Source: Verrucomicrobiota bacterium
GTDB lineage: Bacteria; Verrucomicrobiota; Verrucomicrobiia; Opitutales; Seribacteraceae
DNA length: 64,000 bases
Assembly (NCBI GenBank): GCA_027622665.1
Contig: JAQBYT010000001.1
Coordinates: 192,001 to 256,000, forward strand
Direction: 5' to 3'
This document shows positions 1 to 64,000 of the stretch, one piece after another (the first letter of the stretch is position 1; every line of letters starts with the position of its first letter). The translations under genes were made by a program, and so were the position numbers. Under the pieces are notes generated by a model. It did not search any database. It saw only the letters and a list, made by a program, of their open reading frames with translations, and was not told where the DNA came from.

Positions 1-131
1 GAAGCCCTAGATGAGTGGGAGGGAAATCTGGGTTTCCCTATGGAGTGATTGCTTTTGACTGATGGTCCGCGGTGGGGACTGATCGGCAAATCCTGTCCTG
101 CGTTTTTAGCGTTCCGTTGTCGGGCTCACGC

Positions 132-1574
<1,443 letters not shown>

Positions 1575-1593
1575 CTCGGATTTTAGTGTTCAG

Positions 1594-4200
1594 TTAGTCT
1601 ACAAAAATAAATTCGTTCAGGCACAGCATTAGCTGGCAAAAATCGGCGACCGCCAAGTCGGCGGCGTTGCCAGTGCCGCCGTAGGATGCGGTCTGGCCAT
1701 TGATAAAGCCGACCATCTGCGCCTTCTCCGCAACGGTCGGCGGCCGCGACAGGGCCAGGGCGTAGGCCTGTTCGACCACCTGGTCGGGCGGCGTGTCGGC
1801 GGCGGGACGGATGCGCGTGACAAATTTTTCTGCCAGCTGGCGAGCGAGCGCCGAGTTCATCATCGCCAGCGCCTGTGGTGGGACGGTGGTGACGATGCGG
1901 TGGCCGATGCTCTGGATGGAGTCGGGCGCGTCGAACAGCTGCAACATAGGCACGAGGTTGCTGCGCTTCACGGTGAGGTAGATGCTACGCCGTGGGCTGG
2001 CCTGATCGAGCGAGCCCATGCCGAACATCGTCTTGTCGAGCGAGCCACTCACGGCGAGCAGGGTATCGCGGATGACCTCGGCCTCGAGACGCACCGTGCC
2101 GTGGCGCCACCACAGTCCGTTTTCCGGATCCGCCTTCACCGCCGCCGCGTTGGTCTCGCCCGACTGACGGTAGACAGCGCTCATCAGGATCTGTTTGTGG
2201 ATCGGCTTGAGCTTCCAGCCGCCGCGGACCAGCTCGACGGCGAGGAAGTCGAGCAGTTCCGGATGCGTCGGGCGGGTGCCCTGGCTACCGAGATCGCTCG
2301 GCGTCGCGACGATGCCGCGGCTCATGTGATGTTGCCACAGGCGGTTGACGATCACGCGTGCGAGCAGCGGGCCGGCACCTTGTTGTAGGTCGGTCAGCCA
2401 GCTCGCCAGTGCGACACGCGGCGGGACTGGCACTGGGTCGCCACCTTCAGCCGCCGTGTTCAACCACTGCTGCGCTGTCGTGCCCGACGTCTCCAGCACG
2501 CTCAAAAAGCCCGGCGTGGCGAGCTCCTGCTTAGCATACGAGTTGCCGCGCTCCAAGAAATACACCTTGCGGGTATCGGCACCAAAATTGTAAGTCGCGC
2601 CGCCTTTGCGCGCGGCGAATACCTTGGTGATAGCCGGCGTCGGCTGGGTCTTGAGGTGTTCTTGTTCGGCCAGGTTCAACTTGCTCCAGTCGGCGTCGCG
2701 CGGTGCATACCACTTCGCCAATTCCGCCTTCTGCTGGTCATTGCGCTTGTCGGCGGCCAGGTCGAAGATGTCTTGGATATTCTTGGGGATTCCGGGCTTG
2801 GTACTAAAGTAGAAACCCGAGGGACCCGAAGAGTTGACGATCTTGACCAGCAGATGGTTGGCACCGGCGAGCAGCTGCAGCGTGACCTTGTCCTGATCAG
2901 GCGACGCCCCCCCAGAGGTCTCCAGCGCATACACCTGCTTGCCGTTGAGGAACACCTTGATCGCGTCGTCGCGCCCGAGCGAGATCTCCAACGGCCTCGA
3001 CTCCCCCACCTCGATGGTGCGGTAGAGGTAGTTGGCGCTGTTGTCTCCCGTCAGCGTGTTGTGCACCTGGCCATCTTTCCACTCCGGCCGGGGCGTCCAC
3101 TTCAAGGCGTCGTAGGCCTTGCCGAGATCGATCTCCTTCTCCGGCGCGAACGCCTCCTCGAACGCTTTCTTAAAATCCGCCGCACCGAACGGCCCGATGA
3201 CTTGCCAGTCCCCCAGCTTCTCCGGCGACGGCGGTGCCGATCGCGTCGCCAGCCACTGATCTAATCTGCCGGACAGCTGGTCTTTCTCAAACTGCACCCG
3301 CGCATCGACGAAGGATTTGTGTGCCGCATCGAATTTCTCCTTGGCCACCCGCGTTCCGGCCGTATCAGGATCGTGGTCAAAATCTTGAAATCCGGTCTCG
3401 GCGAAGCAGGCCACGAAACGGTAATAGTCATGCGTGGTGAGCGGGTCGTATTTGTGATCATGGCACCTCGCACAACCGACAGTTAATCCCAACATCGACG
3501 TGCCGATGGTGCCGACGACATCGTCGAGTTGTTCATAGCGGCTCCGCTCGCGTTCTTTCTGGGTCTGCTGCGAAGTGAATGGCCCGGCGGCGAGAAATCC
3601 GGTGGCGGCCTGCGCCATGTAGCTCTCGGGCGCAATCTGGTCGCCGGCGATCTGCAGCCGCACGAATTGGTCGTAAGGCATGCCCTCATTGAGTGCCTTG
3701 ATGACGAAATCGCGGTAGTGGAACGCCCCTGCCCGATCCTGGTCGAAGGCGTAGCCGTTGCTCTCCGCGAAGCGCGCCAGGTCGAGCCAGTGGCGTGCCC
3801 AGCGCTCGCCATAGTGCGAGCCGGCCAGTAGACGGTCGATCAGGTGCTCGTAGGCGTCCGGCGAAGGATCGGCCACAAAGGCCTCGACCTCGGCGGGTTC
3901 GGGGGGTAGCCCCCACAGATCGAAGTAGACGCGCCGCACGAGCGTCCGGCGGTTAGCTTCGTCGTTCGGCGCGAGCCCCTGCGCCTGCAGCGGCGCGAGG
4001 ATGAAACGATCGATATCGGTGCGCACCCAAGGCGTTGCTTTCACCTGCGGCGGCGCGACCGCCTTGAGCGGCTGGAAAGACCAGAATCCGCGCCCGGGCT
4101 CGATGTCGATGGAGGCTTTGGTTACGCCTTTGACAGGTGCGGGCACATGGGCGAGCAACAGCAAGACGAAAGAGAGGGTCGCGGGAAACATTCGATTCAT
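1594..4200 (-). CDS. DUF1549/DUF1553 (PSCyt2/PSD1) protein with an inserted beta-sandwich domain
   Basis: Signal peptide; WSFQPL, YGERWARHWLDLARFAES, CARCHDHKYDP heme-type motif, ARVIVNRLWQHH, PTHPELLD, RLEAEVIRD, TTVPPQAL, NEFIFVD. Confidence 0.9.
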   Translation of the reverse strand: MNRMFPATLSFVLLLLAHVPAPVKGVTKASIDIEPGRGFWSFQPLKAVAPPQVKATPWVRTDIDRFILAPLQAQGLAPNDEANRRTLVRRVYFDLWGLPPEPAEVEAFVADPSPDAYEHLIDRLLAGSHYGERWARHWLDLARFAESNGYAFDQDRAGAFHYRDFVIKALNEGMPYDQFVRLQIAGDQIAPESYMAQAATGFLAAGPFTSQQTQKERERSRYEQLDDVVGTIGTSMLGLTVGCARCHDHKYDPLTTHDYYRFVACFAETGFQDFDHDPDTAGTRVAKEKFDAAHKSFVDARVQFEKDQLSGRLDQWLATRSAPPSPEKLGDWQVIGPFGAADFKKAFEEAFAPEKEIDLGKAYDALKWTPRPEWKDGQVHNTLTGDNSANYLYRTIEVGESRPLEISLGRDDAIKVFLNGKQVYALETSGGASPDQDKVTLQLLAGANHLLVKIVNSSGPSGFYFSTKPGIPKNIQDIFDLAADKRNDQQKAELAKWYAPRDADWSKLNLAEQEHLKTQPTPAITKVFAARKGGATYNFGADTRKVYFLERGNSYAKQELATPGFLSVLETSGTTAQQWLNTAAEGGDPVPVPPRVALASWLTDLQQGAGPLLARVIVNRLWQHHMSRGIVATPSDLGSQGTRPTHPELLDFLAVELVRGGWKLKPIHKQILMSAVYRQSGETNAAAVKADPENGLWWRHGTVRLEAEVIRDTLLAVSGSLDKTMFGMGSLDQASPRRSIYLTVKRSNLVPMLQLFDAPDSIQSIGHRIVTTVPPQALAMMNSALARQLAEKFVTRIRPAADTPPDQVVEQAYALALSRPPTVAEKAQMVGFINGQTASYGGTGNAADLAVADFCQLMLCLNEFIFVD

Positions 4201-4351
4201 GGATTCGGTAGCTTGTGGGAAATCAGGATAAGTACGAACTCGGCCGGGTGCACGCCAGCAAGGCCAAGCTGGATGGGACCAGGGTTTTGTTCTTCCCGTC
4301 TCCGTCGATACGGATGGTTCTCAAGATAACCGAAAGACCGTCTTTTTCCAT

Positions 4352-5842
4352 CTACTCGAGCAATCGATTCAAGGTATACCAAGCCGTGTTGTTGGCCATG
4401 GAGCTAGCGTCCTTCGCCTTGTAGCCGTTGAGAACGATCTTGTACACACGCTCCGTCTCGAGCGGTGCCTCCAAGTGGACGCTTAGTCCATCCTCGGCCA
4501 CCGTCACTTTGGTGGGAGCCTCTTTCTTATGGTTCGTTTTTCCGGAGCCGTATTGGGGATGATAATGGTACCCCCAGCGCTCCACTAGATAACTTTTCGC
4601 CTCGCTGGCCAAGGTGGGATCAACCGGCTTGGTAAAGGTAATCCGAAATCCAGTCTTTGTGAGTTTGACGTCCTGCATGGAGAAGGGCTGTGTCTTGCCA
4701 TCCCAAACTAGGCGTTGGAGACCGAACTCCTTGCCGCCCGCCGAACCCCAACCTCGTCCCGTCTGACCCACCCAGAGGCTGCCGTCTTCGGCGAATACAT
4801 GCCGAATGCACCCCGTTTGAAGACGGTTCACAAAGTCGAATATAACGCCTTGGTAATCACCGCCCACCTTCTGAAGGGATACACGCATGATATTGGAACG
4901 ACCTTGGTCCCCGATGAACATTTGGTTCTCGAAAGGGCCGAATTTGCCGTCCGTGTAATTAAAGACAGGTTCTCCGGGAGAATTAGCCAGTTCGCCGTGT
5001 GGAATCCAGACGGCCGGGCGCGACCACAATTTTTCGTATTCCTTGATCGAAATGGCATTGAGATCCTTTCCCTTGTAATCGGGGTGATCCCACAGTGATG
5101 AGGGATGCCCGTGAAAACGACCCTTTACGATGTGATGCAGCGAGCTGGAAGCTTCCCAATCTCCTTGGTTGTCGGTGAAGAACAGTTCGTCATCCTTGCT
5201 TATGCCAATGCCGGCGGGAGAACGCAGACCTGCAGCGTAGGGCTCAAATTCACCGTCGGTGGTTACCTTGAAACACCAACCCCGATATTTCGCAGCGCGT
5301 CCCATTTTGCCATCGTGAACACGAGCAACGTCCCACTTATCACTGCCTGCCCAACCCGGCCAACTCAGCGAGGTGTTGAGCGTGCCATAGAAGTTCCCCT
5401 TCCTGTCGCGGACGAGACCAAAGGCGTACTCATGGTAATTGTCCGTCACTCCCCAGCCTGCGTTGAAAGTTTCGTAAAGGTCGGCTCGTCCATCCCGATT
5501 GGTATCGACCAATTTAGTTATTTCTCCTCGCTGAATTACAAAGGTCTCACTCGTCTTCGGGTCTATCCAGAGACCGAGCGATTCGTGAAGACCGTCCGCG
5601 AACAAGCTCCATTGATTTTTCTTTATGCTGTAATTCCAGACCTCTCCCTCACGCGTACAAATCATAAGTGAACCGTCCGGGGCGAACTCGAGTCCGCCGA
5701 CGCCAAGGGACACTCCCTGCGGAGTCTCGATTTTCTCGACTGAATATCCTGCGGGTATCCTAGCCGGCTTATCTTGAGCAGGGAGAGGGACAATCATGGT
5801 CGATATCCCGACAAAAGCGAAAAAGGAAAGAAAGGTTTTCAT
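4352..5842 (-). CDS. Secreted glucose/sorbosone dehydrogenase-like beta-propeller protein (PVC type)
   Basis: Signal peptide; DTNRDGRAD, YHEYAFG, GLRSPAG, FTDNQGDW, FGPFENQMFIGD, GQTGRGWGS motifs. Confidence 0.75.
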   Translation of the reverse strand: MKTFLSFFAFVGISTMIVPLPAQDKPARIPAGYSVEKIETPQGVSLGVGGLEFAPDGSLMICTREGEVWNYSIKKNQWSLFADGLHESLGLWIDPKTSETFVIQRGEITKLVDTNRDGRADLYETFNAGWGVTDNYHEYAFGLVRDRKGNFYGTLNTSLSWPGWAGSDKWDVARVHDGKMGRAAKYRGWCFKVTTDGEFEPYAAGLRSPAGIGISKDDELFFTDNQGDWEASSSLHHIVKGRFHGHPSSLWDHPDYKGKDLNAISIKEYEKLWSRPAVWIPHGELANSPGEPVFNYTDGKFGPFENQMFIGDQGRSNIMRVSLQKVGGDYQGVIFDFVNRLQTGCIRHVFAEDGSLWVGQTGRGWGSAGGKEFGLQRLVWDGKTQPFSMQDVKLTKTGFRITFTKPVDPTLASEAKSYLVERWGYHYHPQYGSGKTNHKKEAPTKVTVAEDGLSVHLEAPLETERVYKIVLNGYKAKDASSMANNTAWYTLNRLLE

Positions 5843-5864
5843 GATGAAAAAGGAAAGGAAGGAA

Positions 5865-6932
5865 TTAGTTGCGTTCTAGACTAACGAAAAACTCACCGGC
5901 CTGTTTTTTCGGGACCTGGAGAATGCCTTTTTTCGGAGACCACTTTCCCGCTGTCGATGATACCGAAAGTCCGTCACTCTTCAAAAGAAGATAAACATCA
6001 CCCATCGCTTTTTCCACGCGAAAACCGTAAGTGAGAGCTTTCGCGCCGAGTCTACCCGTAACTGTCTGGCTAACCTTGGCTCCATCCACCTCGTAGAGAA
6101 AGGCCGGATTGCCCAGTCTGGAATATCCTCTGAACCGAACCTTTGGTTTTTTGTCCGGGTTACCAATTCGCAAGGGAAATTCTTGTGAACCGACCTCAAA
6201 CTTGTCACCAAGTACTCGACAGGTTCCTCCTCCTCGACCCTTGCGATCAGGTCCTACATTTAAGAATTGTCCCACCCAGCCGAATCGCACCATCAGTGTT
6301 TCGGCATCAAAGAGGTAGTTCACGCCACCGGGCAAGCCAACCGCAATGGATCTACCTGAGTCCACTCCTTGAATGTGAACCCGCACCACGCGGGGTTCGT
6401 CACCCACCTCAAGAATGCCGTTTCTAGGCGTGGTATTTTCAGCCACAATTCTTTTTGCTTCGACAACTGCCTTAGCTGGGTTTTCGCTCACTTTCATCAC
6501 GCCTCGCATGGTGAGGAAGTGTCCGGGAAAGGTGCATACATAAGGGTAATCACCAGTCTTTTTGGGTGCGGTGAAGACTGTTGCCCCTTTCTTGCCAGGT
6601 TGTACCAAGCCGATGCTGGCGATAATGGCGTCATCTTGTGGAATGAAGCTTTTGGTCATCCCATCGGCACCTAGTTTGAGTGCACCGTCGGCGATACGGG
6701 CGAGCTCTTCGTTGCCTCCTTTGGCAAGCAACCAATTGTGAATCATCTCGTCGGTGTTATTCAGGGTTACACTGACGCGGGATCCTGGCTTAACTGCAAA
6801 AACTTCTGTAGCATAACGCAGTTGACCGTGCAATGTGCCAATAACGATGTCGTGCTCGATTTTTTTATCTTCGGCTTGTGCCGAAAAGACTCCCCAAAAA
6901 CAAATTGCGGTAATTAACAGTAATTCTTTCAT
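5865..6932 (-). CDS. Azurin/auracyanin-like type-1 blue copper protein with a C-terminal extension domain
   Basis: Signal peptide; type-1 Cu ligand pattern MIHNW ... YVCTFPGHFLTM. Confidence 0.85.
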   Translation of the reverse strand: MKELLLITAICFWGVFSAQAEDKKIEHDIVIGTLHGQLRYATEVFAVKPGSRVSVTLNNTDEMIHNWLLAKGGNEELARIADGALKLGADGMTKSFIPQDDAIIASIGLVQPGKKGATVFTAPKKTGDYPYVCTFPGHFLTMRGVMKVSENPAKAVVEAKRIVAENTTPRNGILEVGDEPRVVRVHIQGVDSGRSIAVGLPGGVNYLFDAETLMVRFGWVGQFLNVGPDRKGRGGGTCRVLGDKFEVGSQEFPLRIGNPDKKPKVRFRGYSRLGNPAFLYEVDGAKVSQTVTGRLGAKALTYGFRVEKAMGDVYLLLKSDGLSVSSTAGKWSPKKGILQVPKKQAGEFFVSLERN

Positions 6933-7011
6933 AAATTAACATGAGGATTAGCACATGCGATGGAGCAAGCAAGGCTCGAAGTGCATAGGAACTCGGATTG
7001 TATTCTTAAAC

Positions 7012-8181
7012 CTACTTAAACAAGACCGCGTACTCGGAAAGAATCCGAGTAGCTGTTTTGTCGCCGGAGGCAGATGCTTGGCGAAGCCAGTTTTCCGCTT
7101 TCGGGATGTCCTTTTCACAACCCCGACCAGTTAAAAGCATTAGGCCAAGGAAGCGAGCGGCCTCCGCATTTCCTTTGCGAGCCAAAGAGCGGAACAGGGA
7201 GAGTGCTCGTTCGTAATCCTGAGGCACGCCGACTCCCGCGTAATATTTACGAGCTTCCTCCAACTGAATCGCATCAGTCTTAATCGGAACTTTTGCGGTG
7301 GAAGAAATAACTGGGTTGGGAGGAGGCGTACCCATCCCGCGTTTGTAGAGTTGCTCCTTGGCTGCTAGATGGCCCTGTGCGGCAGCAAGTTTTAAAAGCC
7401 GTACTCCTTCGTCTTCTTCCTTTGGGAAATTTTCTTCGCCCTCGAGCAACAGAACTCCCAAGGTGTATTGAGCCTCAGAGAAATTCTGTTTCACCGCGAG
7501 GCGAAACCATCGAGAAGCTTGACTCGCGTTTTTAGGCACTCCATCGCCATTGTAATAGGCCATGCCTAGGTTGAATCGAGCTGAAAGAGAACGGCTTCTC
7601 GCTGCTGTAGAGAGTAAATCGATTCCCTTCCGAATGTCGTGTCCCGGGATCTCCAAGCCTTTGAGGCATAAAGACCCCAAAGTAGCCTGAGCCAAGGGAA
7701 ATCCCGCCTCTGCCGATTTGCGAAAATGCTCTACGGCCCTTGGAATATTAGTCGGACGGACTTGAAAATCAATTTCACCCATACAGAAGAGAGACACGGC
7801 GTCTCCACTTGAAGCCAATCGCTCAAGGCGAAGAGCCGCATCTTGATAGTATTGAGTCGCCAGTTCGAAATTCCCGTCATGCATGGCCAGGTTAGCGAGG
7901 TTATATAGGCCGAATGGATGATTTTTTTTTGCAGATACGCTGGACCACTGCTTGGCCAAGGATAAGTTCACGGCGGAACCAGCTTCACCGGCCCGCAAAT
8001 ATATGCCCAAAAGACCTTGAAAATAAGGAGACCCGGACTGAGCCTTTTCGATAATGCGGGGATAGGTAAGAGCGGGGCTCCACTTTTCTTCAAAATCCGC
8101 TGCACCTTTATAAGTAAAAGCCAATAGCAAGGCTGCCAGCCAAATCAATTTCCCCGAGCTAATATTTACTGAAACTTTCAT
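7012..8181 (-). CDS. Sel1-like repeat protein
   Basis: Repeats such as ARFNLGMAYYNGDGVPKN, AQYTLGVLLLEG, AARFLGLMLLTGRGCEKD; hydrophobic N-terminus. Confidence 0.9.
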   Translation of the reverse strand: MKVSVNISSGKLIWLAALLLAFTYKGAADFEEKWSPALTYPRIIEKAQSGSPYFQGLLGIYLRAGEAGSAVNLSLAKQWSSVSAKKNHPFGLYNLANLAMHDGNFELATQYYQDAALRLERLASSGDAVSLFCMGEIDFQVRPTNIPRAVEHFRKSAEAGFPLAQATLGSLCLKGLEIPGHDIRKGIDLLSTAARSRSLSARFNLGMAYYNGDGVPKNASQASRWFRLAVKQNFSEAQYTLGVLLLEGEENFPKEEDEGVRLLKLAAAQGHLAAKEQLYKRGMGTPPPNPVISSTAKVPIKTDAIQLEEARKYYAGVGVPQDYERALSLFRSLARKGNAEAARFLGLMLLTGRGCEKDIPKAENWLRQASASGDKTATRILSEYAVLFK

Positions 8182-8267
8182 TTGTTCTTATAGAGTACAG
8201 GATAGAACGATACTGATCCAAGCTTGAAAACTTTCGTACTAGAAGACATATATATACTTTTCGTCAC

Positions 8268-9428
8268 ATGGTTCGCATACCCTACTTTAGAAGTTTTCTT
8301 TGCAGCATTCTTTGCGGCTTTGTTGCAGTGGGGAATTTTGAGAAGAAAGAAACTTACAAGCGCGAGGCAATTACCGTCGCCGCTCAACGCTTGGGGCAGA
8401 TCGTGGAACGAGAGCAACTGTTTCTGAAAAACTCCTCGTCGCCCAATAAGCCCCTCAGCGAACAAGAACTCACCCGAAGAGCCCAACAAATACTATCCGC
8501 ATACGAATCTTATCTCGAAGACAATCCTCGAGATGTTAACGGCCTCATACTTTATGGAAAGTTTCTTCGCCGAATGGGACAACCACGACACGCAACAGGC
8601 CTATTTCTTGAAGCAGACAAAATTGATCCTCGCTTAGCGGTAGTTAAACAAAACATTGCAAATTATCTCGTTGAAGAAGGACGATTGGCCGATGCATTGC
8701 CTTTCCTGTTGAAAGCAGTTGAGCTGGAACCAAAAGAACCGGTCTACCACCATCAACTTGGTACTTTTTTGTTTTTATTTAAGGAAGATTTATTGAGCTT
8801 GGGGATTGCATCCGTCCAAGCCAATGACCGCAGCATGCATGAGGCGTTTCGATCAGCAAGCAAACTGGCACCCGACAACTTCGAATATAAGTTGCGGTAC
8901 GCCCAAAGCTTCTTCGATATTTCCGACCCGGACTGGGACAAAGCCTTGGGCGTTTGGCAAGAGCTCCGAAATCAAGCCCGAGATCACCCGCTCTCGGAAC
9001 GAGAATATCTTGCATTGGGAGAAGCCCGCGTCATGACCCAGCTTGGCATGGAGAAAGAAGCGGTTACCATTCTGAAAACCATTACCTCTCCCTCATTGCG
9101 AGCTACGAGAGAAAGCTTAATCAAGGAGCTTAAGGAGTTGGATGCCACGGGGAAGCCGTCACCTAAAAAATCGGCTGAACCGAAAAAGCGGGATAATCGT
9201 AATACGCAACTCAGCCCACTGCCGGGCAAATTCATCGACGACAACTTGAGACGCCTGAGGCATGTTTCCTCAAGACTTGAGGAGGAAAAACTTCTTCGAG
9301 ACCTGCAAGCCGACGCGATTAGAGCCGATTACGACAATAACGGCCAAGTTCGGTTGCGATTAACTAGCTTTACCGAGGTAGAATCAGTTCCCTCGTCAAT
9401 ACGGAATTCGGATACTCGACACCGATGA
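8268..9428 (+). CDS. Tetratricopeptide repeat protein
   Basis: TPR-like helices (ALPFLLKAVELEPKEPVYHHQLG; ASKLAPDNFEYKLRYA); N-terminal hydrophobic segment. Confidence 0.8.
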   Translation: MVRIPYFRSFLCSILCGFVAVGNFEKKETYKREAITVAAQRLGQIVEREQLFLKNSSSPNKPLSEQELTRRAQQILSAYESYLEDNPRDVNGLILYGKFLRRMGQPRHATGLFLEADKIDPRLAVVKQNIANYLVEEGRLADALPFLLKAVELEPKEPVYHHQLGTFLFLFKEDLLSLGIASVQANDRSMHEAFRSASKLAPDNFEYKLRYAQSFFDISDPDWDKALGVWQELRNQARDHPLSEREYLALGEARVMTQLGMEKEAVTILKTITSPSLRATRESLIKELKELDATGKPSPKKSAEPKKRDNRNTQLSPLPGKFIDDNLRRLRHVSSRLEEEKLLRDLQADAIRADYDNNGQVRLRLTSFTEVESVPSSIRNSDTRHR

Positions 9429-10132
9429 ACACATTAGCTGTCCTAGAAGGTCTGCAACCGCATTTCCTTGCTGCATTTACCAATGGTTGGCCCGACAAGT
9501 TGATTTTGTTCTTCGGACTGGTCGCCAGTCTTAGCGTCCATGAATGGGCACACGCAATAACTGCCGACAAACTAGGTGACCCACTGCCTCGTGCCGAAGG
9601 TCGGGTAACGCTTAACCCACTGGCCCACATCGACCCCATAGGCACCGTCCTCATACCTCTCACAGTTCTCTTTTTCAGTCCTGGATTCTCCGTATTCGGC
9701 TGGGGAAAACCAGTTAGAGTTTCATTGCCAAATGAGAAAACTCGAGTTCGAGACGACCTGTTAATTACCGCCGCAGGGCCATTTTCCAACCTCTGTATCG
9801 CCTTGCTGACAGCATGCATTGCCGGACTATTTATCGATCTCGACGATGGAAATGCGCAGATCGGCAAACTTGCGGAGACGATTATTACGCTAAACTGTTT
9901 GCTATTTGTCTTCAACCTCATACCCGTCCCACCATTGGATGGTTCCCATTTTCTCAAACATGCAGTGCGAATGAAGGACGAAACATATGCCAAGCTTAGC
10001 TCCTATGGTTTTTTGATTCTCCTCGTACTGATAAATCTACCGGCGTTCCGACAAACATTTGGCACGGCGATTTTCTTTTGCTCAGGTTTTTTTATAGATT
10101 TGCAAGCGTCTATTAGAGAATTAGTTGCCTAG
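9425..10132 (+). CDS. Site-2 protease (peptidase M50)
   Basis: HEWAH zinc motif, GRVTLNPLAHIDP, AAGPFSN, FNLIPVPPLDG; 4-bp overlap with the TPR gene. Confidence 0.93.
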   Translation: MNTLAVLEGLQPHFLAAFTNGWPDKLILFFGLVASLSVHEWAHAITADKLGDPLPRAEGRVTLNPLAHIDPIGTVLIPLTVLFFSPGFSVFGWGKPVRVSLPNEKTRVRDDLLITAAGPFSNLCIALLTACIAGLFIDLDDGNAQIGKLAETIITLNCLLFVFNLIPVPPLDGSHFLKHAVRMKDETYAKLSSYGFLILLVLINLPAFRQTFGTAIFFCSGFFIDLQASIRELVA

Positions 10133-10182
10133 GTTGACGTTGGCGATTGAGTCTTCTGTGAAAATCACTATTAAACAAGGCC

Positions 10183-11118
10183 ATGCGACCAATCGGTGAA
10201 TTTGATAACGAAGAAAGGGCTTCCACCTTTTCAGGATATCTTAACTACAAGGGAATCTCTTGTGAAGTTGAGGAAGATGACGAGGGAAAGTCATGGACCG
10301 TATGGGCTCATAACGAAGAAACCCTCGCCAAGGCGATTGCCGAGATACATGAATTTCGCCAAAAGCCGGACGCCTCCAAATACGCGGAACTTGCTCGCGA
10401 AGCTCAAAAACAAGAAAAGAAAGAACGCAAAATTGAGGAAAACAAAGCCAGTCGTTGGCGGCAAGAAACCTTGAGAAACCGTTGGCAGGATAGAAACAGA
10501 AGACCTGGAATCATGACTATGGCACTCATCATCACTTGTGCCGCCACATTTTTCGTTTCCAAGATGGGAGAAAATACGGAATCGGTAGGAGCTTTTTATA
10601 TTTCAGAATACGTTCACCTCGGAGCCAAAGATGCCCCTGTATATCTTGCTGCAACGCAGACCGTCCTTCCCGAGGTAATGGAGGGTCAAGTTTGGCGAGT
10701 AATAACACCAATCTTCCTTCATTTCGGGTTCCTTCACATTCTATTCAACATGTTTTGGCTTCACGACTTAGGTAGCCTTATCGAAAACCGACGGGGTACG
10801 GGGTACTTTGTCGCTTTTATTCTATTGGCAGCAATTATATCCAACATTGCTCAGTATTGTGTATCCGGGCCGAGTTTTGGGGGAATGTCGGGAGTGGTAT
10901 ACGGTCTGTTCGGTTATGTTTGGATGAAGGGAAAATTCGACCCTGGAGATGGAATTGAAATGAATCCGTCCACGGTCACTATCATGCTTGCTTGGTTCGC
11001 TCTCTGTTTTACTGGAGTTTTTGGACATGTAGCCAACTGGGCACACGCTGGAGGATTAGCCGTAGGCACGCTATGGGGTTATGCTTCCGCTATGCGATGG
11101 ACGGGCAAAAGAGGTTAG
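10183..11118 (+). CDS. glpG: Rhomboid intramembrane serine protease, GlpG-like with N-terminal soluble domain
   Basis: WRVITPIFLHF, HILFNMFWL, GGMSGVVYG (Ser), ANWAHAGG (His). Confidence 0.88.
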   Translation: MRPIGEFDNEERASTFSGYLNYKGISCEVEEDDEGKSWTVWAHNEETLAKAIAEIHEFRQKPDASKYAELAREAQKQEKKERKIEENKASRWRQETLRNRWQDRNRRPGIMTMALIITCAATFFVSKMGENTESVGAFYISEYVHLGAKDAPVYLAATQTVLPEVMEGQVWRVITPIFLHFGFLHILFNMFWLHDLGSLIENRRGTGYFVAFILLAAIISNIAQYCVSGPSFGGMSGVVYGLFGYVWMKGKFDPGDGIEMNPSTVTIMLAWFALCFTGVFGHVANWAHAGGLAVGTLWGYASAMRWTGKRG

Positions 11119-11155
11119 GAGAAAGGTTATTCCTTCTCTTTGGCCTTTTCGGAAT

Positions 11156-11725
11156 TCAGCTACCCGGCTTTATTGGGGGAATAGCTTCTAGTTCAGGGGG
11201 AAGGGAGTCCGGTTCGTAGGTAGGAAAGCTCATCTCTACGAGAGGGATAAAGGGAACGCCAAAGTCAGCCTTGCCTTCGCTTCGGTCAACCAGTACCGCG
11301 ACGGCACTCACTTTACAACCGATGCCCTGAACGATATCGAGAGCTTCACGTACTCGTCCGCCACGAGTTACAACATCTTCAACGATTAATACGCGCTCGC
11401 TCTCATCTAGTTTAAAATTTCGGCGGAGGGCTAGTTTGTCGTCCACCTTTTCGAGGAACAGGTAGCGTTTTCCCATCCGTCTGGCAATTTCCTGACCGAG
11501 AACGAGACCGCCCATGGCAGGCGCCACCACAACGTCGATCTCAAGATGCCCCATTTGAGCGATAAGCATCTCGCTGAGTCTGCTTACCTTGTCGAGATAC
11601 TGACATACCTGTGCGCATTGAAAAAAATGGCCGCTACGCAAACCTGAGCGTAGAGTGAAATGACCAGTCAATAGGGCACCGGTTTCCTTGAAAATCGATA
11701 GAGCTTCCTCTTGCGAGTTTTGCAT
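11156..11725 (-). CDS. pyrE: Orotate phosphoribosyltransferase
   Basis: GALLTGHFTLRSGLRS; PRPP motif VLIVEDVVTRG; start moved to MQNSQEE (ATG at 11725) to avoid overlap with bioC. Confidence 0.92.
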   Translation of the reverse strand: MQNSQEEALSIFKETGALLTGHFTLRSGLRSGHFFQCAQVCQYLDKVSRLSEMLIAQMGHLEIDVVVAPAMGGLVLGQEIARRMGKRYLFLEKVDDKLALRRNFKLDESERVLIVEDVVTRGGRVREALDIVQGIGCKVSAVAVLVDRSEGKADFGVPFIPLVEMSFPTYEPDSLPPELEAIPPIKPGS

Positions 11726-11762
11726 GCATGGGAAGGTTTCAAGCCCTTCCCAAAAAGCAAAC

Positions 11763-12485
11763 TTATTCGCTACCGACCGCCACCTCGAGGCGAAAGAAGT
11801 TCCATGTTGAATAAGTACCAACCTCGGCACGAAAGGATTGGTCGTAAGCACTCAGGAGCTTACGCAGATGCTTGGAGTCGAGGCGGGGCATGCCGGTGGC
11901 GCCGATCGCTCGTAAATCCCTCAGCAGGTCAACAGCATCCTCGTGAAAGAACTTCCTAAGACTTTCCTCCGCTCGCAGTATTTCAAAACCGGCACGCTCA
12001 AAGGCATGGTTCCATTCTCGGGCATCCAGCCAAGACAGGGAAGTGATGCCCGGATGCAGTGATTCGAGTTCGCATAAGGTGCCTTTGATGAAGAAAAGGC
12101 AAAGAACACGTCCATTCGGGGTGAGCAATTCACGCCAGCGCTCCAATGACTCTTTTGGGTTCCGGCACCACTGAAGGAGGCTGGCCGAATATAGTCGGTC
12201 CACGCGGAAACTAGCTTCGGGAGACCAAGCATCGAGTTTCTCCCAGCGACACGCCGGCACGCGTTGTTGGCCTTCCGCCAGCATCGCAGGAGACAAGTCG
12301 GTAGCCGTAAGATCGACCCCGGTATTCGTGATAAACTGAGTAAAGAGACCGGTCCCTGCACCAAATTCAATAGCCGTCTTGCCCGAAAGGTTTAATTCCA
12401 ACCACTCGGATCCCCAATCCGCAAGTTCCGCCTGAATCTTTGCAGCGGCTTCATAACTGCCCGCGCGCTTATCAAAGTTAGACAT
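11763..12485 (-). CDS. bioC: Malonyl-ACP O-methyltransferase BioC-like
   Basis: FDKRAGSYEAAAKIQ, EFGAGTG SAM motif, LQW, LRDLRAIGA; last gene of the bio operon; start taken at MSNF. Confidence 0.85.
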   Translation of the reverse strand: MSNFDKRAGSYEAAAKIQAELADWGSEWLELNLSGKTAIEFGAGTGLFTQFITNTGVDLTATDLSPAMLAEGQQRVPACRWEKLDAWSPEASFRVDRLYSASLLQWCRNPKESLERWRELLTPNGRVLCLFFIKGTLCELESLHPGITSLSWLDAREWNHAFERAGFEILRAEESLRKFFHEDAVDLLRDLRAIGATGMPRLDSKHLRKLLSAYDQSFRAEVGTYSTWNFFRLEVAVGSE

Positions 12486-13086
12486 AGGTTTCTTTGTCGA
12501 AACGTAATTCTTCAAGCAAGTCCTCGAATCGATGACCAGCCTCCGGTAAAACTTTAGCCGCTGGAAAGAATTTCAGTAGACGGCTGGCGTCTAGAATGGG
12601 ATCTTGGCCCCCGAGGAGGACTTCATGATGTCGGCTCGATATTGTTTCTGGATTCACGGCTTTCTCCAAAAGCAAATCCAGCCCCCAAGCTAAATCCTCA
12701 ACAGGGTAGGGGAGACTCTTAGCATTCATCCCGAGATCGGCTCGACCGTAGAAGTCGTTTACCGTTGTAAGCGCATCCGTTCTCAATCCTCGCGCAGTAA
12801 CTTTCAATTGTGTCTTGCTCACCTTTCCACCACGATCAGCCTCGCGGGGAAACTCGACAAAAGGAGAAAGCAGCACGAACCCTCGCTTGGCAGTAAAACG
12901 GTCTGGCCAAAGGAGTATAAGAAACGCTCCCAATGAATGACCGACCAACCAATCAAAATCCTCCACCATTGGTATTTCCGCCGTTGGAGCGACTACACTA
13001 TGCTCCATCTGGGGAAAATGTTTCAATGCCTGAGCGCGCACGAACTCTGGTGAAATCGCCCAACCTCCTATCCATAAAACTTTCAA
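12478..13086 (-). CDS. Short alpha/beta hydrolase, probable pimeloyl-ACP methyl ester esterase (BioH-equivalent)
   Basis: GGWA oxyanion-type segment, GHSLG nucleophile elbow, QDPIL Asp, AGH His; overlaps both bioF and bioC. Confidence 0.7.
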   Translation of the reverse strand: MKVLWIGGWAISPEFVRAQALKHFPQMEHSVVAPTAEIPMVEDFDWLVGHSLGAFLILLWPDRFTAKRGFVLLSPFVEFPREADRGGKVSKTQLKVTARGLRTDALTTVNDFYGRADLGMNAKSLPYPVEDLAWGLDLLLEKAVNPETISSRHHEVLLGGQDPILDASRLLKFFPAAKVLPEAGHRFEDLLEELRFDKETYV

Positions 13087-14222
13087 TTTATTGCTCGGGC
13101 CAATCGTTCCGCAAGTCCATCGATGGGAAGTCCCGCTTGGTATGACATGCGCAGTCGCGCAGCGCCAACAGGCACGGTTGGAGGGCGAATGGCGACCACC
13201 TTCAGATGATCGCGTTCTAGATTCTCGGCCGCTCGCATAGCGAGATCGGCTGCGCCGACAAGAATGGGAATTACCGGAGAATCTCCCATAATGGTCTGGA
13301 GACCTTGGGTCTCTAACTCTTGCCTAAAAGCAGATGCCGATGCCCGCCAAACAGGCCGATCACACTCAAGGCGTTCTGCTATCTCAACGGCCTTGGAAGC
13401 GGCGGCGGCGTTTGCGGGAGCAAGAAATGTCGAATAGATGTATTCAGCCGCGAAATTCTCAACAAGCCGTTTTACGGAAGTATTGCGAAATATTGTAAAA
13501 GCACCCTGAGACCCAAGTGCCTTTCCGAGTGTGCCTACGAGAACATCGACATGCTCAAGAACGCCTGCGTGCTCTGCCAGACCTGCACCTTTGGGACCAT
13601 ACCAACCGAGAGCATGGGCCTCGTCGAGAATCAAGACAAAGCCATGTTTTTCTCGGAGATTGGCCAAAAAAACCAAGTCGGGACAATCGCCATCCATTCC
13701 GAAAACGGTCTCGGTCGCTACGAACATTGGTCGGCCGGTAGTATTTTTACGCAATAGGACTTCGAGCCCTACAAGATCAAGGTGTCGGTAGCGACTGAAG
13801 CGAGCCCCAGACGAAAGAATCCCGGCAAGCATGCTCTGGTGAACAAGACGGTCTGCAAATACATGGTCTCCCTTTTGAGGAAGCAGGCCCAGCAAAGCGC
13901 GATTCGCGGCATAACCGGAATTCCATAGCATCACTTCATCGGCCGATACGGAATACCATGCGGCAATCCGATTTACCAATTCTTCGTGCGGTGGGCGAAA
14001 TCCAGTTACCAAAGGAGCGGCCGAGGCCGAACAACCGAAGCGACCAATCGCTTCTCGAGCTGCAGCCTTTACCTCCGGGTGAGTGGCAAGGCCAAGATAG
14101 TCATTGGCCGCAAGATTAAGGATGTCTCCATCGTTTCCCCAAGCACGAGTAATCCGAGTGAGCCCGGCCTCCTCTCGTTCCCTAAGCGCCTCCTCGCTGC
14201 GCCGATGGAGAAAGTCCTTCAT
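13083..14222 (-). CDS. bioF: 8-amino-7-oxononanoate synthase
   Basis: NLAANDYLGL, SGYAAN, DEAHALG, GTLGKALG (PLP Lys), AIRPPTVP. Confidence 0.93.
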   Translation of the reverse strand: MKDFLHRRSEEALREREEAGLTRITRAWGNDGDILNLAANDYLGLATHPEVKAAAREAIGRFGCSASAAPLVTGFRPPHEELVNRIAAWYSVSADEVMLWNSGYAANRALLGLLPQKGDHVFADRLVHQSMLAGILSSGARFSRYRHLDLVGLEVLLRKNTTGRPMFVATETVFGMDGDCPDLVFLANLREKHGFVLILDEAHALGWYGPKGAGLAEHAGVLEHVDVLVGTLGKALGSQGAFTIFRNTSVKRLVENFAAEYIYSTFLAPANAAAASKAVEIAERLECDRPVWRASASAFRQELETQGLQTIMGDSPVIPILVGAADLAMRAAENLERDHLKVVAIRPPTVPVGAARLRMSYQAGLPIDGLAERLARAIN

Positions 14223-14857
14223 GCTTGCTCCCACGGAAAGCTGGCCTCGACGGAATCAAGATCTCCGTGCCTTTGCGTCGCCCAAATGGGTAAGATTTCG
14301 CGAGAGAGTCCTTGTTCGTTCGCGAAACGAGTTATCGCATCCAGCGAACGAGCTTCGTTCAACCATAGCCCGCAAGGGATGGCGCAGTCCCCGAGGTGGG
14401 AAGCCAAAAGGCGAGTTTGGTTTAGTACACCTAAACGATTTTCGACCACGAGGATTAAATAATCAACGGGTAGTTTCTTGGCGAAATCAAGCCAATCGAG
14501 CCCTTTCTCGTCGATGGGAGTGGCAAGTCCTCCCGCACCCTCAATCACTAGATTTTCACTTTGTTCGGAACAAGATCGAGTGCTTGAAACAAGTTCCGAA
14601 AAATCCAATTCCTTGCCATCCATCTTGGCCGCTTCGACTGGCGCCAAGGGTTGGCGAAAGTTAAGTAGAGTGTGAACCTCAAGACTTTCACTCCGGGCAT
14701 TGACGTAAGTGGCGTCAAGAGGTTCAGCCGAACCAGTTTCAATTGGTTTGACATAACATGTAGAGCCTACGGACGAAAGGCGGTGGGCAAGAAAGCCGGA
14801 AGCTACAGTCTTGCCGACACCAGTGTCGTTTCCTGAAACGAGAATGGCGAGAGACAC
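14219..14857 (-). CDS. bioD: Dethiobiotin synthase
   Basis: SGNDTGVGKT, KPIETG, IEGAGG, LGVLNQT. Confidence 0.93.
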   Translation of the reverse strand: MSLAILVSGNDTGVGKTVASGFLAHRLSSVGSTCYVKPIETGSAEPLDATYVNARSESLEVHTLLNFRQPLAPVEAAKMDGKELDFSELVSSTRSCSEQSENLVIEGAGGLATPIDEKGLDWLDFAKKLPVDYLILVVENRLGVLNQTRLLASHLGDCAIPCGLWLNEARSLDAITRFANEQGLSREILPIWATQRHGDLDSVEASFPWEQA

Positions 14858-14865
14858 AGTATTTG

Positions 14866-15864
14866 TCAGCCCACCAAAGTTGCCGGGGTAGTTGCCTCTC
14901 GACCCTGAGCGGCTCGAGCTTCGTCTGGATGAATGTTCCGAAGACCGAGTTTTTCAAGTAGAAGAGAATCCTCGTCTTGGCCGGGATTGGGAGTGGTTAG
15001 AAGTTTGTCGCCTAAGAAAATGCTGTTGGCACCTGCGAGGAATGAAAGGGTTTGTAATTCTTCGCTCATTTCGGTTCGTCCTGCCGAGAGACGCACCATT
15101 GCTCGGGGCATAAGGATTCTTGCCGTGGCAATCACACGAACAAAGGCGATCCCGTCGACCTGCTCTTGGTCTCCCAGGGGAGTACCCTCCACGGGAACCA
15201 AAGAATTAATTGGCACGGACTCGGGCTGAGGGTCAAGATTCGCCAATTCAGCTAAAAGCCCAAGGCGGTCTTCCTTACTCTCTCCCATACCAAGGATGCC
15301 TCCGCAACACACTTCCATGCCCGCCTTTCTAACATTGGCTAAGGTCTCGAGACGATTATCGTAAGACCGAGTGGTGATAATCTCTTGATAAAACTCCCTA
15401 GATGTATCGAGGTTGTGGTTGTAGACGGAACAGCCCGCCTCCTTGAGACGAACAGCTTGCTCCTCTTCCATCATTCCAAGAGTACAGCATACCTCCATTC
15501 CAATATCTCTAACGGCTGTAACCGTCTGCAACACGGATTCGTACTGCGGCCCATCCGGAACCTTGCGCCAAGCCGCTCCCATACAGAAACGAGTGGCGCC
15601 GGCTTCATGAGCCGCTCGAGCGTCACTAAGTATAGAGGCCGTATCTAGAAGTGTCTCGGATTCAACGAACGTATTGTAATGGGCGGACTGAGGACAATAT
15701 TTGCAATCCTCGGGGCAAGCTCCGGTCTTGATGGACTTGAGGGCACAGGACTGTACGCCCGAAGGGTCTTGATGCCGATGGTGAGCTTCCTGCGCTCGAT
15801 AAATAAGCGTAGTAATCGGGAGATCGTAAATGGAACGAATTTCTTCAATGGTATAGCGAGTCAT
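14866..15864 (-). CDS. bioB: Biotin synthase (radical SAM)
   Basis: CPEDCKYCPQS, YNHNLDTS, ESVPIN, RLSAGR, GANSIF; start taken at MTRY. Confidence 0.96.
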   Translation of the reverse strand: MTRYTIEEIRSIYDLPITTLIYRAQEAHHRHQDPSGVQSCALKSIKTGACPEDCKYCPQSAHYNTFVESETLLDTASILSDARAAHEAGATRFCMGAAWRKVPDGPQYESVLQTVTAVRDIGMEVCCTLGMMEEEQAVRLKEAGCSVYNHNLDTSREFYQEIITTRSYDNRLETLANVRKAGMEVCCGGILGMGESKEDRLGLLAELANLDPQPESVPINSLVPVEGTPLGDQEQVDGIAFVRVIATARILMPRAMVRLSAGRTEMSEELQTLSFLAGANSIFLGDKLLTTPNPGQDEDSLLLEKLGLRNIHPDEARAAQGREATTPATLVG

Positions 15865-15908
15865 AGGATTTTCTTGGTGAAGGGTGCAGGTTTTAAGGTA
15901 AATTAGCT

Positions 15909-17294
15909 TCAGTATGAAGTCGCCTCGATTGCTTCTAGGGCAGTAGAGCAAAGAAAAGAAATCTCTTCGTCGGAAATGACGACCGGAGGAACGAGGGGCA
16001 AAGAATTTCCAAGCGGGCGGAGCAAAAGACCTCGTTCACGAGCTTCGAAACACACATCCCTCGCAAAGCGACTTTCAAGAGAAAAGGATGCTCCGGATTC
16101 GAGACAAAGATCCAAGCACGCCGTCAAACCCCGTTGCCGAATTCGACGAATGCGAGGATGGTCCGAGAAAGTTTCACTTACGACTCGACCAAAAACTTCT
16201 ACGGTTCTCGCAACCGCTCCGGAGCTGATTCGATCTTCCAAAAGCTCGCAACTGCGCAGTGCAACAGCTGCACCCAATGGGTTCGCCGTATAGGTGTGGC
16301 CATGATAGAAGGTCTTGTGCTCATGAAAAGGACCGGTAAAGGAGTCAAACACTTCGTTGGTAGTCAAAGTGGCGGCCAAAGGAAGGTAACCTCCCGTGAG
16401 ACCTTTTGCGAGACAGAGAAAATCGGGTTGAACCCCTTCCGATGCACAAACATAAGTTGATCCAAGGCGCCCAAATGCGACAAAGACCTCGTCTAGGATC
16501 AAGTGTGCACCAGCTTCACGGCAGAGGGCTTCAACCTTCCCAGCAAAACCCGGTGGTTGCTGCATCATGCCGGCCGCCCCTTGTACCGAGGGCTCTAGAA
16601 CAAGAGCGGCCACCCGGCCTTTTTCCTCTTGAAGAATCCGAGTCAGAGAATCGAGGCTCTCGGTATCGGTCGCATGCAGCACTTCCCCGCCACACTCTAA
16701 GCAGACGGGGGCCTTGAATCGACGGACGGGAAAAGACCAGCGCCGCCACGGTTCGGTGAAAGGTCCGTCCGCTCCTAGGGCCATTGTTCCGAAGGTATCC
16801 CCGTGATAACCCCCTTCCATAACAAGAATGACAGACCGCTCGGATTGACCCATCAATTGCCAATGCCGAAGCGATTGCTTTAACGCCACCTCGACCGAAG
16901 TCGAGCCATTGTCCGAATAGAAGACTTTTTTCAAGCCTGAGGGTGAAGACTCCACAAGCCGTTTGCTCAATAGAGTAGCAGGGTCATGGGCAAGCCCAAG
17001 GTAGGTGGAATGGGCAACACGATCAAGTTGCTCGACAATGGCTTCGTTCAAGGCGGGCTCCCCATGTCCATGGACATTGGTCCAAGTAGATGCATTACCA
17101 TCAAGATAGCGATTGCCTTCCCGATCAAACAGCCAACAGCCCTTACCTCGCGCGATGCTCAAGGGCGGCAAGACTTCCCGCTCCATGGCCTGGGCAAAGG
17201 GGTGCCATACATGCTCGCGATCCAATGCATCCCTTTCGGCACTCTCGGCAGAATCTCCCAAGGGTATCTGAAGTTCTGTTAAGGGAGGAATCAT
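15909..17294 (-). CDS. bioA: Adenosylmethionine-8-amino-7-oxononanoate aminotransferase
   Basis: VWHPFAQ, FYSDNGSTSVEVALK, YHGDT, DEVFVAFGR, LAKGLTGG, HGHTYTANP. Confidence 0.95.
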   Translation of the reverse strand: MIPPLTELQIPLGDSAESAERDALDREHVWHPFAQAMEREVLPPLSIARGKGCWLFDREGNRYLDGNASTWTNVHGHGEPALNEAIVEQLDRVAHSTYLGLAHDPATLLSKRLVESSPSGLKKVFYSDNGSTSVEVALKQSLRHWQLMGQSERSVILVMEGGYHGDTFGTMALGADGPFTEPWRRWSFPVRRFKAPVCLECGGEVLHATDTESLDSLTRILQEEKGRVAALVLEPSVQGAAGMMQQPPGFAGKVEALCREAGAHLILDEVFVAFGRLGSTYVCASEGVQPDFLCLAKGLTGGYLPLAATLTTNEVFDSFTGPFHEHKTFYHGHTYTANPLGAAVALRSCELLEDRISSGAVARTVEVFGRVVSETFSDHPRIRRIRQRGLTACLDLCLESGASFSLESRFARDVCFEARERGLLLRPLGNSLPLVPPVVISDEEISFLCSTALEAIEATSY

Positions 17295-17323
17295 TTTCCC
17301 TTAACTTAACTAAATGTTGATGA

Positions 17324-17357
17324 AATGTTAAGCTAGAAGAATAAAACCTTTAACATA
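17324..17357. promoter_or_regulatory. Putative BirA operator upstream of the bio operon
   Basis: aaTGTTAAG-N16-TTTAACAta about 30 bp upstream of bioA; matches the BirA pattern TGTtAAC-N14..16-GTTaACA except the inner base of each arm. Confidence 0.7.
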
Positions 17358-17418
17358 AGTGTCGATTGACCACTAAGCCCGGTCGGCAAAGTCGCGAAAA
17401 CCGTAATTCTCGTCTAGC

Positions 17419-17588
17419 TTACTTCTGTAAGCCGTCGAACTTAGCGAGAAACTTTTGAGGCTCTTTCTCTAACTTGGTTTTGCCGTTTTCCGCAACAGAA
17501 GGCGACTAACTGGCCCTTAAAAACAAATACCAGGGCATTTGTTGTTTACGGGATTGCAGGCTTTAACTTGCTTGTCGTCTTTCTTGCC
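17419..17588 (-). pseudogene. Decayed second YHS-like repeat, formerly the C-terminus of the 17589-19025 gene
   Basis: Past the TAG the frame reads GKKDDKQVKACNPVNNKCP, then with two frameshifts VFKGQLVAFCCG and KTKLEKEPQKFLAKFDGLQK*; resembles PVNAKCP...GQTVGFCCDNCKGKFDKDPSAFRAKL in the gene itself. Confidence 0.75.
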
Positions 17589-19025
17589 CTACTTCTCGGC
17601 CGATGTTGGTTCAGCTTCCCACCCAAGGTTAATGACAGGGCCCGCGTTGCGGAGCTTGACAAGTACCGTCCGCAGGGTGTCTTGCTTTTCTTCAACGCCA
17701 ACATCTAGGTCGTCCTTAACGCCATCCAGTGTTTCCTTTGCCTTTGTATAAGCGTCTGAGGGCTTGAAGTCCTTTAGCTTGGCACGGAAAGCACTGGGGT
17801 CCTTATCGAATTTCCCTTTGCAATTGTCGCAGCAGAATCCTACCGTTTGGCCCTCTAGAACCGACTTTTTCGCCTTGTCCACATCCTTGCCGATTACAGG
17901 ACACTTTGCATTTACCGGTTCCCCTGAAACCGCTGAAGAAGCTGTCTTATTCAGTGCCTCCTCATGCTTGGCCACTTCCTTTTCCTTGCTTGTACGGAAT
18001 TGATCGACTTCAACTTTGAGCCGCTTTCTGTCAGCTTCCAGTTTCGCCAGTTCTTTGGCATCGACAAAGGCACTTCGAAGATCAGCAGCCCCGGCTTTGG
18101 TGACTTCGGTTTGCCAGAGAAATACCTTCTTGAGCTTCTTAAGCTTCTTGAGATGAGCAATCCCTTTGTCGGAAACCTTCGTGCCATAGAGGTTCAAATA
18201 TTCAAGATTCGCTAACTTTGCCACATGAGCCAAACCGTCATCGGAGACGGAGGTGTTCTCAAGATGAAGTCGAGTAACCTGAGTGCACTTGGCAACCTCG
18301 GCAAGACCGGCATTGGTCACTTTCGTTCGAGCGAGGTTGAGCCAAAAGAGTTGGGGCGATACACCGCCAAGCTTCTTGGCCTGCTCATCACCAAACTGCT
18401 CGCCGACATAAGATGCGTTCACATATAAGGCATTTGTATCTTGGGCGACAGGCATAGTGAGAAGGCCCAAGTCTTTCAGGCCGGAAAGGGCCTTGGCATC
18501 AGCAGGCGGCAGCTTAGGTAGTTGGGGTTCCAGGACTGCAGTCGCAGATTCTTTCTTGCGAGGAGGATTCTTGAGGATGGTTTCGGCTGCCTTTCTCGCT
18601 TCCCCCTTGAGGTCGGAAACCTTGGAGTCAAAAGAGGCACCAGCGAGTATCCAAGCCTCGAAGACTTTAAGTTCATCTTTAGTGACGGGGTTGTGAGGTT
18701 CGTCCTTGTCGAAGGGAGGCATCACGTCGTCATCATCCGTCGGGAGGGATATGCGATAATAGAGCTCACTGTCGTCGAGCTTGCCTTTGACGATGATTTT
18801 TGCTCCCGCTCCCTTACCGCCTTTGAGAAGATCTTTCACGGTATGAAGCCGCAACTTGCCTTTATCCTTGGATTGCCCATGGCAATCGTAACACTTCGCG
18901 GCCAAAACGGGACGGATCACATCACCAAAAACTTTGGCCTTGTCAGGATTAGTCTCAGAAAACAAGCGAGATGAGACTGCGACCAGACCCAAGACAGAGA
19001 ATGTGAATGCTGTGATTGTTTTCAT
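17589..19025 (-). CDS. Planctomycete-type cytochrome c + leucine-rich repeat + YHS-like domain protein
   Basis: Signal peptide; IRPVLAAKCYDCHG...MPP...WI.AGA; LRRs (LNLARTKVTNAGL, LHLENTSVSDDGL, LNLYGTKVSDKGI); CPVIG...FCCDNC. Confidence 0.85.
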   Translation of the reverse strand: MKTITAFTFSVLGLVAVSSRLFSETNPDKAKVFGDVIRPVLAAKCYDCHGQSKDKGKLRLHTVKDLLKGGKGAGAKIIVKGKLDDSELYYRISLPTDDDDVMPPFDKDEPHNPVTKDELKVFEAWILAGASFDSKVSDLKGEARKAAETILKNPPRKKESATAVLEPQLPKLPPADAKALSGLKDLGLLTMPVAQDTNALYVNASYVGEQFGDEQAKKLGGVSPQLFWLNLARTKVTNAGLAEVAKCTQVTRLHLENTSVSDDGLAHVAKLANLEYLNLYGTKVSDKGIAHLKKLKKLKKVFLWQTEVTKAGAADLRSAFVDAKELAKLEADRKRLKVEVDQFRTSKEKEVAKHEEALNKTASSAVSGEPVNAKCPVIGKDVDKAKKSVLEGQTVGFCCDNCKGKFDKDPSAFRAKLKDFKPSDAYTKAKETLDGVKDDLDVGVEEKQDTLRTVLVKLRNAGPVINLGWEAEPTSAEK

Positions 19026-19184
19026 GTTTATTGAAAATCGAGTTAGGATTTATTAATTGGATATGGGGAAAAACCCGACACTTCATGATTAGGCTTCAGT
19101 TGTAAAGACCTCAATGTTGATTGAGGAGGAAATAATTTTCGCGAAAGCTTGAAGAACAAAAGGGTGTGCATAATAATGTTGGGC

Positions 19185-19457
19185 ATGAAAATCGACTGGA
19201 GCAAGGAGCTGTGGCTAAGTCTTCTATTTATCTGTGTGGGGTTCACCATCTGGCCCTTGATGTGCTACTATGGGGGAAGAGCTCTAACGATTGAATACTT
19301 TCAGGACATGCACCTGAGAGACTGGGCGGAAAACCGAGTGTACGGTCCACTGGCGGACGGTGGATTAAGATCTATATCCAGATTGTTATTTTTACTCGGT
19401 CCTTATTTTGCGATGCTGGGATTGAGAATCCTACTCTATAAATTTAGCGAAAAGTAG
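19185..19457 (+). CDS. Small two-helix membrane protein, unknown function
   Basis: Fills the gap between neighbouring genes; two hydrophobic segments; start uncertain (19149-19185). Confidence 0.55.
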   Translation: MKIDWSKELWLSLLFICVGFTIWPLMCYYGGRALTIEYFQDMHLRDWAENRVYGPLADGGLRSISRLLFLLGPYFAMLGLRILLYKFSEK

Positions 19458-19481
19458 GGCATGCAAAGTCTTACGAATACT

Positions 19482-21227
19482 CTAAAATCCTTCGGGAATC
19501 ATATTCTCTTGATGACGACAGAGATTCGCATAAGCACCCCCTTTTGCCAACAACTCGAAATGCGAGCCTTTTTCAATGATTGTTCCATGATCGAGAAAAA
19601 CAATCTGATCGGCATCGCGAACGGTGGAAAGGCGATGAGCGATGACCAATGTGGTCCTTCCCTTAACTAGATTGGAGAGTCCTTCCTGGATCTCTCTTTC
19701 AGTTACAACGTCCACACTGGAGGTCGCTTCGTCAAGAATGACTACTGGCGGATTCTTCAGGAGTACGCGAGCGATCGTTAAACGCTGCTTTTCGCCCATG
19801 CTTAGGCGTATCCCCCGTTCGCCAATCATTGTGTCGAGCTTGTCGGGTAGACTGTTCACGAAATTGAGAGCACAAGCCGCCGACAGGGCTTTTTCAAGAT
19901 CTTCCTCGGATGCATTTGGGCGAGCCAGTAATAGGTTTTCGCGAACGGAAGTATCGAAAAGGAAAGGGTCTTGGGACACAATACCTATATTCCCGCGCAA
20001 ATCCGCAAGGGCAAAGTCCTGCAAATTGACGCCACCTACGCTTACGAAACCTTCATCAACTTCGTAATATCGTAAAGTAAGGTTCGCAAGAGTGCTCTTT
20101 CCGCCGCCGGTGGGCCCCACGAGGGCGGTCACACTACCCGCAGGAACTTCTAAATTCAGCCTTTCGACCAGAGTTCCCCTTTCGGGATAAGAAAATCGGA
20201 CATTGTTAAAGAGGATCTCAACCGAACCCCGGGGAAAGGGCTTGGGCTCCTTGGGGTCGCGAATTGCAATCGGATGATCCAAGACTTCAAAAACGCGCTC
20301 CCCGGACGCCTTGCCTGCTGCGATTAAATTATTGATTCCGACAAGCTGTCGAACAGGTTCGTAGAACATGTTTGCATACAGCAAAAACGCAAAAAATTCG
20401 CCCTTGGTAAAACTAGGATCAGTCTGAAGAAGATAGGCTCCCATGCCGACCACGGCGACGATGCCAAGGGAAGAAGTGAAGTTCGCGGCGGGACCCTGTA
20501 TCGACCAGCGAAACATGGCTCGAAGATTTCGTCGTTCCAATTCTTTGCTAATCTCAAGGAAGCGAGCTTGCTCCCGTTGTCGCAAGGCGAATCCGTGAAT
20601 AAGACGATTGCCTTGGATGTCCTCCAACAACAGGGAGTTCAATTGCCCGGATGTTTCGCGGACCGCCTTCCAATTTCGGCGAGAAACCTTTGCGTACTTC
20701 CAAGCCATCACGAACAGCACGGGCAATGGGAGAAAAACAAAGGCCGCCAAAGTGGGCTCATGGACAAACATTACCGCGCCCACTCCCACAATAGTCAGAA
20801 TGGCAACTGAACCTTGCTCTGTACCATCGAGTATGGCTCTTTCCACATTTTGCACGTCCTCGACCACTCTCGAGGAAATGTCTCCACTCTTTCGGCGGTC
20901 ATAAAAAGCTATGGGAAGTTCCAGAAGTTTGTCGTGTAAATCCCGCCGCAAATCGAGAATGACTTTCTGCTCCAATGTATTGTTGATGCGAATGCGAATA
21001 CAATTAAAGATTTCGCGGACGAAATAGAGCCCCGCAATGACTCCCGTGCCTTGGAGCAGCAATTTGACTTCATGCACACCGTGTTCAAACATTTGGTCAA
21101 GTACCTGCTGAATCACCCATGGCACCGCTACGGCAAGAGCAGTCATGGCACCAGCCATGAGAAGAGTGGAGACGAAAAGACCCTTGTAGCGGAACAGATA
21201 CCCCGCAACTCGACTAATTATGTTCAT
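19482..21227 (-). CDS. ABC exporter, fused permease/ATPase (MsbA-like)
   Basis: N-terminal transmembrane domain; GPTGGGKST, VSQDPFLF, LSMGEKQR, ILDEATS, IAHRLST. Confidence 0.93.
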   Translation of the reverse strand: MNIISRVAGYLFRYKGLFVSTLLMAGAMTALAVAVPWVIQQVLDQMFEHGVHEVKLLLQGTGVIAGLYFVREIFNCIRIRINNTLEQKVILDLRRDLHDKLLELPIAFYDRRKSGDISSRVVEDVQNVERAILDGTEQGSVAILTIVGVGAVMFVHEPTLAAFVFLPLPVLFVMAWKYAKVSRRNWKAVRETSGQLNSLLLEDIQGNRLIHGFALRQREQARFLEISKELERRNLRAMFRWSIQGPAANFTSSLGIVAVVGMGAYLLQTDPSFTKGEFFAFLLYANMFYEPVRQLVGINNLIAAGKASGERVFEVLDHPIAIRDPKEPKPFPRGSVEILFNNVRFSYPERGTLVERLNLEVPAGSVTALVGPTGGGKSTLANLTLRYYEVDEGFVSVGGVNLQDFALADLRGNIGIVSQDPFLFDTSVRENLLLARPNASEEDLEKALSAACALNFVNSLPDKLDTMIGERGIRLSMGEKQRLTIARVLLKNPPVVILDEATSSVDVVTEREIQEGLSNLVKGRTTLVIAHRLSTVRDADQIVFLDHGTIIEKGSHFELLAKGGAYANLCRHQENMIPEGF

Positions 21228-21305
21228 CGCTTTGGCGTTGCCCGGATAATGCAGTTGGAGATATGCATCAAACTTTAAAAGCGATTATTGAAAGGCGTGG
21301 CAAAC

Positions 21306-21761
21306 ATGGAAGAACATCAATATGAACAAGGTCCGACCGGCGCAATCCTTCGGGACTTGCCCTCTCCATACGAAGCACATCCATGTGGACTGTTGCATCT
21401 ACCGCGCTTCCTTGCGAAAATTCGCAAGCACCTTGCGGGAGAATTACCTAAAAGTTACCAGCGGAACTTCACTAAGGGATTCGATGGTTTTCTATGCCTG
21501 CACTTGGGCATAGAACCGCAGGAAGTGATTGATATCGTAAGAGATGGTCTCAGCGAAAAAGACATTTGCCTCCGATTCGAAGAATTGCTGCCAAATGACC
21601 TGCAAGCTCACAAGTGGAACCGCAAAGTCGTGCAGATGGGCATGAGTTCCATAGCAAAAGAGAAGCTGGAAGAGGTTAAAGTCGACATGGGAGCGGCAGA
21701 CCGCAAGGACCTGATCTCTTTCGCAGATGTGATCGAATACGACGAAGGCAGGATAGACTAG
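21306..21761 (+). CDS. DUF5069-like protein
   Basis: DLPSPYE...GLLHLPRFLAKIRKHLAGELP..Y, GFDGFLC.HLG and C-terminal IEYDEGR. Confidence 0.65.
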   Translation: MEEHQYEQGPTGAILRDLPSPYEAHPCGLLHLPRFLAKIRKHLAGELPKSYQRNFTKGFDGFLCLHLGIEPQEVIDIVRDGLSEKDICLRFEELLPNDLQAHKWNRKVVQMGMSSIAKEKLEEVKVDMGAADRKDLISFADVIEYDEGRID

Positions 21762-21774
21762 CCGCTAGCAAGAT

Positions 21775-23247
21775 TTAAAGTTTCCTAGCCGTAATGATGG
21801 TGACATCGTCACGATCATGGGACTCGTCCGCAAATTGCTCCAACTCGCCAAGCAGCTCCTCATTGAACGAATTGGCAGTTCCTCCTCCGAACTTCTCAAG
21901 TTTCGCAATGAGGCGGGCGAGAGAGTATTCCTCATTATGTTGGTTGGTGGTTTCCGTAACACCATCGGTAAAAAGCACAAGTGTATCGCCTTGCTCAAAA
22001 GAGCAGGTTTGCTCACTGACGATTTCCTCGAAAAGCTCGTTGGGAACCATTCCGATGGCCATTCCTTCTCCCCGCAAAGTTTCGACATTCGCCTCACTCC
22101 CCGCAGAGGCGCGAAGCAATAAACCCGGTTCATGCCCGGCCCGAGAATAGGTAAGGGTATTCTTGTCGGTATCGACAATGCCAAGAAAAAGCGTGATGAA
22201 CATATCGTGCCTCATTCGTTCATTCAGGTCCCGATTCAATTTCACCAATACTGCTGAAGGGGAATGAGCGCGCTTGACGAAATGACGCAGGTTAGTTTGG
22301 CAAATCGCCATGAGCAAGGAAGCGGGTACTCCTTTGCCAGATACGTCGGCGATCGCAATAGCGTATCGAGATCGACCGATTTTGTGAAAATCATAAAAGT
22401 CGCCTCCGACTTGAGCGGAAGGAATGTAGCGGGCGTCCACATCCAAATCCTTGGACGCAAGAAAGTTTTCCGTAAGAAAAAGAGCCTGGACGTTTCGAGC
22501 AAGAGACAGATCCATTTCGAGTCGATTTTTATCGATTCGGAGATTCATGACGTCCGAATTACGCACCGCCAGCGAGGCTTGTTCGGCAAGCGAATTGACA
22601 AGTGAGAAGTCGGTTTCCGAGAAGGAAAGACCACTTGCGGGGTTGACCACAACAAGTACGCCGATCAATTGATCATTGAACTGCATCGGAGAAAAAATAA
22701 TGGATCGCACCGCAAGAGCGGGATCGGCATGGCGGGGAACTCGTGGGTCGTTGGCGGCATCTTGAATGATAACCGGCTTGCCTGTACGGGCTACCTCTCC
22801 AACAACGCCCTCCCCAGATTCCAGAATTTCCGAACGTAGTATTTTCTCTAAGAAGCGGGCTCGGGTGGAGGTGGCTTCGTCATCAAGACGAATCTGTCGC
22901 CGTTGGGGAGGGAATAGCCCTTCTACGGCCGCACCTCGCAATTTTCCATGTTCTACACGCTCGTAAACGCAAGCACTCATGGCTCCGGTGCTTTTGACCG
23001 CAGTATGGGCAATTCTGCGAAACAGTTCGCCCCGTTCTACACCCTCGCCAATCGCGGCAACTAGGTTGTGCATGAAATTATCGACACTTTTCTTCTCTTG
23101 CTCGATGAGTTGTTTTTCCTCGTCGAGTTCAATATTCTCTCTCTTGGCTTTCGCCAAGAGAGGCCAAATGAAAGCGGCGGCAACCAGCACGCCGCACGCA
23201 AAAAGAAGGGCTTCAGTGAGCATTGCTTGCGGTTCGGGCAGAATCAC
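21775..23247 (-). CDS. GAF + PP2C/SpoIIE phosphatase (RsbU-like), membrane-anchored
   Basis: GEGVVGEVARTGKP GAF segment; VGGDFYD, IADVSGKG, RAGH, FTDGVTE, DDVT. Confidence 0.92.
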   Translation of the reverse strand: MILPEPQAMLTEALLFACGVLVAAAFIWPLLAKAKRENIELDEEKQLIEQEKKSVDNFMHNLVAAIGEGVERGELFRRIAHTAVKSTGAMSACVYERVEHGKLRGAAVEGLFPPQRRQIRLDDEATSTRARFLEKILRSEILESGEGVVGEVARTGKPVIIQDAANDPRVPRHADPALAVRSIIFSPMQFNDQLIGVLVVVNPASGLSFSETDFSLVNSLAEQASLAVRNSDVMNLRIDKNRLEMDLSLARNVQALFLTENFLASKDLDVDARYIPSAQVGGDFYDFHKIGRSRYAIAIADVSGKGVPASLLMAICQTNLRHFVKRAHSPSAVLVKLNRDLNERMRHDMFITLFLGIVDTDKNTLTYSRAGHEPGLLLRASAGSEANVETLRGEGMAIGMVPNELFEEIVSEQTCSFEQGDTLVLFTDGVTETTNQHNEEYSLARLIAKLEKFGGGTANSFNEELLGELEQFADESHDRDDVTIITARKL

Positions 23248-23758
23248 CGTTCGCGCCCTCGTCCATTCGTTGCTCGAGAAAAGAAACTACGTCATGGAAT
23301 TTCCTCACATTGCTTTCGTTCAATTCCATCAATCGTTTGTGGGCTTCGCACACCTCGCGAGCGGAAATAGCTTCATCATCGGATCCGTTGCCGACAGCTT
23401 CAAGCTGATCGAGATCTGTAATTTCCATTTTGGCGCGTACGTGAGCGATACGATGTATACCAAGATTTTCCACAGTTTCGAGATTTCGTTTTCCAAGGCT
23501 CAGTAACGTCATTGAGCCTTCTTCTCCTTCGCGGCGAACAGCAAGCGCCACACCGACCAATATACCTAAGAAAGTACTATCCACACCCGAACAATCCGCG
23601 AAATCCAAAACGTAATTTCGATGTCCTTCCTCAATCATCCCACGCAGAAAGCGACGAAAGGGATCACAATTCAAATAAGATGCTCGTCCGGTGACCTTGA
23701 CGAAGGCATAGCCTGTATGGGTGCAGACCTGGTACACTGGCTTTCTTTCTTCGCCCAT
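23213..23758 (-). CDS. STAS-domain anti-sigma factor antagonist
   Basis: VLDFADCSGVDSTFLGIL with the phospho-acceptor Ser position; directly upstream of the PP2C gene. Confidence 0.85.
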   Translation of the reverse strand: MGEERKPVYQVCTHTGYAFVKVTGRASYLNCDPFRRFLRGMIEEGHRNYVLDFADCSGVDSTFLGILVGVALAVRREGEEGSMTLLSLGKRNLETVENLGIHRIAHVRAKMEITDLDQLEAVGNGSDDEAISAREVCEAHKRLMELNESNVRKFHDVVSFLEQRMDEGANGDSARTASNAH

Positions 23759-23781
23759 TTTGCAAAACCAGTCTCTCGTAT

Positions 23782-26493
23782 TTATCTTGATTCGCTTATA
23801 AGCTTACGGAGGACAAATGGCAATATACCGCCATGTCGGTAGTATTGCACTTCAATTCCGGTATCCACCCTAACGCGAACTTTTACACTGGATTCAGCGC
23901 CATCGGATTTACGAATCACTAAGTCGAATTCTGCCCCGGGGACCAAATCATCTCCAAGTTTAGGAAGAGAAAAGGTTTCGGTTCCGTCAATGCCAAGAGT
24001 TTCCGCATCCTCGCCACCTGTAAATTCCAAAGGAAGAACACCCATCCCAATGAGATTGCTCCGATGAATACGCTCAAAGCTCTTGGCAACGACTGCCTTT
24101 ACGCCGAGCAAAGCAGTACCTTTTGCAGCCCAATCACGGGAGCTACCCATTCCATAGTCGCTTCCCCCAAACACAATGAGCGATTCACCTCTTTCCTTGT
24201 AGAGTTGCGACGCATCGTGAATGGGGAGGATCTCGCCATCGGGTTGTAATTTCGTATATCCACCTTCCTTGCCATCTGCCATTAGATTCTTGATGCGGAC
24301 ATTGGCAAAAGTACCTCGAGTCATAATCCGATCATTGCCTCGCCGAGACCCGAAAGAGTTGAAATCACTCTGGTTCACTCCCTTTTCCTGCAAGAATTTA
24401 CTTGCGGGACCGTCCAAAGGGATGGCCCCAGCCGGGGAAATATGGTCGGTGGTTACCGAATCACCGAGCAAAGCAAGCGTCCTCATGTCGGCAAGAGGTT
24501 CGATGGGTGAAATTTCGAGGCCGAATGACTCGAAAAAAGGTGGGTTCTGAATGTAAGTACTTTTTTCATCCCACGCAAATAAGGATCCCGACGGAGCTTT
24601 AATTTCGTTCCATTCGGGATTGGCCTCGTCAATAGAACCATATCGCTCCGTAAACATGGTTGGCTTGAGTCCCTCAGTGACACAGGCATCGACTTCCTCT
24701 CTGGAGGGCCACAGATCGCGAAGATATACAGGATTACCGCTCGAATCCGATCCCAAGGAATCTTCATCGAGGTTCACATCCACCGTTCCCGCCAATGCGT
24801 ACGCGACAACCAATGGCGGGGACATAAGAAAGTTTGCTTTAATCGCACTATGGACTCGAGCCTCAAAGTTTCGATTACCGGAAAGTACACTTGCCGCAAC
24901 CAGATTGCCTTGATCAATTGCAGATTTAATTTCGGGTGCGAGGGGTCCACTGTTGCCGATGCAAGTGGTGCATCCATAACCCACTAGATGAAAACCTAGC
25001 TCGTCAAGGTATCGCTGTAATCCCGTTTCGACCAAGTAGTCCGTCACCACACGGGACCCCGGAGCCAAACTAGTCTTAACCGAAGACTTCACTTTAAGGC
25101 CGCGCTCAACGGCCTTCTTTGCGAGCAACCCAGCGGCTATCATTACACTTGGATTACTAGTATTTGTACAACTCGTGATCGCGGCAATCAAAACAGAACC
25201 ATGACCAATTTCATGCCTCGACCCATTACCTCCGACCAGAACCGTATCCTTGAGATTGTCCAAAGACACGCCGAAGCCATCTTCAGCTAGAGGCCCTTTC
25301 AAAAGGGAATGAAAGCTATCTTTAAGCGAATGTACATCGATACGGTCTTGAGGCCGTTTAGGACCAGCAACGGATGGAGAAATCGACGCTAGATCCAAAT
25401 CAAGATTTTTAGAATACAAGAGCTCGTCCGCTTTGGGTATACCAAATAGCCCTTGTGCCTGAAGATAGGATTTCACAAGGTCGATCTCGTCCTCCGTACG
25501 CCCCGTAATACGAAGATAATCGAGCGTTGCATCATCGACAGGGAAAAAACCCATCGTAGCCCCATACTCAGGTGCCATGTTCGCAATGGTTGCACGATCT
25601 GCAAGCGAAAGCGCCTCAGCTCCGTTGCCGTAGAATTCGACAAATTTCCCGACGACTTTCTCTGCCCGAAGCATTTGAGTAATCCGTAAAGTCAAATCGG
25701 TTGCGGTAACTCCATCACGCAACGATCCTTCGAGATTTACGCCTATCACCTCGGGTGTCTGGAAATAAACGGGCTGTCCCAACATTCCCGCTTCCGCCTC
25801 AATGCCTCCGACGCCCCATCCCACAACTCCCAGAGCATTGATCATTGTGGTGTGGGAATCTGTCCCGACCAAGGAATCAGGATACAGCAGACGTTGACCG
25901 TCCACTTGTTTATCGAAGACAACCTTAGCAAGATATTCGAGATTTACTTGGTGAACAATACCTATGGCAGGTGGAACTACGGTGAAAGTTTCAAAGGCTT
26001 GCCGTCCCCACTTGAGAAATTCATACCGCTCGCGATTTCGTTGGAATTCCAGCTGAATATTACGACTAAAGGAATCGGCAGTTCCCGATTTATCGACCTG
26101 AATCGAATGATCGACAACTAGGTCTACGGGAACCAGAGGTTCTATCAGCGCAGGATCAGAACCAAGTTTTGCCACGGCATCTCTCATTGCGGCAAGATCG
26201 ACAAGAAGAGGAACTCCCGTAAAATCCTGAAGAAGGATACGCGATACCACAAAGGGAATTTCACGATCGGACGGTTCCGAAGCGTTCCAGTTCGCCAAAG
26301 CTCGAACATCTTCTTGGGTGACAGTCTCGCCATCGCAATTTCTCAGTAGGGATTCCAACACCACCCGAATACTAATAGGAAGTCGACTTACGACTCCCAC
26401 GCCGAGTTCCTCTAAAGCCGGGAGAGAATAATAACTACCTACACCTTCCTGCAGGCTTAGTGTTCTCAATATTCCAAAGGCATCTTGAATCAT
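23782..26493 (-). CDS. acnA: Aconitate hydratase A
   Basis: [59 protein letters not shown]. Confidence 0.97.
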
Positions 26494-26541
26494 ATGTTTG
26501 CGAAAGTTACGATTGTAGAGAAAGTCATCGTGCTGAATGCT

Positions 26542-27021
26542 TCAGCCAAGCTGTGACAAACAATCTTTAATAGCTTGAAATTCAGGCAGTTGCTTAGGGT
26601 CATCGGATGACCACGAATATGCGATCGCGCCACTCGTATTAACTATAAATGCAGAACGCTTGGAAACGCCTTTGAAGCCGATAAAGTCTTCATAAAGCAC
26701 ATCGTAAGCCTTCGAAACTTCCTTGTTGAAGTCACTCAACAATGGGAAATTAAGGCCTTCTTCATTAGCCATCGCCTCTTGGGCGAAAGGGCTATCGACA
26801 CTTATTCCATAAACGGATGCGTTAAGCTCACTAAAAGCCGACAAATCGTCCCGCACCGAACAAGCCTCCTCCATGCAAACGCCAGTGAAGGCGAATGGAA
26901 AAAACAAAAGTACCGAATTTTTGTGGCCATAATTACCGCTCAAAGCCACATCCAAGAGACCGTCAGAAGTTTTCGATTTGAGAGTGAAATCCGGAGCCGT
27001 TGAACCAACGCTTAAAGCCAT
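26542..27021 (-). CDS. Peroxiredoxin (AhpC/TSA family, AhpE/PrxQ-like)
   Basis: APDFTL, FFPFAFTGVCMEEAC, GISVDS, LLSDFN, RSAFIV. Confidence 0.9.
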   Translation of the reverse strand: MALSVGSTAPDFTLKSKTSDGLLDVALSGNYGHKNSVLLFFPFAFTGVCMEEACSVRDDLSAFSELNASVYGISVDSPFAQEAMANEEGLNFPLLSDFNKEVSKAYDVLYEDFIGFKGVSKRSAFIVNTSGAIAYSWSSDDPKQLPEFQAIKDCLSQLG

Positions 27022-27196
27022 GATAAATAGTGGTTAGATATTAGAGGATATTTTGTTAGACAAAATTAGGGCAAAAAGACTAGGTAGCAATCGGAGCATG
27101 GAAGGCAAGCGCAATGAGACTAATGATTATCGCTTTTCGTTTTTCTTTTGCACCGGAGGGTATCGAAGTACATTTAAAGACGAGTTTTCTAATGAA

Positions 27197-28378
27197 ATGA
27201 ACGCTATTGAAACATTACTAACTAACGCAGAAGTAATCATTGGCCAAGAGGAGCTCGAGAAACGAATTTCGGGAGGCAAGAGACTCAAGGTCAAGTTTGG
27301 CGTAGACCCAACCCGACCAGATCTAACGCTCGGGCACATGGTAGTCTTGGAAAAACTTCGGCAATTTCAAGAAATGGGACACGAGGCAATTTTATTGATC
27401 GGGGATTACACCGCCCAAATCGGAGACCCCAGCGGACGGTCGGTTCTTCGACCGGTTCTTACCGCCAACGAAGTAGAAACGAATGCAAAGACTTATTTAG
27501 AGCAAGCATTTCGAATCCTTGACAAATCCAATACCACCATTCGCCGAAACAGTGAATGGTTCAATGAAATGAGTTTCGGAGATTGCCTGAATTTAGCGAG
27601 AAACATGACTGTCGCTCAAATGCTAGAAAGAGATGATTTTGCTAAAAGACATACCGACCAGACACCTATTTCAATAGTGGAATTTCTGTACCCGCTTGTA
27701 CAAGGATATGACTCGGTAGTCCTTAAGGCGGATATTGAACTCGGCGGCAGCGATCAACTTTTTAACATGCTCGTGGGACGATCTTTGCAAAAAGACGCGG
27801 GTGAACCCGAGCAGGCTGTTTTAACCATGCCTCTTTTGATAGGTCTCGACGGTTCGCGCAAGATGTCAAAAAGCTATGACAACTACATTGCGTTCAACGA
27901 CAGTTCGAAAGACATGTTTGGAAAAGTCATGTCCATTCCAGATGAAGCGATGTGGGACTATTATCGCCTTCTTCTGCTAACTCCAGATTGCGATATAGAG
28001 AAACTGCGATCCGAGCATCCAATGGCAGTGAAAAAAAACCTCGCAAAGCAAATCACCGCGAAATTTCACGGCAAAGAAGTTGCAGACAAAGAAATCGCTC
28101 AGTTCGAAAAAGTATTCTCAAAAGGAGAAACGCCAGATGAAATGCCGATTTTCAATTGGACTACACTCTCGGCGGATTGTGAAGAGTGTACTTTGGTTGA
28201 CATAATTGCAGCTACAAATTTGTTCGAATCTAAAGGTGAAATTCGGCGACTAATTAAGCAAGGTGCAGTAAAAATAAACGAGCAGACACACACAAATGCC
28301 CAGCAAATGATTAAAAAACCTGATCCTGCTATAATTATGCGAGTTGGGAAAAGAAAGTATTTTCAAGTTTCTCCATAG
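27197..28378 (+). CDS. tyrS: Tyrosine--tRNA ligase
   Basis: GVDPTRPDLTLGH, IGDPSGR, YPLVQGYD, GGSDQLFN, KMSKS, C-terminal S4 domain; start taken at MNAIE. Confidence 0.96.
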   Translation: MNAIETLLTNAEVIIGQEELEKRISGGKRLKVKFGVDPTRPDLTLGHMVVLEKLRQFQEMGHEAILLIGDYTAQIGDPSGRSVLRPVLTANEVETNAKTYLEQAFRILDKSNTTIRRNSEWFNEMSFGDCLNLARNMTVAQMLERDDFAKRHTDQTPISIVEFLYPLVQGYDSVVLKADIELGGSDQLFNMLVGRSLQKDAGEPEQAVLTMPLLIGLDGSRKMSKSYDNYIAFNDSSKDMFGKVMSIPDEAMWDYYRLLLLTPDCDIEKLRSEHPMAVKKNLAKQITAKFHGKEVADKEIAQFEKVFSKGETPDEMPIFNWTTLSADCEECTLVDIIAATNLFESKGEIRRLIKQGAVKINEQTHTNAQQMIKKPDPAIIMRVGKRKYFQVSP

Positions 28379-28443
28379 CCAAGAAATGAAAGAGGGCAAG
28401 AGGGTTAAATGGTAAATTAGTTAATTAATAAAACCAATACTAA

Positions 28444-31400
28444 TTAGTTTCCAATATTCAATTTATTGTTTTTAGGTGTAATTGATTTAAGATCAGCTGA
28501 ATTAACATTATTTAAATCCTGACAATCTTTAAGTAAAACCTCTACGGCTTTTGATAGTTGTTGATCAATTTTATTAGGAATTTCTCCTGGTTGGGGCCAA
28601 ATCTCAATGTCAGGTACAGCGCCATTTCCTTCCATATCTCGACCGTCATCTAATTTATACCACCCTCGAAAAGGTATAGACATTTTCCCAATATCCAAGA
28701 ACTTTTCGTCCGTGTAAACCGAGATAACACTTCCAGCCGTACGAACTCCAATTAGCTTGCCTCTTTTAGTAGCTTTAATCGCGTGACAGAATATTTCACC
28801 ATTACTAGCTGTGTTTTGGTTGCAAAGAACCACGATCGGTTTGTCCCAGTAAAAGTGATCAAGATAACCTAGCGGATAACTTCTCTTTCCGCCTCTTGGT
28901 ATTGTAAAGGCGTGTAAAGGACGGGAAAGCATTTTTAACATTCGGTCAGCAGTAAAACCTCCCGTATTGTTTCTGACATCGATAACCAATCCCTCCTTCC
29001 GGTAACCAAGAGAGAACAATTCCTCTTCAAATTGAAATAAATCATCCCAATTCATTCGGTTTACATGTAGATAACCAAGTTTGCCATTACTCTCTTCGTG
29101 TACGATACGTTGATTATTAGAGATCCAAGATTCCTTTAACAGTTCTCTCGCTTTTGTAAAAGAAATCGGTTCCAAATGCACAAGCCTAACATTACCTAAA
29201 GGGTCTTTAACTTTAAGATCAGTCACTTCATTCAACCGTCGATTAAAGGCATGTCGTTTTGCAAGAGGTGAATCTAAACTTAATCCATCAATCGAAAGAA
29301 TAACTTCATCCTCATAAATCATAGAATCAGGTTTACGTGCGGGTCCGTCATGCAAGACAGTTTTAACCTTTAGTCCCAAACCTTCAAATGACTTATCAAA
29401 AATCATTCCCAGATGAACTGTCTCCCTACGCCAACCATGGTCGGGTTTCCATTGTGGCCAAATTTTGTCGTTAAGCTCAAAAAACAAATGGGAAGCATTT
29501 AATTCTCCTATTAGCAGATTTACCAAACGGCCAAAACCATCTCGATCAATGCTCGCGGTAATATGGTTTTCGTACTTTTTCAGCAGTTCGTCCCAGTCTT
29601 TACCATTCATTTCTTTATCATAGAAAAAGTCTCGGAGCTTACGCCAAATCATGCGATAACCTAAGCGAAGGTATTGTTCTCGATCCGTATCCTGATATGC
29701 CTTGAAAGTGTATTTCGTAAGAACAGAACCTTTAGTCTTTGAAGGGAGATTATCGACTAACCAGTGAATTTCGTTGCTTTCCCAGTAGGGGTCCAACCCG
29801 ATCGTCTTCGTTAGTAGTTTTGGAGCAGTCAGTTCGTTGGGGAATTTGATGGTGTAAATTCCTCGTACACCTCCAATGTCGCTAGTAAAAGCTAACGTGC
29901 TTGAATCACCATGCCAAAAAGGATTACTCTCCTTTGATCCGGATAAGTTAACTCGACGGATACGATCGTGCAAATTCTCGAAGTCAATTACTACTCGAGG
30001 CAGAACTTTAGGTGTAGACGCTTTAACAATTGGAGGTAGGGGAAGGTCTTCGTCCTTTTTGTTTTGGATGGATATCGAAGCGATGGTACGCGAGGAAAGA
30101 AGTTTTTTCTTTGCTTCCTCCAATTTAGAGAGGCGATCGCTTTTTCCCTCATCGTCAGGAATAAGGTAAACATAATGTAAATCAAACTCGTCATTTCGAC
30201 CTCGTCTACCGACAAAGGATATAAGGCGACCATCAGCAGACCACCTCGGTGATCCGTCCCACTTCGGATGACGAGAGAGATTGAAAGGGGTTTCTTCCCC
30301 ATTAACGGCAACAACCCAAACATCCCAGTTGTCCTCGCTGTCTTTAGACTGTACAGTCAACCAACGACCGTCGGGAGACCAATCATAATCAGGGAAAACT
30401 GTAGATCGCAGAAGTAATCTAGGAGAATATTTGTCAGTAGAAGTTACAACTATGTCACCTGTATCTCGACAAAATGCTAAAGTTTTCCCATCAGGACTTA
30501 AAGATAATCGGTTTTTATTCGTTCGGTCTTTGTGTGAAGAAAATTGACTCAGTGTGAATTTATCATTCTCAAACCAAAATTTATTTTTATTTTTTCTGAC
30601 TGCCTTCCAAATCTCAGTACGATCTCCAAAGTCACGAAGGAACCAAATCTCTTCATTTTCAGGGCCGAACACAACTTCGGTTTCGTGTGATCTTGTTTCT
30701 CCACAGACAAGTCTGGGTTCACGCAAAACAGTATCCATAACCCATACATCTCCACCAGCAGTAAAGGCGACTTCTAAAAAATCATCAGTCCAGTCAATAC
30801 CTTGACGAGCATCGTTATTCCATGCGGCATCGTACCATCTACGCCTTGAGGGAGAAAGTAATCCGTCCTGCCTTCGCCATAAATTAACTTTTGATGGTTC
30901 TTTTCTGCTATTTGGATAGTACTTGTAGAAGTCGAACCCTTTTCTAAATATAATCGTCCCACCATCTCTAGAAATAGACGGCATAATAACTGAGTCAGCT
31001 TTGAAAAATGTTAGTTGATTTGCGCTTGATGTCGAAAAATCTTTTTCCCAAAGATTAAAAGTGCCATTTTTATCACAAACAAAATAAAATCCTAATCCGT
31101 TAGGTTTCCAAAGTGGAGATCTACATCCGTAATTTTCGACACAAATTTGCTTAAAGTCTTTCTTGTCGCTATCATGAAGCCATATCTGTGAAGATTTAGA
31201 TCCTCGATATCCCTTTCGGTAGAGCATGTTTCCTCCCTCGCGAGTAAAAAGCGTTTTAGTCGAATCAGGCGACATAGTGCCATGCCGGGCATAGGCATCA
31301 AAAAGAATTTCATCAACGGCTGATCCATTAATATCGACACGGAGCAAGCGAGTGGAATCAAAACCTAAATAATCCCTACGAACTGTAGTTAGAATGGCAG

Positions 31401-31767
31401 TACCATCAGGATACCATTCTAGTGGAGTATACCCTTCACTGTGCTCAGTTAGTTTAGTGGGCACCCCACCAGTGCTTGGAATTATATAAACGTTCCAGTA
31501 CCCATCACGCTTACTGGTAAAAGCAATTTGCTTTCCGTTTGGAGACCAACAAGGCCAATGATCTTCTGCGGGATGAAAAGTTAGTTGTCTCGCATTACCT
31601 CCTTTTACGGGAGCAATCCACACATCGCCGTGCCATACGAACCCAAACTGCTTACCATCTGGCGAAACAGTAGGAGCCGCTGCCAATTCAATCCGTTCTC
31701 TTGGCATTACTTGAGCAGATCCACATAATACTGCAAAAATTGTACCAATGAATAAATAGACTCTCAT
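28444..31767 (-). CDS. Tricorn-like S41 family peptidase (PD40 propellers, PDZ, catalytic domain)
   Basis: Signal peptide; WSPNGK, WSPDGR and WSADGR repeats; GELNASH, LGYLHV, IDVRNNTGG, NTASNGE, EGNGAVPDI. Confidence 0.9.
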   Translation of the reverse strand: MRVYLFIGTIFAVLCGSAQVMPRERIELAAAPTVSPDGKQFGFVWHGDVWIAPVKGGNARQLTFHPAEDHWPCWSPNGKQIAFTSKRDGYWNVYIIPSTGGVPTKLTEHSEGYTPLEWYPDGTAILTTVRRDYLGFDSTRLLRVDINGSAVDEILFDAYARHGTMSPDSTKTLFTREGGNMLYRKGYRGSKSSQIWLHDSDKKDFKQICVENYGCRSPLWKPNGLGFYFVCDKNGTFNLWEKDFSTSSANQLTFFKADSVIMPSISRDGGTIIFRKGFDFYKYYPNSRKEPSKVNLWRRQDGLLSPSRRRWYDAAWNNDARQGIDWTDDFLEVAFTAGGDVWVMDTVLREPRLVCGETRSHETEVVFGPENEEIWFLRDFGDRTEIWKAVRKNKNKFWFENDKFTLSQFSSHKDRTNKNRLSLSPDGKTLAFCRDTGDIVVTSTDKYSPRLLLRSTVFPDYDWSPDGRWLTVQSKDSEDNWDVWVVAVNGEETPFNLSRHPKWDGSPRWSADGRLISFVGRRGRNDEFDLHYVYLIPDDEGKSDRLSKLEEAKKKLLSSRTIASISIQNKKDEDLPLPPIVKASTPKVLPRVVIDFENLHDRIRRVNLSGSKESNPFWHGDSSTLAFTSDIGGVRGIYTIKFPNELTAPKLLTKTIGLDPYWESNEIHWLVDNLPSKTKGSVLTKYTFKAYQDTDREQYLRLGYRMIWRKLRDFFYDKEMNGKDWDELLKKYENHITASIDRDGFGRLVNLLIGELNASHLFFELNDKIWPQWKPDHGWRRETVHLGMIFDKSFEGLGLKVKTVLHDGPARKPDSMIYEDEVILSIDGLSLDSPLAKRHAFNRRLNEVTDLKVKDPLGNVRLVHLEPISFTKARELLKESWISNNQRIVHEESNGKLGYLHVNRMNWDDLFQFEEELFSLGYRKEGLVIDVRNNTGGFTADRMLKMLSRPLHAFTIPRGGKRSYPLGYLDHFYWDKPIVVLCNQNTASNGEIFCHAIKATKRGKLIGVRTAGSVISVYTDEKFLDIGKMSIPFRGWYKLDDGRDMEGNGAVPDIEIWPQPGEIPNKIDQQLSKAVEVLLKDCQDLNNVNSADLKSITPKNNKLNIGN

Positions 31768-31771
31768 TATT

Positions 31772-34700
31772 TTAATTATTTAGAATGGGCTTAAGGTATG
31801 GAGCGGTCGGGCTTCCTTTAACCTTAACGATTTCTTCGGGTTTTCCAGAAAACAATATTTTGCCTCCATCATCTCCCCCCTTGGGACCAACTTCAACTAG
31901 GTAATCGGCATTAGCGAGCAAATCCAAGTTGTGTTCTATTACTATTACCGTATGCCCATCGTCCACAAGTCGGTTAAGCAAATGCATTAATTTAACACAA
32001 TCTGAAGAATGCAAACCGATGCTAGGCTCTTCTAAGATGTAGAGGTTTCCTGCATGCAGAGTATTTTGATTGAGATTTTTTCGAGTGAGAATTCCTTTAG
32101 ACATTTCACTTACAAGTTTGACGCGCTGCGCTTCACCCCCGGAAAGGGTTGGTGAACTCTGCCCCAATGACAAGTATCCCAATCCTGTTTCTACCATTAG
32201 GCTCATCATTGCCTTAAGCTTAATGTCAAAAGAGAAAAAATCCAAAGCTTCAACAAAAGAAAACTGAAGGATTTCCGCTATGTTTTTACCCTTCCAACGC
32301 AAATCAAACATATCGGGCGAATATCGGAGGCCTCTACAGTCTTCACAGAGAATATATGCATCCGGCAAAAAATTCATCTCGAGTTTTATCCTTCCTGCAC
32401 CTTTACAGGTTTCGCAACGCCCCCCCTTAACGTTAAAGGAAAAAGCTTTTGGCCCGAGACCCCTAACCTTTGCCTCGGGAAGGGAGGACAACAGCAAGCG
32501 GATACGATCCCAAGCCCCGATGTATGTTGCCGGTGAAGAACGAGGGGTCTTGCCAATTGGGCTTTGGTCAACTTCTATTACCTTAGCAAATCTATTTCCA
32601 TTGAGAAACTTACGGAAGGGTACTTTACCAAAAGACCCCTGAGGGAAAATTCCTTCTTCGATCAACATTCGACCCGTTAAAACAGGTTCTCGATTTTTGA
32701 CAGCCTGAACAACTGCTGGCCTAATCAAACCGCGAGCAAGAGACGATTTGCCCGCTCCCGAAACTCCGCATAAGGCAATAAGTCGATTAACGGGAAGCCA
32801 AACATCTACATTTTTAATATTTCGAATATTTGCCCCTAAAACCCCGAACCAGTCTAGTGAAATTTTGCGTGAACTAGAATTTGGTTTATCTCGTGGCATT
32901 TCGCGAGATGGCCGATCCAGTGATTGCGATAAGCCTTCCTTGAGAAATTTTGCTGTAAAAGATTTCTTTGAATTCAAAACTTCTTCAGGTTTTCCACTTG
33001 CGAGTAACCAGCCCCCGGATTCTCCAGCCCCAGGTCCTAGATCTATAATATGTTCGGCTCTACGCATTGTCTCTTCATCATGTTCGACAACAAGAAGAGT
33101 ATTACCTTTGGCCTTAAGAATTTCCAAAGAGTCAAGGAGACGATTATTATCCTTGGCGTGAAGCCCAATTGAAGGTTCATCCAGAACATAGAGAACCCCG
33201 GAGAGGTTTGAACCGAGTTGAGATGCAAGTCTAATACGCTGAGCTTCACCACCCGATAGAGTTGTTGCCGCTCGATCTAAGCTCAGGTAACCAAGTCCTA
33301 CTGAATCCATAAATGTAAGGCGTTCGCGAATCTCAGGTATAATCATTTCCGCGACCGCCTTACTTCTCTCATCTAGTTGAAGCCTATTCAGGATTCTTAA
33401 AAGTTTAGGTGGAGTAAGACGAAGTAGGTCAGGTAGATTTATAGGCAAAGAATCAGCAAGAGGAATGAAAACGGATCGAGAAAGTTCAGCTATTCGGTCG
33501 CCGTTACAGGAGACACAAACATCTCCATCGTAAAGTTTTCCAAAACCGGAAACGACAGAAAGCTCACTCCCTAATCGATCATCGATTCGTCCATAACCAC
33601 GACAAACCGGACACCATCCGCGTGGGGAGTTCCAGGAAAATAACTTAGGTTCGAGTGGAGGAAATGCTTCACCGGTGTTCAGGTCTACGCGAGCAGTGGA
33701 AAGCCAAACAACCTGACTTAAATTGCTGCAAAAAAGATATGTACTTCCCTTACCGACCGAAAGGGCTTCCTCTAAAGAACTTCTAAGAAAATTAGTGTCG
33801 CTTACAGTAATTTGCCTCACGACTAAGTCAACATCATGCTCAGTATAACGACTAAGCCCTTCAAATCCTTCAGTTGAAACCATTGCCCCATTGCAACGGA
33901 GAAATTCGTAACCTTTTGATGCGGCCCATGTAGCCAAGGGCCTGTGGTGACCCTTGCGACCACGAACAAGAGGTGAGCAAAGATAAAGATGATTTTTATA
34001 TTTATTCTTTTTTAAATTTCTTCGAGTCAAGGAAGCCAGGCGTTTCAATAGAACTTCAAGAGAGGAACTCTCGACAGGCGCTCCAGTTGAGGGACTATGC
34101 TGAATGCCGATTCTGGCGAAAAGCAGTCTGAGGTAATGAGCAACTTCCGTAATGGTTCCCACTGTCGATTTTCCGGTTCCTCTAGTAACGCGTTGTTCGA
34201 TTGCTACCGTAGGAGGAAGGCTGGAAACTGCATCTACAGCAGGACGCGGTAATTGCTCCACAAATTGTCGCGCATAGGAAGACATTGATTCGAGAAATCG
34301 CCGTTGCCCTTCTGCAAATACAATATCGAAAGCCAAGGAAGATTTACCCGACCCCGAAGGTCCGGTTACGACCGTAAACGCATTTAGGGGAATGTTTAGT
34401 GAAAGATTCTTTAAGTTGTTTTCCCTAGCCCCATCGATCCTGACGGAATCCAATGAGACATTAGACTGATATCGTGATTGGTCTTCGGCAAAACAATACA
34501 TTGGGTGTGTTTTTGAAATGGAATTTCCATTAAAGTAATCGGCCAAAACGGCACCTGTCGAAGTACTCAGTTTCGCGACTTTCCTTGGTGCACCTTGGGC
34601 GATAACCTTACCTCCATCACCGCCTGCTCCCGGTCCAAGTTCAATGACTTGATCTGCATTTGCGATGACGTCCAACTGATGCTCTATCACTATCAAACTA

Positions 34701-37324
34701 TGACCGTTTCCAGTGAGTCTTTTGATGACCTTCAGGAGACACGCCACATCATCTCGATGAAGCCCGGTGGTAGGCTCATCAACCAAAAGGAGGGAGGGTT
34801 TGTCTCCAATTCCTATTTTAGTAATGTACTTGGCCAATTTCAGGCGTTGAGATTCTCCTCCCGAAAGCGTGGAGAGAGGTTGACCAAGCGACAAGTAACC
34901 AAGACCAACTTCTGCAACCGTATTAAGATTTCGAGCAGCACGGGGAATTCGAGAAAATTGCTCGATTGCCTCTGTAACCGAAAGGCTCAAAACCTCAGTC
35001 ACATCAAGACCATCTAACCGAATCGACAGAATTTCATCTTTAAAGCGCCGCCCATCACAAGCAGTACAAGGAGTAAAAACATCTGCGAGAAATTGCATTT
35101 CAATTCGTTCATAACCAAGGCCTTCGCATTCCTCGCATCGACCTTCTTTTGAATTGAAGGAAAAGTGGGAGGCGGAAAGACCCGCCCGACGGGCGTCGTC
35201 AGTACGAGCAAAGGCGGAGCGAATGGGATTCCACGCATCCGCGAAAAGAGCAGGGTTCGATCGAGGTGTCTTGCCGATGGGCGTTTGATCGATCGTTACT
35301 ATTTCGGCAAAATCGACATCGGCACAGATATGGGCGATTATGGGCGGATTCTCCATAGGGCTACCCAAAGGAGCAAGCAGACCTTCCCTAATAATGTTAT
35401 GAAGGAGAGTTGACTTTCCCGAACCCGACACGCCCGCAAGAACAACAAAGCAACCTATTGGAATGTCTAAATCTAGTTTGCAAATGTTATTACTAGATGC
35501 GCCTCGGATTCGGAGAAATGGTTGTTGCTTTAGAATTTTCTTGTTACGAACGGATTGCAGGAGATCAATAGATTTTCGCCCCGAAAGGTAAGCCCCTGTG
35601 ATGGATTTCTTGTCATCCACCAGTTTTGCCACAGAACCGCAGAAAGTAATTCGCCCGCCTTTGGCTCCCGGAGAAGGCCCGATTTCAATGATTTGATCAG
35701 CAGCTCGAATTATTCGCTCGTCATGTTCGACAACGCAGACCGCATTCCCTTGGTCGGCAAGCTCTCTAAGAATTCCTATTAATCGGTCAACATCCTTTGC
35801 ATGCAAACCGATTGATGGTTCATCTAGAGCAAAGAGGGTCTCCGTGAGGGAAGCGCCAAGACAGGCTGTTAAGTTGACTCGTTGCATTTCACCTCCGCTC
35901 AAGGTCTTGGACGCACGGTCTAAAGATAAATAATGAAGACCGACCTGTTCAAGATATCCAAGGCGGGCGCGAATTCCTTCGAGAGCAAGGTCGGCACGAT
36001 GGTTTCCGCCGGACTTGGCGTACCGCTGGAGGTCTGCGTCAAGTTTCGCAATAGACATGGCGTAAAGGTCGGGTAGCGTTTTGCCCCGCCAGCGCCAGAG
36101 AAGAGATTCCGCACTGAGGCGAGTACCTTCGCAGTCCGGACAAGAAACATAACTCCTGTACTTTGACAGAAAAACGCGCACATGCATCTTGTAGGTTTTT
36201 GACTCGAGCCAACGGAAAAATCTCCGGAGGCCATACCACATCCGAGCATCTTCAACATAGTCATTCTCGCCATCGAGGATGAAAGCTTTCTCGCTCTTCG
36301 AAAGGAAGGACCAAGGCGTTTCGAGAGGGACACCGCATTTGCGAGCAACCCGAATAAGATCTTGCTGTGACCGACCGTAAACCTCGCCTCGAAATGCACG
36401 AATGGCACCCTCAACTATAGACAGTGAATGGTCCGGAATAACTCGGCGATAATCGATTTCGATGATTCGGCCAAACCCTTTGCATCGATGACAGGCGCCC
36501 AACGGAGAATTAAATGAAAAAACCGAAGGAGAAGGCGGTGCAAAAGAAGCCCCATTAACCGGGGACCTAAGACCTTCAAATCGAGAACACAAAGGTTTTC
36601 CTTTGTCGTTAAAGAGAACGAATTCACCGTTACCCAGTTTCAAGGCGGTGGATACGGCATCTGCAATCCGTTTGCGGTTGTCAGGAAGAATCGTAATTTT
36701 CTCTAACCCTACAAGTAACTCGCCTGCCGACCAGTTCGCATTCAACAACTCCTCAATACGGCAGAAGGAATTCTCTTCGGATGCTCGAACATGGCCTGCC
36801 TTAATCAGACTACCTAGAAATTCTTTTACAGGAAAATCGTCGGGGCGAAGGGAACGGAAGCCAAATACTAAACTTTTTCCAGCAAACTCTTTTAAGACCC
36901 CTTGGGCCAAGGAAGTGGAAGTTTCTTCTCGTAAGAGTTTGCCTGAAGAAGGATCAAGGAGTTTAGCAACAGTTGAAAACCATACCTTAAAGTAGTCACA
37001 CAATTCGGTCATCGTTCCTACTGTGGAGCGAGAGTTTCGAACGGAATTGCGCTGTTCAACGACAATGGATGGGCGAATGTTTTCTACTGCGTCTACCTTC
37101 GGTCGTGGCATCGTTTCCAGAAATTGACGCACATAAGGATTAAAGGTCTCGACATAGCGACGTTGACCTTCCGCATGCAAAACCTCGAACAGTAAGGAGG
37201 ATTTACCAGCTCCACTGAGCCCAGTGATTACGGTTAACTGGCCAGGCATCAACTCGAGATTAACGCCTTTTAAATTGTTTTGGCGTGCCCCACGGACACG
37301 AATTGGCTTAGTATGTCGCTTCAC
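31772..37324 (-). CDS. uvrA: Excinuclease ABC subunit A, double-length (two fused UvrA modules)
   Basis: Four Walker A motifs (GLSGAGKS, GVSGSGKS, GPSGSGKS, GVSGAGKS), four LSGGE signatures, two EGQRR motifs; 1850 aa. Confidence 0.95.
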   Translation of the reverse strand: MKRHTKPIRVRGARQNNLKGVNLELMPGQLTVITGLSGAGKSSLLFEVLHAEGQRRYVETFNPYVRQFLETMPRPKVDAVENIRPSIVVEQRNSVRNSRSTVGTMTELCDYFKVWFSTVAKLLDPSSGKLLREETSTSLAQGVLKEFAGKSLVFGFRSLRPDDFPVKEFLGSLIKAGHVRASEENSFCRIEELLNANWSAGELLVGLEKITILPDNRKRIADAVSTALKLGNGEFVLFNDKGKPLCSRFEGLRSPVNGASFAPPSPSVFSFNSPLGACHRCKGFGRIIEIDYRRVIPDHSLSIVEGAIRAFRGEVYGRSQQDLIRVARKCGVPLETPWSFLSKSEKAFILDGENDYVEDARMWYGLRRFFRWLESKTYKMHVRVFLSKYRSYVSCPDCEGTRLSAESLLWRWRGKTLPDLYAMSIAKLDADLQRYAKSGGNHRADLALEGIRARLGYLEQVGLHYLSLDRASKTLSGGEMQRVNLTACLGASLTETLFALDEPSIGLHAKDVDRLIGILRELADQGNAVCVVEHDERIIRAADQIIEIGPSPGAKGGRITFCGSVAKLVDDKKSITGAYLSGRKSIDLLQSVRNKKILKQQPFLRIRGASSNNICKLDLDIPIGCFVVLAGVSGSGKSTLLHNIIREGLLAPLGSPMENPPIIAHICADVDFAEIVTIDQTPIGKTPRSNPALFADAWNPIRSAFARTDDARRAGLSASHFSFNSKEGRCEECEGLGYERIEMQFLADVFTPCTACDGRRFKDEILSIRLDGLDVTEVLSLSVTEAIEQFSRIPRAARNLNTVAEVGLGYLSLGQPLSTLSGGESQRLKLAKYITKIGIGDKPSLLLVDEPTTGLHRDDVACLLKVIKRLTGNGHSLIVIEHQLDVIANADQVIELGPGAGGDGGKVIAQGAPRKVAKLSTSTGAVLADYFNGNSISKTHPMYCFAEDQSRYQSNVSLDSVRIDGARENNLKNLSLNIPLNAFTVVTGPSGSGKSSLAFDIVFAEGQRRFLESMSSYARQFVEQLPRPAVDAVSSLPPTVAIEQRVTRGTGKSTVGTITEVAHYLRLLFARIGIQHSPSTGAPVESSSLEVLLKRLASLTRRNLKKNKYKNHLYLCSPLVRGRKGHHRPLATWAASKGYEFLRCNGAMVSTEGFEGLSRYTEHDVDLVVRQITVSDTNFLRSSLEEALSVGKGSTYLFCSNLSQVVWLSTARVDLNTGEAFPPLEPKLFSWNSPRGWCPVCRGYGRIDDRLGSELSVVSGFGKLYDGDVCVSCNGDRIAELSRSVFIPLADSLPINLPDLLRLTPPKLLRILNRLQLDERSKAVAEMIIPEIRERLTFMDSVGLGYLSLDRAATTLSGGEAQRIRLASQLGSNLSGVLYVLDEPSIGLHAKDNNRLLDSLEILKAKGNTLLVVEHDEETMRRAEHIIDLGPGAGESGGWLLASGKPEEVLNSKKSFTAKFLKEGLSQSLDRPSREMPRDKPNSSSRKISLDWFGVLGANIRNIKNVDVWLPVNRLIALCGVSGAGKSSLARGLIRPAVVQAVKNREPVLTGRMLIEEGIFPQGSFGKVPFRKFLNGNRFAKVIEVDQSPIGKTPRSSPATYIGAWDRIRLLLSSLPEAKVRGLGPKAFSFNVKGGRCETCKGAGRIKLEMNFLPDAYILCEDCRGLRYSPDMFDLRWKGKNIAEILQFSFVEALDFFSFDIKLKAMMSLMVETGLGYLSLGQSSPTLSGGEAQRVKLVSEMSKGILTRKNLNQNTLHAGNLYILEEPSIGLHSSDCVKLMHLLNRLVDDGHTVIVIEHNLDLLANADYLVEVGPKGGDDGGKILFSGKPEEIVKVKGSPTAPYLKPILNN

Positions 37325-37406
37325 AAAGAAAATGCTCCCAAGCTACCTTTAATTAACGGTAAGCCAAACCGTGCCAAGAGGTAATCCGGATGAAACTTGG
37401 AGAGAA

Positions 37407-37483
<77 letters not shown>

Positions 37484-38004
37484 TAAGTCTAAGAGGAGGG
37501 CATACTGGGGATTTCATTTGCTACGGCAAGACGAAACATTTTTGTCAGACTAAAAATGATCCGATTGACAGTCAAATTGCAGGGTGGATTCAAATTCGAA
37601 TCACAAGAGAGTAATGTGACGATGGATTAGGTGATTGCGTGCTCCCCCTTGCCAACGCAAGAGGCTCTCTTGTGATGAAACTACAAGCACGACCACCTAA
37701 CTCGTAAAAAACGATTCAGTCTACAGTAGCTGGATCTCCGCGTCTCATGCTCAAAGTGCGATGGCATCTTGTTTAAGGTACAGCGAGAGCACACTCAACA
37801 GGAGGTTCGGCAAGAAAAACGATGGCGAGATTATACGTTTAAAACAGGCCTAGGAGATCGCAAATTAGCATCTTTTGGTGAGTCGTAAACGAATGAAGCC
37901 CTGTGATTCGGGAGCACGTTGTTCTGGGTGGAGAACCAGCGACTGAAGCCATGATCTGTTCGGTTGCGATTACCTAGTCATAAGGCTGGGAGAGGCACAA
38001 CTGG

Positions 38005-39249
38005 TCACTTGCCCCAGCACCATAAGTGTTCGTAGGTGCGAAGAAATACTTGTCCGTTGGAAAATGCGGCGGAACCTCGGGTCATTTCATTTACGGGATT
38101 TGTGGTCAGGACTTCAATGTCGGGATTGGCTGAAAGGATAAGGGTTTGGCCCGCTTGGTTGGTCACGTAGAGCTTTCCGCCAACATGGGTGACCGAACCC
38201 CAGTTGCCGCCTTTGCCCACGCGGGCTTGCTTCACGATTTTGCCTGTGGCGACGTCTATGCATTGGAGGATACCCGGCTCGGTCAGGATATAGTAATGGC
38301 CTTCGACCACTGCCCCCGTGCCGATTCGTTGCAGGTTTCGCTTCGTGGTAACCCAGAGTCGTTGAGACGTGATGTCACCAGAGGCGTCCTTGCCTGCCTT
38401 TACGGCGAGGGCAGGACCACCGTAACCCGAAGTAGCCAAGACGAAGTCGCCCGCACTTGCGGCGTTGCTGTAGACGAGGTCGCCGAGACCATCGCACCAC
38501 CAAAGAGGTTTTCCCGTCTTGGGATCGAAGGCGAATAGGCGCTCGGGAAGGCCCATGAGCAATTCGTCGCGACCATGATTATTCCGCAAGACGGGCGTAC
38601 TCCAACTACCGAACCAGTGCTTCTCGTCTTTGCCTTGAGATTTGGGCAGGTCACGTTTCCAGACGGTTTCTCCCGTGGCGGCATCGAGTGCCAGTATGAA
38701 TACCAAGGGACCAGGACCTCGGTACTGGATGAAGGTCTGGCCATAGGGCACGGGACTGGAGGCTGTGCCCCAGAGGTGACGTTGTTGGCCGAGATCCTTG
38801 CCTCGCCAGACTTCCTTTCCTTCGAGGTCGTAGGCGATCATGCCTGCCGACCCGAGGGTGACTACGACCACCTTGCCGTTCGTGGCGGGAGAAGCGGAAC
38901 AGAAAGGGTTCGTCTTGTGTGTGGGTTCTTTATCGGGGAATAAAGTTGCTCGCTCCCAGAGTTTGTCCCCCGTTTGGCGGTCGAAGCAGAGCAAGCTGCG
39001 TTTTGTCCCGCCTTCGGTGGCCTGCGTCACGAAGACCTTTCCCTTGGCCACGATTGGCGAGGAGTTGCCTGGTCCCGGCAGCTTTACCTGCCATGCTACA
39101 TTCTCTGTTCTCGACCAATGCTCGGGGATATTCTTCTCATTACTCAGGCCGTTGCCGTTGGCTCCACGCCAAGTTGGCCAGTCATCCGCTTGTAAAAAAG
39201 TGTTCGCGGCAATCAGTAACGGGAAAAGGAACTGGCTCGGTGTGTTCAC
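38005..39249 (-). CDS. PQQ-binding-like beta-propeller repeat protein (PVC-expanded BamB-like family)
   Basis: Signal peptide; DWPTWRGANGNG, NVAWQVKLPGPGNSSP, ALDAATGETVW, WSTP, FLRTYEHLWC. Confidence 0.88.
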   Translation of the reverse strand: MNTPSQFLFPLLIAANTFLQADDWPTWRGANGNGLSNEKNIPEHWSRTENVAWQVKLPGPGNSSPIVAKGKVFVTQATEGGTKRSLLCFDRQTGDKLWERATLFPDKEPTHKTNPFCSASPATNGKVVVVTLGSAGMIAYDLEGKEVWRGKDLGQQRHLWGTASSPVPYGQTFIQYRGPGPLVFILALDAATGETVWKRDLPKSQGKDEKHWFGSWSTPVLRNNHGRDELLMGLPERLFAFDPKTGKPLWWCDGLGDLVYSNAASAGDFVLATSGYGGPALAVKAGKDASGDITSQRLWVTTKRNLQRIGTGAVVEGHYYILTEPGILQCIDVATGKIVKQARVGKGGNWGSVTHVGGKLYVTNQAGQTLILSANPDIEVLTTNPVNEMTRGSAAFSNGQVFLRTYEHLWCWGK

Positions 39250-39267
39250 GGTACCGTGCAGGCAAGA

Positions 39268-39855
39268 TTACTTGAGGGTCAACTTTACCACTTTTCCCTC
39301 GACGGGAGGGTTGCAGGAAGTTTTCGTACAGGCCATGTAGGTGATCTTGGTCGTGACCTCTACCAGGGCGTTGGCATCCGGTTTCATGGTGAAGGGTAAG
39401 CTAAGTGTTACGGGTCCGTCGGGGTATACGGGAAAGCCTGCTGCGTTCAGCGGACTCGCCAAATTGTGAATTTTCTTGTCGGCCGTAAGTTTGCCAACAT
39501 CGGAGATCGCCGCGTGCTTAGACAATTCGAGAAGGGTAGGGCGACCGATTCCATCGATTCCATCGGCGGGCAAATCCTTGGAGTAGACGTGATAACCAAT
39601 TTCCAGAGGGGAAAAGGTTGCCCGAAGCCAATGTTTGCCGTTTTCCCCCTTCGCCAAGAAAAAAGTTACCTTCACACCGCTATCCTCAACTTCGCTGAGA
39701 ATCGTCCCCATCGAAACGGGAGCAAGGGCGGTGATCGATGCGGATGTGGAATTGTCTCCACTAGGATCCGATCCCGAAGGTTCGGAGTTGCCGCCACAAC
39801 CCTGAAAGGCAAATGCGTTGGCGAGAGTGAGAATAGCTAATGGAACAACTTTCAT
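39268..39855 (-). CDS. Lipoprotein with a DsbD N-terminal (Ig-like) domain
   Basis: Lipobox-like FQGC; GYHVYS...GIGRPT; YMACTKTSCNPP Cys pair. Confidence 0.7.
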   Translation of the reverse strand: MKVVPLAILTLANAFAFQGCGGNSEPSGSDPSGDNSTSASITALAPVSMGTILSEVEDSGVKVTFFLAKGENGKHWLRATFSPLEIGYHVYSKDLPADGIDGIGRPTLLELSKHAAISDVGKLTADKKIHNLASPLNAAGFPVYPDGPVTLSLPFTMKPDANALVEVTTKITYMACTKTSCNPPVEGKVVKLTLK

Positions 39856-39980
39856 GGCTTTACTTTCTCAAGAGAGGGCCAGCATCTCAACCTCTTTCTT
39901 CACTGTCCTGTAACGATAATACTTGTCGGAAGTATATTTTCCCGTTGCTCCACCTAGTTTCGTTGAATTTAATTCGGTCC

Positions 39981-41372
39981 ATGATCGAGCTTCGAGGAAG
40001 CCCTAGCCAGGCCTGTTGCGACGGCCTTACTCGCCGGGCTATGCTGCGTATCGGCGGATTGGCCCCGTTCGGGTTGAGCCTTCCCTCCCTGCTTGCGTCA
40101 AAGAAAACGGGGCAATCGTCGCGTACTTTCGGCAAGGCCAAGCGCTGCCTGCTTCTGTACATGTGGGGTGGACCCAGCCACATCGACCTCTTCGACATGA
40201 AGCCCGACGCCCCCTCCGAGTTGCGAGGTCCATTCAATCCCGTCCGCACCCAGACTCCCGGTATACGTATTTCCGAACTTATGCCTAAGCTCGGCGGCGT
40301 GACCGACAAAATCGGATTCATCCGCTCGGTGACGCATACCGAGAACAATCACTCCACTGGCGCCCATTGGATGCTGACCGGCTACAAGCATCCCGAATCG
40401 CGTGAAAATTTCGGGGCCAGGCCATCAGACTATCCTCATGTCGGTTCCATTCTCAGCAAGTTTTCTCCTACTACCAATGGGTTGCCCACTTTCGTGGCTC
40501 TTCCCGAAGTAATCGGCACCACCGCCGGATTCGTTACACCGGGGCAGAACGCAGGCTTTCTTGGCCGCCGTTACGATCCCTTTGTCCTTAATCAACACCC
40601 CGACGAACCTGATTTCCAAGTGCCCAACATGTCTCCCGTTGAAGGGCTTGATCGCACTCGCCTTCGTAATCGGGTAAAACTGACCGAGCAATTTGATGAC
40701 CTGCGCCGAACTCTGATTTCCACATTGGACGTATCCGACCTCAACGCCGTCAACCAGTTGGCATACGACCTTCTCACCTCCCCCAAGGTAGCCGATGCTT
40801 TCGATCTTGCTGACGAGGGCGAGGCTGAACGCGAACGATATGGCATGCGTACTTTTGGTCAAAGCGTTTTGCTTGCCCGCCGCCTTCTCGAGTCAGGGGT
40901 TAAGCTGGTTACCGTCTATTGGCACCGCGACAAACCAGGCGTCGATACCACCTGGGATACGCACAAGGAAAACTTCAAGGGCCTGAAGGACCGTCTAGTT
41001 CCACAAGTTGACCAGCCCATTGCCCATCTTCTCAATGATCTTGAAGAGCGCGGCATGCTAGAGGATACCCTAGTTGTTTGGAACAGCGAGTTCGGTCGGA
41101 CGCCCAAGGTAAATAAAAACGCGGGTCGCGACCATTGGGGGCGCTGCAACACTATATGGATGGCCGGGGCGGGAGTGCCCGGCGGCCAAATGTACGGAAA
41201 GTCGGACAAAATCGCTTCCGAACCCGTCGAGGACCCCGTGTCACCCTCTGACGTCACTGCCACTATCTACCACCTACTAGGACTAGACCCACACTCCCAT
41301 TTTCACGATTCCCTCGGTCGCCCCTTCCCACTTTCCGAAGGCCAAGTCCTTAAGAAGTTTTTAGGGGCATGA
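39981..41372 (+). CDS. DUF1501 family protein
   Basis: Tat-like LTRRAML; WGGPSHIDLFDMKPDAP, ARRLLESGV, WDTH, EFGRTP, GRDHW; start taken at MIELRG. Confidence 0.9.
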   Translation: MIELRGSPSQACCDGLTRRAMLRIGGLAPFGLSLPSLLASKKTGQSSRTFGKAKRCLLLYMWGGPSHIDLFDMKPDAPSELRGPFNPVRTQTPGIRISELMPKLGGVTDKIGFIRSVTHTENNHSTGAHWMLTGYKHPESRENFGARPSDYPHVGSILSKFSPTTNGLPTFVALPEVIGTTAGFVTPGQNAGFLGRRYDPFVLNQHPDEPDFQVPNMSPVEGLDRTRLRNRVKLTEQFDDLRRTLISTLDVSDLNAVNQLAYDLLTSPKVADAFDLADEGEAERERYGMRTFGQSVLLARRLLESGVKLVTVYWHRDKPGVDTTWDTHKENFKGLKDRLVPQVDQPIAHLLNDLEERGMLEDTLVVWNSEFGRTPKVNKNAGRDHWGRCNTIWMAGAGVPGGQMYGKSDKIASEPVEDPVSPSDVTATIYHLLGLDPHSHFHDSLGRPFPLSEGQVLKKFLGA

Positions 41373-41447
41373 CAGAATCGTTCTTCTCTTAGCGTCCACC
41401 TCTCAATCGAAAGATCGAAGAGAGGACTGATTCATGTCTACCGAAAA

Positions 41448-41871
41448 TCATTTCAGCTTGGTGAACCGGGATTTAGCCCAATCGTCGATTTTTAAACCCA
41501 GGTACGCAAAGGTCATTTGGTGAAGAGGTTCATCTCGTTCTTGTTGAAGGGCTATTTGAATGAAAACATCTTGCAGGCGTCTTTGAATCTGAAGTTTTCG
41601 ATCCAGTACCGCTAGTTTGGCTTCCATTTCACTAAGTGTAACGGACTCGGACTGGACTTTTTTCATCGCGGTAGCGAACCCATGTTTTTGAACCTCCAGT
41701 TGATGGTACTTGTTGCTTCAGATCCTCTATCACAGCTTTGACCCCAAGTTGCAGAATCCTTTCGACATCTTGTATTTTCCGTGCGTTCTCGATCATCTTT
41801 GGATGATTCGAAAGGTGATTTTGCTCATAAAGCTTATGTGTTTGTTCCAGATCGAAAAGTCTGGGGAAATA
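41448..41871 (-). pseudogene. Frameshifted fragment resembling the coiled-coil region of a Wzc/GumC polysaccharide co-polymerase
   Basis: LFDLEQTHKLYEQNHLSNHPKMIENARKIQDVERIL...DLK joins via a single-base shift near 41715 to NKYHQLEVQK...LAVLDRKLQIQRRL; no start codon; upstream in-frame stop. Confidence 0.5.
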
Positions 41872-41943
41872 CTACGATGTGTGACGAAGACCATACAAAG
41901 TCACCCTCAAGCATGTAATATTATTAGCATAATTCCGGCACCC

Positions 41944-41960
41944 CCCCCTTTCGAAGGGGG
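41944..41960. terminator. GC-rich hairpin, possible terminator downstream of the paralogue pair
   Basis: CCCCCTT-TCG-AAGGGGG perfect 7-bp stem; no clear U-tract. Confidence 0.35.
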
Positions 41961-42078
41961 AAACCATGTAGCGACTCTGGCCGCGGCCTAAGAGAGCTTC
42001 TATTCACTCTCCTTTGCCAAGAAAACGAAAATCGAATCGGTGCCGGTCCGAATTCTTAGCTCGCTAACTGTCGTTATC

Positions 42079-42531
42079 CTATTTCCCGAGTACTTTTTTT
42101 ATCCTATCTATTTGCAGTCCGTACTTTGGGTTGGGTTTCCCTCTCATGTAAAAATATGGATCGTTGTACAAATCCTCGTATTTTTCTAATTCTTTTAGTA
42201 AAAGTTTTTTCTTTTGTACCTCCGCAGGGTTTTCCGACCGATCTGTCTTCGCTTGTTCATCTCCAGAACTTTTCGATAATGATTGTAGGATATCTTGCGC
42301 GGATTCCTTTGTGATCTCCGATATCCATTCATCCGACCATCTGTTCCATCTAGCAAAATCGAGCAATTCTAGTCCAGATTGGAATCCGCGACAGGAATAA
42401 GCAAATGTTTCCAATGCCTGCTCAGGCGTAGCAGCCATGAAATATCTCACCATTGGAGTTACGTTGGAATCCATGCGAAATCGCATTCGAAATTGAGCTT
42501 GTTCGGGCTCCGAATAGATTTTCTTTTTCAC
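42079..42531 (-). CDS. Hypothetical protein, paralogue of 43134-43601
   Basis: GTG start aligns with the ATG of the paralogue; shared YSEPEQ, FMA, EQALE, FAYSCR, WNRW and RGKPNPKY motifs. Confidence 0.85.
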   Translation of the reverse strand: MKKKIYSEPEQAQFRMRFRMDSNVTPMVRYFMAATPEQALETFAYSCRGFQSGLELLDFARWNRWSDEWISEITKESAQDILQSLSKSSGDEQAKTDRSENPAEVQKKKLLLKELEKYEDLYNDPYFYMRGKPNPKYGLQIDRIKKVLGK

Positions 42532-43133
42532 TCGAATTATAAATTGGAATAATGGTGTATATAATATTCCGGATTTCATTTTGTCTGTGAGACCAGCGGC
42601 TGATGCAATGCCAACCTTTCAGACCACTCCTTTTTATCGTGACCTATTGAAACCTATTGGAAACTAATGATAAAAAGTGGATGTAAAACAGCAAAGTTTA
42701 CAAAATCATTGAGGTTGAACAGCGGATGTCCCTTTCATGTGGAGATCTTCTGCCTTTTTGACTTACTGGAAAAGTCCTAATCGCGCCCCATTGGATTTGG
42801 TCCTCAAGTTGCTTCTGGCGGCAAAATCCTTACAGGAGTTCGGTTTACCCTTTTCGCTCGCTTGGAACTTTACCTTGCTTCTCTATTGTCGCTTTCTCCA
42901 TCGGGAGACCATTTTGGCGTTCCCCTTTCTTGAGGCGAAGGAAATCAACCTCTGACGCACTGCCAATAATGGGGGGGCTTCCCTTCATCACCTGCGAAGT
43001 CGTGTGCAATCTTCGTACGCATCCATAAGTCGTAATACCCGCGAAGTGTCAGTGTTTCTGTTCCTCTTTCGGTTATGCCAGTACGGAGACGCCATTCCAG
43101 CCTGTTGTCACAGACTTACCTCTAAGGGAGAGT

Positions 43134-43601
43134 TTATCCGGAGCTATTATGCTTGTTGACGATTTGATTGATCCGATCAATTTCCCGTTTGTATTTTGGG
43201 TTAGGTTTCCCTCGGATAAAATAATTAGGATTATTATACCTTGTTTCGTACATTTCCAACTCTTTCAGGAGTTTGCCATTATTAGTTGTGGTCTTTGTCC
43301 CGTTAGAATTAGTTGTCTTCGCTTTGGCTGTATTTTGTTCATCTAAAACGGATTGAATCTGTTGTTGGGCAACTTCCTTTGGAACCTCAAAATCCCACTC
43401 ATTCGCCCATCGGTTCCATTTAGCGAAATCTAGCAATGCCGGTGTGGCTTCGAAATCGCGGCAGGAATAGGCAAACATTTCTAAGGCTTGCTCGGCGGAT
43501 GTGGCCATGAAGAACTTCTCCACTGGGAATACATCTTCTCCCAAGAGATATCGCATGCGATATTGTGTCTGTTCGGGTTCTGAATAGCGTTTCTTTTTCA
43601 T
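43134..43601 (-). CDS. Hypothetical protein, paralogue of 42079-42531
   Basis: Ungapped protein-level similarity to the neighbouring ORF supports both being real genes. Confidence 0.85.
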   Translation of the reverse strand: MKKKRYSEPEQTQYRMRYLLGEDVFPVEKFFMATSAEQALEMFAYSCRDFEATPALLDFAKWNRWANEWDFEVPKEVAQQQIQSVLDEQNTAKAKTTNSNGTKTTTNNGKLLKELEMYETRYNNPNYFIRGKPNPKYKREIDRINQIVNKHNSSG

Positions 43602-43979
43602 CAGAAGTTTATTTTAAGATAAATATTATGTTTTATTCATGAAAACCCATAATTGATAATTATAGTGCAACAATAGAGCTGTCTTATACAATGAGCAAAT
43701 TGCCCTGACTCTCCTTTAGGCGGAATCTGGTACTTTATGATGAAGTCCATTATATTTATAAGTAATAAAAGCAGGAAAGTGCAGTTATGCTTACATTCCG
43801 AAATGACTTAAGCGCTTTCCCGTATCGAGGCGGGTTGCCTTGGACTTGTAGGTCGACCGTCTGGAATCGTCGCAGCAGGACTTCAATTGCACTTCCAACT
43901 ATTTTCCTTGTGGTTGGCCTTACTCAATCTGGGTAGGCAGGTGCCGATAGTTTTTCGCGTCTTTCAGACAGCGGAAGAA

Positions 43980-46076
43980 CTACTTTTTTAATGGAAGGAA
44001 CTGTAGCGCGTCTATGATTACGTAACCGTCGGTGCCTTTGTTGGTTATAAGGACACTTGCCGCTTCAGTAAAGGAGAAGTTGCCAAGACTGATGGAGGAT
44101 TCGTCAACGGGAGGCTCCTTCGTTTGGTTTACGATGACGGTGGTTTCGCCGTCGGAATGAACGATGGTGACAGGAACGTTTGTGGCTCGATTGTCGTTAG
44201 GCGGATACGCGAGACGCACATCGTAACGACCAGGTTTGAGCCTTACCTTGAAGCGGGCGTTGCGAGCCCCTTTGTCTTCGTTGCCGTCGTGTCTATAGCC
44301 ATTACCGATAAACGGTCCGGTGGCAGAACTCGAAGTCCAAGTTCCTTTCAGTTCCGCTTGGGAGTCGTCCACCACTATGCCGTCTAGCTTTATGGATTTC
44401 ACCGAGTTCATAGGCGGAGGAATGTTTAATTCCAAAACTTGACCTTCGGCTAGGAGATGTTTGCGAAGCGTCGCGTAGGGGAGGTCTTGAACGGCAAGGT
44501 TTTCGGCGAGAGATAGAAGCGCCGCGGTGGCGGCGGACTGTCCGAGGATCATGAAGACAGGTTCCATGCGGATGGAACCGAAAGCGATGTGGGAACTCGA
44601 CACGCAGACTGGAACGAGTAGGTTTTCGCACTCCTTTTTCTTTGGGACGAGGGAACCGTAGGCGATTTGGTAGGGTCCTCGGGTGGAGACTCCGATGTCC
44701 CCTTCGTTCTGGACATATCCTTCCGGGGTTACGTAGCGCTGCACGTTGTGCGAGTCCATCGTGTAGGACCCCATGCCGACGGATTCGGGCGTGGGCCGTT
44801 TTTTCAACAGTTCGTTCTCAGTCATTACGTACTTGCCGATCATCCGTCGGGCTTCGCGCACATATATCTGGTGTGGCCAGTTGTCATTGTCGTTGAACTC
44901 GTCCTTCGCCAGTCCCCAAGTGCGCATTTTATTCCGAATCAGTTTTGGGACTCGAACGTCGTTTGCATAGAACCATAGAAGGCCCTGTTGGTAAACGCGA
45001 TGTTCGTCGATGATTTCGCGTCGGCGCTCATAGGAACCATCCGGATAATCGTAGTTCATTCCAATGTTGTCGGTGGAGAAGGGGCCGTGGTTGTTTGTGT
45101 CCGTCTTTCGATTGGGTATCCGGTCGAATTTCCCGAAGACTTGATTCCACCCTGAGGAAAGGATGCGTGCGAGTAGTTCGTACTGCTTGGGGTCATATCC
45201 TTTTGGCTTTGGGAACTTGACGCGATTTTCGGCATGGTCCGTGAGGCACATGCGGAAGCAATAAGCCTGTATTTTTTTGTCCTCGGTCCCAAATTCCCCG
45301 GGGTGCTCGAGGTTGATGCGAGGGAGGAAACCGCTTAAGGGGTTGCCGGGTTCGAGGTAGGGGCTGATTTTCGTTTTAACCGCACCGAAGTGGTGTCCGT
45401 GGTGAAGGACGCCAGTTTGAACGCCGTTCCACTGTTCGCCATACGCTTCCTTTGATTCTCGCCCCACGTGATAGTTTATGCCCGCAGCGGCCAAGAGATC
45501 TCCTTCGTAGGTGGCGTCAATGAACATTTTACCATTATAAGTGTTTCCGCTCAACATGGTGATAGCCGTGATGCGACCCTTCTCGATTGCGACCCCCTTG
45601 CCAGGGGCACGGTCGAGCCATTCGTCGCGGTGGACGGTTAGTTCGTAATCGCGGGCAAAGTCCTCGAAAACCTTCTCCGCCACGCTCGGCTCGAATATCC
45701 ACATCGTACGATTCTCTCCGTCGATGGCGGGCGTACCTTGTCCTTTGTTGCCGTATTCCTCCCGTTTTTGCCACTTCCAAGTTTCCAGTTTGTTGTACTC
45801 CTTCCAGACGCGGTGGTAGAATTCTCGAGCGAGCCCGCCGATAGCCTCCTTTTTCCCCGTGTCGGTCCAGCCTAATCCACCGGAGGAGAGACCGCCAAGG
45901 TGAATGTCCGGGCAGACGAGAACGACCGATCTCCCCATCTTTCTGGCCTGAACTGCGGCGACAACTCCCGCACTCGTCCCTCCATAAACCACAAGATCGT
46001 ATTCAATGAATTTTTCGGCTAAGGTTTGCTTACTGCAAATAATGCTGGCGATGGCGAGGAGTGCGGTCAACTTCAT
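43980..46076 (-). CDS. Secreted FAD-dependent oxidoreductase with C-terminal xanthan-lyase/golvesin-type beta-sandwich domain
   Basis: DLVVYGGTSAGV, GGLSSGGLG, FIDATYEGD, QAYCFR, YVREARRM, RMEPVFM; C-terminal GIVVDD...W..S...GYRHD...IDALQF. Confidence 0.85.
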   Translation of the reverse strand: MKLTALLAIASIICSKQTLAEKFIEYDLVVYGGTSAGVVAAVQARKMGRSVVLVCPDIHLGGLSSGGLGWTDTGKKEAIGGLAREFYHRVWKEYNKLETWKWQKREEYGNKGQGTPAIDGENRTMWIFEPSVAEKVFEDFARDYELTVHRDEWLDRAPGKGVAIEKGRITAITMLSGNTYNGKMFIDATYEGDLLAAAGINYHVGRESKEAYGEQWNGVQTGVLHHGHHFGAVKTKISPYLEPGNPLSGFLPRINLEHPGEFGTEDKKIQAYCFRMCLTDHAENRVKFPKPKGYDPKQYELLARILSSGWNQVFGKFDRIPNRKTDTNNHGPFSTDNIGMNYDYPDGSYERRREIIDEHRVYQQGLLWFYANDVRVPKLIRNKMRTWGLAKDEFNDNDNWPHQIYVREARRMIGKYVMTENELLKKRPTPESVGMGSYTMDSHNVQRYVTPEGYVQNEGDIGVSTRGPYQIAYGSLVPKKKECENLLVPVCVSSSHIAFGSIRMEPVFMILGQSAATAALLSLAENLAVQDLPYATLRKHLLAEGQVLELNIPPPMNSVKSIKLDGIVVDDSQAELKGTWTSSSATGPFIGNGYRHDGNEDKGARNARFKVRLKPGRYDVRLAYPPNDNRATNVPVTIVHSDGETTVIVNQTKEPPVDESSISLGNFSFTEAASVLITNKGTDGYVIIDALQFLPLKK

Positions 46077-46094
46077 GATGGTTTTTGTAATGGC

Positions 46095-46106
46095 CTAAAC
46101 GTTTAG
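46095..46106. promoter_or_regulatory. Perfect 12-bp palindrome, candidate operator
   Basis: CTAAACGTTTAG about 20 bp upstream of the oxidoreductase start. Confidence 0.35.
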
Positions 46107-46252
46107 AGAAATCTCCAGTGACTATAATTTAGAAAGTAATGTTATCAATGTGGGTTTTATTGTTAGGTGGATTCAATTTCGACATGCAAAAAACAGTAAG
46201 CCTAGCCGCAGATGTTATCTCAGATCTCACCCCGATGGGGAAGCCGACGAAA

Positions 46253-49006
46253 TTAGTCTTCGTTTCGCGTTTTCCAAGTCAAACCCGTGGTTGATTGACC
46301 ATCACCATTCGGTATTAAATAACTGGCTATGATGCCTGCTAGAAAGCAGGAGGCGACCCCTGCAAAGGCATAAAACCAGGAATGTACGGGATGCCAGGTT
46401 TTTAGTGAAAATACGACGGCAGCCGAGGCCGCAAGGCCGATCAGGGTTCCTTTTGCGTGGGCTTTTTCGGCGAAGATGGCCAAAAGGAATAGTCCACCCA
46501 GACCTCCACCGAAGAGACCAAGAAAGCCGACGAACTGATCCCACAGAGACTTGATTTCAGTCCCCGCCAAAAAGAGGGCGAGAGCTATGCCCGCTACACC
46601 CACCGCGACCGTTGCGATACGAGCTACACGGAGCTTTTCGGTGGCAGTGGAGCTGGGCCGGTAACGGGCATGGAAGTCGATTGTGACGGCGGCGGCTACG
46701 CTGTTCATACTGCTGTCGAGACTAGACATCGCTGCTGCGAAGACGCCCGCGATCACGAGTCCTGCGATTCCTTCGGGCAGCTGTGCAACGACATAAAAGG
46801 GCAGTATGGCATCGGCGGTGGAGAGATGGGGGTCGAGGGTTTCAGGGTGGTTGGCGAAGAAGACGTATAGGGCGGCTCCGACGAGAAAGAAAAGAAGGGT
46901 TGCGGGGACGGTGAGAAAGGCATTTGTCCAGATGCTACGGGCAGAGGTCTTTTCGTCCTTGGTCGTCAGGTAGCGCTGGACTACGGTTTGGTCGCTTCCG
47001 TAACTGATTAAACTAGCTGCGAGACCCCCAAGCAGAAGGGTCCATAAAGTAGGTTCTGAAAAATTCCAACGGAGGTCTATATAGTTAAGCTTTTCGGCGG
47101 ATTGCGCTTGATCAATTAAACTCTGAAAACCACCCACTTCTCCGGCAATAGAAGCAACTACATAGACCGCTCCTCCGAGCAGAACGAACACCTGCAGGAC
47201 ATCTGTCCAGATAACGGCTTCAATGCCGCCGAGGGTTACGTATATGATGCAGAGAACCCCCATTACTAGGATGCAAGTGGTGACGTCCACTCCCGTAACG
47301 ACCGATAAGGCAAGAGATGGCAAAAGCAGAACTATTCCTATTCTAGCCAATTGTAGGAAAATAAAAAAGCCACTTGCGACTAACCTAACAGAAGCGTCGA
47401 ACCTTTTTTCAAGATATTCGTATGCGGTGGTTACGTCCAATTTTCGATAAAAAGGAAGAAAGCAGAATACGATCAGAGGAGCTACGAGAAGTATGGGAAG
47501 ATTGCCGAAGAGATAGGTCCAGTCAGTTGCATAGGCTTTGGCAGGGAGCGCCATGAAGGTGATGGCACTCAATTGAGTTCCGAAGATACTTAGGCCTGCT
47601 GCCCACCAAGGGATACGACCACCTGCCTTGAAGAAGTCTTCCGGTGTCTTTTCTTTTCCCACCAAGCGTATGCCGATAAAAACAAGAAACGCTAGATAAA
47701 GCGCTACCGCCGCATAGTCCAGAGGACCGAATCCTTCACTCCTTTGGGGTTCTCCCAAGAGAACTTTTGCCGTTCGGACGCCGGGAGAGGTTTCTCCGGT
47801 AGGTATGACGATGCCCCCGTTCCATGCCACTGCCTGTGTCGTTACAGGAAATGGGATTTCTGCTTCGCCGACTTTGGTCCAACTGTCCGTTACTGCGTGG
47901 TAAGCAAGAATGTCCTGAGAAAAGCCGGTGTGTTGTTCGTGAAAACGTAGGTGTTGGGTCTTCAGTTCCGCAAGTTCGGTGGAGTTCGTTTCGTTGCTGT
48001 CTTCTCCACTCCTATCAAGTTCGACTATGCGCTCATTCAACTTTTCGATCTCGAGGAATCGTTGACCATCGGCTCCTCCGAAAACGAGGATATGGGCAAC
48101 GCCAATGGGAGCGCAGGTACCCGCCATTATGCAACGGGGTTGACCATCGCCAGTCGAGATTTCGGCGAGTGGTGACCAGGTCTTGTCCGAGGGATCGAAC
48201 CTGTAAGCGTCGGTGAGCATCTCGGTCGCTTTTCCCGAATGTGGATTGCGACCGCTAAAGAGATAGAGACAATCGTTCTCTCCGTTGCTTTGAGACGCGG
48301 CTAAGGGCAGAATCCGAGGTGGTCCTGACCACGGGGGCAATTCCTCCCATGCCAACTCTGCGTCCGGTTTGGAGAGGTCTAGCGACCAGAAGTTGTTGGT
48401 GGCGTCCCCTCCCATCTTTTCCTGTCCACCCATTAGATAAACGATGTCGTCTACCATTGCCCCTCCCATAAAGGCCAATGGGCGAGGTAAGTTCGGGAGA
48501 CGTTGCAGTTTTAGTTCGCGTTCCTCGGGCAACCATTGAAGGCGAAAGACGTCGTCGTGGCACCGTTCGGCGTCGCAACCACCGATGCACAGGAGTCCCT
48601 TTTCGGTAGAGATGGCCACACCGTAAGCGGAGGACTTGAGTAGTTCTAGTCTCGGCGAGGTAAACCAGTTGGATTTGGGTTTGCCGTCCGCTTCTTTCTC
48701 TAGCACGTAAACATCGTTCCACCAAACCTTCTGGCCTCCTCTCCATGACGGTAAATCCGGAAAGTTTGCTCCACCTGCCACCAGCAAGGCATCGCCGTGA
48801 ACTCCTACGAATGGTCCGGCCAATCCCGCTTGCTTGACTTCTCCTGAAGCAGGGGGTAGGTCGGGCAGGTTGGCACCCGACCAGTCGAAGGGCTGGATGA
48901 GAACTTTTTTAGCAGCAGCAAGCCAAGATCCCGAGAAAACGAAGACAAGCAGCAAGGACAGCAGAATCTTCCGTATCGATTTGACCAAGCCTAGAAGCGA
49001 TCTCAT
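46253..49006 (-). CDS. Kelch/NanM-like mutarotase domain fused to a sodium:solute symporter (SiaT-like)
   Basis: Signal peptide; GLAGPFVG, VAGGANFP, GETSPGVRT (NanM/YjhT-like); FFKAGGRIPWW, LSAITF, TAYEYLEKRF, AVIWTD, DQTVVQRY, AAAMSSLDS (SSS). Confidence 0.88.
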   Translation of the reverse strand: MRSLLGLVKSIRKILLSLLLVFVFSGSWLAAAKKVLIQPFDWSGANLPDLPPASGEVKQAGLAGPFVGVHGDALLVAGGANFPDLPSWRGGQKVWWNDVYVLEKEADGKPKSNWFTSPRLELLKSSAYGVAISTEKGLLCIGGCDAERCHDDVFRLQWLPEERELKLQRLPNLPRPLAFMGGAMVDDIVYLMGGQEKMGGDATNNFWSLDLSKPDAELAWEELPPWSGPPRILPLAASQSNGENDCLYLFSGRNPHSGKATEMLTDAYRFDPSDKTWSPLAEISTGDGQPRCIMAGTCAPIGVAHILVFGGADGQRFLEIEKLNERIVELDRSGEDSNETNSTELAELKTQHLRFHEQHTGFSQDILAYHAVTDSWTKVGEAEIPFPVTTQAVAWNGGIVIPTGETSPGVRTAKVLLGEPQRSEGFGPLDYAAVALYLAFLVFIGIRLVGKEKTPEDFFKAGGRIPWWAAGLSIFGTQLSAITFMALPAKAYATDWTYLFGNLPILLVAPLIVFCFLPFYRKLDVTTAYEYLEKRFDASVRLVASGFFIFLQLARIGIVLLLPSLALSVVTGVDVTTCILVMGVLCIIYVTLGGIEAVIWTDVLQVFVLLGGAVYVVASIAGEVGGFQSLIDQAQSAEKLNYIDLRWNFSEPTLWTLLLGGLAASLISYGSDQTVVQRYLTTKDEKTSARSIWTNAFLTVPATLLFFLVGAALYVFFANHPETLDPHLSTADAILPFYVVAQLPEGIAGLVIAGVFAAAMSSLDSSMNSVAAAVTIDFHARYRPSSTATEKLRVARIATVAVGVAGIALALFLAGTEIKSLWDQFVGFLGLFGGGLGGLFLLAIFAEKAHAKGTLIGLAASAAVVFSLKTWHPVHSWFYAFAGVASCFLAGIIASYLIPNGDGQSTTGLTWKTRNED

Positions 49007-49160
49007 GGATCGACAAAAGTTAGTTCCGTCGGGATCAGTTCTCAAATTAATTTCAAGGGCGGTGCCGAAGTGCTGCTTCGTTTTCTCAAGGTAAATGCCT
49101 TGCTCGTCGCCTCAAAATCGAAAATGGGCTGCGATCCATTGCAGTTTTAATCCTGCGGGT

Positions 49161-50267
49161 TCAGGTAATGTGAGCGCCTCGGGTTTCGACGTACATGGCA
49201 TAAATGGATTGGCTTGCGGTCATGAAAAGGCGATTACGCTTAGGGCCGCCAAAGCAAAGGTTGGAGCAAATTTCAGGTAGCAGGATTTGGCCAATGCGCT
49301 TGCCTTCGGTAGGCTCGAACACATGAACGCCATCATAACCTGCACCCACCCAACCTGCGCTTGACCATACGTTTCCGTCTACGTCGCAACGGATCCCGTC
49401 GGCCATGCCTGCATAGGTCTCTTCGCCAATCTTCAAATCCATGGAGGCAAATCTTCTTCCTTTCTTGAGTGTCTTTTCTTCCACGACGTCCCATGCCTTG
49501 ATCTGCTTGTCTGCCTCGGGGTAATGGGAGGCTCCGGTATCGGCTACATAGAGCGTCTTGTAGTCAGGTGAAAAGCAGAGACCGTTGGGTTTGAAGATTT
49601 CGTCAGTGACTTTGTTTATTTTCCCTGTCTTGGAGTCAATACGGTAGACCGCTTCTTTTTGGTGGGGTTGGACGCTTCCCGTGTCGGACTTGTTGCCCTC
49701 GTAGTTCATCAACGAACCGTAGCCGGGGTCGGTGAACCAGATGTCCCCGTTCGGATGGACGACTGCGTCGTTCGGGGCATTGAACTGCTTCCCATCGAAT
49801 TCGTCGGCAAGAACGGTTGCCTTGCCATTGTGCTCGTAGCGGACGACACGTCGATTCCCGTGTTCGCAGGAGATTTGCCTGCCCTGCCAATCAAAGGTGT
49901 TTCCGTTGCTGTTTCCGCTCGGGTGACGAAAGGTGCTGACATGACCGTCTTCATTGAGCCATCGAAGTTGCACGTCGTTAGGAATGTCGCTCCAGATGAG
50001 GTATTTACCCACCGCGTTCCATGCCGGACCCTCGGCCCACAACATGTCGGGATGGGTGTAGAGGCGCTGTATGGGAGTGTTCCCCAGTTTGTATTTGTTG
50101 AAACGCTCGTCGTGTACGATGATGTCGGGATCCGGGTATCGCGTAGGGATGTTTCCCGTCCAGTCTCTGGCCATACAAACTGCAGTTCCCAAGCTAGAAG
50201 CCGCAGCGGCGAGAAAAGACCTGCGTCCCCAAGCATGAGTTTTGTCGGAGGGTGAGTTTTCTTTCAT
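49161..50267 (-). CDS. SMP-30/gluconolactonase family protein, Tat-exported
   Basis: GRRSFLAAA; WAEGPAW, WSDIPN, SNGNT, FNAPND, FTDPGYG, PNGLCFSPD, DGIRCD. Confidence 0.92.
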   Translation of the reverse strand: MKENSPSDKTHAWGRRSFLAAAASSLGTAVCMARDWTGNIPTRYPDPDIIVHDERFNKYKLGNTPIQRLYTHPDMLWAEGPAWNAVGKYLIWSDIPNDVQLRWLNEDGHVSTFRHPSGNSNGNTFDWQGRQISCEHGNRRVVRYEHNGKATVLADEFDGKQFNAPNDAVVHPNGDIWFTDPGYGSLMNYEGNKSDTGSVQPHQKEAVYRIDSKTGKINKVTDEIFKPNGLCFSPDYKTLYVADTGASHYPEADKQIKAWDVVEEKTLKKGRRFASMDLKIGEETYAGMADGIRCDVDGNVWSSAGWVGAGYDGVHVFEPTEGKRIGQILLPEICSNLCFGGPKRNRLFMTASQSIYAMYVETRGAHIT

Positions 50268-50424
50268 AAGAGGAAGTTTGTGAGGTTTTTAATGTTATTG
50301 AATCGCTTTTTGAGCATCTCGCGCCCTTTTCCAACTTGGGGCAAGCGAGTTTTTTGCATAGCGAAGATTTGACTTTATGCAGAAACAAGCTTTGATGGAT
50401 CGTTTTCAATAAATCCTACGACCA

Positions 50425-50580
50425 ATGAAACCGACATATAATCCGTCTAAAGTGCGCAGAGCTCGTAAGTGCGGGTTTCGCAAACGCAACAGTACGAGCG
50501 CGGGCCGAAATATCCTAAGGAATCGGCGGCGTAAAGGGCGTAAGCGTTTAACTGCTTCTGTGGCACGTCGCTTCCGCTAG
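50425..50580 (+). CDS. rpmH: 50S ribosomal protein L34 (absent from the ORF track)
   Basis: Translates [51 protein letters not shown]; lies directly upstream of rnpA. Confidence 0.96.
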
Positions 50581-50588
50581 ATGTTGCT

Positions 50589-50972
50589 ATTTTAAGGCAA
50601 AAATCAGTCAACGGTTGCGGTTTTGGCTTCAAGTCTAAAAGCCGCATAAGAAAGCGTGAAGAATTCCAAACCGTTAAACAGAAAGGCAAGCGTGTACGCA
50701 CGAATCATTTCTTGGCGCAACTTCTTATTGACGACGAAAGACCAACGGCTGAAAGAAGGATCGGAATAATTGTAACAAGACGGCTAGGAAACGCCGTCAA
50801 GCGCAACCGAGCTAAAAGAGTCTTTAGAGAGTTGTTCAGGAATCATAAAGAAATTTTGCCCGAGAGAAGCGATTTGGTAGTAATTCCGCACTCAACTTTT
50901 TTTTCGCAACCCTATTCGATGCTTGAGTCGGATTTTCTACAGACATGCAAACGCTTTAAAACCGACAGATGA
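50589..50972 (+). CDS. rnpA: Ribonuclease P protein component (start codon unresolved)
   Basis: RIRKREEFQTV..KGKR and IGIIVTRRLGNAVKRNRAKR (RNR motif); the conserved N-terminus lies upstream of the TTG at 50712 used by the ORF track; start placed provisionally at the in-frame ATT. Confidence 0.85.
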   Translation: MLRQKSVNGCGFGFKSKSRIRKREEFQTVKQKGKRVRTNHFLAQLLIDDERPTAERRIGIIVTRRLGNAVKRNRAKRVFRELFRNHKEILPERSDLVVIPHSTFFSQPYSMLESDFLQTCKRFKTDR

Positions 50973-53065
50973 AAAACTACCTCATTGGCTTCAGCCTAAT
51001 CCTATCCGCTGCTTACCTTTATATGGAGCAGGCAAAAGTACAGCAGGAAAACGCGGAAGAAAACCAGCGGCATGATACGAGCTCACGCCAAGATCAGAGC
51101 GATGGTAATTATACAGCACCCAACATAATTGATGTCGCGGACGGCGGAATGCGATCGGATGTCAACGCATCACCTCTTTCTGCGAAGATTCCTCAAGAGG
51201 TTAAAACATATGAGGGACTTGTCGGCGATAGCTCTTCTTTTGAATTCACTACTCTGGGCGGAGCCATCAGTGCGGTACATCTGGAAGAGGCAGAACGCCT
51301 CAAAAAAAGCTATGACATGATATTCTCTACGAATGATAATGGCAAAGGCATTGAAGGTAATGCATTTAGCATGTCGTTCGAAAACCATGACGGCGACCCT
51401 CTGGACAACCCATTACCAGGCTACGATTCGAGAGCTTACGAAATCGCCAGTGGAGACTTGAATTCCAAGGTGACTTTCCTAAATCGCACGGGCAACGTTG
51501 AGATTCGTCGCGAATATTTCCGGGAAGCAAACGAAACCTATGTGATTAGGCATAGAACAACCGTGATTAACAGAGGTGACTCGAGCCTAAAGCTCGATAG
51601 GATTAGGTTCGGCATAGGTTCGGCATTCCCTATACCCCGAAAATTTAATTTCATCGACCAAGCCGCGTCTTACATGCATGTCGGCTACTTCAATTCTGGA
51701 AACCCTCAAGAGGCGGGCTGGGGGTGTGCTAAATGCAGTGGTCGCATTGACGGGGAAACTGAAGAGTTTTTTCAGGTTAACGAAATGGATGACTACGACC
51801 GGCTTCACGAGGGGAAAAAATTATCAGAAGCCAAATGGGCTTCAGTGAACAATCAGTTTTTCGTTAGCATTCTTCGGCCTAAGGAAGAAAAGGATGCTGT
51901 TGTTCGAGGAATGCCAATTGAGCGTAGTACTGACGGCAACGCCAGCAATAGGGAACAAGGAGTAACGGGATCCATCTCAATTCCTTTCGGAGAGATTCCT
52001 CCCGGAGAAAGCAGAAGCGTCGAGTGCATCTACTATGCAGGGCCAAAAGATTATATGATACTCTCCTCACTGGGAATGGAACAGGACAAGGTTATGCAGT
52101 TTAACCCATTCGAGTGGGTTTCTGGGCCGATGAATTCGCTTCTAAACAAGTTGCACGATATTCTAGGCAACTTCGGCCTAGCGATTATCTTCCTGACCAT
52201 CCTCCTTAAATTGGTGCTGTGGCCCCTTACCGCAAAAGCCACACGATCCCAGAAAAGAATGCAGGCGTTGCAGGAACCAATGGCGAAACTCCGTGAAAAA
52301 CACAAAAAAGATTCACAGAAAATGAATCAGGAAATGATGAAGTTTTACAAGGAACAAGGGGTCAACCCATTTGCGGGTTGCTGGCCTATCCTAGTTCAGA
52401 TGCCTATTTTCTTGGGAATGTTTTATATGCTTCGTTCGGCTGCCGAACTGTACGGGCAAAGCTTTCTATGGGTAAGTGATCTTTCCGAGCAAGACAATGT
52501 CGCAGACATTGCGGGATTTTCGATAAATGCTCTGCCCTTTGTAATGTTGGCCACACAGTGGTTTCAGATGAAGCTTACACCAATGCAACTTGGTCCTGAT
52601 GCCAGTGATTCTCAGCGTATCAACGCGAAGATGATGCGAATGATGCCGTTCATGTTCCTCGTGTTTTTGTATTTCTTTTCTTCTGCACTGGTACTGTATT
52701 GGACAGTGCAGAATACAATGAGCATCATTCAGACACTCATTACGAAGAAGGGAAAATCTCCGAAAGAAATCGAAACCGAAAGAAGTATTTTAGCGAAAGA
52801 TGAAGCAAAGGACGGTCAGAAAAAACCTGATGCCGATTTCATCGAGGAAGAGGAAAGGCAACATCGCCAAGTTCTCGGTTTAAAGTTGCGCGGGAAGCTA
52901 AACAAAAAACAAATCGATGAAATTTATCGGAGGCTCATGGAAAAATATCATCCCGACAAAGTGCGTAACCTTGGGGCCAAGCGGCAGGATGAGGCCATGC
53001 AGAAAAAAGAACGGCTGGAGGCTGCCTACGAATTTCTCTTGAAGAAACTTGCCAACAAATCATAA
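50969..53065 (+). CDS. yidC: Membrane protein insertase YidC with C-terminal J-domain
   Basis: WASVNNQFF, YAGPK, GNFGLAIIFLT, GVNPFAGCWPILVQMP, FLWVSDLS, LVLYW; tail QVLGL...YRRLMEKYHPDK...AAYEFL. Confidence 0.93.
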   Translation: MKNYLIGFSLILSAAYLYMEQAKVQQENAEENQRHDTSSRQDQSDGNYTAPNIIDVADGGMRSDVNASPLSAKIPQEVKTYEGLVGDSSSFEFTTLGGAISAVHLEEAERLKKSYDMIFSTNDNGKGIEGNAFSMSFENHDGDPLDNPLPGYDSRAYEIASGDLNSKVTFLNRTGNVEIRREYFREANETYVIRHRTTVINRGDSSLKLDRIRFGIGSAFPIPRKFNFIDQAASYMHVGYFNSGNPQEAGWGCAKCSGRIDGETEEFFQVNEMDDYDRLHEGKKLSEAKWASVNNQFFVSILRPKEEKDAVVRGMPIERSTDGNASNREQGVTGSISIPFGEIPPGESRSVECIYYAGPKDYMILSSLGMEQDKVMQFNPFEWVSGPMNSLLNKLHDILGNFGLAIIFLTILLKLVLWPLTAKATRSQKRMQALQEPMAKLREKHKKDSQKMNQEMMKFYKEQGVNPFAGCWPILVQMPIFLGMFYMLRSAAELYGQSFLWVSDLSEQDNVADIAGFSINALPFVMLATQWFQMKLTPMQLGPDASDSQRINAKMMRMMPFMFLVFLYFFSSALVLYWTVQNTMSIIQTLITKKGKSPKEIETERSILAKDEAKDGQKKPDADFIEEEERQHRQVLGLKLRGKLNKKQIDEIYRRLMEKYHPDKVRNLGAKRQDEAMQKKERLEAAYEFLLKKLANKS

Positions 53066-53125
53066 GTATGAAGACCGCTTCATCGTAAAAACCACGAGAC
53101 TGAAATTAACTAAGGGAAAAAAGAA

Positions 53126-53884
53126 ATGTCCGGGCACAGCAAATGGGCTACAACCAAAAGGCACAAGGCTACTGTAGACGCCAAACGTGGTAAGATTTTC
53201 AGCGTTATCAGTAAAGAACTTATGCTAACTGCACGTGATGGCGGAGGGGACGCTGAATGCAACCCACGCCTGCGTACTTTAATTCTAAAGGCCAAGCAAG
53301 CCAACATGCCGGCAGAAAATGTGGAGCGAGCGATCAAGAAGGGTACGGGCGAACTTGAAGGCACAATAATCGAAGAACTGCTTTACGAAGGCTACGCTCC
53401 TGGAGGAGTTGGCTTAATAATAGAAGTTACGACAGACAATAAAAACAGGTCCGCATCTGAAGTCAGGAGTACGCTAGGGAAAGGGGGAGGGAACCTCGCG
53501 GGCACAGGTGCTCTCTCATACAACTTTAAGCGCAAAGGCCAATTCCTAATTGCCAAAGACAAAGTCGATGAAGATACGCTCACAGAACTAGCTCTTGAAA
53601 ACGATGCGAATGACGTTGTTGCCGAAGAGGAGCATTTCGAAGTTCTTTCCGAAGTGAGAGCATTCGATAAATTGACACAAGCACTGAATGCTGCACAAAT
53701 TGAGACCGATTCCGCAGAGCTCGTCTATCTCCCGGAAAACCTTATCGCCGTCTCGGACGAAAACGTAGCTCGTCAAGTATTGCGCCTAATTGACAACCTC
53801 GACGAGTTGGAAGACGTTAAGGCTGTTCACAGCAATTATGACATAGATGAAGCTTTGATTGAGACCCACGCAGCACAAGGATAA
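53126..53884 (+). CDS. yebC: YebC/PmpR family protein
   Basis: MSGHSKW, NPRLR, NMP, YEGYAPGGV, TDNKNR, LEDVKAVHSN. Confidence 0.95.
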   Translation: MSGHSKWATTKRHKATVDAKRGKIFSVISKELMLTARDGGGDAECNPRLRTLILKAKQANMPAENVERAIKKGTGELEGTIIEELLYEGYAPGGVGLIIEVTTDNKNRSASEVRSTLGKGGGNLAGTGALSYNFKRKGQFLIAKDKVDEDTLTELALENDANDVVAEEEHFEVLSEVRAFDKLTQALNAAQIETDSAELVYLPENLIAVSDENVARQVLRLIDNLDELEDVKAVHSNYDIDEALIETHAAQG

Positions 53885-53952
53885 AGAACTCATTGTCTTG
53901 TGCTGAGATAAAGTTAAGCACAGGCAGGAAAAACAAAGGAGTTTCCCATAAA

Positions 53953-55767
53953 GTGATCGGAAGCAAAACAGATCCCGATTACCTAAACGGAGTTGACGAG
54001 GTTGGTCTTGTAAAACCAAAGGAATTTCGTGACGACTCACCCTTTCAATTTGAGAGAGGAGGGGAAATCGCATCCATCAATTTACGTTATGAAACATATG
54101 GAGAGCTTGCTCCGAACAAGGAAAATGCGATCCTTATATGCCATGCCCTAACGGGCGACCATCATTGTGCCGGGATTCATTCGCCAGGGGACACGAAACC
54201 AGGTTGGTGGAACCAAATGATAGGTCCCGGCAAGGCCATCGATACAAAACGATTCTTTGTAATTTGCTCTAATTGCCTTGGTGCATGCCAAGGTTCCACT
54301 GGTCCAACTTCGCTCAATGAAGCTACGGGGAAACCTTACGGCATCTCATTTCCAGAGTTAACCATAGGCGATATGGTTTTCGCCCAAAAGCGTTTAGTGA
54401 AACATCTCGGCATCGACAAGCTCTATGCCGTCGTAGGAGGCAGTATGGGCGGGATGCAGGCGTTGCAGTGGGCAGTGTCCTGCCCAAAGTTAGTAGCACG
54501 AACCGTAGTGATCGCCGCAACCACACGGCACAACGCCCAAACCATCGCCTTTAACGACGTTGGCCGAGCCGCCATCCAGGGCGATCCGGAATGGAACGGT
54601 GGAGACTATCCGTCCGACGGGGGTCCAGAGGTCGGACTCGCGATCGCCAGAATGATGGCTCACATCACTTACCTTTCGGGCAAAGGCATGGAGCAAAAGT
54701 TCGGTAGATCTCGCCGCGAGCAAATAGACGGTAACGCAACGAAGTCAGTAGAGGCACACTTTGGGGTTGAGTTCGAGGTTGAAAGCTACCTACGCCATCA
54801 GGGGAAGACCTTCGTAAACCGCTTTGACGCGAATACCTACCTGCATCTCACCAAGGCTCTCGATCGATTCGATCTTCATGCGGAGGAGGGAGGACTCGGA
54901 CAATCCCTCAGTCGAATAAATGCCCGAACTCTTGCTGTAGGTTTTACATCCGACTGGCTATACTCTCCCCAGCAAAATCGTAAAATTGTGGAAACTCTCC
55001 AATGCTTGGGTAAGGATGCTTCCTATGCTGAAATCGATCATGATTTCGGTCACGATTCCTTCTTGCTCAAATCCGAACGATTCCATCGTCTTGTACAAGT
55101 TTTTCTGGAGGGAGCAGACCAAAGAGAACTTGATCGACAAAGTTCTAGGCCCGATTCGATCACTCGTACCGAAGCAAAAAAAGAAGCTGATTTTCGAGTA
55201 ATAGATGAATGGGTTGGGCAAGGCGAAAGCGTTCTTGACCTAGGGTGCGGTTGCGGAATTCTCCTGGAACACTTGGCCAAGACCAAACAAGTACGAGGTT
55301 TAGGCGTGGACATTGATATTGAGAAAGTCATTGGCTGTGTCTCACGTGCTGCTCCGGTCTATCAAGGTGATGTTCGCAAAACTCTTGCAGGCTTTCCCGA
55401 TGATTCTTTCGACTGGATCGTATTCTCCCGCACCATGGAAGAATTAAACAACCCATGTGAAGTCATTGAAAAAGCTCTACAGGTCGCCAAGCGAGTGGTG
55501 GTAAGTTTTGTTAATCACGGTTATTGGCGTAATCGCCTCCACTATTTCTTAAACGGTAGTCGGATCATAAACGACGTATACGACAAAGCTTGGCACGAAC
55601 GGGTCCCCGTCAACCCTGTATCAATCCGTGATTTCGAAAATTTCTGTCGTGACCGCAACCTAGTCCTCCGAAGGAGAGTGTGCCTAGGCGGAGACTGGAA
55701 AACCCATCGTAGAGTACTCCCAAACCTACTTGCCGGAGTGGCAATATATGAGGTAGGAAGAACTTAG
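53953..55767 (+). CDS. metX: Homoserine O-acyltransferase MetX fused to a MetW-like methyltransferase domain
   Basis: YETYG, CHALTGD, GWW, GGSMGG, FDANTY, SDWLY, GHDSFL; then VLDLGCG.G, FPDDSFD, VSFVNHGYW; start uncertain (53893-53953). Confidence 0.9.
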   Translation: MIGSKTDPDYLNGVDEVGLVKPKEFRDDSPFQFERGGEIASINLRYETYGELAPNKENAILICHALTGDHHCAGIHSPGDTKPGWWNQMIGPGKAIDTKRFFVICSNCLGACQGSTGPTSLNEATGKPYGISFPELTIGDMVFAQKRLVKHLGIDKLYAVVGGSMGGMQALQWAVSCPKLVARTVVIAATTRHNAQTIAFNDVGRAAIQGDPEWNGGDYPSDGGPEVGLAIARMMAHITYLSGKGMEQKFGRSRREQIDGNATKSVEAHFGVEFEVESYLRHQGKTFVNRFDANTYLHLTKALDRFDLHAEEGGLGQSLSRINARTLAVGFTSDWLYSPQQNRKIVETLQCLGKDASYAEIDHDFGHDSFLLKSERFHRLVQVFLEGADQRELDRQSSRPDSITRTEAKKEADFRVIDEWVGQGESVLDLGCGCGILLEHLAKTKQVRGLGVDIDIEKVIGCVSRAAPVYQGDVRKTLAGFPDDSFDWIVFSRTMEELNNPCEVIEKALQVAKRVVVSFVNHGYWRNRLHYFLNGSRIINDVYDKAWHERVPVNPVSIRDFENFCRDRNLVLRRRVCLGGDWKTHRRVLPNLLAGVAIYEVGRT

Positions 55768-57215
55768 GGTATGCGATAGGGAAGAAAATTGTATCTCCCC
55801 TTAAACCAAACATAGAAGCGATTTAGGCCTCGGTGCAGGTATATCCGGGCATCCTTTTCGTCACGAGCAACCTGACCATTAATCTCCACGATTACAACCC
55901 CCTTGCGAATCGTTTGCTCCTCACCGGAAGATTCGGTGACCACCAAACCAGAAACCGTATTTGGAATATCGAATCGGCGACGAAGTTCAGGGTCAAGTGG
56001 AGCAAGTGTAATCCCGGAGATGATCAAACCACCTATGCCAGGGTGCAATGTATCATCGAGGCTACCTAAAGTGACTCTTAAGTTTTTCCGGTTAGAATCA
56101 CGAATAATAACCAAGGGGACGCTTGCACCAGGAGGGGTTTGAGAAATGGCGAGACGAAGTTCCGCAACGGAGGCAATTTCCTTACCGGCAGCCTCGACTA
56201 TAATGTCATTACCCTGAATCCCGGCTCGATCCGCTGGAGATCCTTTCACCACTCCCATTGTGCGGGCTCCCTTGTCGGAAGGCAAGTCCTCGAGCTGGAC
56301 CCCGAGGAAACCGCGCTGAACTCCACCTTTCTCAATGAGACCAGTCATAACACTGCGGGCGAGGTTTACCGGAATGGCAAAGCCAATTCCTATACTTCCT
56401 CCTGTCCGAGAGTAAATGGCCGTGTTAATACCAACGAGACGACCTTTGGCATCGATAAGGGCACCACCGGAGTTACCTTGATTGATTGCAGCATCGGTCT
56501 GGATAAAATTTTCATAGGATCCCGGATCCTTGAGAATACCGAGATCAGTACGACCCGTGGCCGAAACAATGCCCATGGTAACGGTGAGACCGACGCCAAG
56601 GGGGTTGCCGGCGGCAAAGACAATGTCGCCCACCCTTAACTTGGCGCTGTCTCCGAGGGTGATGGACGGAAGAGCTTCGGGAGCGTTAATCTTGAGAACG
56701 GCTATATCGGTGGCTTTGTCAAAGCCAACGATTTCGGCAGGGAATTCACGCTTGTCAAACAGTTTAACGGAGACTTCGTCCACTGGTTTTCCCGTGCGTT
56801 GGTCGGTAATAACATGGGCATTGGTGATTGCATAACCCTCGGGGGCAATTATCACACCGGACCCCATACCGGCCGGTACCTTTTGTTCTTCCACTCGAGA
56901 ACGGTCCGCACCTCTAGAAAGCCCATAATAGCGTCTAAGAAAATCCTCTAGCGGATTGGATGCGTTTGGAAAACTTCGGCGCACTACTTGAGCGGTATAA
57001 ACCCCGACCACGGCAGGTGTCGCTTTACTTAATACATCAGCATAACCTGTCACTCTTGGAGGATCAGTCTGAGGCAAAGGCGTCTCGTCTAACTTTAAAG
57101 TAAAACGATCTGCATGACCGAAAAGATGATTCTCTTGAGACCACAATAGATTTAGCAGAAATGTAATTACCACTATGGCCGTCTGGGGAAATTTGAATCT
57201 GTCGAATACCTTCAT
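55764..57215 (-). CDS. htrA: HtrA/DegP-like periplasmic serine protease with PDZ domains
   Basis: GSGVII, TNAHV, DIAVLK, IQTDAAINQGNSGG, RGFLGV, SPADRAG. Confidence 0.93.
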   Translation of the reverse strand: MKVFDRFKFPQTAIVVITFLLNLLWSQENHLFGHADRFTLKLDETPLPQTDPPRVTGYADVLSKATPAVVGVYTAQVVRRSFPNASNPLEDFLRRYYGLSRGADRSRVEEQKVPAGMGSGVIIAPEGYAITNAHVITDQRTGKPVDEVSVKLFDKREFPAEIVGFDKATDIAVLKINAPEALPSITLGDSAKLRVGDIVFAAGNPLGVGLTVTMGIVSATGRTDLGILKDPGSYENFIQTDAAINQGNSGGALIDAKGRLVGINTAIYSRTGGSIGIGFAIPVNLARSVMTGLIEKGGVQRGFLGVQLEDLPSDKGARTMGVVKGSPADRAGIQGNDIIVEAAGKEIASVAELRLAISQTPPGASVPLVIIRDSNRKNLRVTLGSLDDTLHPGIGGLIISGITLAPLDPELRRRFDIPNTVSGLVVTESSGEEQTIRKGVVIVEINGQVARDEKDARIYLHRGLNRFYVWFKGRYNFLPYRIP

Positions 57216-57285
57216 TGCAAATACTTAGGCGAGGAAGACACTATGGTTTGTTTATGCCTCATTAAAAAAAAGGCTAATCAAGTGA

Positions 57286-58239
57286 TTAGAAACCCTTTAT
57301 TTTGAAAAGGCTGGAGATACTACTGTCTGTATGAGTACGGTAAATCGCTTCGCCAAGAAGAGGAGCCACACTAAGGGTGCGAATGGGGAGATCACCCGTG
57401 TCAAGTTGAACAGTATTTGTAGTAAGTAACTCATCGAGAACTCCCTGACGAAGACGTTCTCGACCGATCTCATTAAGAACGCCGTGACTCACTATTGCCC
57501 TAACTGTACGGGCTCCACGTTCCTTGAGAAGGGTGGCGGCAGCCACGAGAGTACCGGCCGTTTCAGTCATGTCGTCGATAATAAGGATATCACGACCCTC
57601 CACTTCACCTACTAGGTTCATGGCTTCAACGGTAGTCGCGCCTGTTCGACGCTTGGCAACAAAGCCAAGAGGACAACCAAGCATTTCAGCATAGGCATTA
57701 GCCATTTTCATGCCACCGACATCGGGAGAAAAAACCGTTAGGTTATCAGTGCTTTCTTCCTTAAGAGCTTCAAAGAAGACTGGTGAGGCATACAAGTGGT
57801 CAACGGGAATATCAAAAAAACCTTGGATTTGCTGGGCATGCAAGTCCATGGTAAGGATACGGTTGGCTCCAGCGGCAACAAGCAGGTTGGCTACCAGTTT
57901 AGAGGTAATGGGAACGCGAGGTTGGTCCTTACGGTCCTGTCGAGCATAACCAAAGAAAGGGAGGACTGCAGTCACTCTGGAAGCAGATGCGCGCTTTGCT
58001 GCATCTATCATAATAAGCAACTCCATCACATTGTGATTGGCTGGAGAACAGGTGGACTGAACGAGAAAGACATCGGCTCCGCGGATATTCTCGTTAAACC
58101 TGACGAAGGATTCGCTATCAGGGAATGCGGTGACTAGCGCATCCCCGAGTGGTACATCCAAATAGTCACATATTTCCTTTGCGAGATCAGGATTTGATGA
58201 TCCGGTGAAAATTTTAAGACTTGCCTCTTTCATTCTCAT
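57286..58239 (-). CDS. prs: Ribose-phosphate pyrophosphokinase
   Basis: LKIFTGSSNP, YARQDRK, DLHAQQIQGFF, SPDVGG, DDMTETAGT; start moved to 58239/58233. Confidence 0.95.
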   Translation of the reverse strand: MRMKEASLKIFTGSSNPDLAKEICDYLDVPLGDALVTAFPDSESFVRFNENIRGADVFLVQSTCSPANHNVMELLIMIDAAKRASASRVTAVLPFFGYARQDRKDQPRVPITSKLVANLLVAAGANRILTMDLHAQQIQGFFDIPVDHLYASPVFFEALKEESTDNLTVFSPDVGGMKMANAYAEMLGCPLGFVAKRRTGATTVEAMNLVGEVEGRDILIIDDMTETAGTLVAAATLLKERGARTVRAIVSHGVLNEIGRERLRQGVLDELLTTNTVQLDTGDLPIRTLSVAPLLGEAIYRTHTDSSISSLFKIKGF

Positions 58240-58252
58240 TTCGAACAACTCA

Positions 58253-59284
58253 CTAAGAGGTCTCGTCGAGGTCGGCAAACCTTTTGAACAAATCGGGTAA
58301 CTTCCTTTGCAAAACCGCAATGCGCTGAGCCAGAGCATATGGCAATGCGGGATTACCTTTGAGGAAGGCTCCTGCCTCGACATTCTTTGTAATCCCAGCC
58401 TGAGCGGCAATTTTCGCTCCTTTTCCGACATTAAGGTGGCCTGCAAAACCAGCTTGGCCGCCAACGATTACATCGTCATCGAATGAAACGCTTCCACTGA
58501 TGCCTACTTGAGCCACCACTAAACAGCGTTTTCCAATTCTAACATTGTGACCGATTTGCACGAGATTATCGATTTTAGTTCCCTCGCCAATACGAGTTTC
58601 GGCAAAACGAGAACGATCGATACAAGTATTAGCACCGATTTCGACATCGTCTTCGATCACGACATTTCCAAGATGCGGTATTTTTTCGTGTCGACCGGAA
58701 ACCTGATCAAACCCAAAACCTTCGGATCCCACAACAACTCCTGCATTCAAGATGACTCGTTCGCCAAGTTCACATCGGCTAAGCAATTTTACACCGTTAA
58801 AAAGTCTGCTACCTGCACCGATCTTTGCAAAAGCTCCTACATGAACATGGGATGCAATACGAACGTCGGCACCGATTTCAGCTCCACCTTCGATATGGCA
58901 AAAAGGACCGATTGTCACGGAGTCCGCGACTATGACTCCATTTTCCATACAGGAAGAAGAATGAATTCCTATAGACGGCGGCGGAAAAAGGCGCTCCTCT
59001 ATGACGCGACAGATGAGACCTAGCGCGTACGAAGGTTCTTCAACTCGAAGATAACACTGACCGTCTCGAGGTAACCCAACGAAATCGCTGGGAAGGAGCA
59101 CCAATGAGGCGGCAGTGGAGGCAACTTGACCTTTATATTTCGGGTTACCCAGAAAGGCGATATCCCCTGATTGCGCTTTATCCAGTGCAGCAACTCCACT
59201 CAAGGACCCAACATGCTTGTCACCATCTAACTTGCCCTCGGGGAGGACTTTGAGGATTTCGTCGAGAGTTAATTCGATCGACAT
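58253..59284 (-). CDS. lpxD: UDP-3-O-acyl-glucosamine N-acyltransferase
   Basis: Hexapeptide repeats; GSEGFGF, DDVEIGANTCIDR, KIDNLVQIGHN. Confidence 0.95.
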   Translation of the reverse strand: MSIELTLDEILKVLPEGKLDGDKHVGSLSGVAALDKAQSGDIAFLGNPKYKGQVASTAASLVLLPSDFVGLPRDGQCYLRVEEPSYALGLICRVIEERLFPPPSIGIHSSSCMENGVIVADSVTIGPFCHIEGGAEIGADVRIASHVHVGAFAKIGAGSRLFNGVKLLSRCELGERVILNAGVVVGSEGFGFDQVSGRHEKIPHLGNVVIEDDVEIGANTCIDRSRFAETRIGEGTKIDNLVQIGHNVRIGKRCLVVAQVGISGSVSFDDDVIVGGQAGFAGHLNVGKGAKIAAQAGITKNVEAGAFLKGNPALPYALAQRIAVLQRKLPDLFKRFADLDETS

Positions 59285-59322
59285 ACGATGCTACCGGACA
59301 ACACCCGGGAATGTATCGGGGC

Positions 59323-59883
59323 TTACTTGTTGGGGGCGGAGGAGTTAAGAACAGCGATCACATCTAGTGTCACGTCCAATGTGGGGTTTACGTAAAAAAC
59401 CCCCAATTGCGTTTCGGATGAATTGATCACAAGGTCGAGCTTCTTGACGGTGGAAACCTTGTCTACGGCTTCTCTAATGTCGGCAATATGTTCTACGAGA
59501 AGGTTTCTTTGTCTCTGTGAAATCGTCGCCTTGGTGCGCTTGTCGTATTGTATAAGATCATCCTGCTTCTCCTTGGCCTTTTTCACCTGCTCCTGATACT
59601 TGCTTCTGAGAGTGGAACTATCAATGTTCGGATTTTTCAGTTTTCCCTCAGTTTCCTTAAGTTCCTTCACAATGGAACCAAGTTCCTCTCGAAAGATTCC
59701 AATTTCTTCGTTGGCAATCTTGCGGGATTTTTCGAGGCGCTCACGAGCGTCTTTAACTTTATGGTATCCGTCAAAGACTTTTTGGACATCTACAACTCCG
59801 ATCGTCTGTGCCTGAACCATGGAAGAGACAAGACAGATAACGGTCGCTGAGAATAAGAATTGTGGAAGTGACTTTTTCATCAT
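59323..59883 (-). CDS. skp: Periplasmic chaperone Skp/OmpH
   Basis: Signal peptide; IGVVDVQKVFDGY, coiled coil, LDVTLDVI; lies between bamA and lpxD. Confidence 0.88.
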   Translation of the reverse strand: MMKKSLPQFLFSATVICLVSSMVQAQTIGVVDVQKVFDGYHKVKDARERLEKSRKIANEEIGIFREELGSIVKELKETEGKLKNPNIDSSTLRSKYQEQVKKAKEKQDDLIQYDKRTKATISQRQRNLLVEHIADIREAVDKVSTVKKLDLVINSSETQLGVFYVNPTLDVTLDVIAVLNSSAPNK

Positions 59884-59911
59884 TTTAAAATGGGGATGCC
59901 GAGGCGTATTG

Positions 59912-62302
59912 TCAAAAGCGAGTTCCACCGGAGAAGTGGAATTGAGGCGAACCACCTGTATCGGTTGGATCAGTTATGGGGAAACCGAGGTCGAGACGCA
60001 GGGGCATGCCCATAACCATAATGCGGGCACCGAGTCCCCAGTTGTCGTACCACCCTGGGCCCGAGGAAGGGTTAAACTGAAAATCGCCCTTATTCATGTA
60101 ACCGCCATCGTAAAAGAGCGCCAACCGTAAGGGCTGAGCAATCTTAAAGGTGTACTCGGCGCCCAAATAAGCAAAAGTGTTACCACCTGTAGGTTCCTTT
60201 GGCTCAGGCAATCCAGTAAGAGGATCTATCTTGTCGTTTTGAGGACCAGCATCCCTGTAATCCCATCCCCTTAGGTTGTAAGGCCCTCCTAAGAAAAACT
60301 TTTCAAAGAATGGTACATCGTCATCGTTCCCATTATACCGACCCAAAGTGCCTGCTCTAGCTACAAAAGAGAGTACCTGCTCCATGGTTTCTGAAGTCTT
60401 GAAAAACTGTGCCCCTTGCAGCTCGAGACGACCATATTCAGCTTCACCGCCAAAGGGACCACCGGCAAATTCCTTTCGTAGAGAGAGAATGCTGCCCTCG
60501 GTAGGGAACAAGATGCTGTCGCGAGTATCGCGAGTAAGTGTGAGACCAATCTTTGATATGATTAAGTCCTCATTCTTTATGAATGATGGAGCATTGGAAG
60601 CTGTATCATCTATAACGACATCCTCATAACTATAAAATAGCCGGCCTTCGACCAGTTCGAACAAACGTCGTCGAGCATAGATTTCGAATCCCGCCCGCAT
60701 CTCATCGTAGTAGGAACTGTAGTAATCAGACTTTTCCCGAAAGACTTCGAAACCTGCAGCTAGACGACGGTTCAAAAACCAAGGTTCCTCAAGCGCAAGA
60801 CGAACCTCACTACTACGAGAACCAAGTTTTAAGCGAAACCGAAACTTTTGGCCGTCACCCTGTAACCTGTGGGGACCACGCCAACGAAAAAGATCGAAAT
60901 TACCTTGGCGAAATTCAGCGAACATCATTGCGTTTTCCAAGGTGCTGAATCCTACCCCAAAGGAGACATGTCCAGTACGCCCCTCTTTCACATTTACTAC
61001 GAGATTGCGCCTAGAGCGCTGAATTTCGGGATCGTCCGTAGCAATAGGTTCGTCGTCGAGAGTGACTCTTTCGAAAAACCGGGTGTTTCTCAAGCGTGCC
61101 TCGCTAGTCTCCATTCGACGGAGATCGAATATTTCGCTAGGGGCAAGAGCTAATTCTCGGACAATCGCAATGGTGCGAGTCTTGTCGTTCCCCCGCACCA
61201 ATATAGAGTGCACGGTAAACTTGTTGTTCTCCGTCACGTCAAAAGTAACGTCTATTCGCCCCGATTCGAGATTAGGTTTACGAATCGCGATAACTCGGGC
61301 ATCGAGATAACCATCTTCTCCATAGCGTTTCCTAATGCGATTCCGATCCTCCCCAAGAAGGGTAGGTGAGTAGACGTCGCCTTCCTGCAACTTTAATTCC
61401 TTCAAGAGGTCTTCCGTCGAGAGGACAGCGTTGCCTATTACTTTTATTTTTCCTGCATAGGATCTTTCTCCTTCAACCAAGTTTACAACAAGGTCCAATG
61501 CGTCAGCACCACGCCTTAAAATTTCGACCCCACTTTCCTCAATGCCTATATCAAGAAAACCTTTGTCTCGATAGACCTTGCGCAAAACTTCAAGATCTCC
61601 CTCCAACACGGAAGGTCTATATTTGGAACGTTTGGACCAGAAACGCCAGAAGCGCCACGGAGCAGTTTCAATTTGCTTGCGAAGAAACCTACTTGAAAGT
61701 TGTTTATTGCCTTCGAATGCGATTTTTCGGATTTTGCGACTTTCACCTTCTACTATACGAAAAACAACTGTGGCCGAACGAGCACCTTCATCACGAAGAA
61801 TCTCAGACTCCACCCGAGAATTCCAAAAGCCTTTGTCCAAATAAAGTTCCCGAACTGCCCGCTCGTCAGACTTGATAATTGCTTCATCGAGAAGTTCACC
61901 TGCTTCCGATTTAATTAATTTTTCGAGCTTTCTTCGAGAAAGCGAATCATTCCCCTCGAATCGAATCTCTCCGATGCGAGGTTTTGTGGTAACGCGGAAA
62001 GCTAAAACGACTGATGCAGGATCTGGTTGCACAGTATCCAAAAAAACGCGGACATCATCTACAGTACCAGTGGCCATCAGATTGCGGATGGATTTGTCTA
62101 TGGCACTGGAGTGATACTCAGCACCAACCTCAACTTGAAGGTTCTCGCGAATAAAAGACTCACCAATGGTACGGGGTCCTTGAATCGTGATTCGGATTTC
62201 CGAAATACGCTTACCCGTAGGGTCAACTTGAGCCAGCGAAAACGCTCCCCATCCCATAAGAATAAAACATACGAGGACTAAAATACGAATGTCAGCAAGC
62301 AT
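59912..62302 (-). CDS. bamA: Outer membrane protein assembly factor BamA
   Basis: POTRA repeats (IRFEGN, YLDKGF, GNDKTR), FFLGGPYNLRGW, C-terminal FHFSGGTRF. Confidence 0.95.
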   Translation of the reverse strand: MLADIRILVLVCFILMGWGAFSLAQVDPTGKRISEIRITIQGPRTIGESFIRENLQVEVGAEYHSSAIDKSIRNLMATGTVDDVRVFLDTVQPDPASVVLAFRVTTKPRIGEIRFEGNDSLSRRKLEKLIKSEAGELLDEAIIKSDERAVRELYLDKGFWNSRVESEILRDEGARSATVVFRIVEGESRKIRKIAFEGNKQLSSRFLRKQIETAPWRFWRFWSKRSKYRPSVLEGDLEVLRKVYRDKGFLDIGIEESGVEILRRGADALDLVVNLVEGERSYAGKIKVIGNAVLSTEDLLKELKLQEGDVYSPTLLGEDRNRIRKRYGEDGYLDARVIAIRKPNLESGRIDVTFDVTENNKFTVHSILVRGNDKTRTIAIVRELALAPSEIFDLRRMETSEARLRNTRFFERVTLDDEPIATDDPEIQRSRRNLVVNVKEGRTGHVSFGVGFSTLENAMMFAEFRQGNFDLFRWRGPHRLQGDGQKFRFRLKLGSRSSEVRLALEEPWFLNRRLAAGFEVFREKSDYYSSYYDEMRAGFEIYARRRLFELVEGRLFYSYEDVVIDDTASNAPSFIKNEDLIISKIGLTLTRDTRDSILFPTEGSILSLRKEFAGGPFGGEAEYGRLELQGAQFFKTSETMEQVLSFVARAGTLGRYNGNDDDVPFFEKFFLGGPYNLRGWDYRDAGPQNDKIDPLTGLPEPKEPTGGNTFAYLGAEYTFKIAQPLRLALFYDGGYMNKGDFQFNPSSGPGWYDNWGLGARIMVMGMPLRLDLGFPITDPTDTGGSPQFHFSGGTRF

Positions 62303-62307
62303 TGATC

Positions 62308-63726
62308 TTAATTCATGCGAGAACCGCCGTGCATACTGGTAAAGCGCGTAAACTGTTTGCGGAATGCTAGTTGCAAATTACCGGTGGGACCATTTCGTTG
62401 CTTAGCCAAGAGAAGCTTTATGGTTTCGAAGTCTTCAGCACTTGCATTGGGGCCATCCATCTCGCGGGCATCCGAGGCTGATTTGTCCTTGGCAAGAAGC
62501 ATTACAATATCAGCATCCTGCTCAATAGAACCTGACTCACGGAGATCCGAAAGCCTCGGTTCCCGACCATCCTTGTCAGACTCCCGGTTAAGCTGACTCA
62601 AAACAATCACCGGGACATTAAGTTCCTTGGCCATTGCCTTAAGTCCGCGAGAAATGACTGCAACTCCAGCTTCTCTCGATTGGATACGAGAGTCGGTTCC
62701 AATGAGTTGAAGGTAATCCACCACGATTAATGAAAGTGGTTGCCGGGAGTGAGTGCGACGAGCTTTTGCTCGGAGTTGATGGATTGTTAAACCTCCTGAA
62801 TCATCAACCCATATGGGCGCCTGACGAAATTCACGAGCGGTTGCAGCTAGCTTTGCTTGAGCATCGCGAGGTGCAAATCCTCTTTGGAGATCACTTTGAT
62901 TAACCTCGGCCCGGCCACAAATCAATCGCATGGCAAGGGAAACAGCACTCATTTCCAAACTGAATACAAGAACGCTTGGAGGATCTGGTTGTGCGGCTGG
63001 AGACAAAACGATGTTTTCCACAATGTTCATGGCAAGAGTAGTCTTTCCCACAGAAGGTCGAGCTGCCAAAACTATCATTTCAGTTGGTCTTAGACCGTTA
63101 GTTAAATTATCGAGATCGGGATAGCCTGTTTTTACACCAGCCGCATCTTCACCGGCTAATAACCTGTTGATCTGTTCTTCGGCACTGGCAACCGGTTCTC
63201 TGAATCTCTTTGCCGCATCGGAGGCTCGATCTTGGCTTAACTCAAAAACATCTTTTTCAATTTCACCGAGAAATGCACCAAGGTCACCTTCCTGCTTATT
63301 TGCCCGGTCAATGATATCATGAGCTACGCGTATGCACTGTCTAAGAATTTGCTTTTCCCTCACTATCTCCAGCCAAAAAGGAGCATGGGCAGGTGTTTCT
63401 ATCCGAGAGGTCAGAGCCGCCAACGCGGCATGACCTCCAACTTCGTCCAACTGATCTCGTTGAGAAAGCTTTTCTGCAAGAAGAATCTCATCGGCAGGCT
63501 CACCCTCTCGCTGAAGATCAAGCAGGGCTGAATATATATATTGGTGGTTTGGCGAATAAAAATGCTCAGGAAGGAGACCGGACTCAGCACACAAGGAGGT
63601 AGTTTCACCAGTTTGGTCAAGAATACATGCGGCGAGCAATCCTTGCTCGGCGTCACCGTTACTCGGAAGAGAAGGTCCTGGCAAAAAGTTTGCTGCGCCA
63701 GCGGATGGAGTATCGCCTCCAAGCAT
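62308..63726 (-). CDS. dnaB: Replicative DNA helicase
   Basis: LAARPSVGKT, FSLEM, VDYLQL, LSQLNR, LSDLRESGSIEQDAD, KQRNGP; no intein seen. Confidence 0.96.
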   Translation of the reverse strand: MLGGDTPSAGAANFLPGPSLPSNGDAEQGLLAACILDQTGETTSLCAESGLLPEHFYSPNHQYIYSALLDLQREGEPADEILLAEKLSQRDQLDEVGGHAALAALTSRIETPAHAPFWLEIVREKQILRQCIRVAHDIIDRANKQEGDLGAFLGEIEKDVFELSQDRASDAAKRFREPVASAEEQINRLLAGEDAAGVKTGYPDLDNLTNGLRPTEMIVLAARPSVGKTTLAMNIVENIVLSPAAQPDPPSVLVFSLEMSAVSLAMRLICGRAEVNQSDLQRGFAPRDAQAKLAATAREFRQAPIWVDDSGGLTIHQLRAKARRTHSRQPLSLIVVDYLQLIGTDSRIQSREAGVAVISRGLKAMAKELNVPVIVLSQLNRESDKDGREPRLSDLRESGSIEQDADIVMLLAKDKSASDAREMDGPNASAEDFETIKLLLAKQRNGPTGNLQLAFRKQFTRFTSMHGGSRMN

Positions 63727-63727
63727 C

Positions 63728-64000
63728 TCAGTCTTCTTCTGTCTCGATGGGGTTTTCCGACACAATTTCAAATTCGACGTCGGCTGTTACCTCCGGGTGC
63801 AGTTGAAACGTTGCGGTGAGTTTACCCAATTCCTTAACGGGCCGAAAGGGAGCAAGGTGGCGTTTATCCAAGTGAAAGCCCTGCTCTTCAAGCTTGGCAA
63901 GCAACTGCGCGGAGGTTACCGAACCGAACAATTTCCCACCCGCACCAGTCTTGACGGCGATCGCGACACGAGTATTTCGTAATTTGACGGCAATTTCTTC
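63728..64000 (-). CDS. rplI: 50S ribosomal protein L9, C-terminal part (truncated by the window edge)
   Basis: GGKLFGSVT...VKELG...LHPEV; directly upstream of dnaB. Confidence 0.9.
   Translation of the reverse strand, partial: EEIAVKLRNTRVAIAVKTGAGGKLFGSVTSAQLLAKLEEQGFHLDKRHLAPFRPVKELGKLTATFQLHPEVTADVEFEIVSENPIETEED

Follow-up and report, generated by a model that had tools for sequence, protein, structure and literature searches.

A YidC insertase with a C-terminal HPD J-domain in a marine Opitutales family

The C terminus of YidC is cytoplasmic and, as established for E. coli YidC, Oxa1, and Alb3, lies close to the exit of a ribosome that has docked. Insertases of the YidC/Oxa1/Alb3 type reportedly recruit partners by a positively charged C-terminal extension, for which a study by Seitl from 2014 is cited. 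To our knowledge, the coupling of cytosolic chaperones to membrane insertion in bacteria is poorly defined: DnaK aids some YidC-dependent tail-anchored proteins in E. coli, and we know of no physical link between this chaperone and the insertase. According to an excerpt of PMC3426401, the insertion of TssL needs YidC and is modulated by DnaK; an excerpt of PMC6794478 states that DjlC and Flk require SRP, FtsY, YidC, and DnaK. Positive, partner-recruiting C-terminal extensions are described for Oxa1, S. mutans YidC2, the YidC of R. baltica and of O. alexandrii, and Alb3 in a section of PMC8733628.

In eukaryotes, J-domains are placed at protein-conducting machines in Sec63 and ERdj1 (Sec61), Pam18/Pam16 (TIM23), and Zuotin/RAC (ribosome exit), so that Hsp70 becomes active at the point of chain emergence. 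Hereby, Pam16 provides the precedent for a J-like partner without HPD, which holds Pam18 at the translocon (excerpt of PMC3237618). DjlA and related membrane class-C J-proteins bear a C-terminal cytoplasmic J-domain at the inner membrane, with DnaK as the presumed partner. A YidC with its own J-domain—as described here and referred to as YidC-J—would be a direct and genetically simple handle on chaperone–insertion coupling. If true, the set of recruits of YidC/Oxa1 tails (ribosome, cpSRP43) would be extended to Hsp70. The reach of this is limited to one uncultured marine family, and the functions are predicted.

Gene context, insertase core, and J-domain

The window, meaning the whole stretch of DNA that was analyzed, comprises 64,000 nucleotides of a metagenome-type assembly with 66 contigs and a completeness of 93.5%. 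Within it, yidC-J occupies 50969..53065 on the plus strand including the stop codon and encodes 698 amino acids, as given by the ORF list and the translation. A preliminary description of this locus had claimed a fusion in one frame within the housekeeping yidC, and both claims hold: the ORF is uninterrupted and contains the peptide quoted there, rpmH and rnpA lie directly upstream, and the only 60KD_IMP match of the 93.5%-complete genome is YidC-J itself. The gene context follows the rpmH–rnpA–yidC synteny, with rpmH (ribosomal protein L34) at 50425..50580 and rnpA (RNase P protein) at 50712..50972, both on the plus strand and both with Pfam matches of 66.6 bits (Ribosomal_L34 and Ribonuclease_P). 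The rnpA stop codon overlaps the yidC ATG; the listed rnpA ORF begins with TTG and its Pfam match at model position 38, leaving this start uncertain. With YidC-J, the organism has a single YidC insertase of the housekeeping type, and a Pfam scan—as had been suggested for verification—matches YidC_periplas, 60KD_IMP, and DnaJ on the one chain.

Residues 1–401 (50969..52171, plus strand) hold an N-terminal hydrophobic anchor (approximately residues 3–19) and the periplasmic P1 region, as seen in the translation and by Pfam. YidC_periplas is matched at residues 266–388 with 41.3 bits and covers only model positions 164–280 of 283; the N-terminal portion of P1 is divergent. The YidC/Oxa1 insertase core follows at residues 402–594 (52172..52750, plus strand) and matches 60KD_IMP completely (model positions 1–163 of 163, 197 bits). 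E. coli YidC (4utq) aligns to residues 343–599 with its chain positions 295–538 of 548 (E = 8e-41). Counted from this alignment, K414 coincides with the groove Arg366 of 4utq_A—a lysine for the arginine. Because the full 60KD_IMP model is covered and K414 matches Arg366, the insertase core looks functional; the five-TM core, anchor with P1, groove charge, and synteny are those of a Gram-negative YidC-type protein. By homology to E. coli YidC, the membrane topology is presumably the same and the C terminus would be cytoplasmic.

The linker at residues 595–626 (52751..52846, plus strand) is acidic, disordered, and poorly conserved, as judged from AF2 pLDDT, charge, and identity. The pLDDT stays below 50 at model residues 1–23, which are part of the linker; the net charge is −5 here (for a 34-aa cut made by script) and −2 to −9 in relatives; and the identity to relatives is 10–34%, versus 71–88% for the core.

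The C-terminal 72 residues (627–698; 52847..53062, plus strand) are a class-C J-domain and strongly basic, with a net charge of +10 and a pI of 10.2 for the J part of 68 aa. Its HPD motif, His661-Pro662-Asp663, is encoded by the codons cat ccc gac at 52949..52957 on the plus strand, as seen in both DNA and translation. The Pfam DnaJ match (PF00226, residues 638–692) is marginal for the whole protein, with 27.9 bits at a cut-off of 27.8, and rises to 32.3 bits when the 98-aa tail is scanned by itself. A PDB search with a profile of 23 tails leads to the J-domains of HscB (4it5, E = 5.6e-5; 1fpo, E = 1.2e-4). The AF2 model of the tail has a mean pLDDT of 78.7, with model residues 29–99 mostly around 90, and displays helix I (627–635) and a hairpin of helix II (646–658), loop, and a long helix III (670–697). 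In a Foldseek search of the PDB with this model, the top ~45 matches are all J-domains (rmsd 1.5–2.5 Å over 56–60 columns), whose E values of only 0.1–1.2 are weak, the domain being small. From helix II to HPD, the spacing of the tail (YRRLMEKYHPDK) is identical to that of the genome's DnaJ (YRKLAVKYHPDK), and the DnaJ-like YRRL spacing within helix II is kept. The ESM Atlas yielded only YidC clusters, annotated with PF02096 and PF14849 and without a DnaJ label, which are uninformative on the tail.

Hence, the J-domain with an intact HPD at residues 661–663 that the preliminary description had read is borne out by Pfam, by AF2 and Foldseek, and by the HscB profile matches. The DjlA-like segment past the HPD is likewise recovered, as a long HPD-to-helix III loop of the DjlA/HscB type. 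The proposed four-helix pattern has to be corrected: in the model, helices I and II are followed by a short turn and a single long helix III, and a separate helix IV is absent.

The DjlA type shares with YidC-J the HPDK followed by a longer loop to helix III, which is also present in the genome's DjlA-like and membrane-anchored J-proteins. However, the membrane part of YidC-J is a complete YidC, not the single N-terminal TM segment and TerB-like domain that precede the C-terminal J-domain of DjlA. HscB (Hsc20) gives the best PDB matches in sequence and structure and has the same longer HPD-to-helix III spacing, but differs in its partner, HscA, and in a helical domain at the C terminus that binds IscU. 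The tails of Oxa1, Alb3, and the YidC proteins named above are described as polybasic segments or motifs of low structure, which bind ribosomes or cpSRP43, whereas the tail of YidC-J is a folded HPD J-domain preceded by an acidic linker. Eukaryotic translocon J-proteins share only the J fold with this tail and no further sequence relationship. Sec63 and Pam18 sit on the trans side, where they pull chains; in contrast, the J-domain of YidC-J would be on the cis side—cytoplasmic and facing the ribosome—and is covalently joined to the insertase. RAC would be its positionally closer counterpart.

Phyletic distribution and the HPD motif

The fusion is a family trait. It is present in 37 of the 42 genomes of the host's family, one marine family of the Opitutales, and the remaining 5 have no assembled YidC core; all carriers are uncultured marine MAGs. 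No YidC-J fusion was found in 40 other Opitutales families or in the phylum sample, nor beyond the clade of the host family among 1.84 billion representative proteins—a confinement that refers to tails of this sequence type, per the searches made. Elsewhere in the order, five YidCs of four families carry short polybasic tails of 21–54 aa with a net charge of +3 to +6 and without a J-domain. A search with a single tail relates it to 26 loci. Five of these are YidC-sized (frames of 698–701 aa, 95–96% identical) and labeled as Opitutales, Opitutia, or Puniceicoccaceae MAGs. The remaining 21, from Flavobacteriaceae, Desulfobulbaceae, and others, have J-type matches in frames of 235–498 aa; HPD is present in 20 of the 21, and the weakest locus (L137) is a short match only. 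A J-like match from another family (G058, a "693-aa open frame") was considered as a second YidC fusion; it is not a YidC but a protein encoded in GC-rich DNA, J-like at its N terminus with HPT and equipped with a Pro-rich region. The 509-aa frame of G433 was interpreted as a protein of Sel1-type repeats that ends in a J-domain, the repeats being assigned by reading only.

The fusion had been supposed to be new, and we found no description of it in print, although the bacterial J-protein architecture survey by Barriot et al. 2020 (J Mol Biol), cited as such in an excerpt of PMC8215388, may list it. YidC, 60KD, insertase, and Oxa1 are unmentioned in the text and one supplement of PMC10410713, which treats ~280,000 J-proteins; as a passage of it states, sequences of unclassified organisms were dropped, and MAG proteins may thus be excluded.

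Among the 37 family tails read, HPD is kept in 10, from three genera including that of the host: nine full tails from g1 and g2 and one fragment from g4. It is absent in 27/27 tails read from g3 and g5, which form one clade. By rows compared, 9/9 of the HPD clade bear the motif versus 0/26 of the sister clade. A rooted YidC tree of 40 rows—which is not a species tree—suggests HPD as the ancestral state, followed by a single loss. Three divergent species of the HPD clade have J-domains ~60% identical to that of the host protein, with linkers at 26–53%. In the sister clade, H is replaced by S, T, or E, the P position carries P, S, E, or D, and D gives way to eight different residues. This contrast of invariant and freely varying positions would be the pattern expected from purifying selection on HPD.

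The domain as such persists without the motif. HPD-less tails keep the J fold (AF2 and Foldseek for one g3 tail), a length of 63–68 aa, and the basic charge, and the median identity in the sister clade is 50% for the J-like domain versus 16% for the linker. Across the family, all J or J-like domains have net charges of +4 to +14 and pI values of 9.5–10.7; PF00226 is matched at E ≤ 0.01 by 13 of 23 tails, comprising 8/8 with and 5/15 without HPD. Relatives never encode the J-domain separately, which agrees with the preliminary description, but its expectation of a conserved HPD fails for 27 of the 37 tails. Because the domain is nevertheless conserved in these, the family-wide conserved role of the tail domain cannot be HPD-dependent DnaK activation. 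A J-like domain of the Pam16/Tim16 kind (the fold without HPD) fits the g3 and g5 orthologues; the host protein differs in having HPD. With a single loss suggested, the HPD-less clade might show how a J-domain became a J-like domain in one dated event and yet stayed under selection.

Possible functions of the tail

Of the three PF00012 matches in the host genome, one is a DnaK-type Hsp70 (826 bits, on contig C59), whereas the remaining two reach 39 and 19 bits; this search found no HscA-like Hsp70. The tail's nearest in-genome relative is a membrane-anchored HPD J-protein of 195 aa that adjoins htpG (39.7 bits, 32% identity), followed by the DjlA-like protein (26.6 bits) and DnaJ (21.7 bits). 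This DjlA-like protein (253 aa, with the DjlA layout) is encoded separately on contig C15, its TerB label being assigned by reading the sequence. Complex prediction for the host's DnaK (1–605, 30-row alignment), ATP, and the tail (residues 26–100 of alignment A1) scored 0.00 in both runs, which were made without control complexes and weigh on neither side as regards binding.

With moderate confidence, we favor the view that DnaK is recruited locally to the insertase in the host genus and that the tail has, in addition, an HPD-independent role, probably ribosome docking. An ancestral short polybasic cytoplasmic tail would have been swapped for the acidic flexible linker and the basic J-domain, and this leash of ~30 residues might keep the J-domain just beneath the insertase, because the YidC C terminus is cytoplasmic and adjacent to the exit of a docked ribosome. 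In the host genus, the most likely effect of the intact HPD and the DnaJ-like helix II would be to boost the ATPase activity of DnaK, the only Hsp70 of the host cell. At the membrane, DnaK might then clamp those parts of YidC clients that are in the cytoplasm; plausible clients are tail-anchored or small proteins delivered post-translationally, or nascent membrane proteins with their cytoplasmic loops. The second job would most likely be ribosome docking, as by the basic tails of YidC/Oxa1, and as an HPD-independent job it might be why the J-like domain is kept in the HPD-less sister clade. In favor of DnaK recruitment are the invariant HPD of the HPD clade, the single DnaK and YidC, a membrane-anchored HPD J-protein as the tail's nearest in-genome relative, the seemingly functional core, and the YidC–DnaK precedents; the second role is favored by the short polybasic tails of other families and the basic charge across the host family. 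Arguing against the combined view are the 27 of 37 tails without HPD, the marginal DnaJ score, the lack of a separate helix IV in the model, and the net charge of +10.

A more far-reaching version, which we put forward only tentatively, sees YidC-J as an insertase turned its own Hsp70 co-chaperone. At the ribosome exit and insertase mouth, the J-domain would hereby load DnaK onto clients that are just emerging or that arrive post-translationally. It would thereby be the bacterial equivalent of RAC, ERdj1, or Sec63, covalently integrated into the insertase. The HPD-less clade would correspond to a separation-of-function mutant, in which docking is kept and Hsp70 activation is lost or passed to the paralogous membrane J-protein.

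Alternatively, the tail could be a structural, basic helical module with a solely HPD-independent function that docks the ribosome (or SRP/FtsY, or RNA), with HPD as an ancestral leftover that does little or nothing for DnaK. The net charge of the J part would fit a pure role in binding nucleic acids or the ribosome, the 27 of 37 tails without HPD retain fold, size, and charge, YidCs of other families bear short polybasic tails at the same position, and PMC8733628, in its section on these tails, reports ribosome binding by the basic C termini of Oxa1, YidC, and Alb3. However, H, P, and D are invariant in 9/9 full HPD-clade tails and the one fragment, with J-domains ~60% identical, whereas the sister clade varies freely at these positions—a contrast that fits purifying selection—and helix II retains the DnaJ-like YRRL spacing. 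We regard docking as the sole function as rather unlikely.

A further reading, to which we give little credence, is that the tail serves as a J/J-like pairing module comparable to Pam16–Pam18, which would tether the 195-aa membrane J-protein and DnaK to YidC. This J-protein is the tail's closest in-genome relative, most family genomes contain another J-type match of this kind (in frames of ~200–316 aa), and the copies read keep HPD where the YidC tail lost it (L024, L028, and L029). The Tim14–Tim16 structure 2guz appears low in both Foldseek lists, at rank 44 for the host tail and rank 36 for the g3 tail; yet the tail resembles Pam16/18 no more than any other J-domain, and the host tail, having its own HPD, does not need a partner J-domain.

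Continuity of the junction

An artefact—mis-join, missed stop or frameshift, or chance J-like resemblance—could be suspected from the marginal Pfam DnaJ score and the metagenome-type assembly of 66 contigs, but is already refuted by the same frame in 36 family loci, by contigs of independent DNA and RNA runs across the junction, and by fold and profile search, each of which independently points to a J-domain. The core-to-tail frame is continuous in these 36 loci, which stem from 36 assemblies, other ones or the host's own. At the YidC–tail junction, where the preliminary description had asked for a mis-join or stop to be sought, the independent contigs show neither indel nor stop: a DNA contig of 4617 nt from run X13 crosses it with substitutions only, as do RNA-library contigs of two studies (X16, 52565–53300; X15, 52697–53090). 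The lone 1-nt deletion in the independent contigs is located at 53117, beyond the stop codon.

The open reading frame and its J fold

The preliminary description of a YidC insertase continuing into a J-domain is borne out by the ORF list and translation: yidC-J runs uninterrupted over 50969..53065 (+) and encodes 698 aa in a single frame, on which Pfam places three domains—YidC_periplas at residues 266-388 (41.3 bits, model positions 164-280 of 283), 60KD_IMP at residues 402-594 (197 bits, whole model covered), and DnaJ (PF00226) at residues 638-692. In a search of solved structures, residues 343-599 align with positions 295-538 of the 548 of E. coli YidC (E 8e-41), and K414 falls on the groove Arg366, as counted from the printed alignment. 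Past this block, E. coli YidC ends after about ten residues and the protein described here runs on for 99 more, its tail comprising an acidic linker (595-626) and the J-domain (627-698).

The protein is recognized as a YidC; its J-domain lies narrowly above the sequence threshold—27.9 bits, with the curated cut-off at 27.8, and 32.3 bits when only the last 98 residues are scanned—and is clear in fold and motif. The J-domain sequence match is real but marginal, and independent support was therefore sought from a profile search of the PDB, AlphaFold2 (AF2), and Foldseek. Searched against the PDB, the profile A1, built from 23 orthologous tails, retrieves HscB J-domains only (4it5, E 5.6e-5; 1fpo, E 1.2e-4). 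The AF2 model of the tail computed from A1 has a mean pLDDT of 78.7, with its first 23 residues disordered and residues 29-99 (model residue n being protein residue 598+n) mostly around 90; the modeled helices span 627-635, 646-658, 662-665, and 670-697. J-domains fill essentially the whole top of its Foldseek list against the PDB (about 45 rows, rmsd 1.5-2.5 Å, 56-60 columns)—including 5nro_B, the J-domain of a DnaK–DnaJ complex; the small size of the domain keeps the E-values weak (0.1-1.2). Of the four-helix J-domain pattern suggested earlier, the J fold stands, but the AF2 model ends in one long helix III, with helix IV lacking as a separate element.

HPD, the J-domain tripeptide His-Pro-Asp, was read in DNA and translation at the expected residues 661-663 (52949-52957). 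The segment from helix II to HPD reads YRRLMEKYHPDK in the tail and YRKLAVKYHPDK in the genome's own DnaJ, with identical spacing. Compared with this DnaJ, the tail has about five extra residues in the loop between HPD and helix III, a feature that it shares with the genome's DjlA-like and transmembrane J-proteins and with HscB. At residue 656 (52934-52936), this YidC has Leu next to Arg655 (YRRL, like YRKL in the genome's own DnaJ), and Arg is found there in eight of nine HPD-bearing and 25 of 26 HPD-less tails of the family; by codon reading, a T>A substitution at 52935 in contigs of the RNA-library runs X15 and X16 would make it His.

Continuity and distribution of the fusion

Core and tail share one continuous frame at 36 loci, each from a different assembly, in f1, the marine Opitutales family to which this genome belongs. 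Contigs of four public sequencing runs were compared with 52300-53300, and they show neither a stop nor an indel at the junction. A DNA contig of X13 (4617 nt) spans the whole stretch with two substitutions, and X2 is identical and may itself be the source of the window's DNA. The RNA-library contigs, which are evidence of presence and no proof of transcription, cover 52697-53090 (X15) and 52565-53300 (X16, 1531 nt, 10 substitutions and a 1-nt deletion at 53117, downstream of the yidC-J stop codon). An assembly artefact is hence rejected—the same frame recurs in 36 assemblies and contigs cross the junction without a break. In metagenome proteins from several sources, the tail search gave 33 matches at E<=0.001 among 199 candidates, 31 of which span the whole query at 67-100% identity; their sources name them only 'YidC/Oxa1 family membrane protein insertase', and a precomputed Pfam column lists PF00226 for eight of the 33.

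Tail matches that end YidC-sized frames (687-762 aa) are confined to f1 among 61 relatives searched with the tail and 401 genomes from 41 families of the order searched with A1, searches that find this tail sequence type and would miss a YidC that had independently gained some other type of J-domain outside the phylum. The search of the order listed 30 YidC-sized rows and three contig-limited fragments. Over both searches 42 f1 genomes were seen, and a continuous core-plus-tail ORF was read in 36 of them. Among the other six, G032 has a 704-aa frame with a tail match, G011 a tail fragment at a contig end, and G002, G009, G033, and G034 no tail match; 60KD_IMP is absent from the last five assemblies (51-89% complete), and thus every f1 genome with an assembled YidC has the tail. 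In other families of the order, A1 matches sit in frames of 131-365 aa, and in a phylum-wide sample of 401 genomes nine have a match (the window's own included), none of it YidC-sized. The one 509-aa frame of this sample, in G433 from a different family, was rejected as a YidC fusion: its 484-aa protein (locus L073, 1492-2946 (-)) has repeats read as Sel1-type and ends in a J-domain of the same HPDKV..LG type. Within the phylum, this J-domain type appears to move between proteins as a C-terminal module.

A HMMER search with A1 over 1.84 billion representative proteins gave 911 hits at E<=0.001. Only three of the best 150 exceed 600 aa (693, 695, and 681 aa); these three and 13 others form the 16 best hits, all YidC tails or tail fragments, and the remaining proteins among the best 150 have 42-365 aa, with a mostly C-terminal match. 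The YidC-J members are all from MAGs named 'Opitutae', 'Opitutales', or 'Puniceicoccaceae' bacterium, and this DNA occurs in runs of marine, seawater, or estuary metagenomes. Outside f1, five YidCs of the order (L077-L081, from four families; 619-670 aa) have no J-domain and end in Lys/Arg-rich tails of 21-54 residues with a net charge of +3 to +6—presumably the ancestral state that the J-domain replaced.

Presence and absence of HPD within the family

The tail is general in f1, but HPD is not: it is kept in 10 of 37 tails read (eight genomes of the window's genus g1 including this one, G013 of genus g2, and the G011 fragment of genus g4) and absent in the other 27, which are all the tails read from genera g3 and g5. 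When 35 full tails are aligned, none of the three HPD positions varies in the nine HPD rows, even though the J-domains of the divergent species G001, G007, and G013 are only 60-61% identical to the window's. The 26 HPD-less rows carry S (16), T (7), or E (3) at the H position, P (8), S (7), E (6), or D (5) at the P position, and eight different residues at the D position. The flanks of the lost motif are fixed in these rows—N659 in 25 of 26, and Y660, K/R664, L665, and M668 in all 26. Pfam DnaJ is found at E<=0.01 within A1 in five of 15 HPD-less tails versus eight of eight HPD tails. The AF2 model of a g3 tail (pLDDT 77.6) has the same four helices as the window's, and its best Foldseek matches are HscB and other J-domains (rmsd 1.4-1.9 Å); as modeled, the domain keeps its J fold without HPD.

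Median identity within the HPD-less group is 88% in the core, 50% in the J-like domain, and 16% in the linker; between the window's YidC and the three divergent HPD-bearing species it is 71-84%, 60-61%, and 26-53%, respectively. As judged from sequence identity, constraint acts on the domain with and without HPD. Throughout the family the linker is acidic (26-39 aa, net -2 to -9) and the domain strongly basic (pI 9.5-10.7), its net charge being +10 to +14 where HPD is present and +4 to +11 where it is absent.

A quick IQ-TREE of the YidC core (40 rows, one 313-aa fragment omitted; SH-aLRT support), a gene tree in which G013 is a long branch with masked residues and g4 is not placed, sets five outgroup sequences on one side (100) and the family as one group (100). 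Inside it, G013 branches first (94), followed by a split of g1 (91) from one clade (99) that holds every HPD-less row (26); a separate, careful tree of only 25 rows gives the same division of g1 from g3 plus g5 (97/92 and 95/94). The HPD-bearing lineages are thus paraphyletic, which favors an HPD-bearing ancestor and a single loss. Independently of any tree, the nearest relatives of the tail are HPD-bearing J-domains, and a paralogous membrane J-protein retains HPD in g3 genomes whose YidC tail lost it. Loss of HPD is far more probable than the de novo appearance of the exact motif where it belongs.

Proposed role and genomic surroundings

The gene was thought to be the housekeeping yidC of an rpmH-rnpA-yidC arrangement, and synteny agrees: rpmH (50425-50580) and rnpA (50712-50972 (+)) lie directly upstream, the rnpA stop overlapping the yidC ATG. 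The only 60KD_IMP match in the genome (4.52 Mb, 66 contigs, 93.5% complete) is this one, and hence the gene encodes its housekeeping YidC. One DnaK-type Hsp70 was found (826 bits), the other two PF00012 matches scoring 39 and 19 bits in frames of 348 and 519 aa. J-domain matches number four: DnaJ (385 aa), a DjlA-like protein (253 aa, by layout, with TerB assigned by eye from sequence), a 195-aa membrane J-protein with a C-terminal HPD J-domain (contig C47, locus L063, 750-1337 (+)), and the YidC tail. Since the genome has its own DjlA-like protein, YidC-J is not DjlA. The membrane J-protein lies directly upstream of htpG (from 1391), a pairing also seen in g2 and g3 genomes (L024, L027, L028, L029).

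The C-terminus of YidC is cytoplasmic and contacts the ribosome together with loops C1 and C2. Oxa1, YidC, and Alb3 bind ribosomes through positively charged C-termini (PMC8733628, which cites Seitl 2014 for R. baltica and O. alexandrii), and stimulation of the Hsp70 ATPase needs HPD (PMC10410713). In E. coli, insertion of the tail-anchored TssL depends on YidC and is modulated by DnaK (PMC3426401); DjlC and Flk require SRP, FtsY, YidC, and DnaK (PMC6794478).

YidC-J combines a complete insertase core, a flexible acidic leash, and a basic J-domain with HPD and a DnaJ-like helix II, in a genome with one DnaK and one YidC; the domain is retained family-wide and HPD clade-specifically. In g1, the tail would bring the trigger for ATP hydrolysis by DnaK to the cytoplasmic mouth of YidC, where DnaK would clamp cytoplasmic client segments, so that post-translational clients held by chaperones are handed over or cytoplasmic loops are held as they emerge. 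From sequence, we lean toward such a recruitment of DnaK in g1. Since most of the family keeps the domain while lacking HPD, the domain must have an HPD-independent function too; as it replaced a polybasic tail and stayed highly positive, ribosome docking is the most economical guess. That docking is the only role of the tail, which would fit the HPD-less members and leave the invariant HPD of the others aside, appears rather unlikely. The closest in-genome relative of the tail is the membrane J-protein (39.7 bits, 32% identity over 71 residues, against 26.6 bits for the DjlA-like protein and 21.7 bits for DnaJ), yet a Pam16/Pam18-style pairing of these two, both HPD-bearing here, is very improbable.

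With DnaK recruitment as the preferred reading, YidC-J functionally resembles the translocon- and ribosome-associated J-proteins of eukaryotes; unlike theirs, its J-domain lies on the cis side as part of the insertase chain itself. For the Pam16/18 part of this comparison, see PMC3237618. The fusion had been noted as not known to be described, and full-text literature searches indeed found no description of a YidC–J-domain fusion among the papers listed; the bacterial J-protein architectures of Barriot et al. 2020, outside these searches, may list it. The text and one supplement of a large J-protein survey (PMC10410713) make no mention of YidC, 60KD, insertase, or Oxa1. Precomputed Pfam annotation pairs PF00226 with PF02096 on some proteins, and thus the architecture is visible in databases, though unnamed. 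It is of real interest for the membrane-biogenesis and chaperone fields—tempered because a single uncultured family carries it, most members have lost HPD, and its role is only predicted.

Around the gene, rnpA as listed has 86 aa and a TTG start, and its Pfam match begins at model position 38 of 109; the real initiation site probably lies farther upstream or is non-canonical. The opposite strand has, just ahead of rpmH, a 368-aa ORF (49161-50267 (-)) with an N-terminal twin-arginine-like signal (RRSFLAAAASS). Downstream of yidC-J, a yebC/TACO1-type gene (53126-53884, Pfam) is followed by a 624-aa ORF (53893-55767 (+)) with Pfam matches to Abhydrolase_1 (78-393; a homoserine O-acetyltransferase-type alpha/beta hydrolase) and MetW (432-620, 149 bits), which looks like a MetX-MetW fusion.
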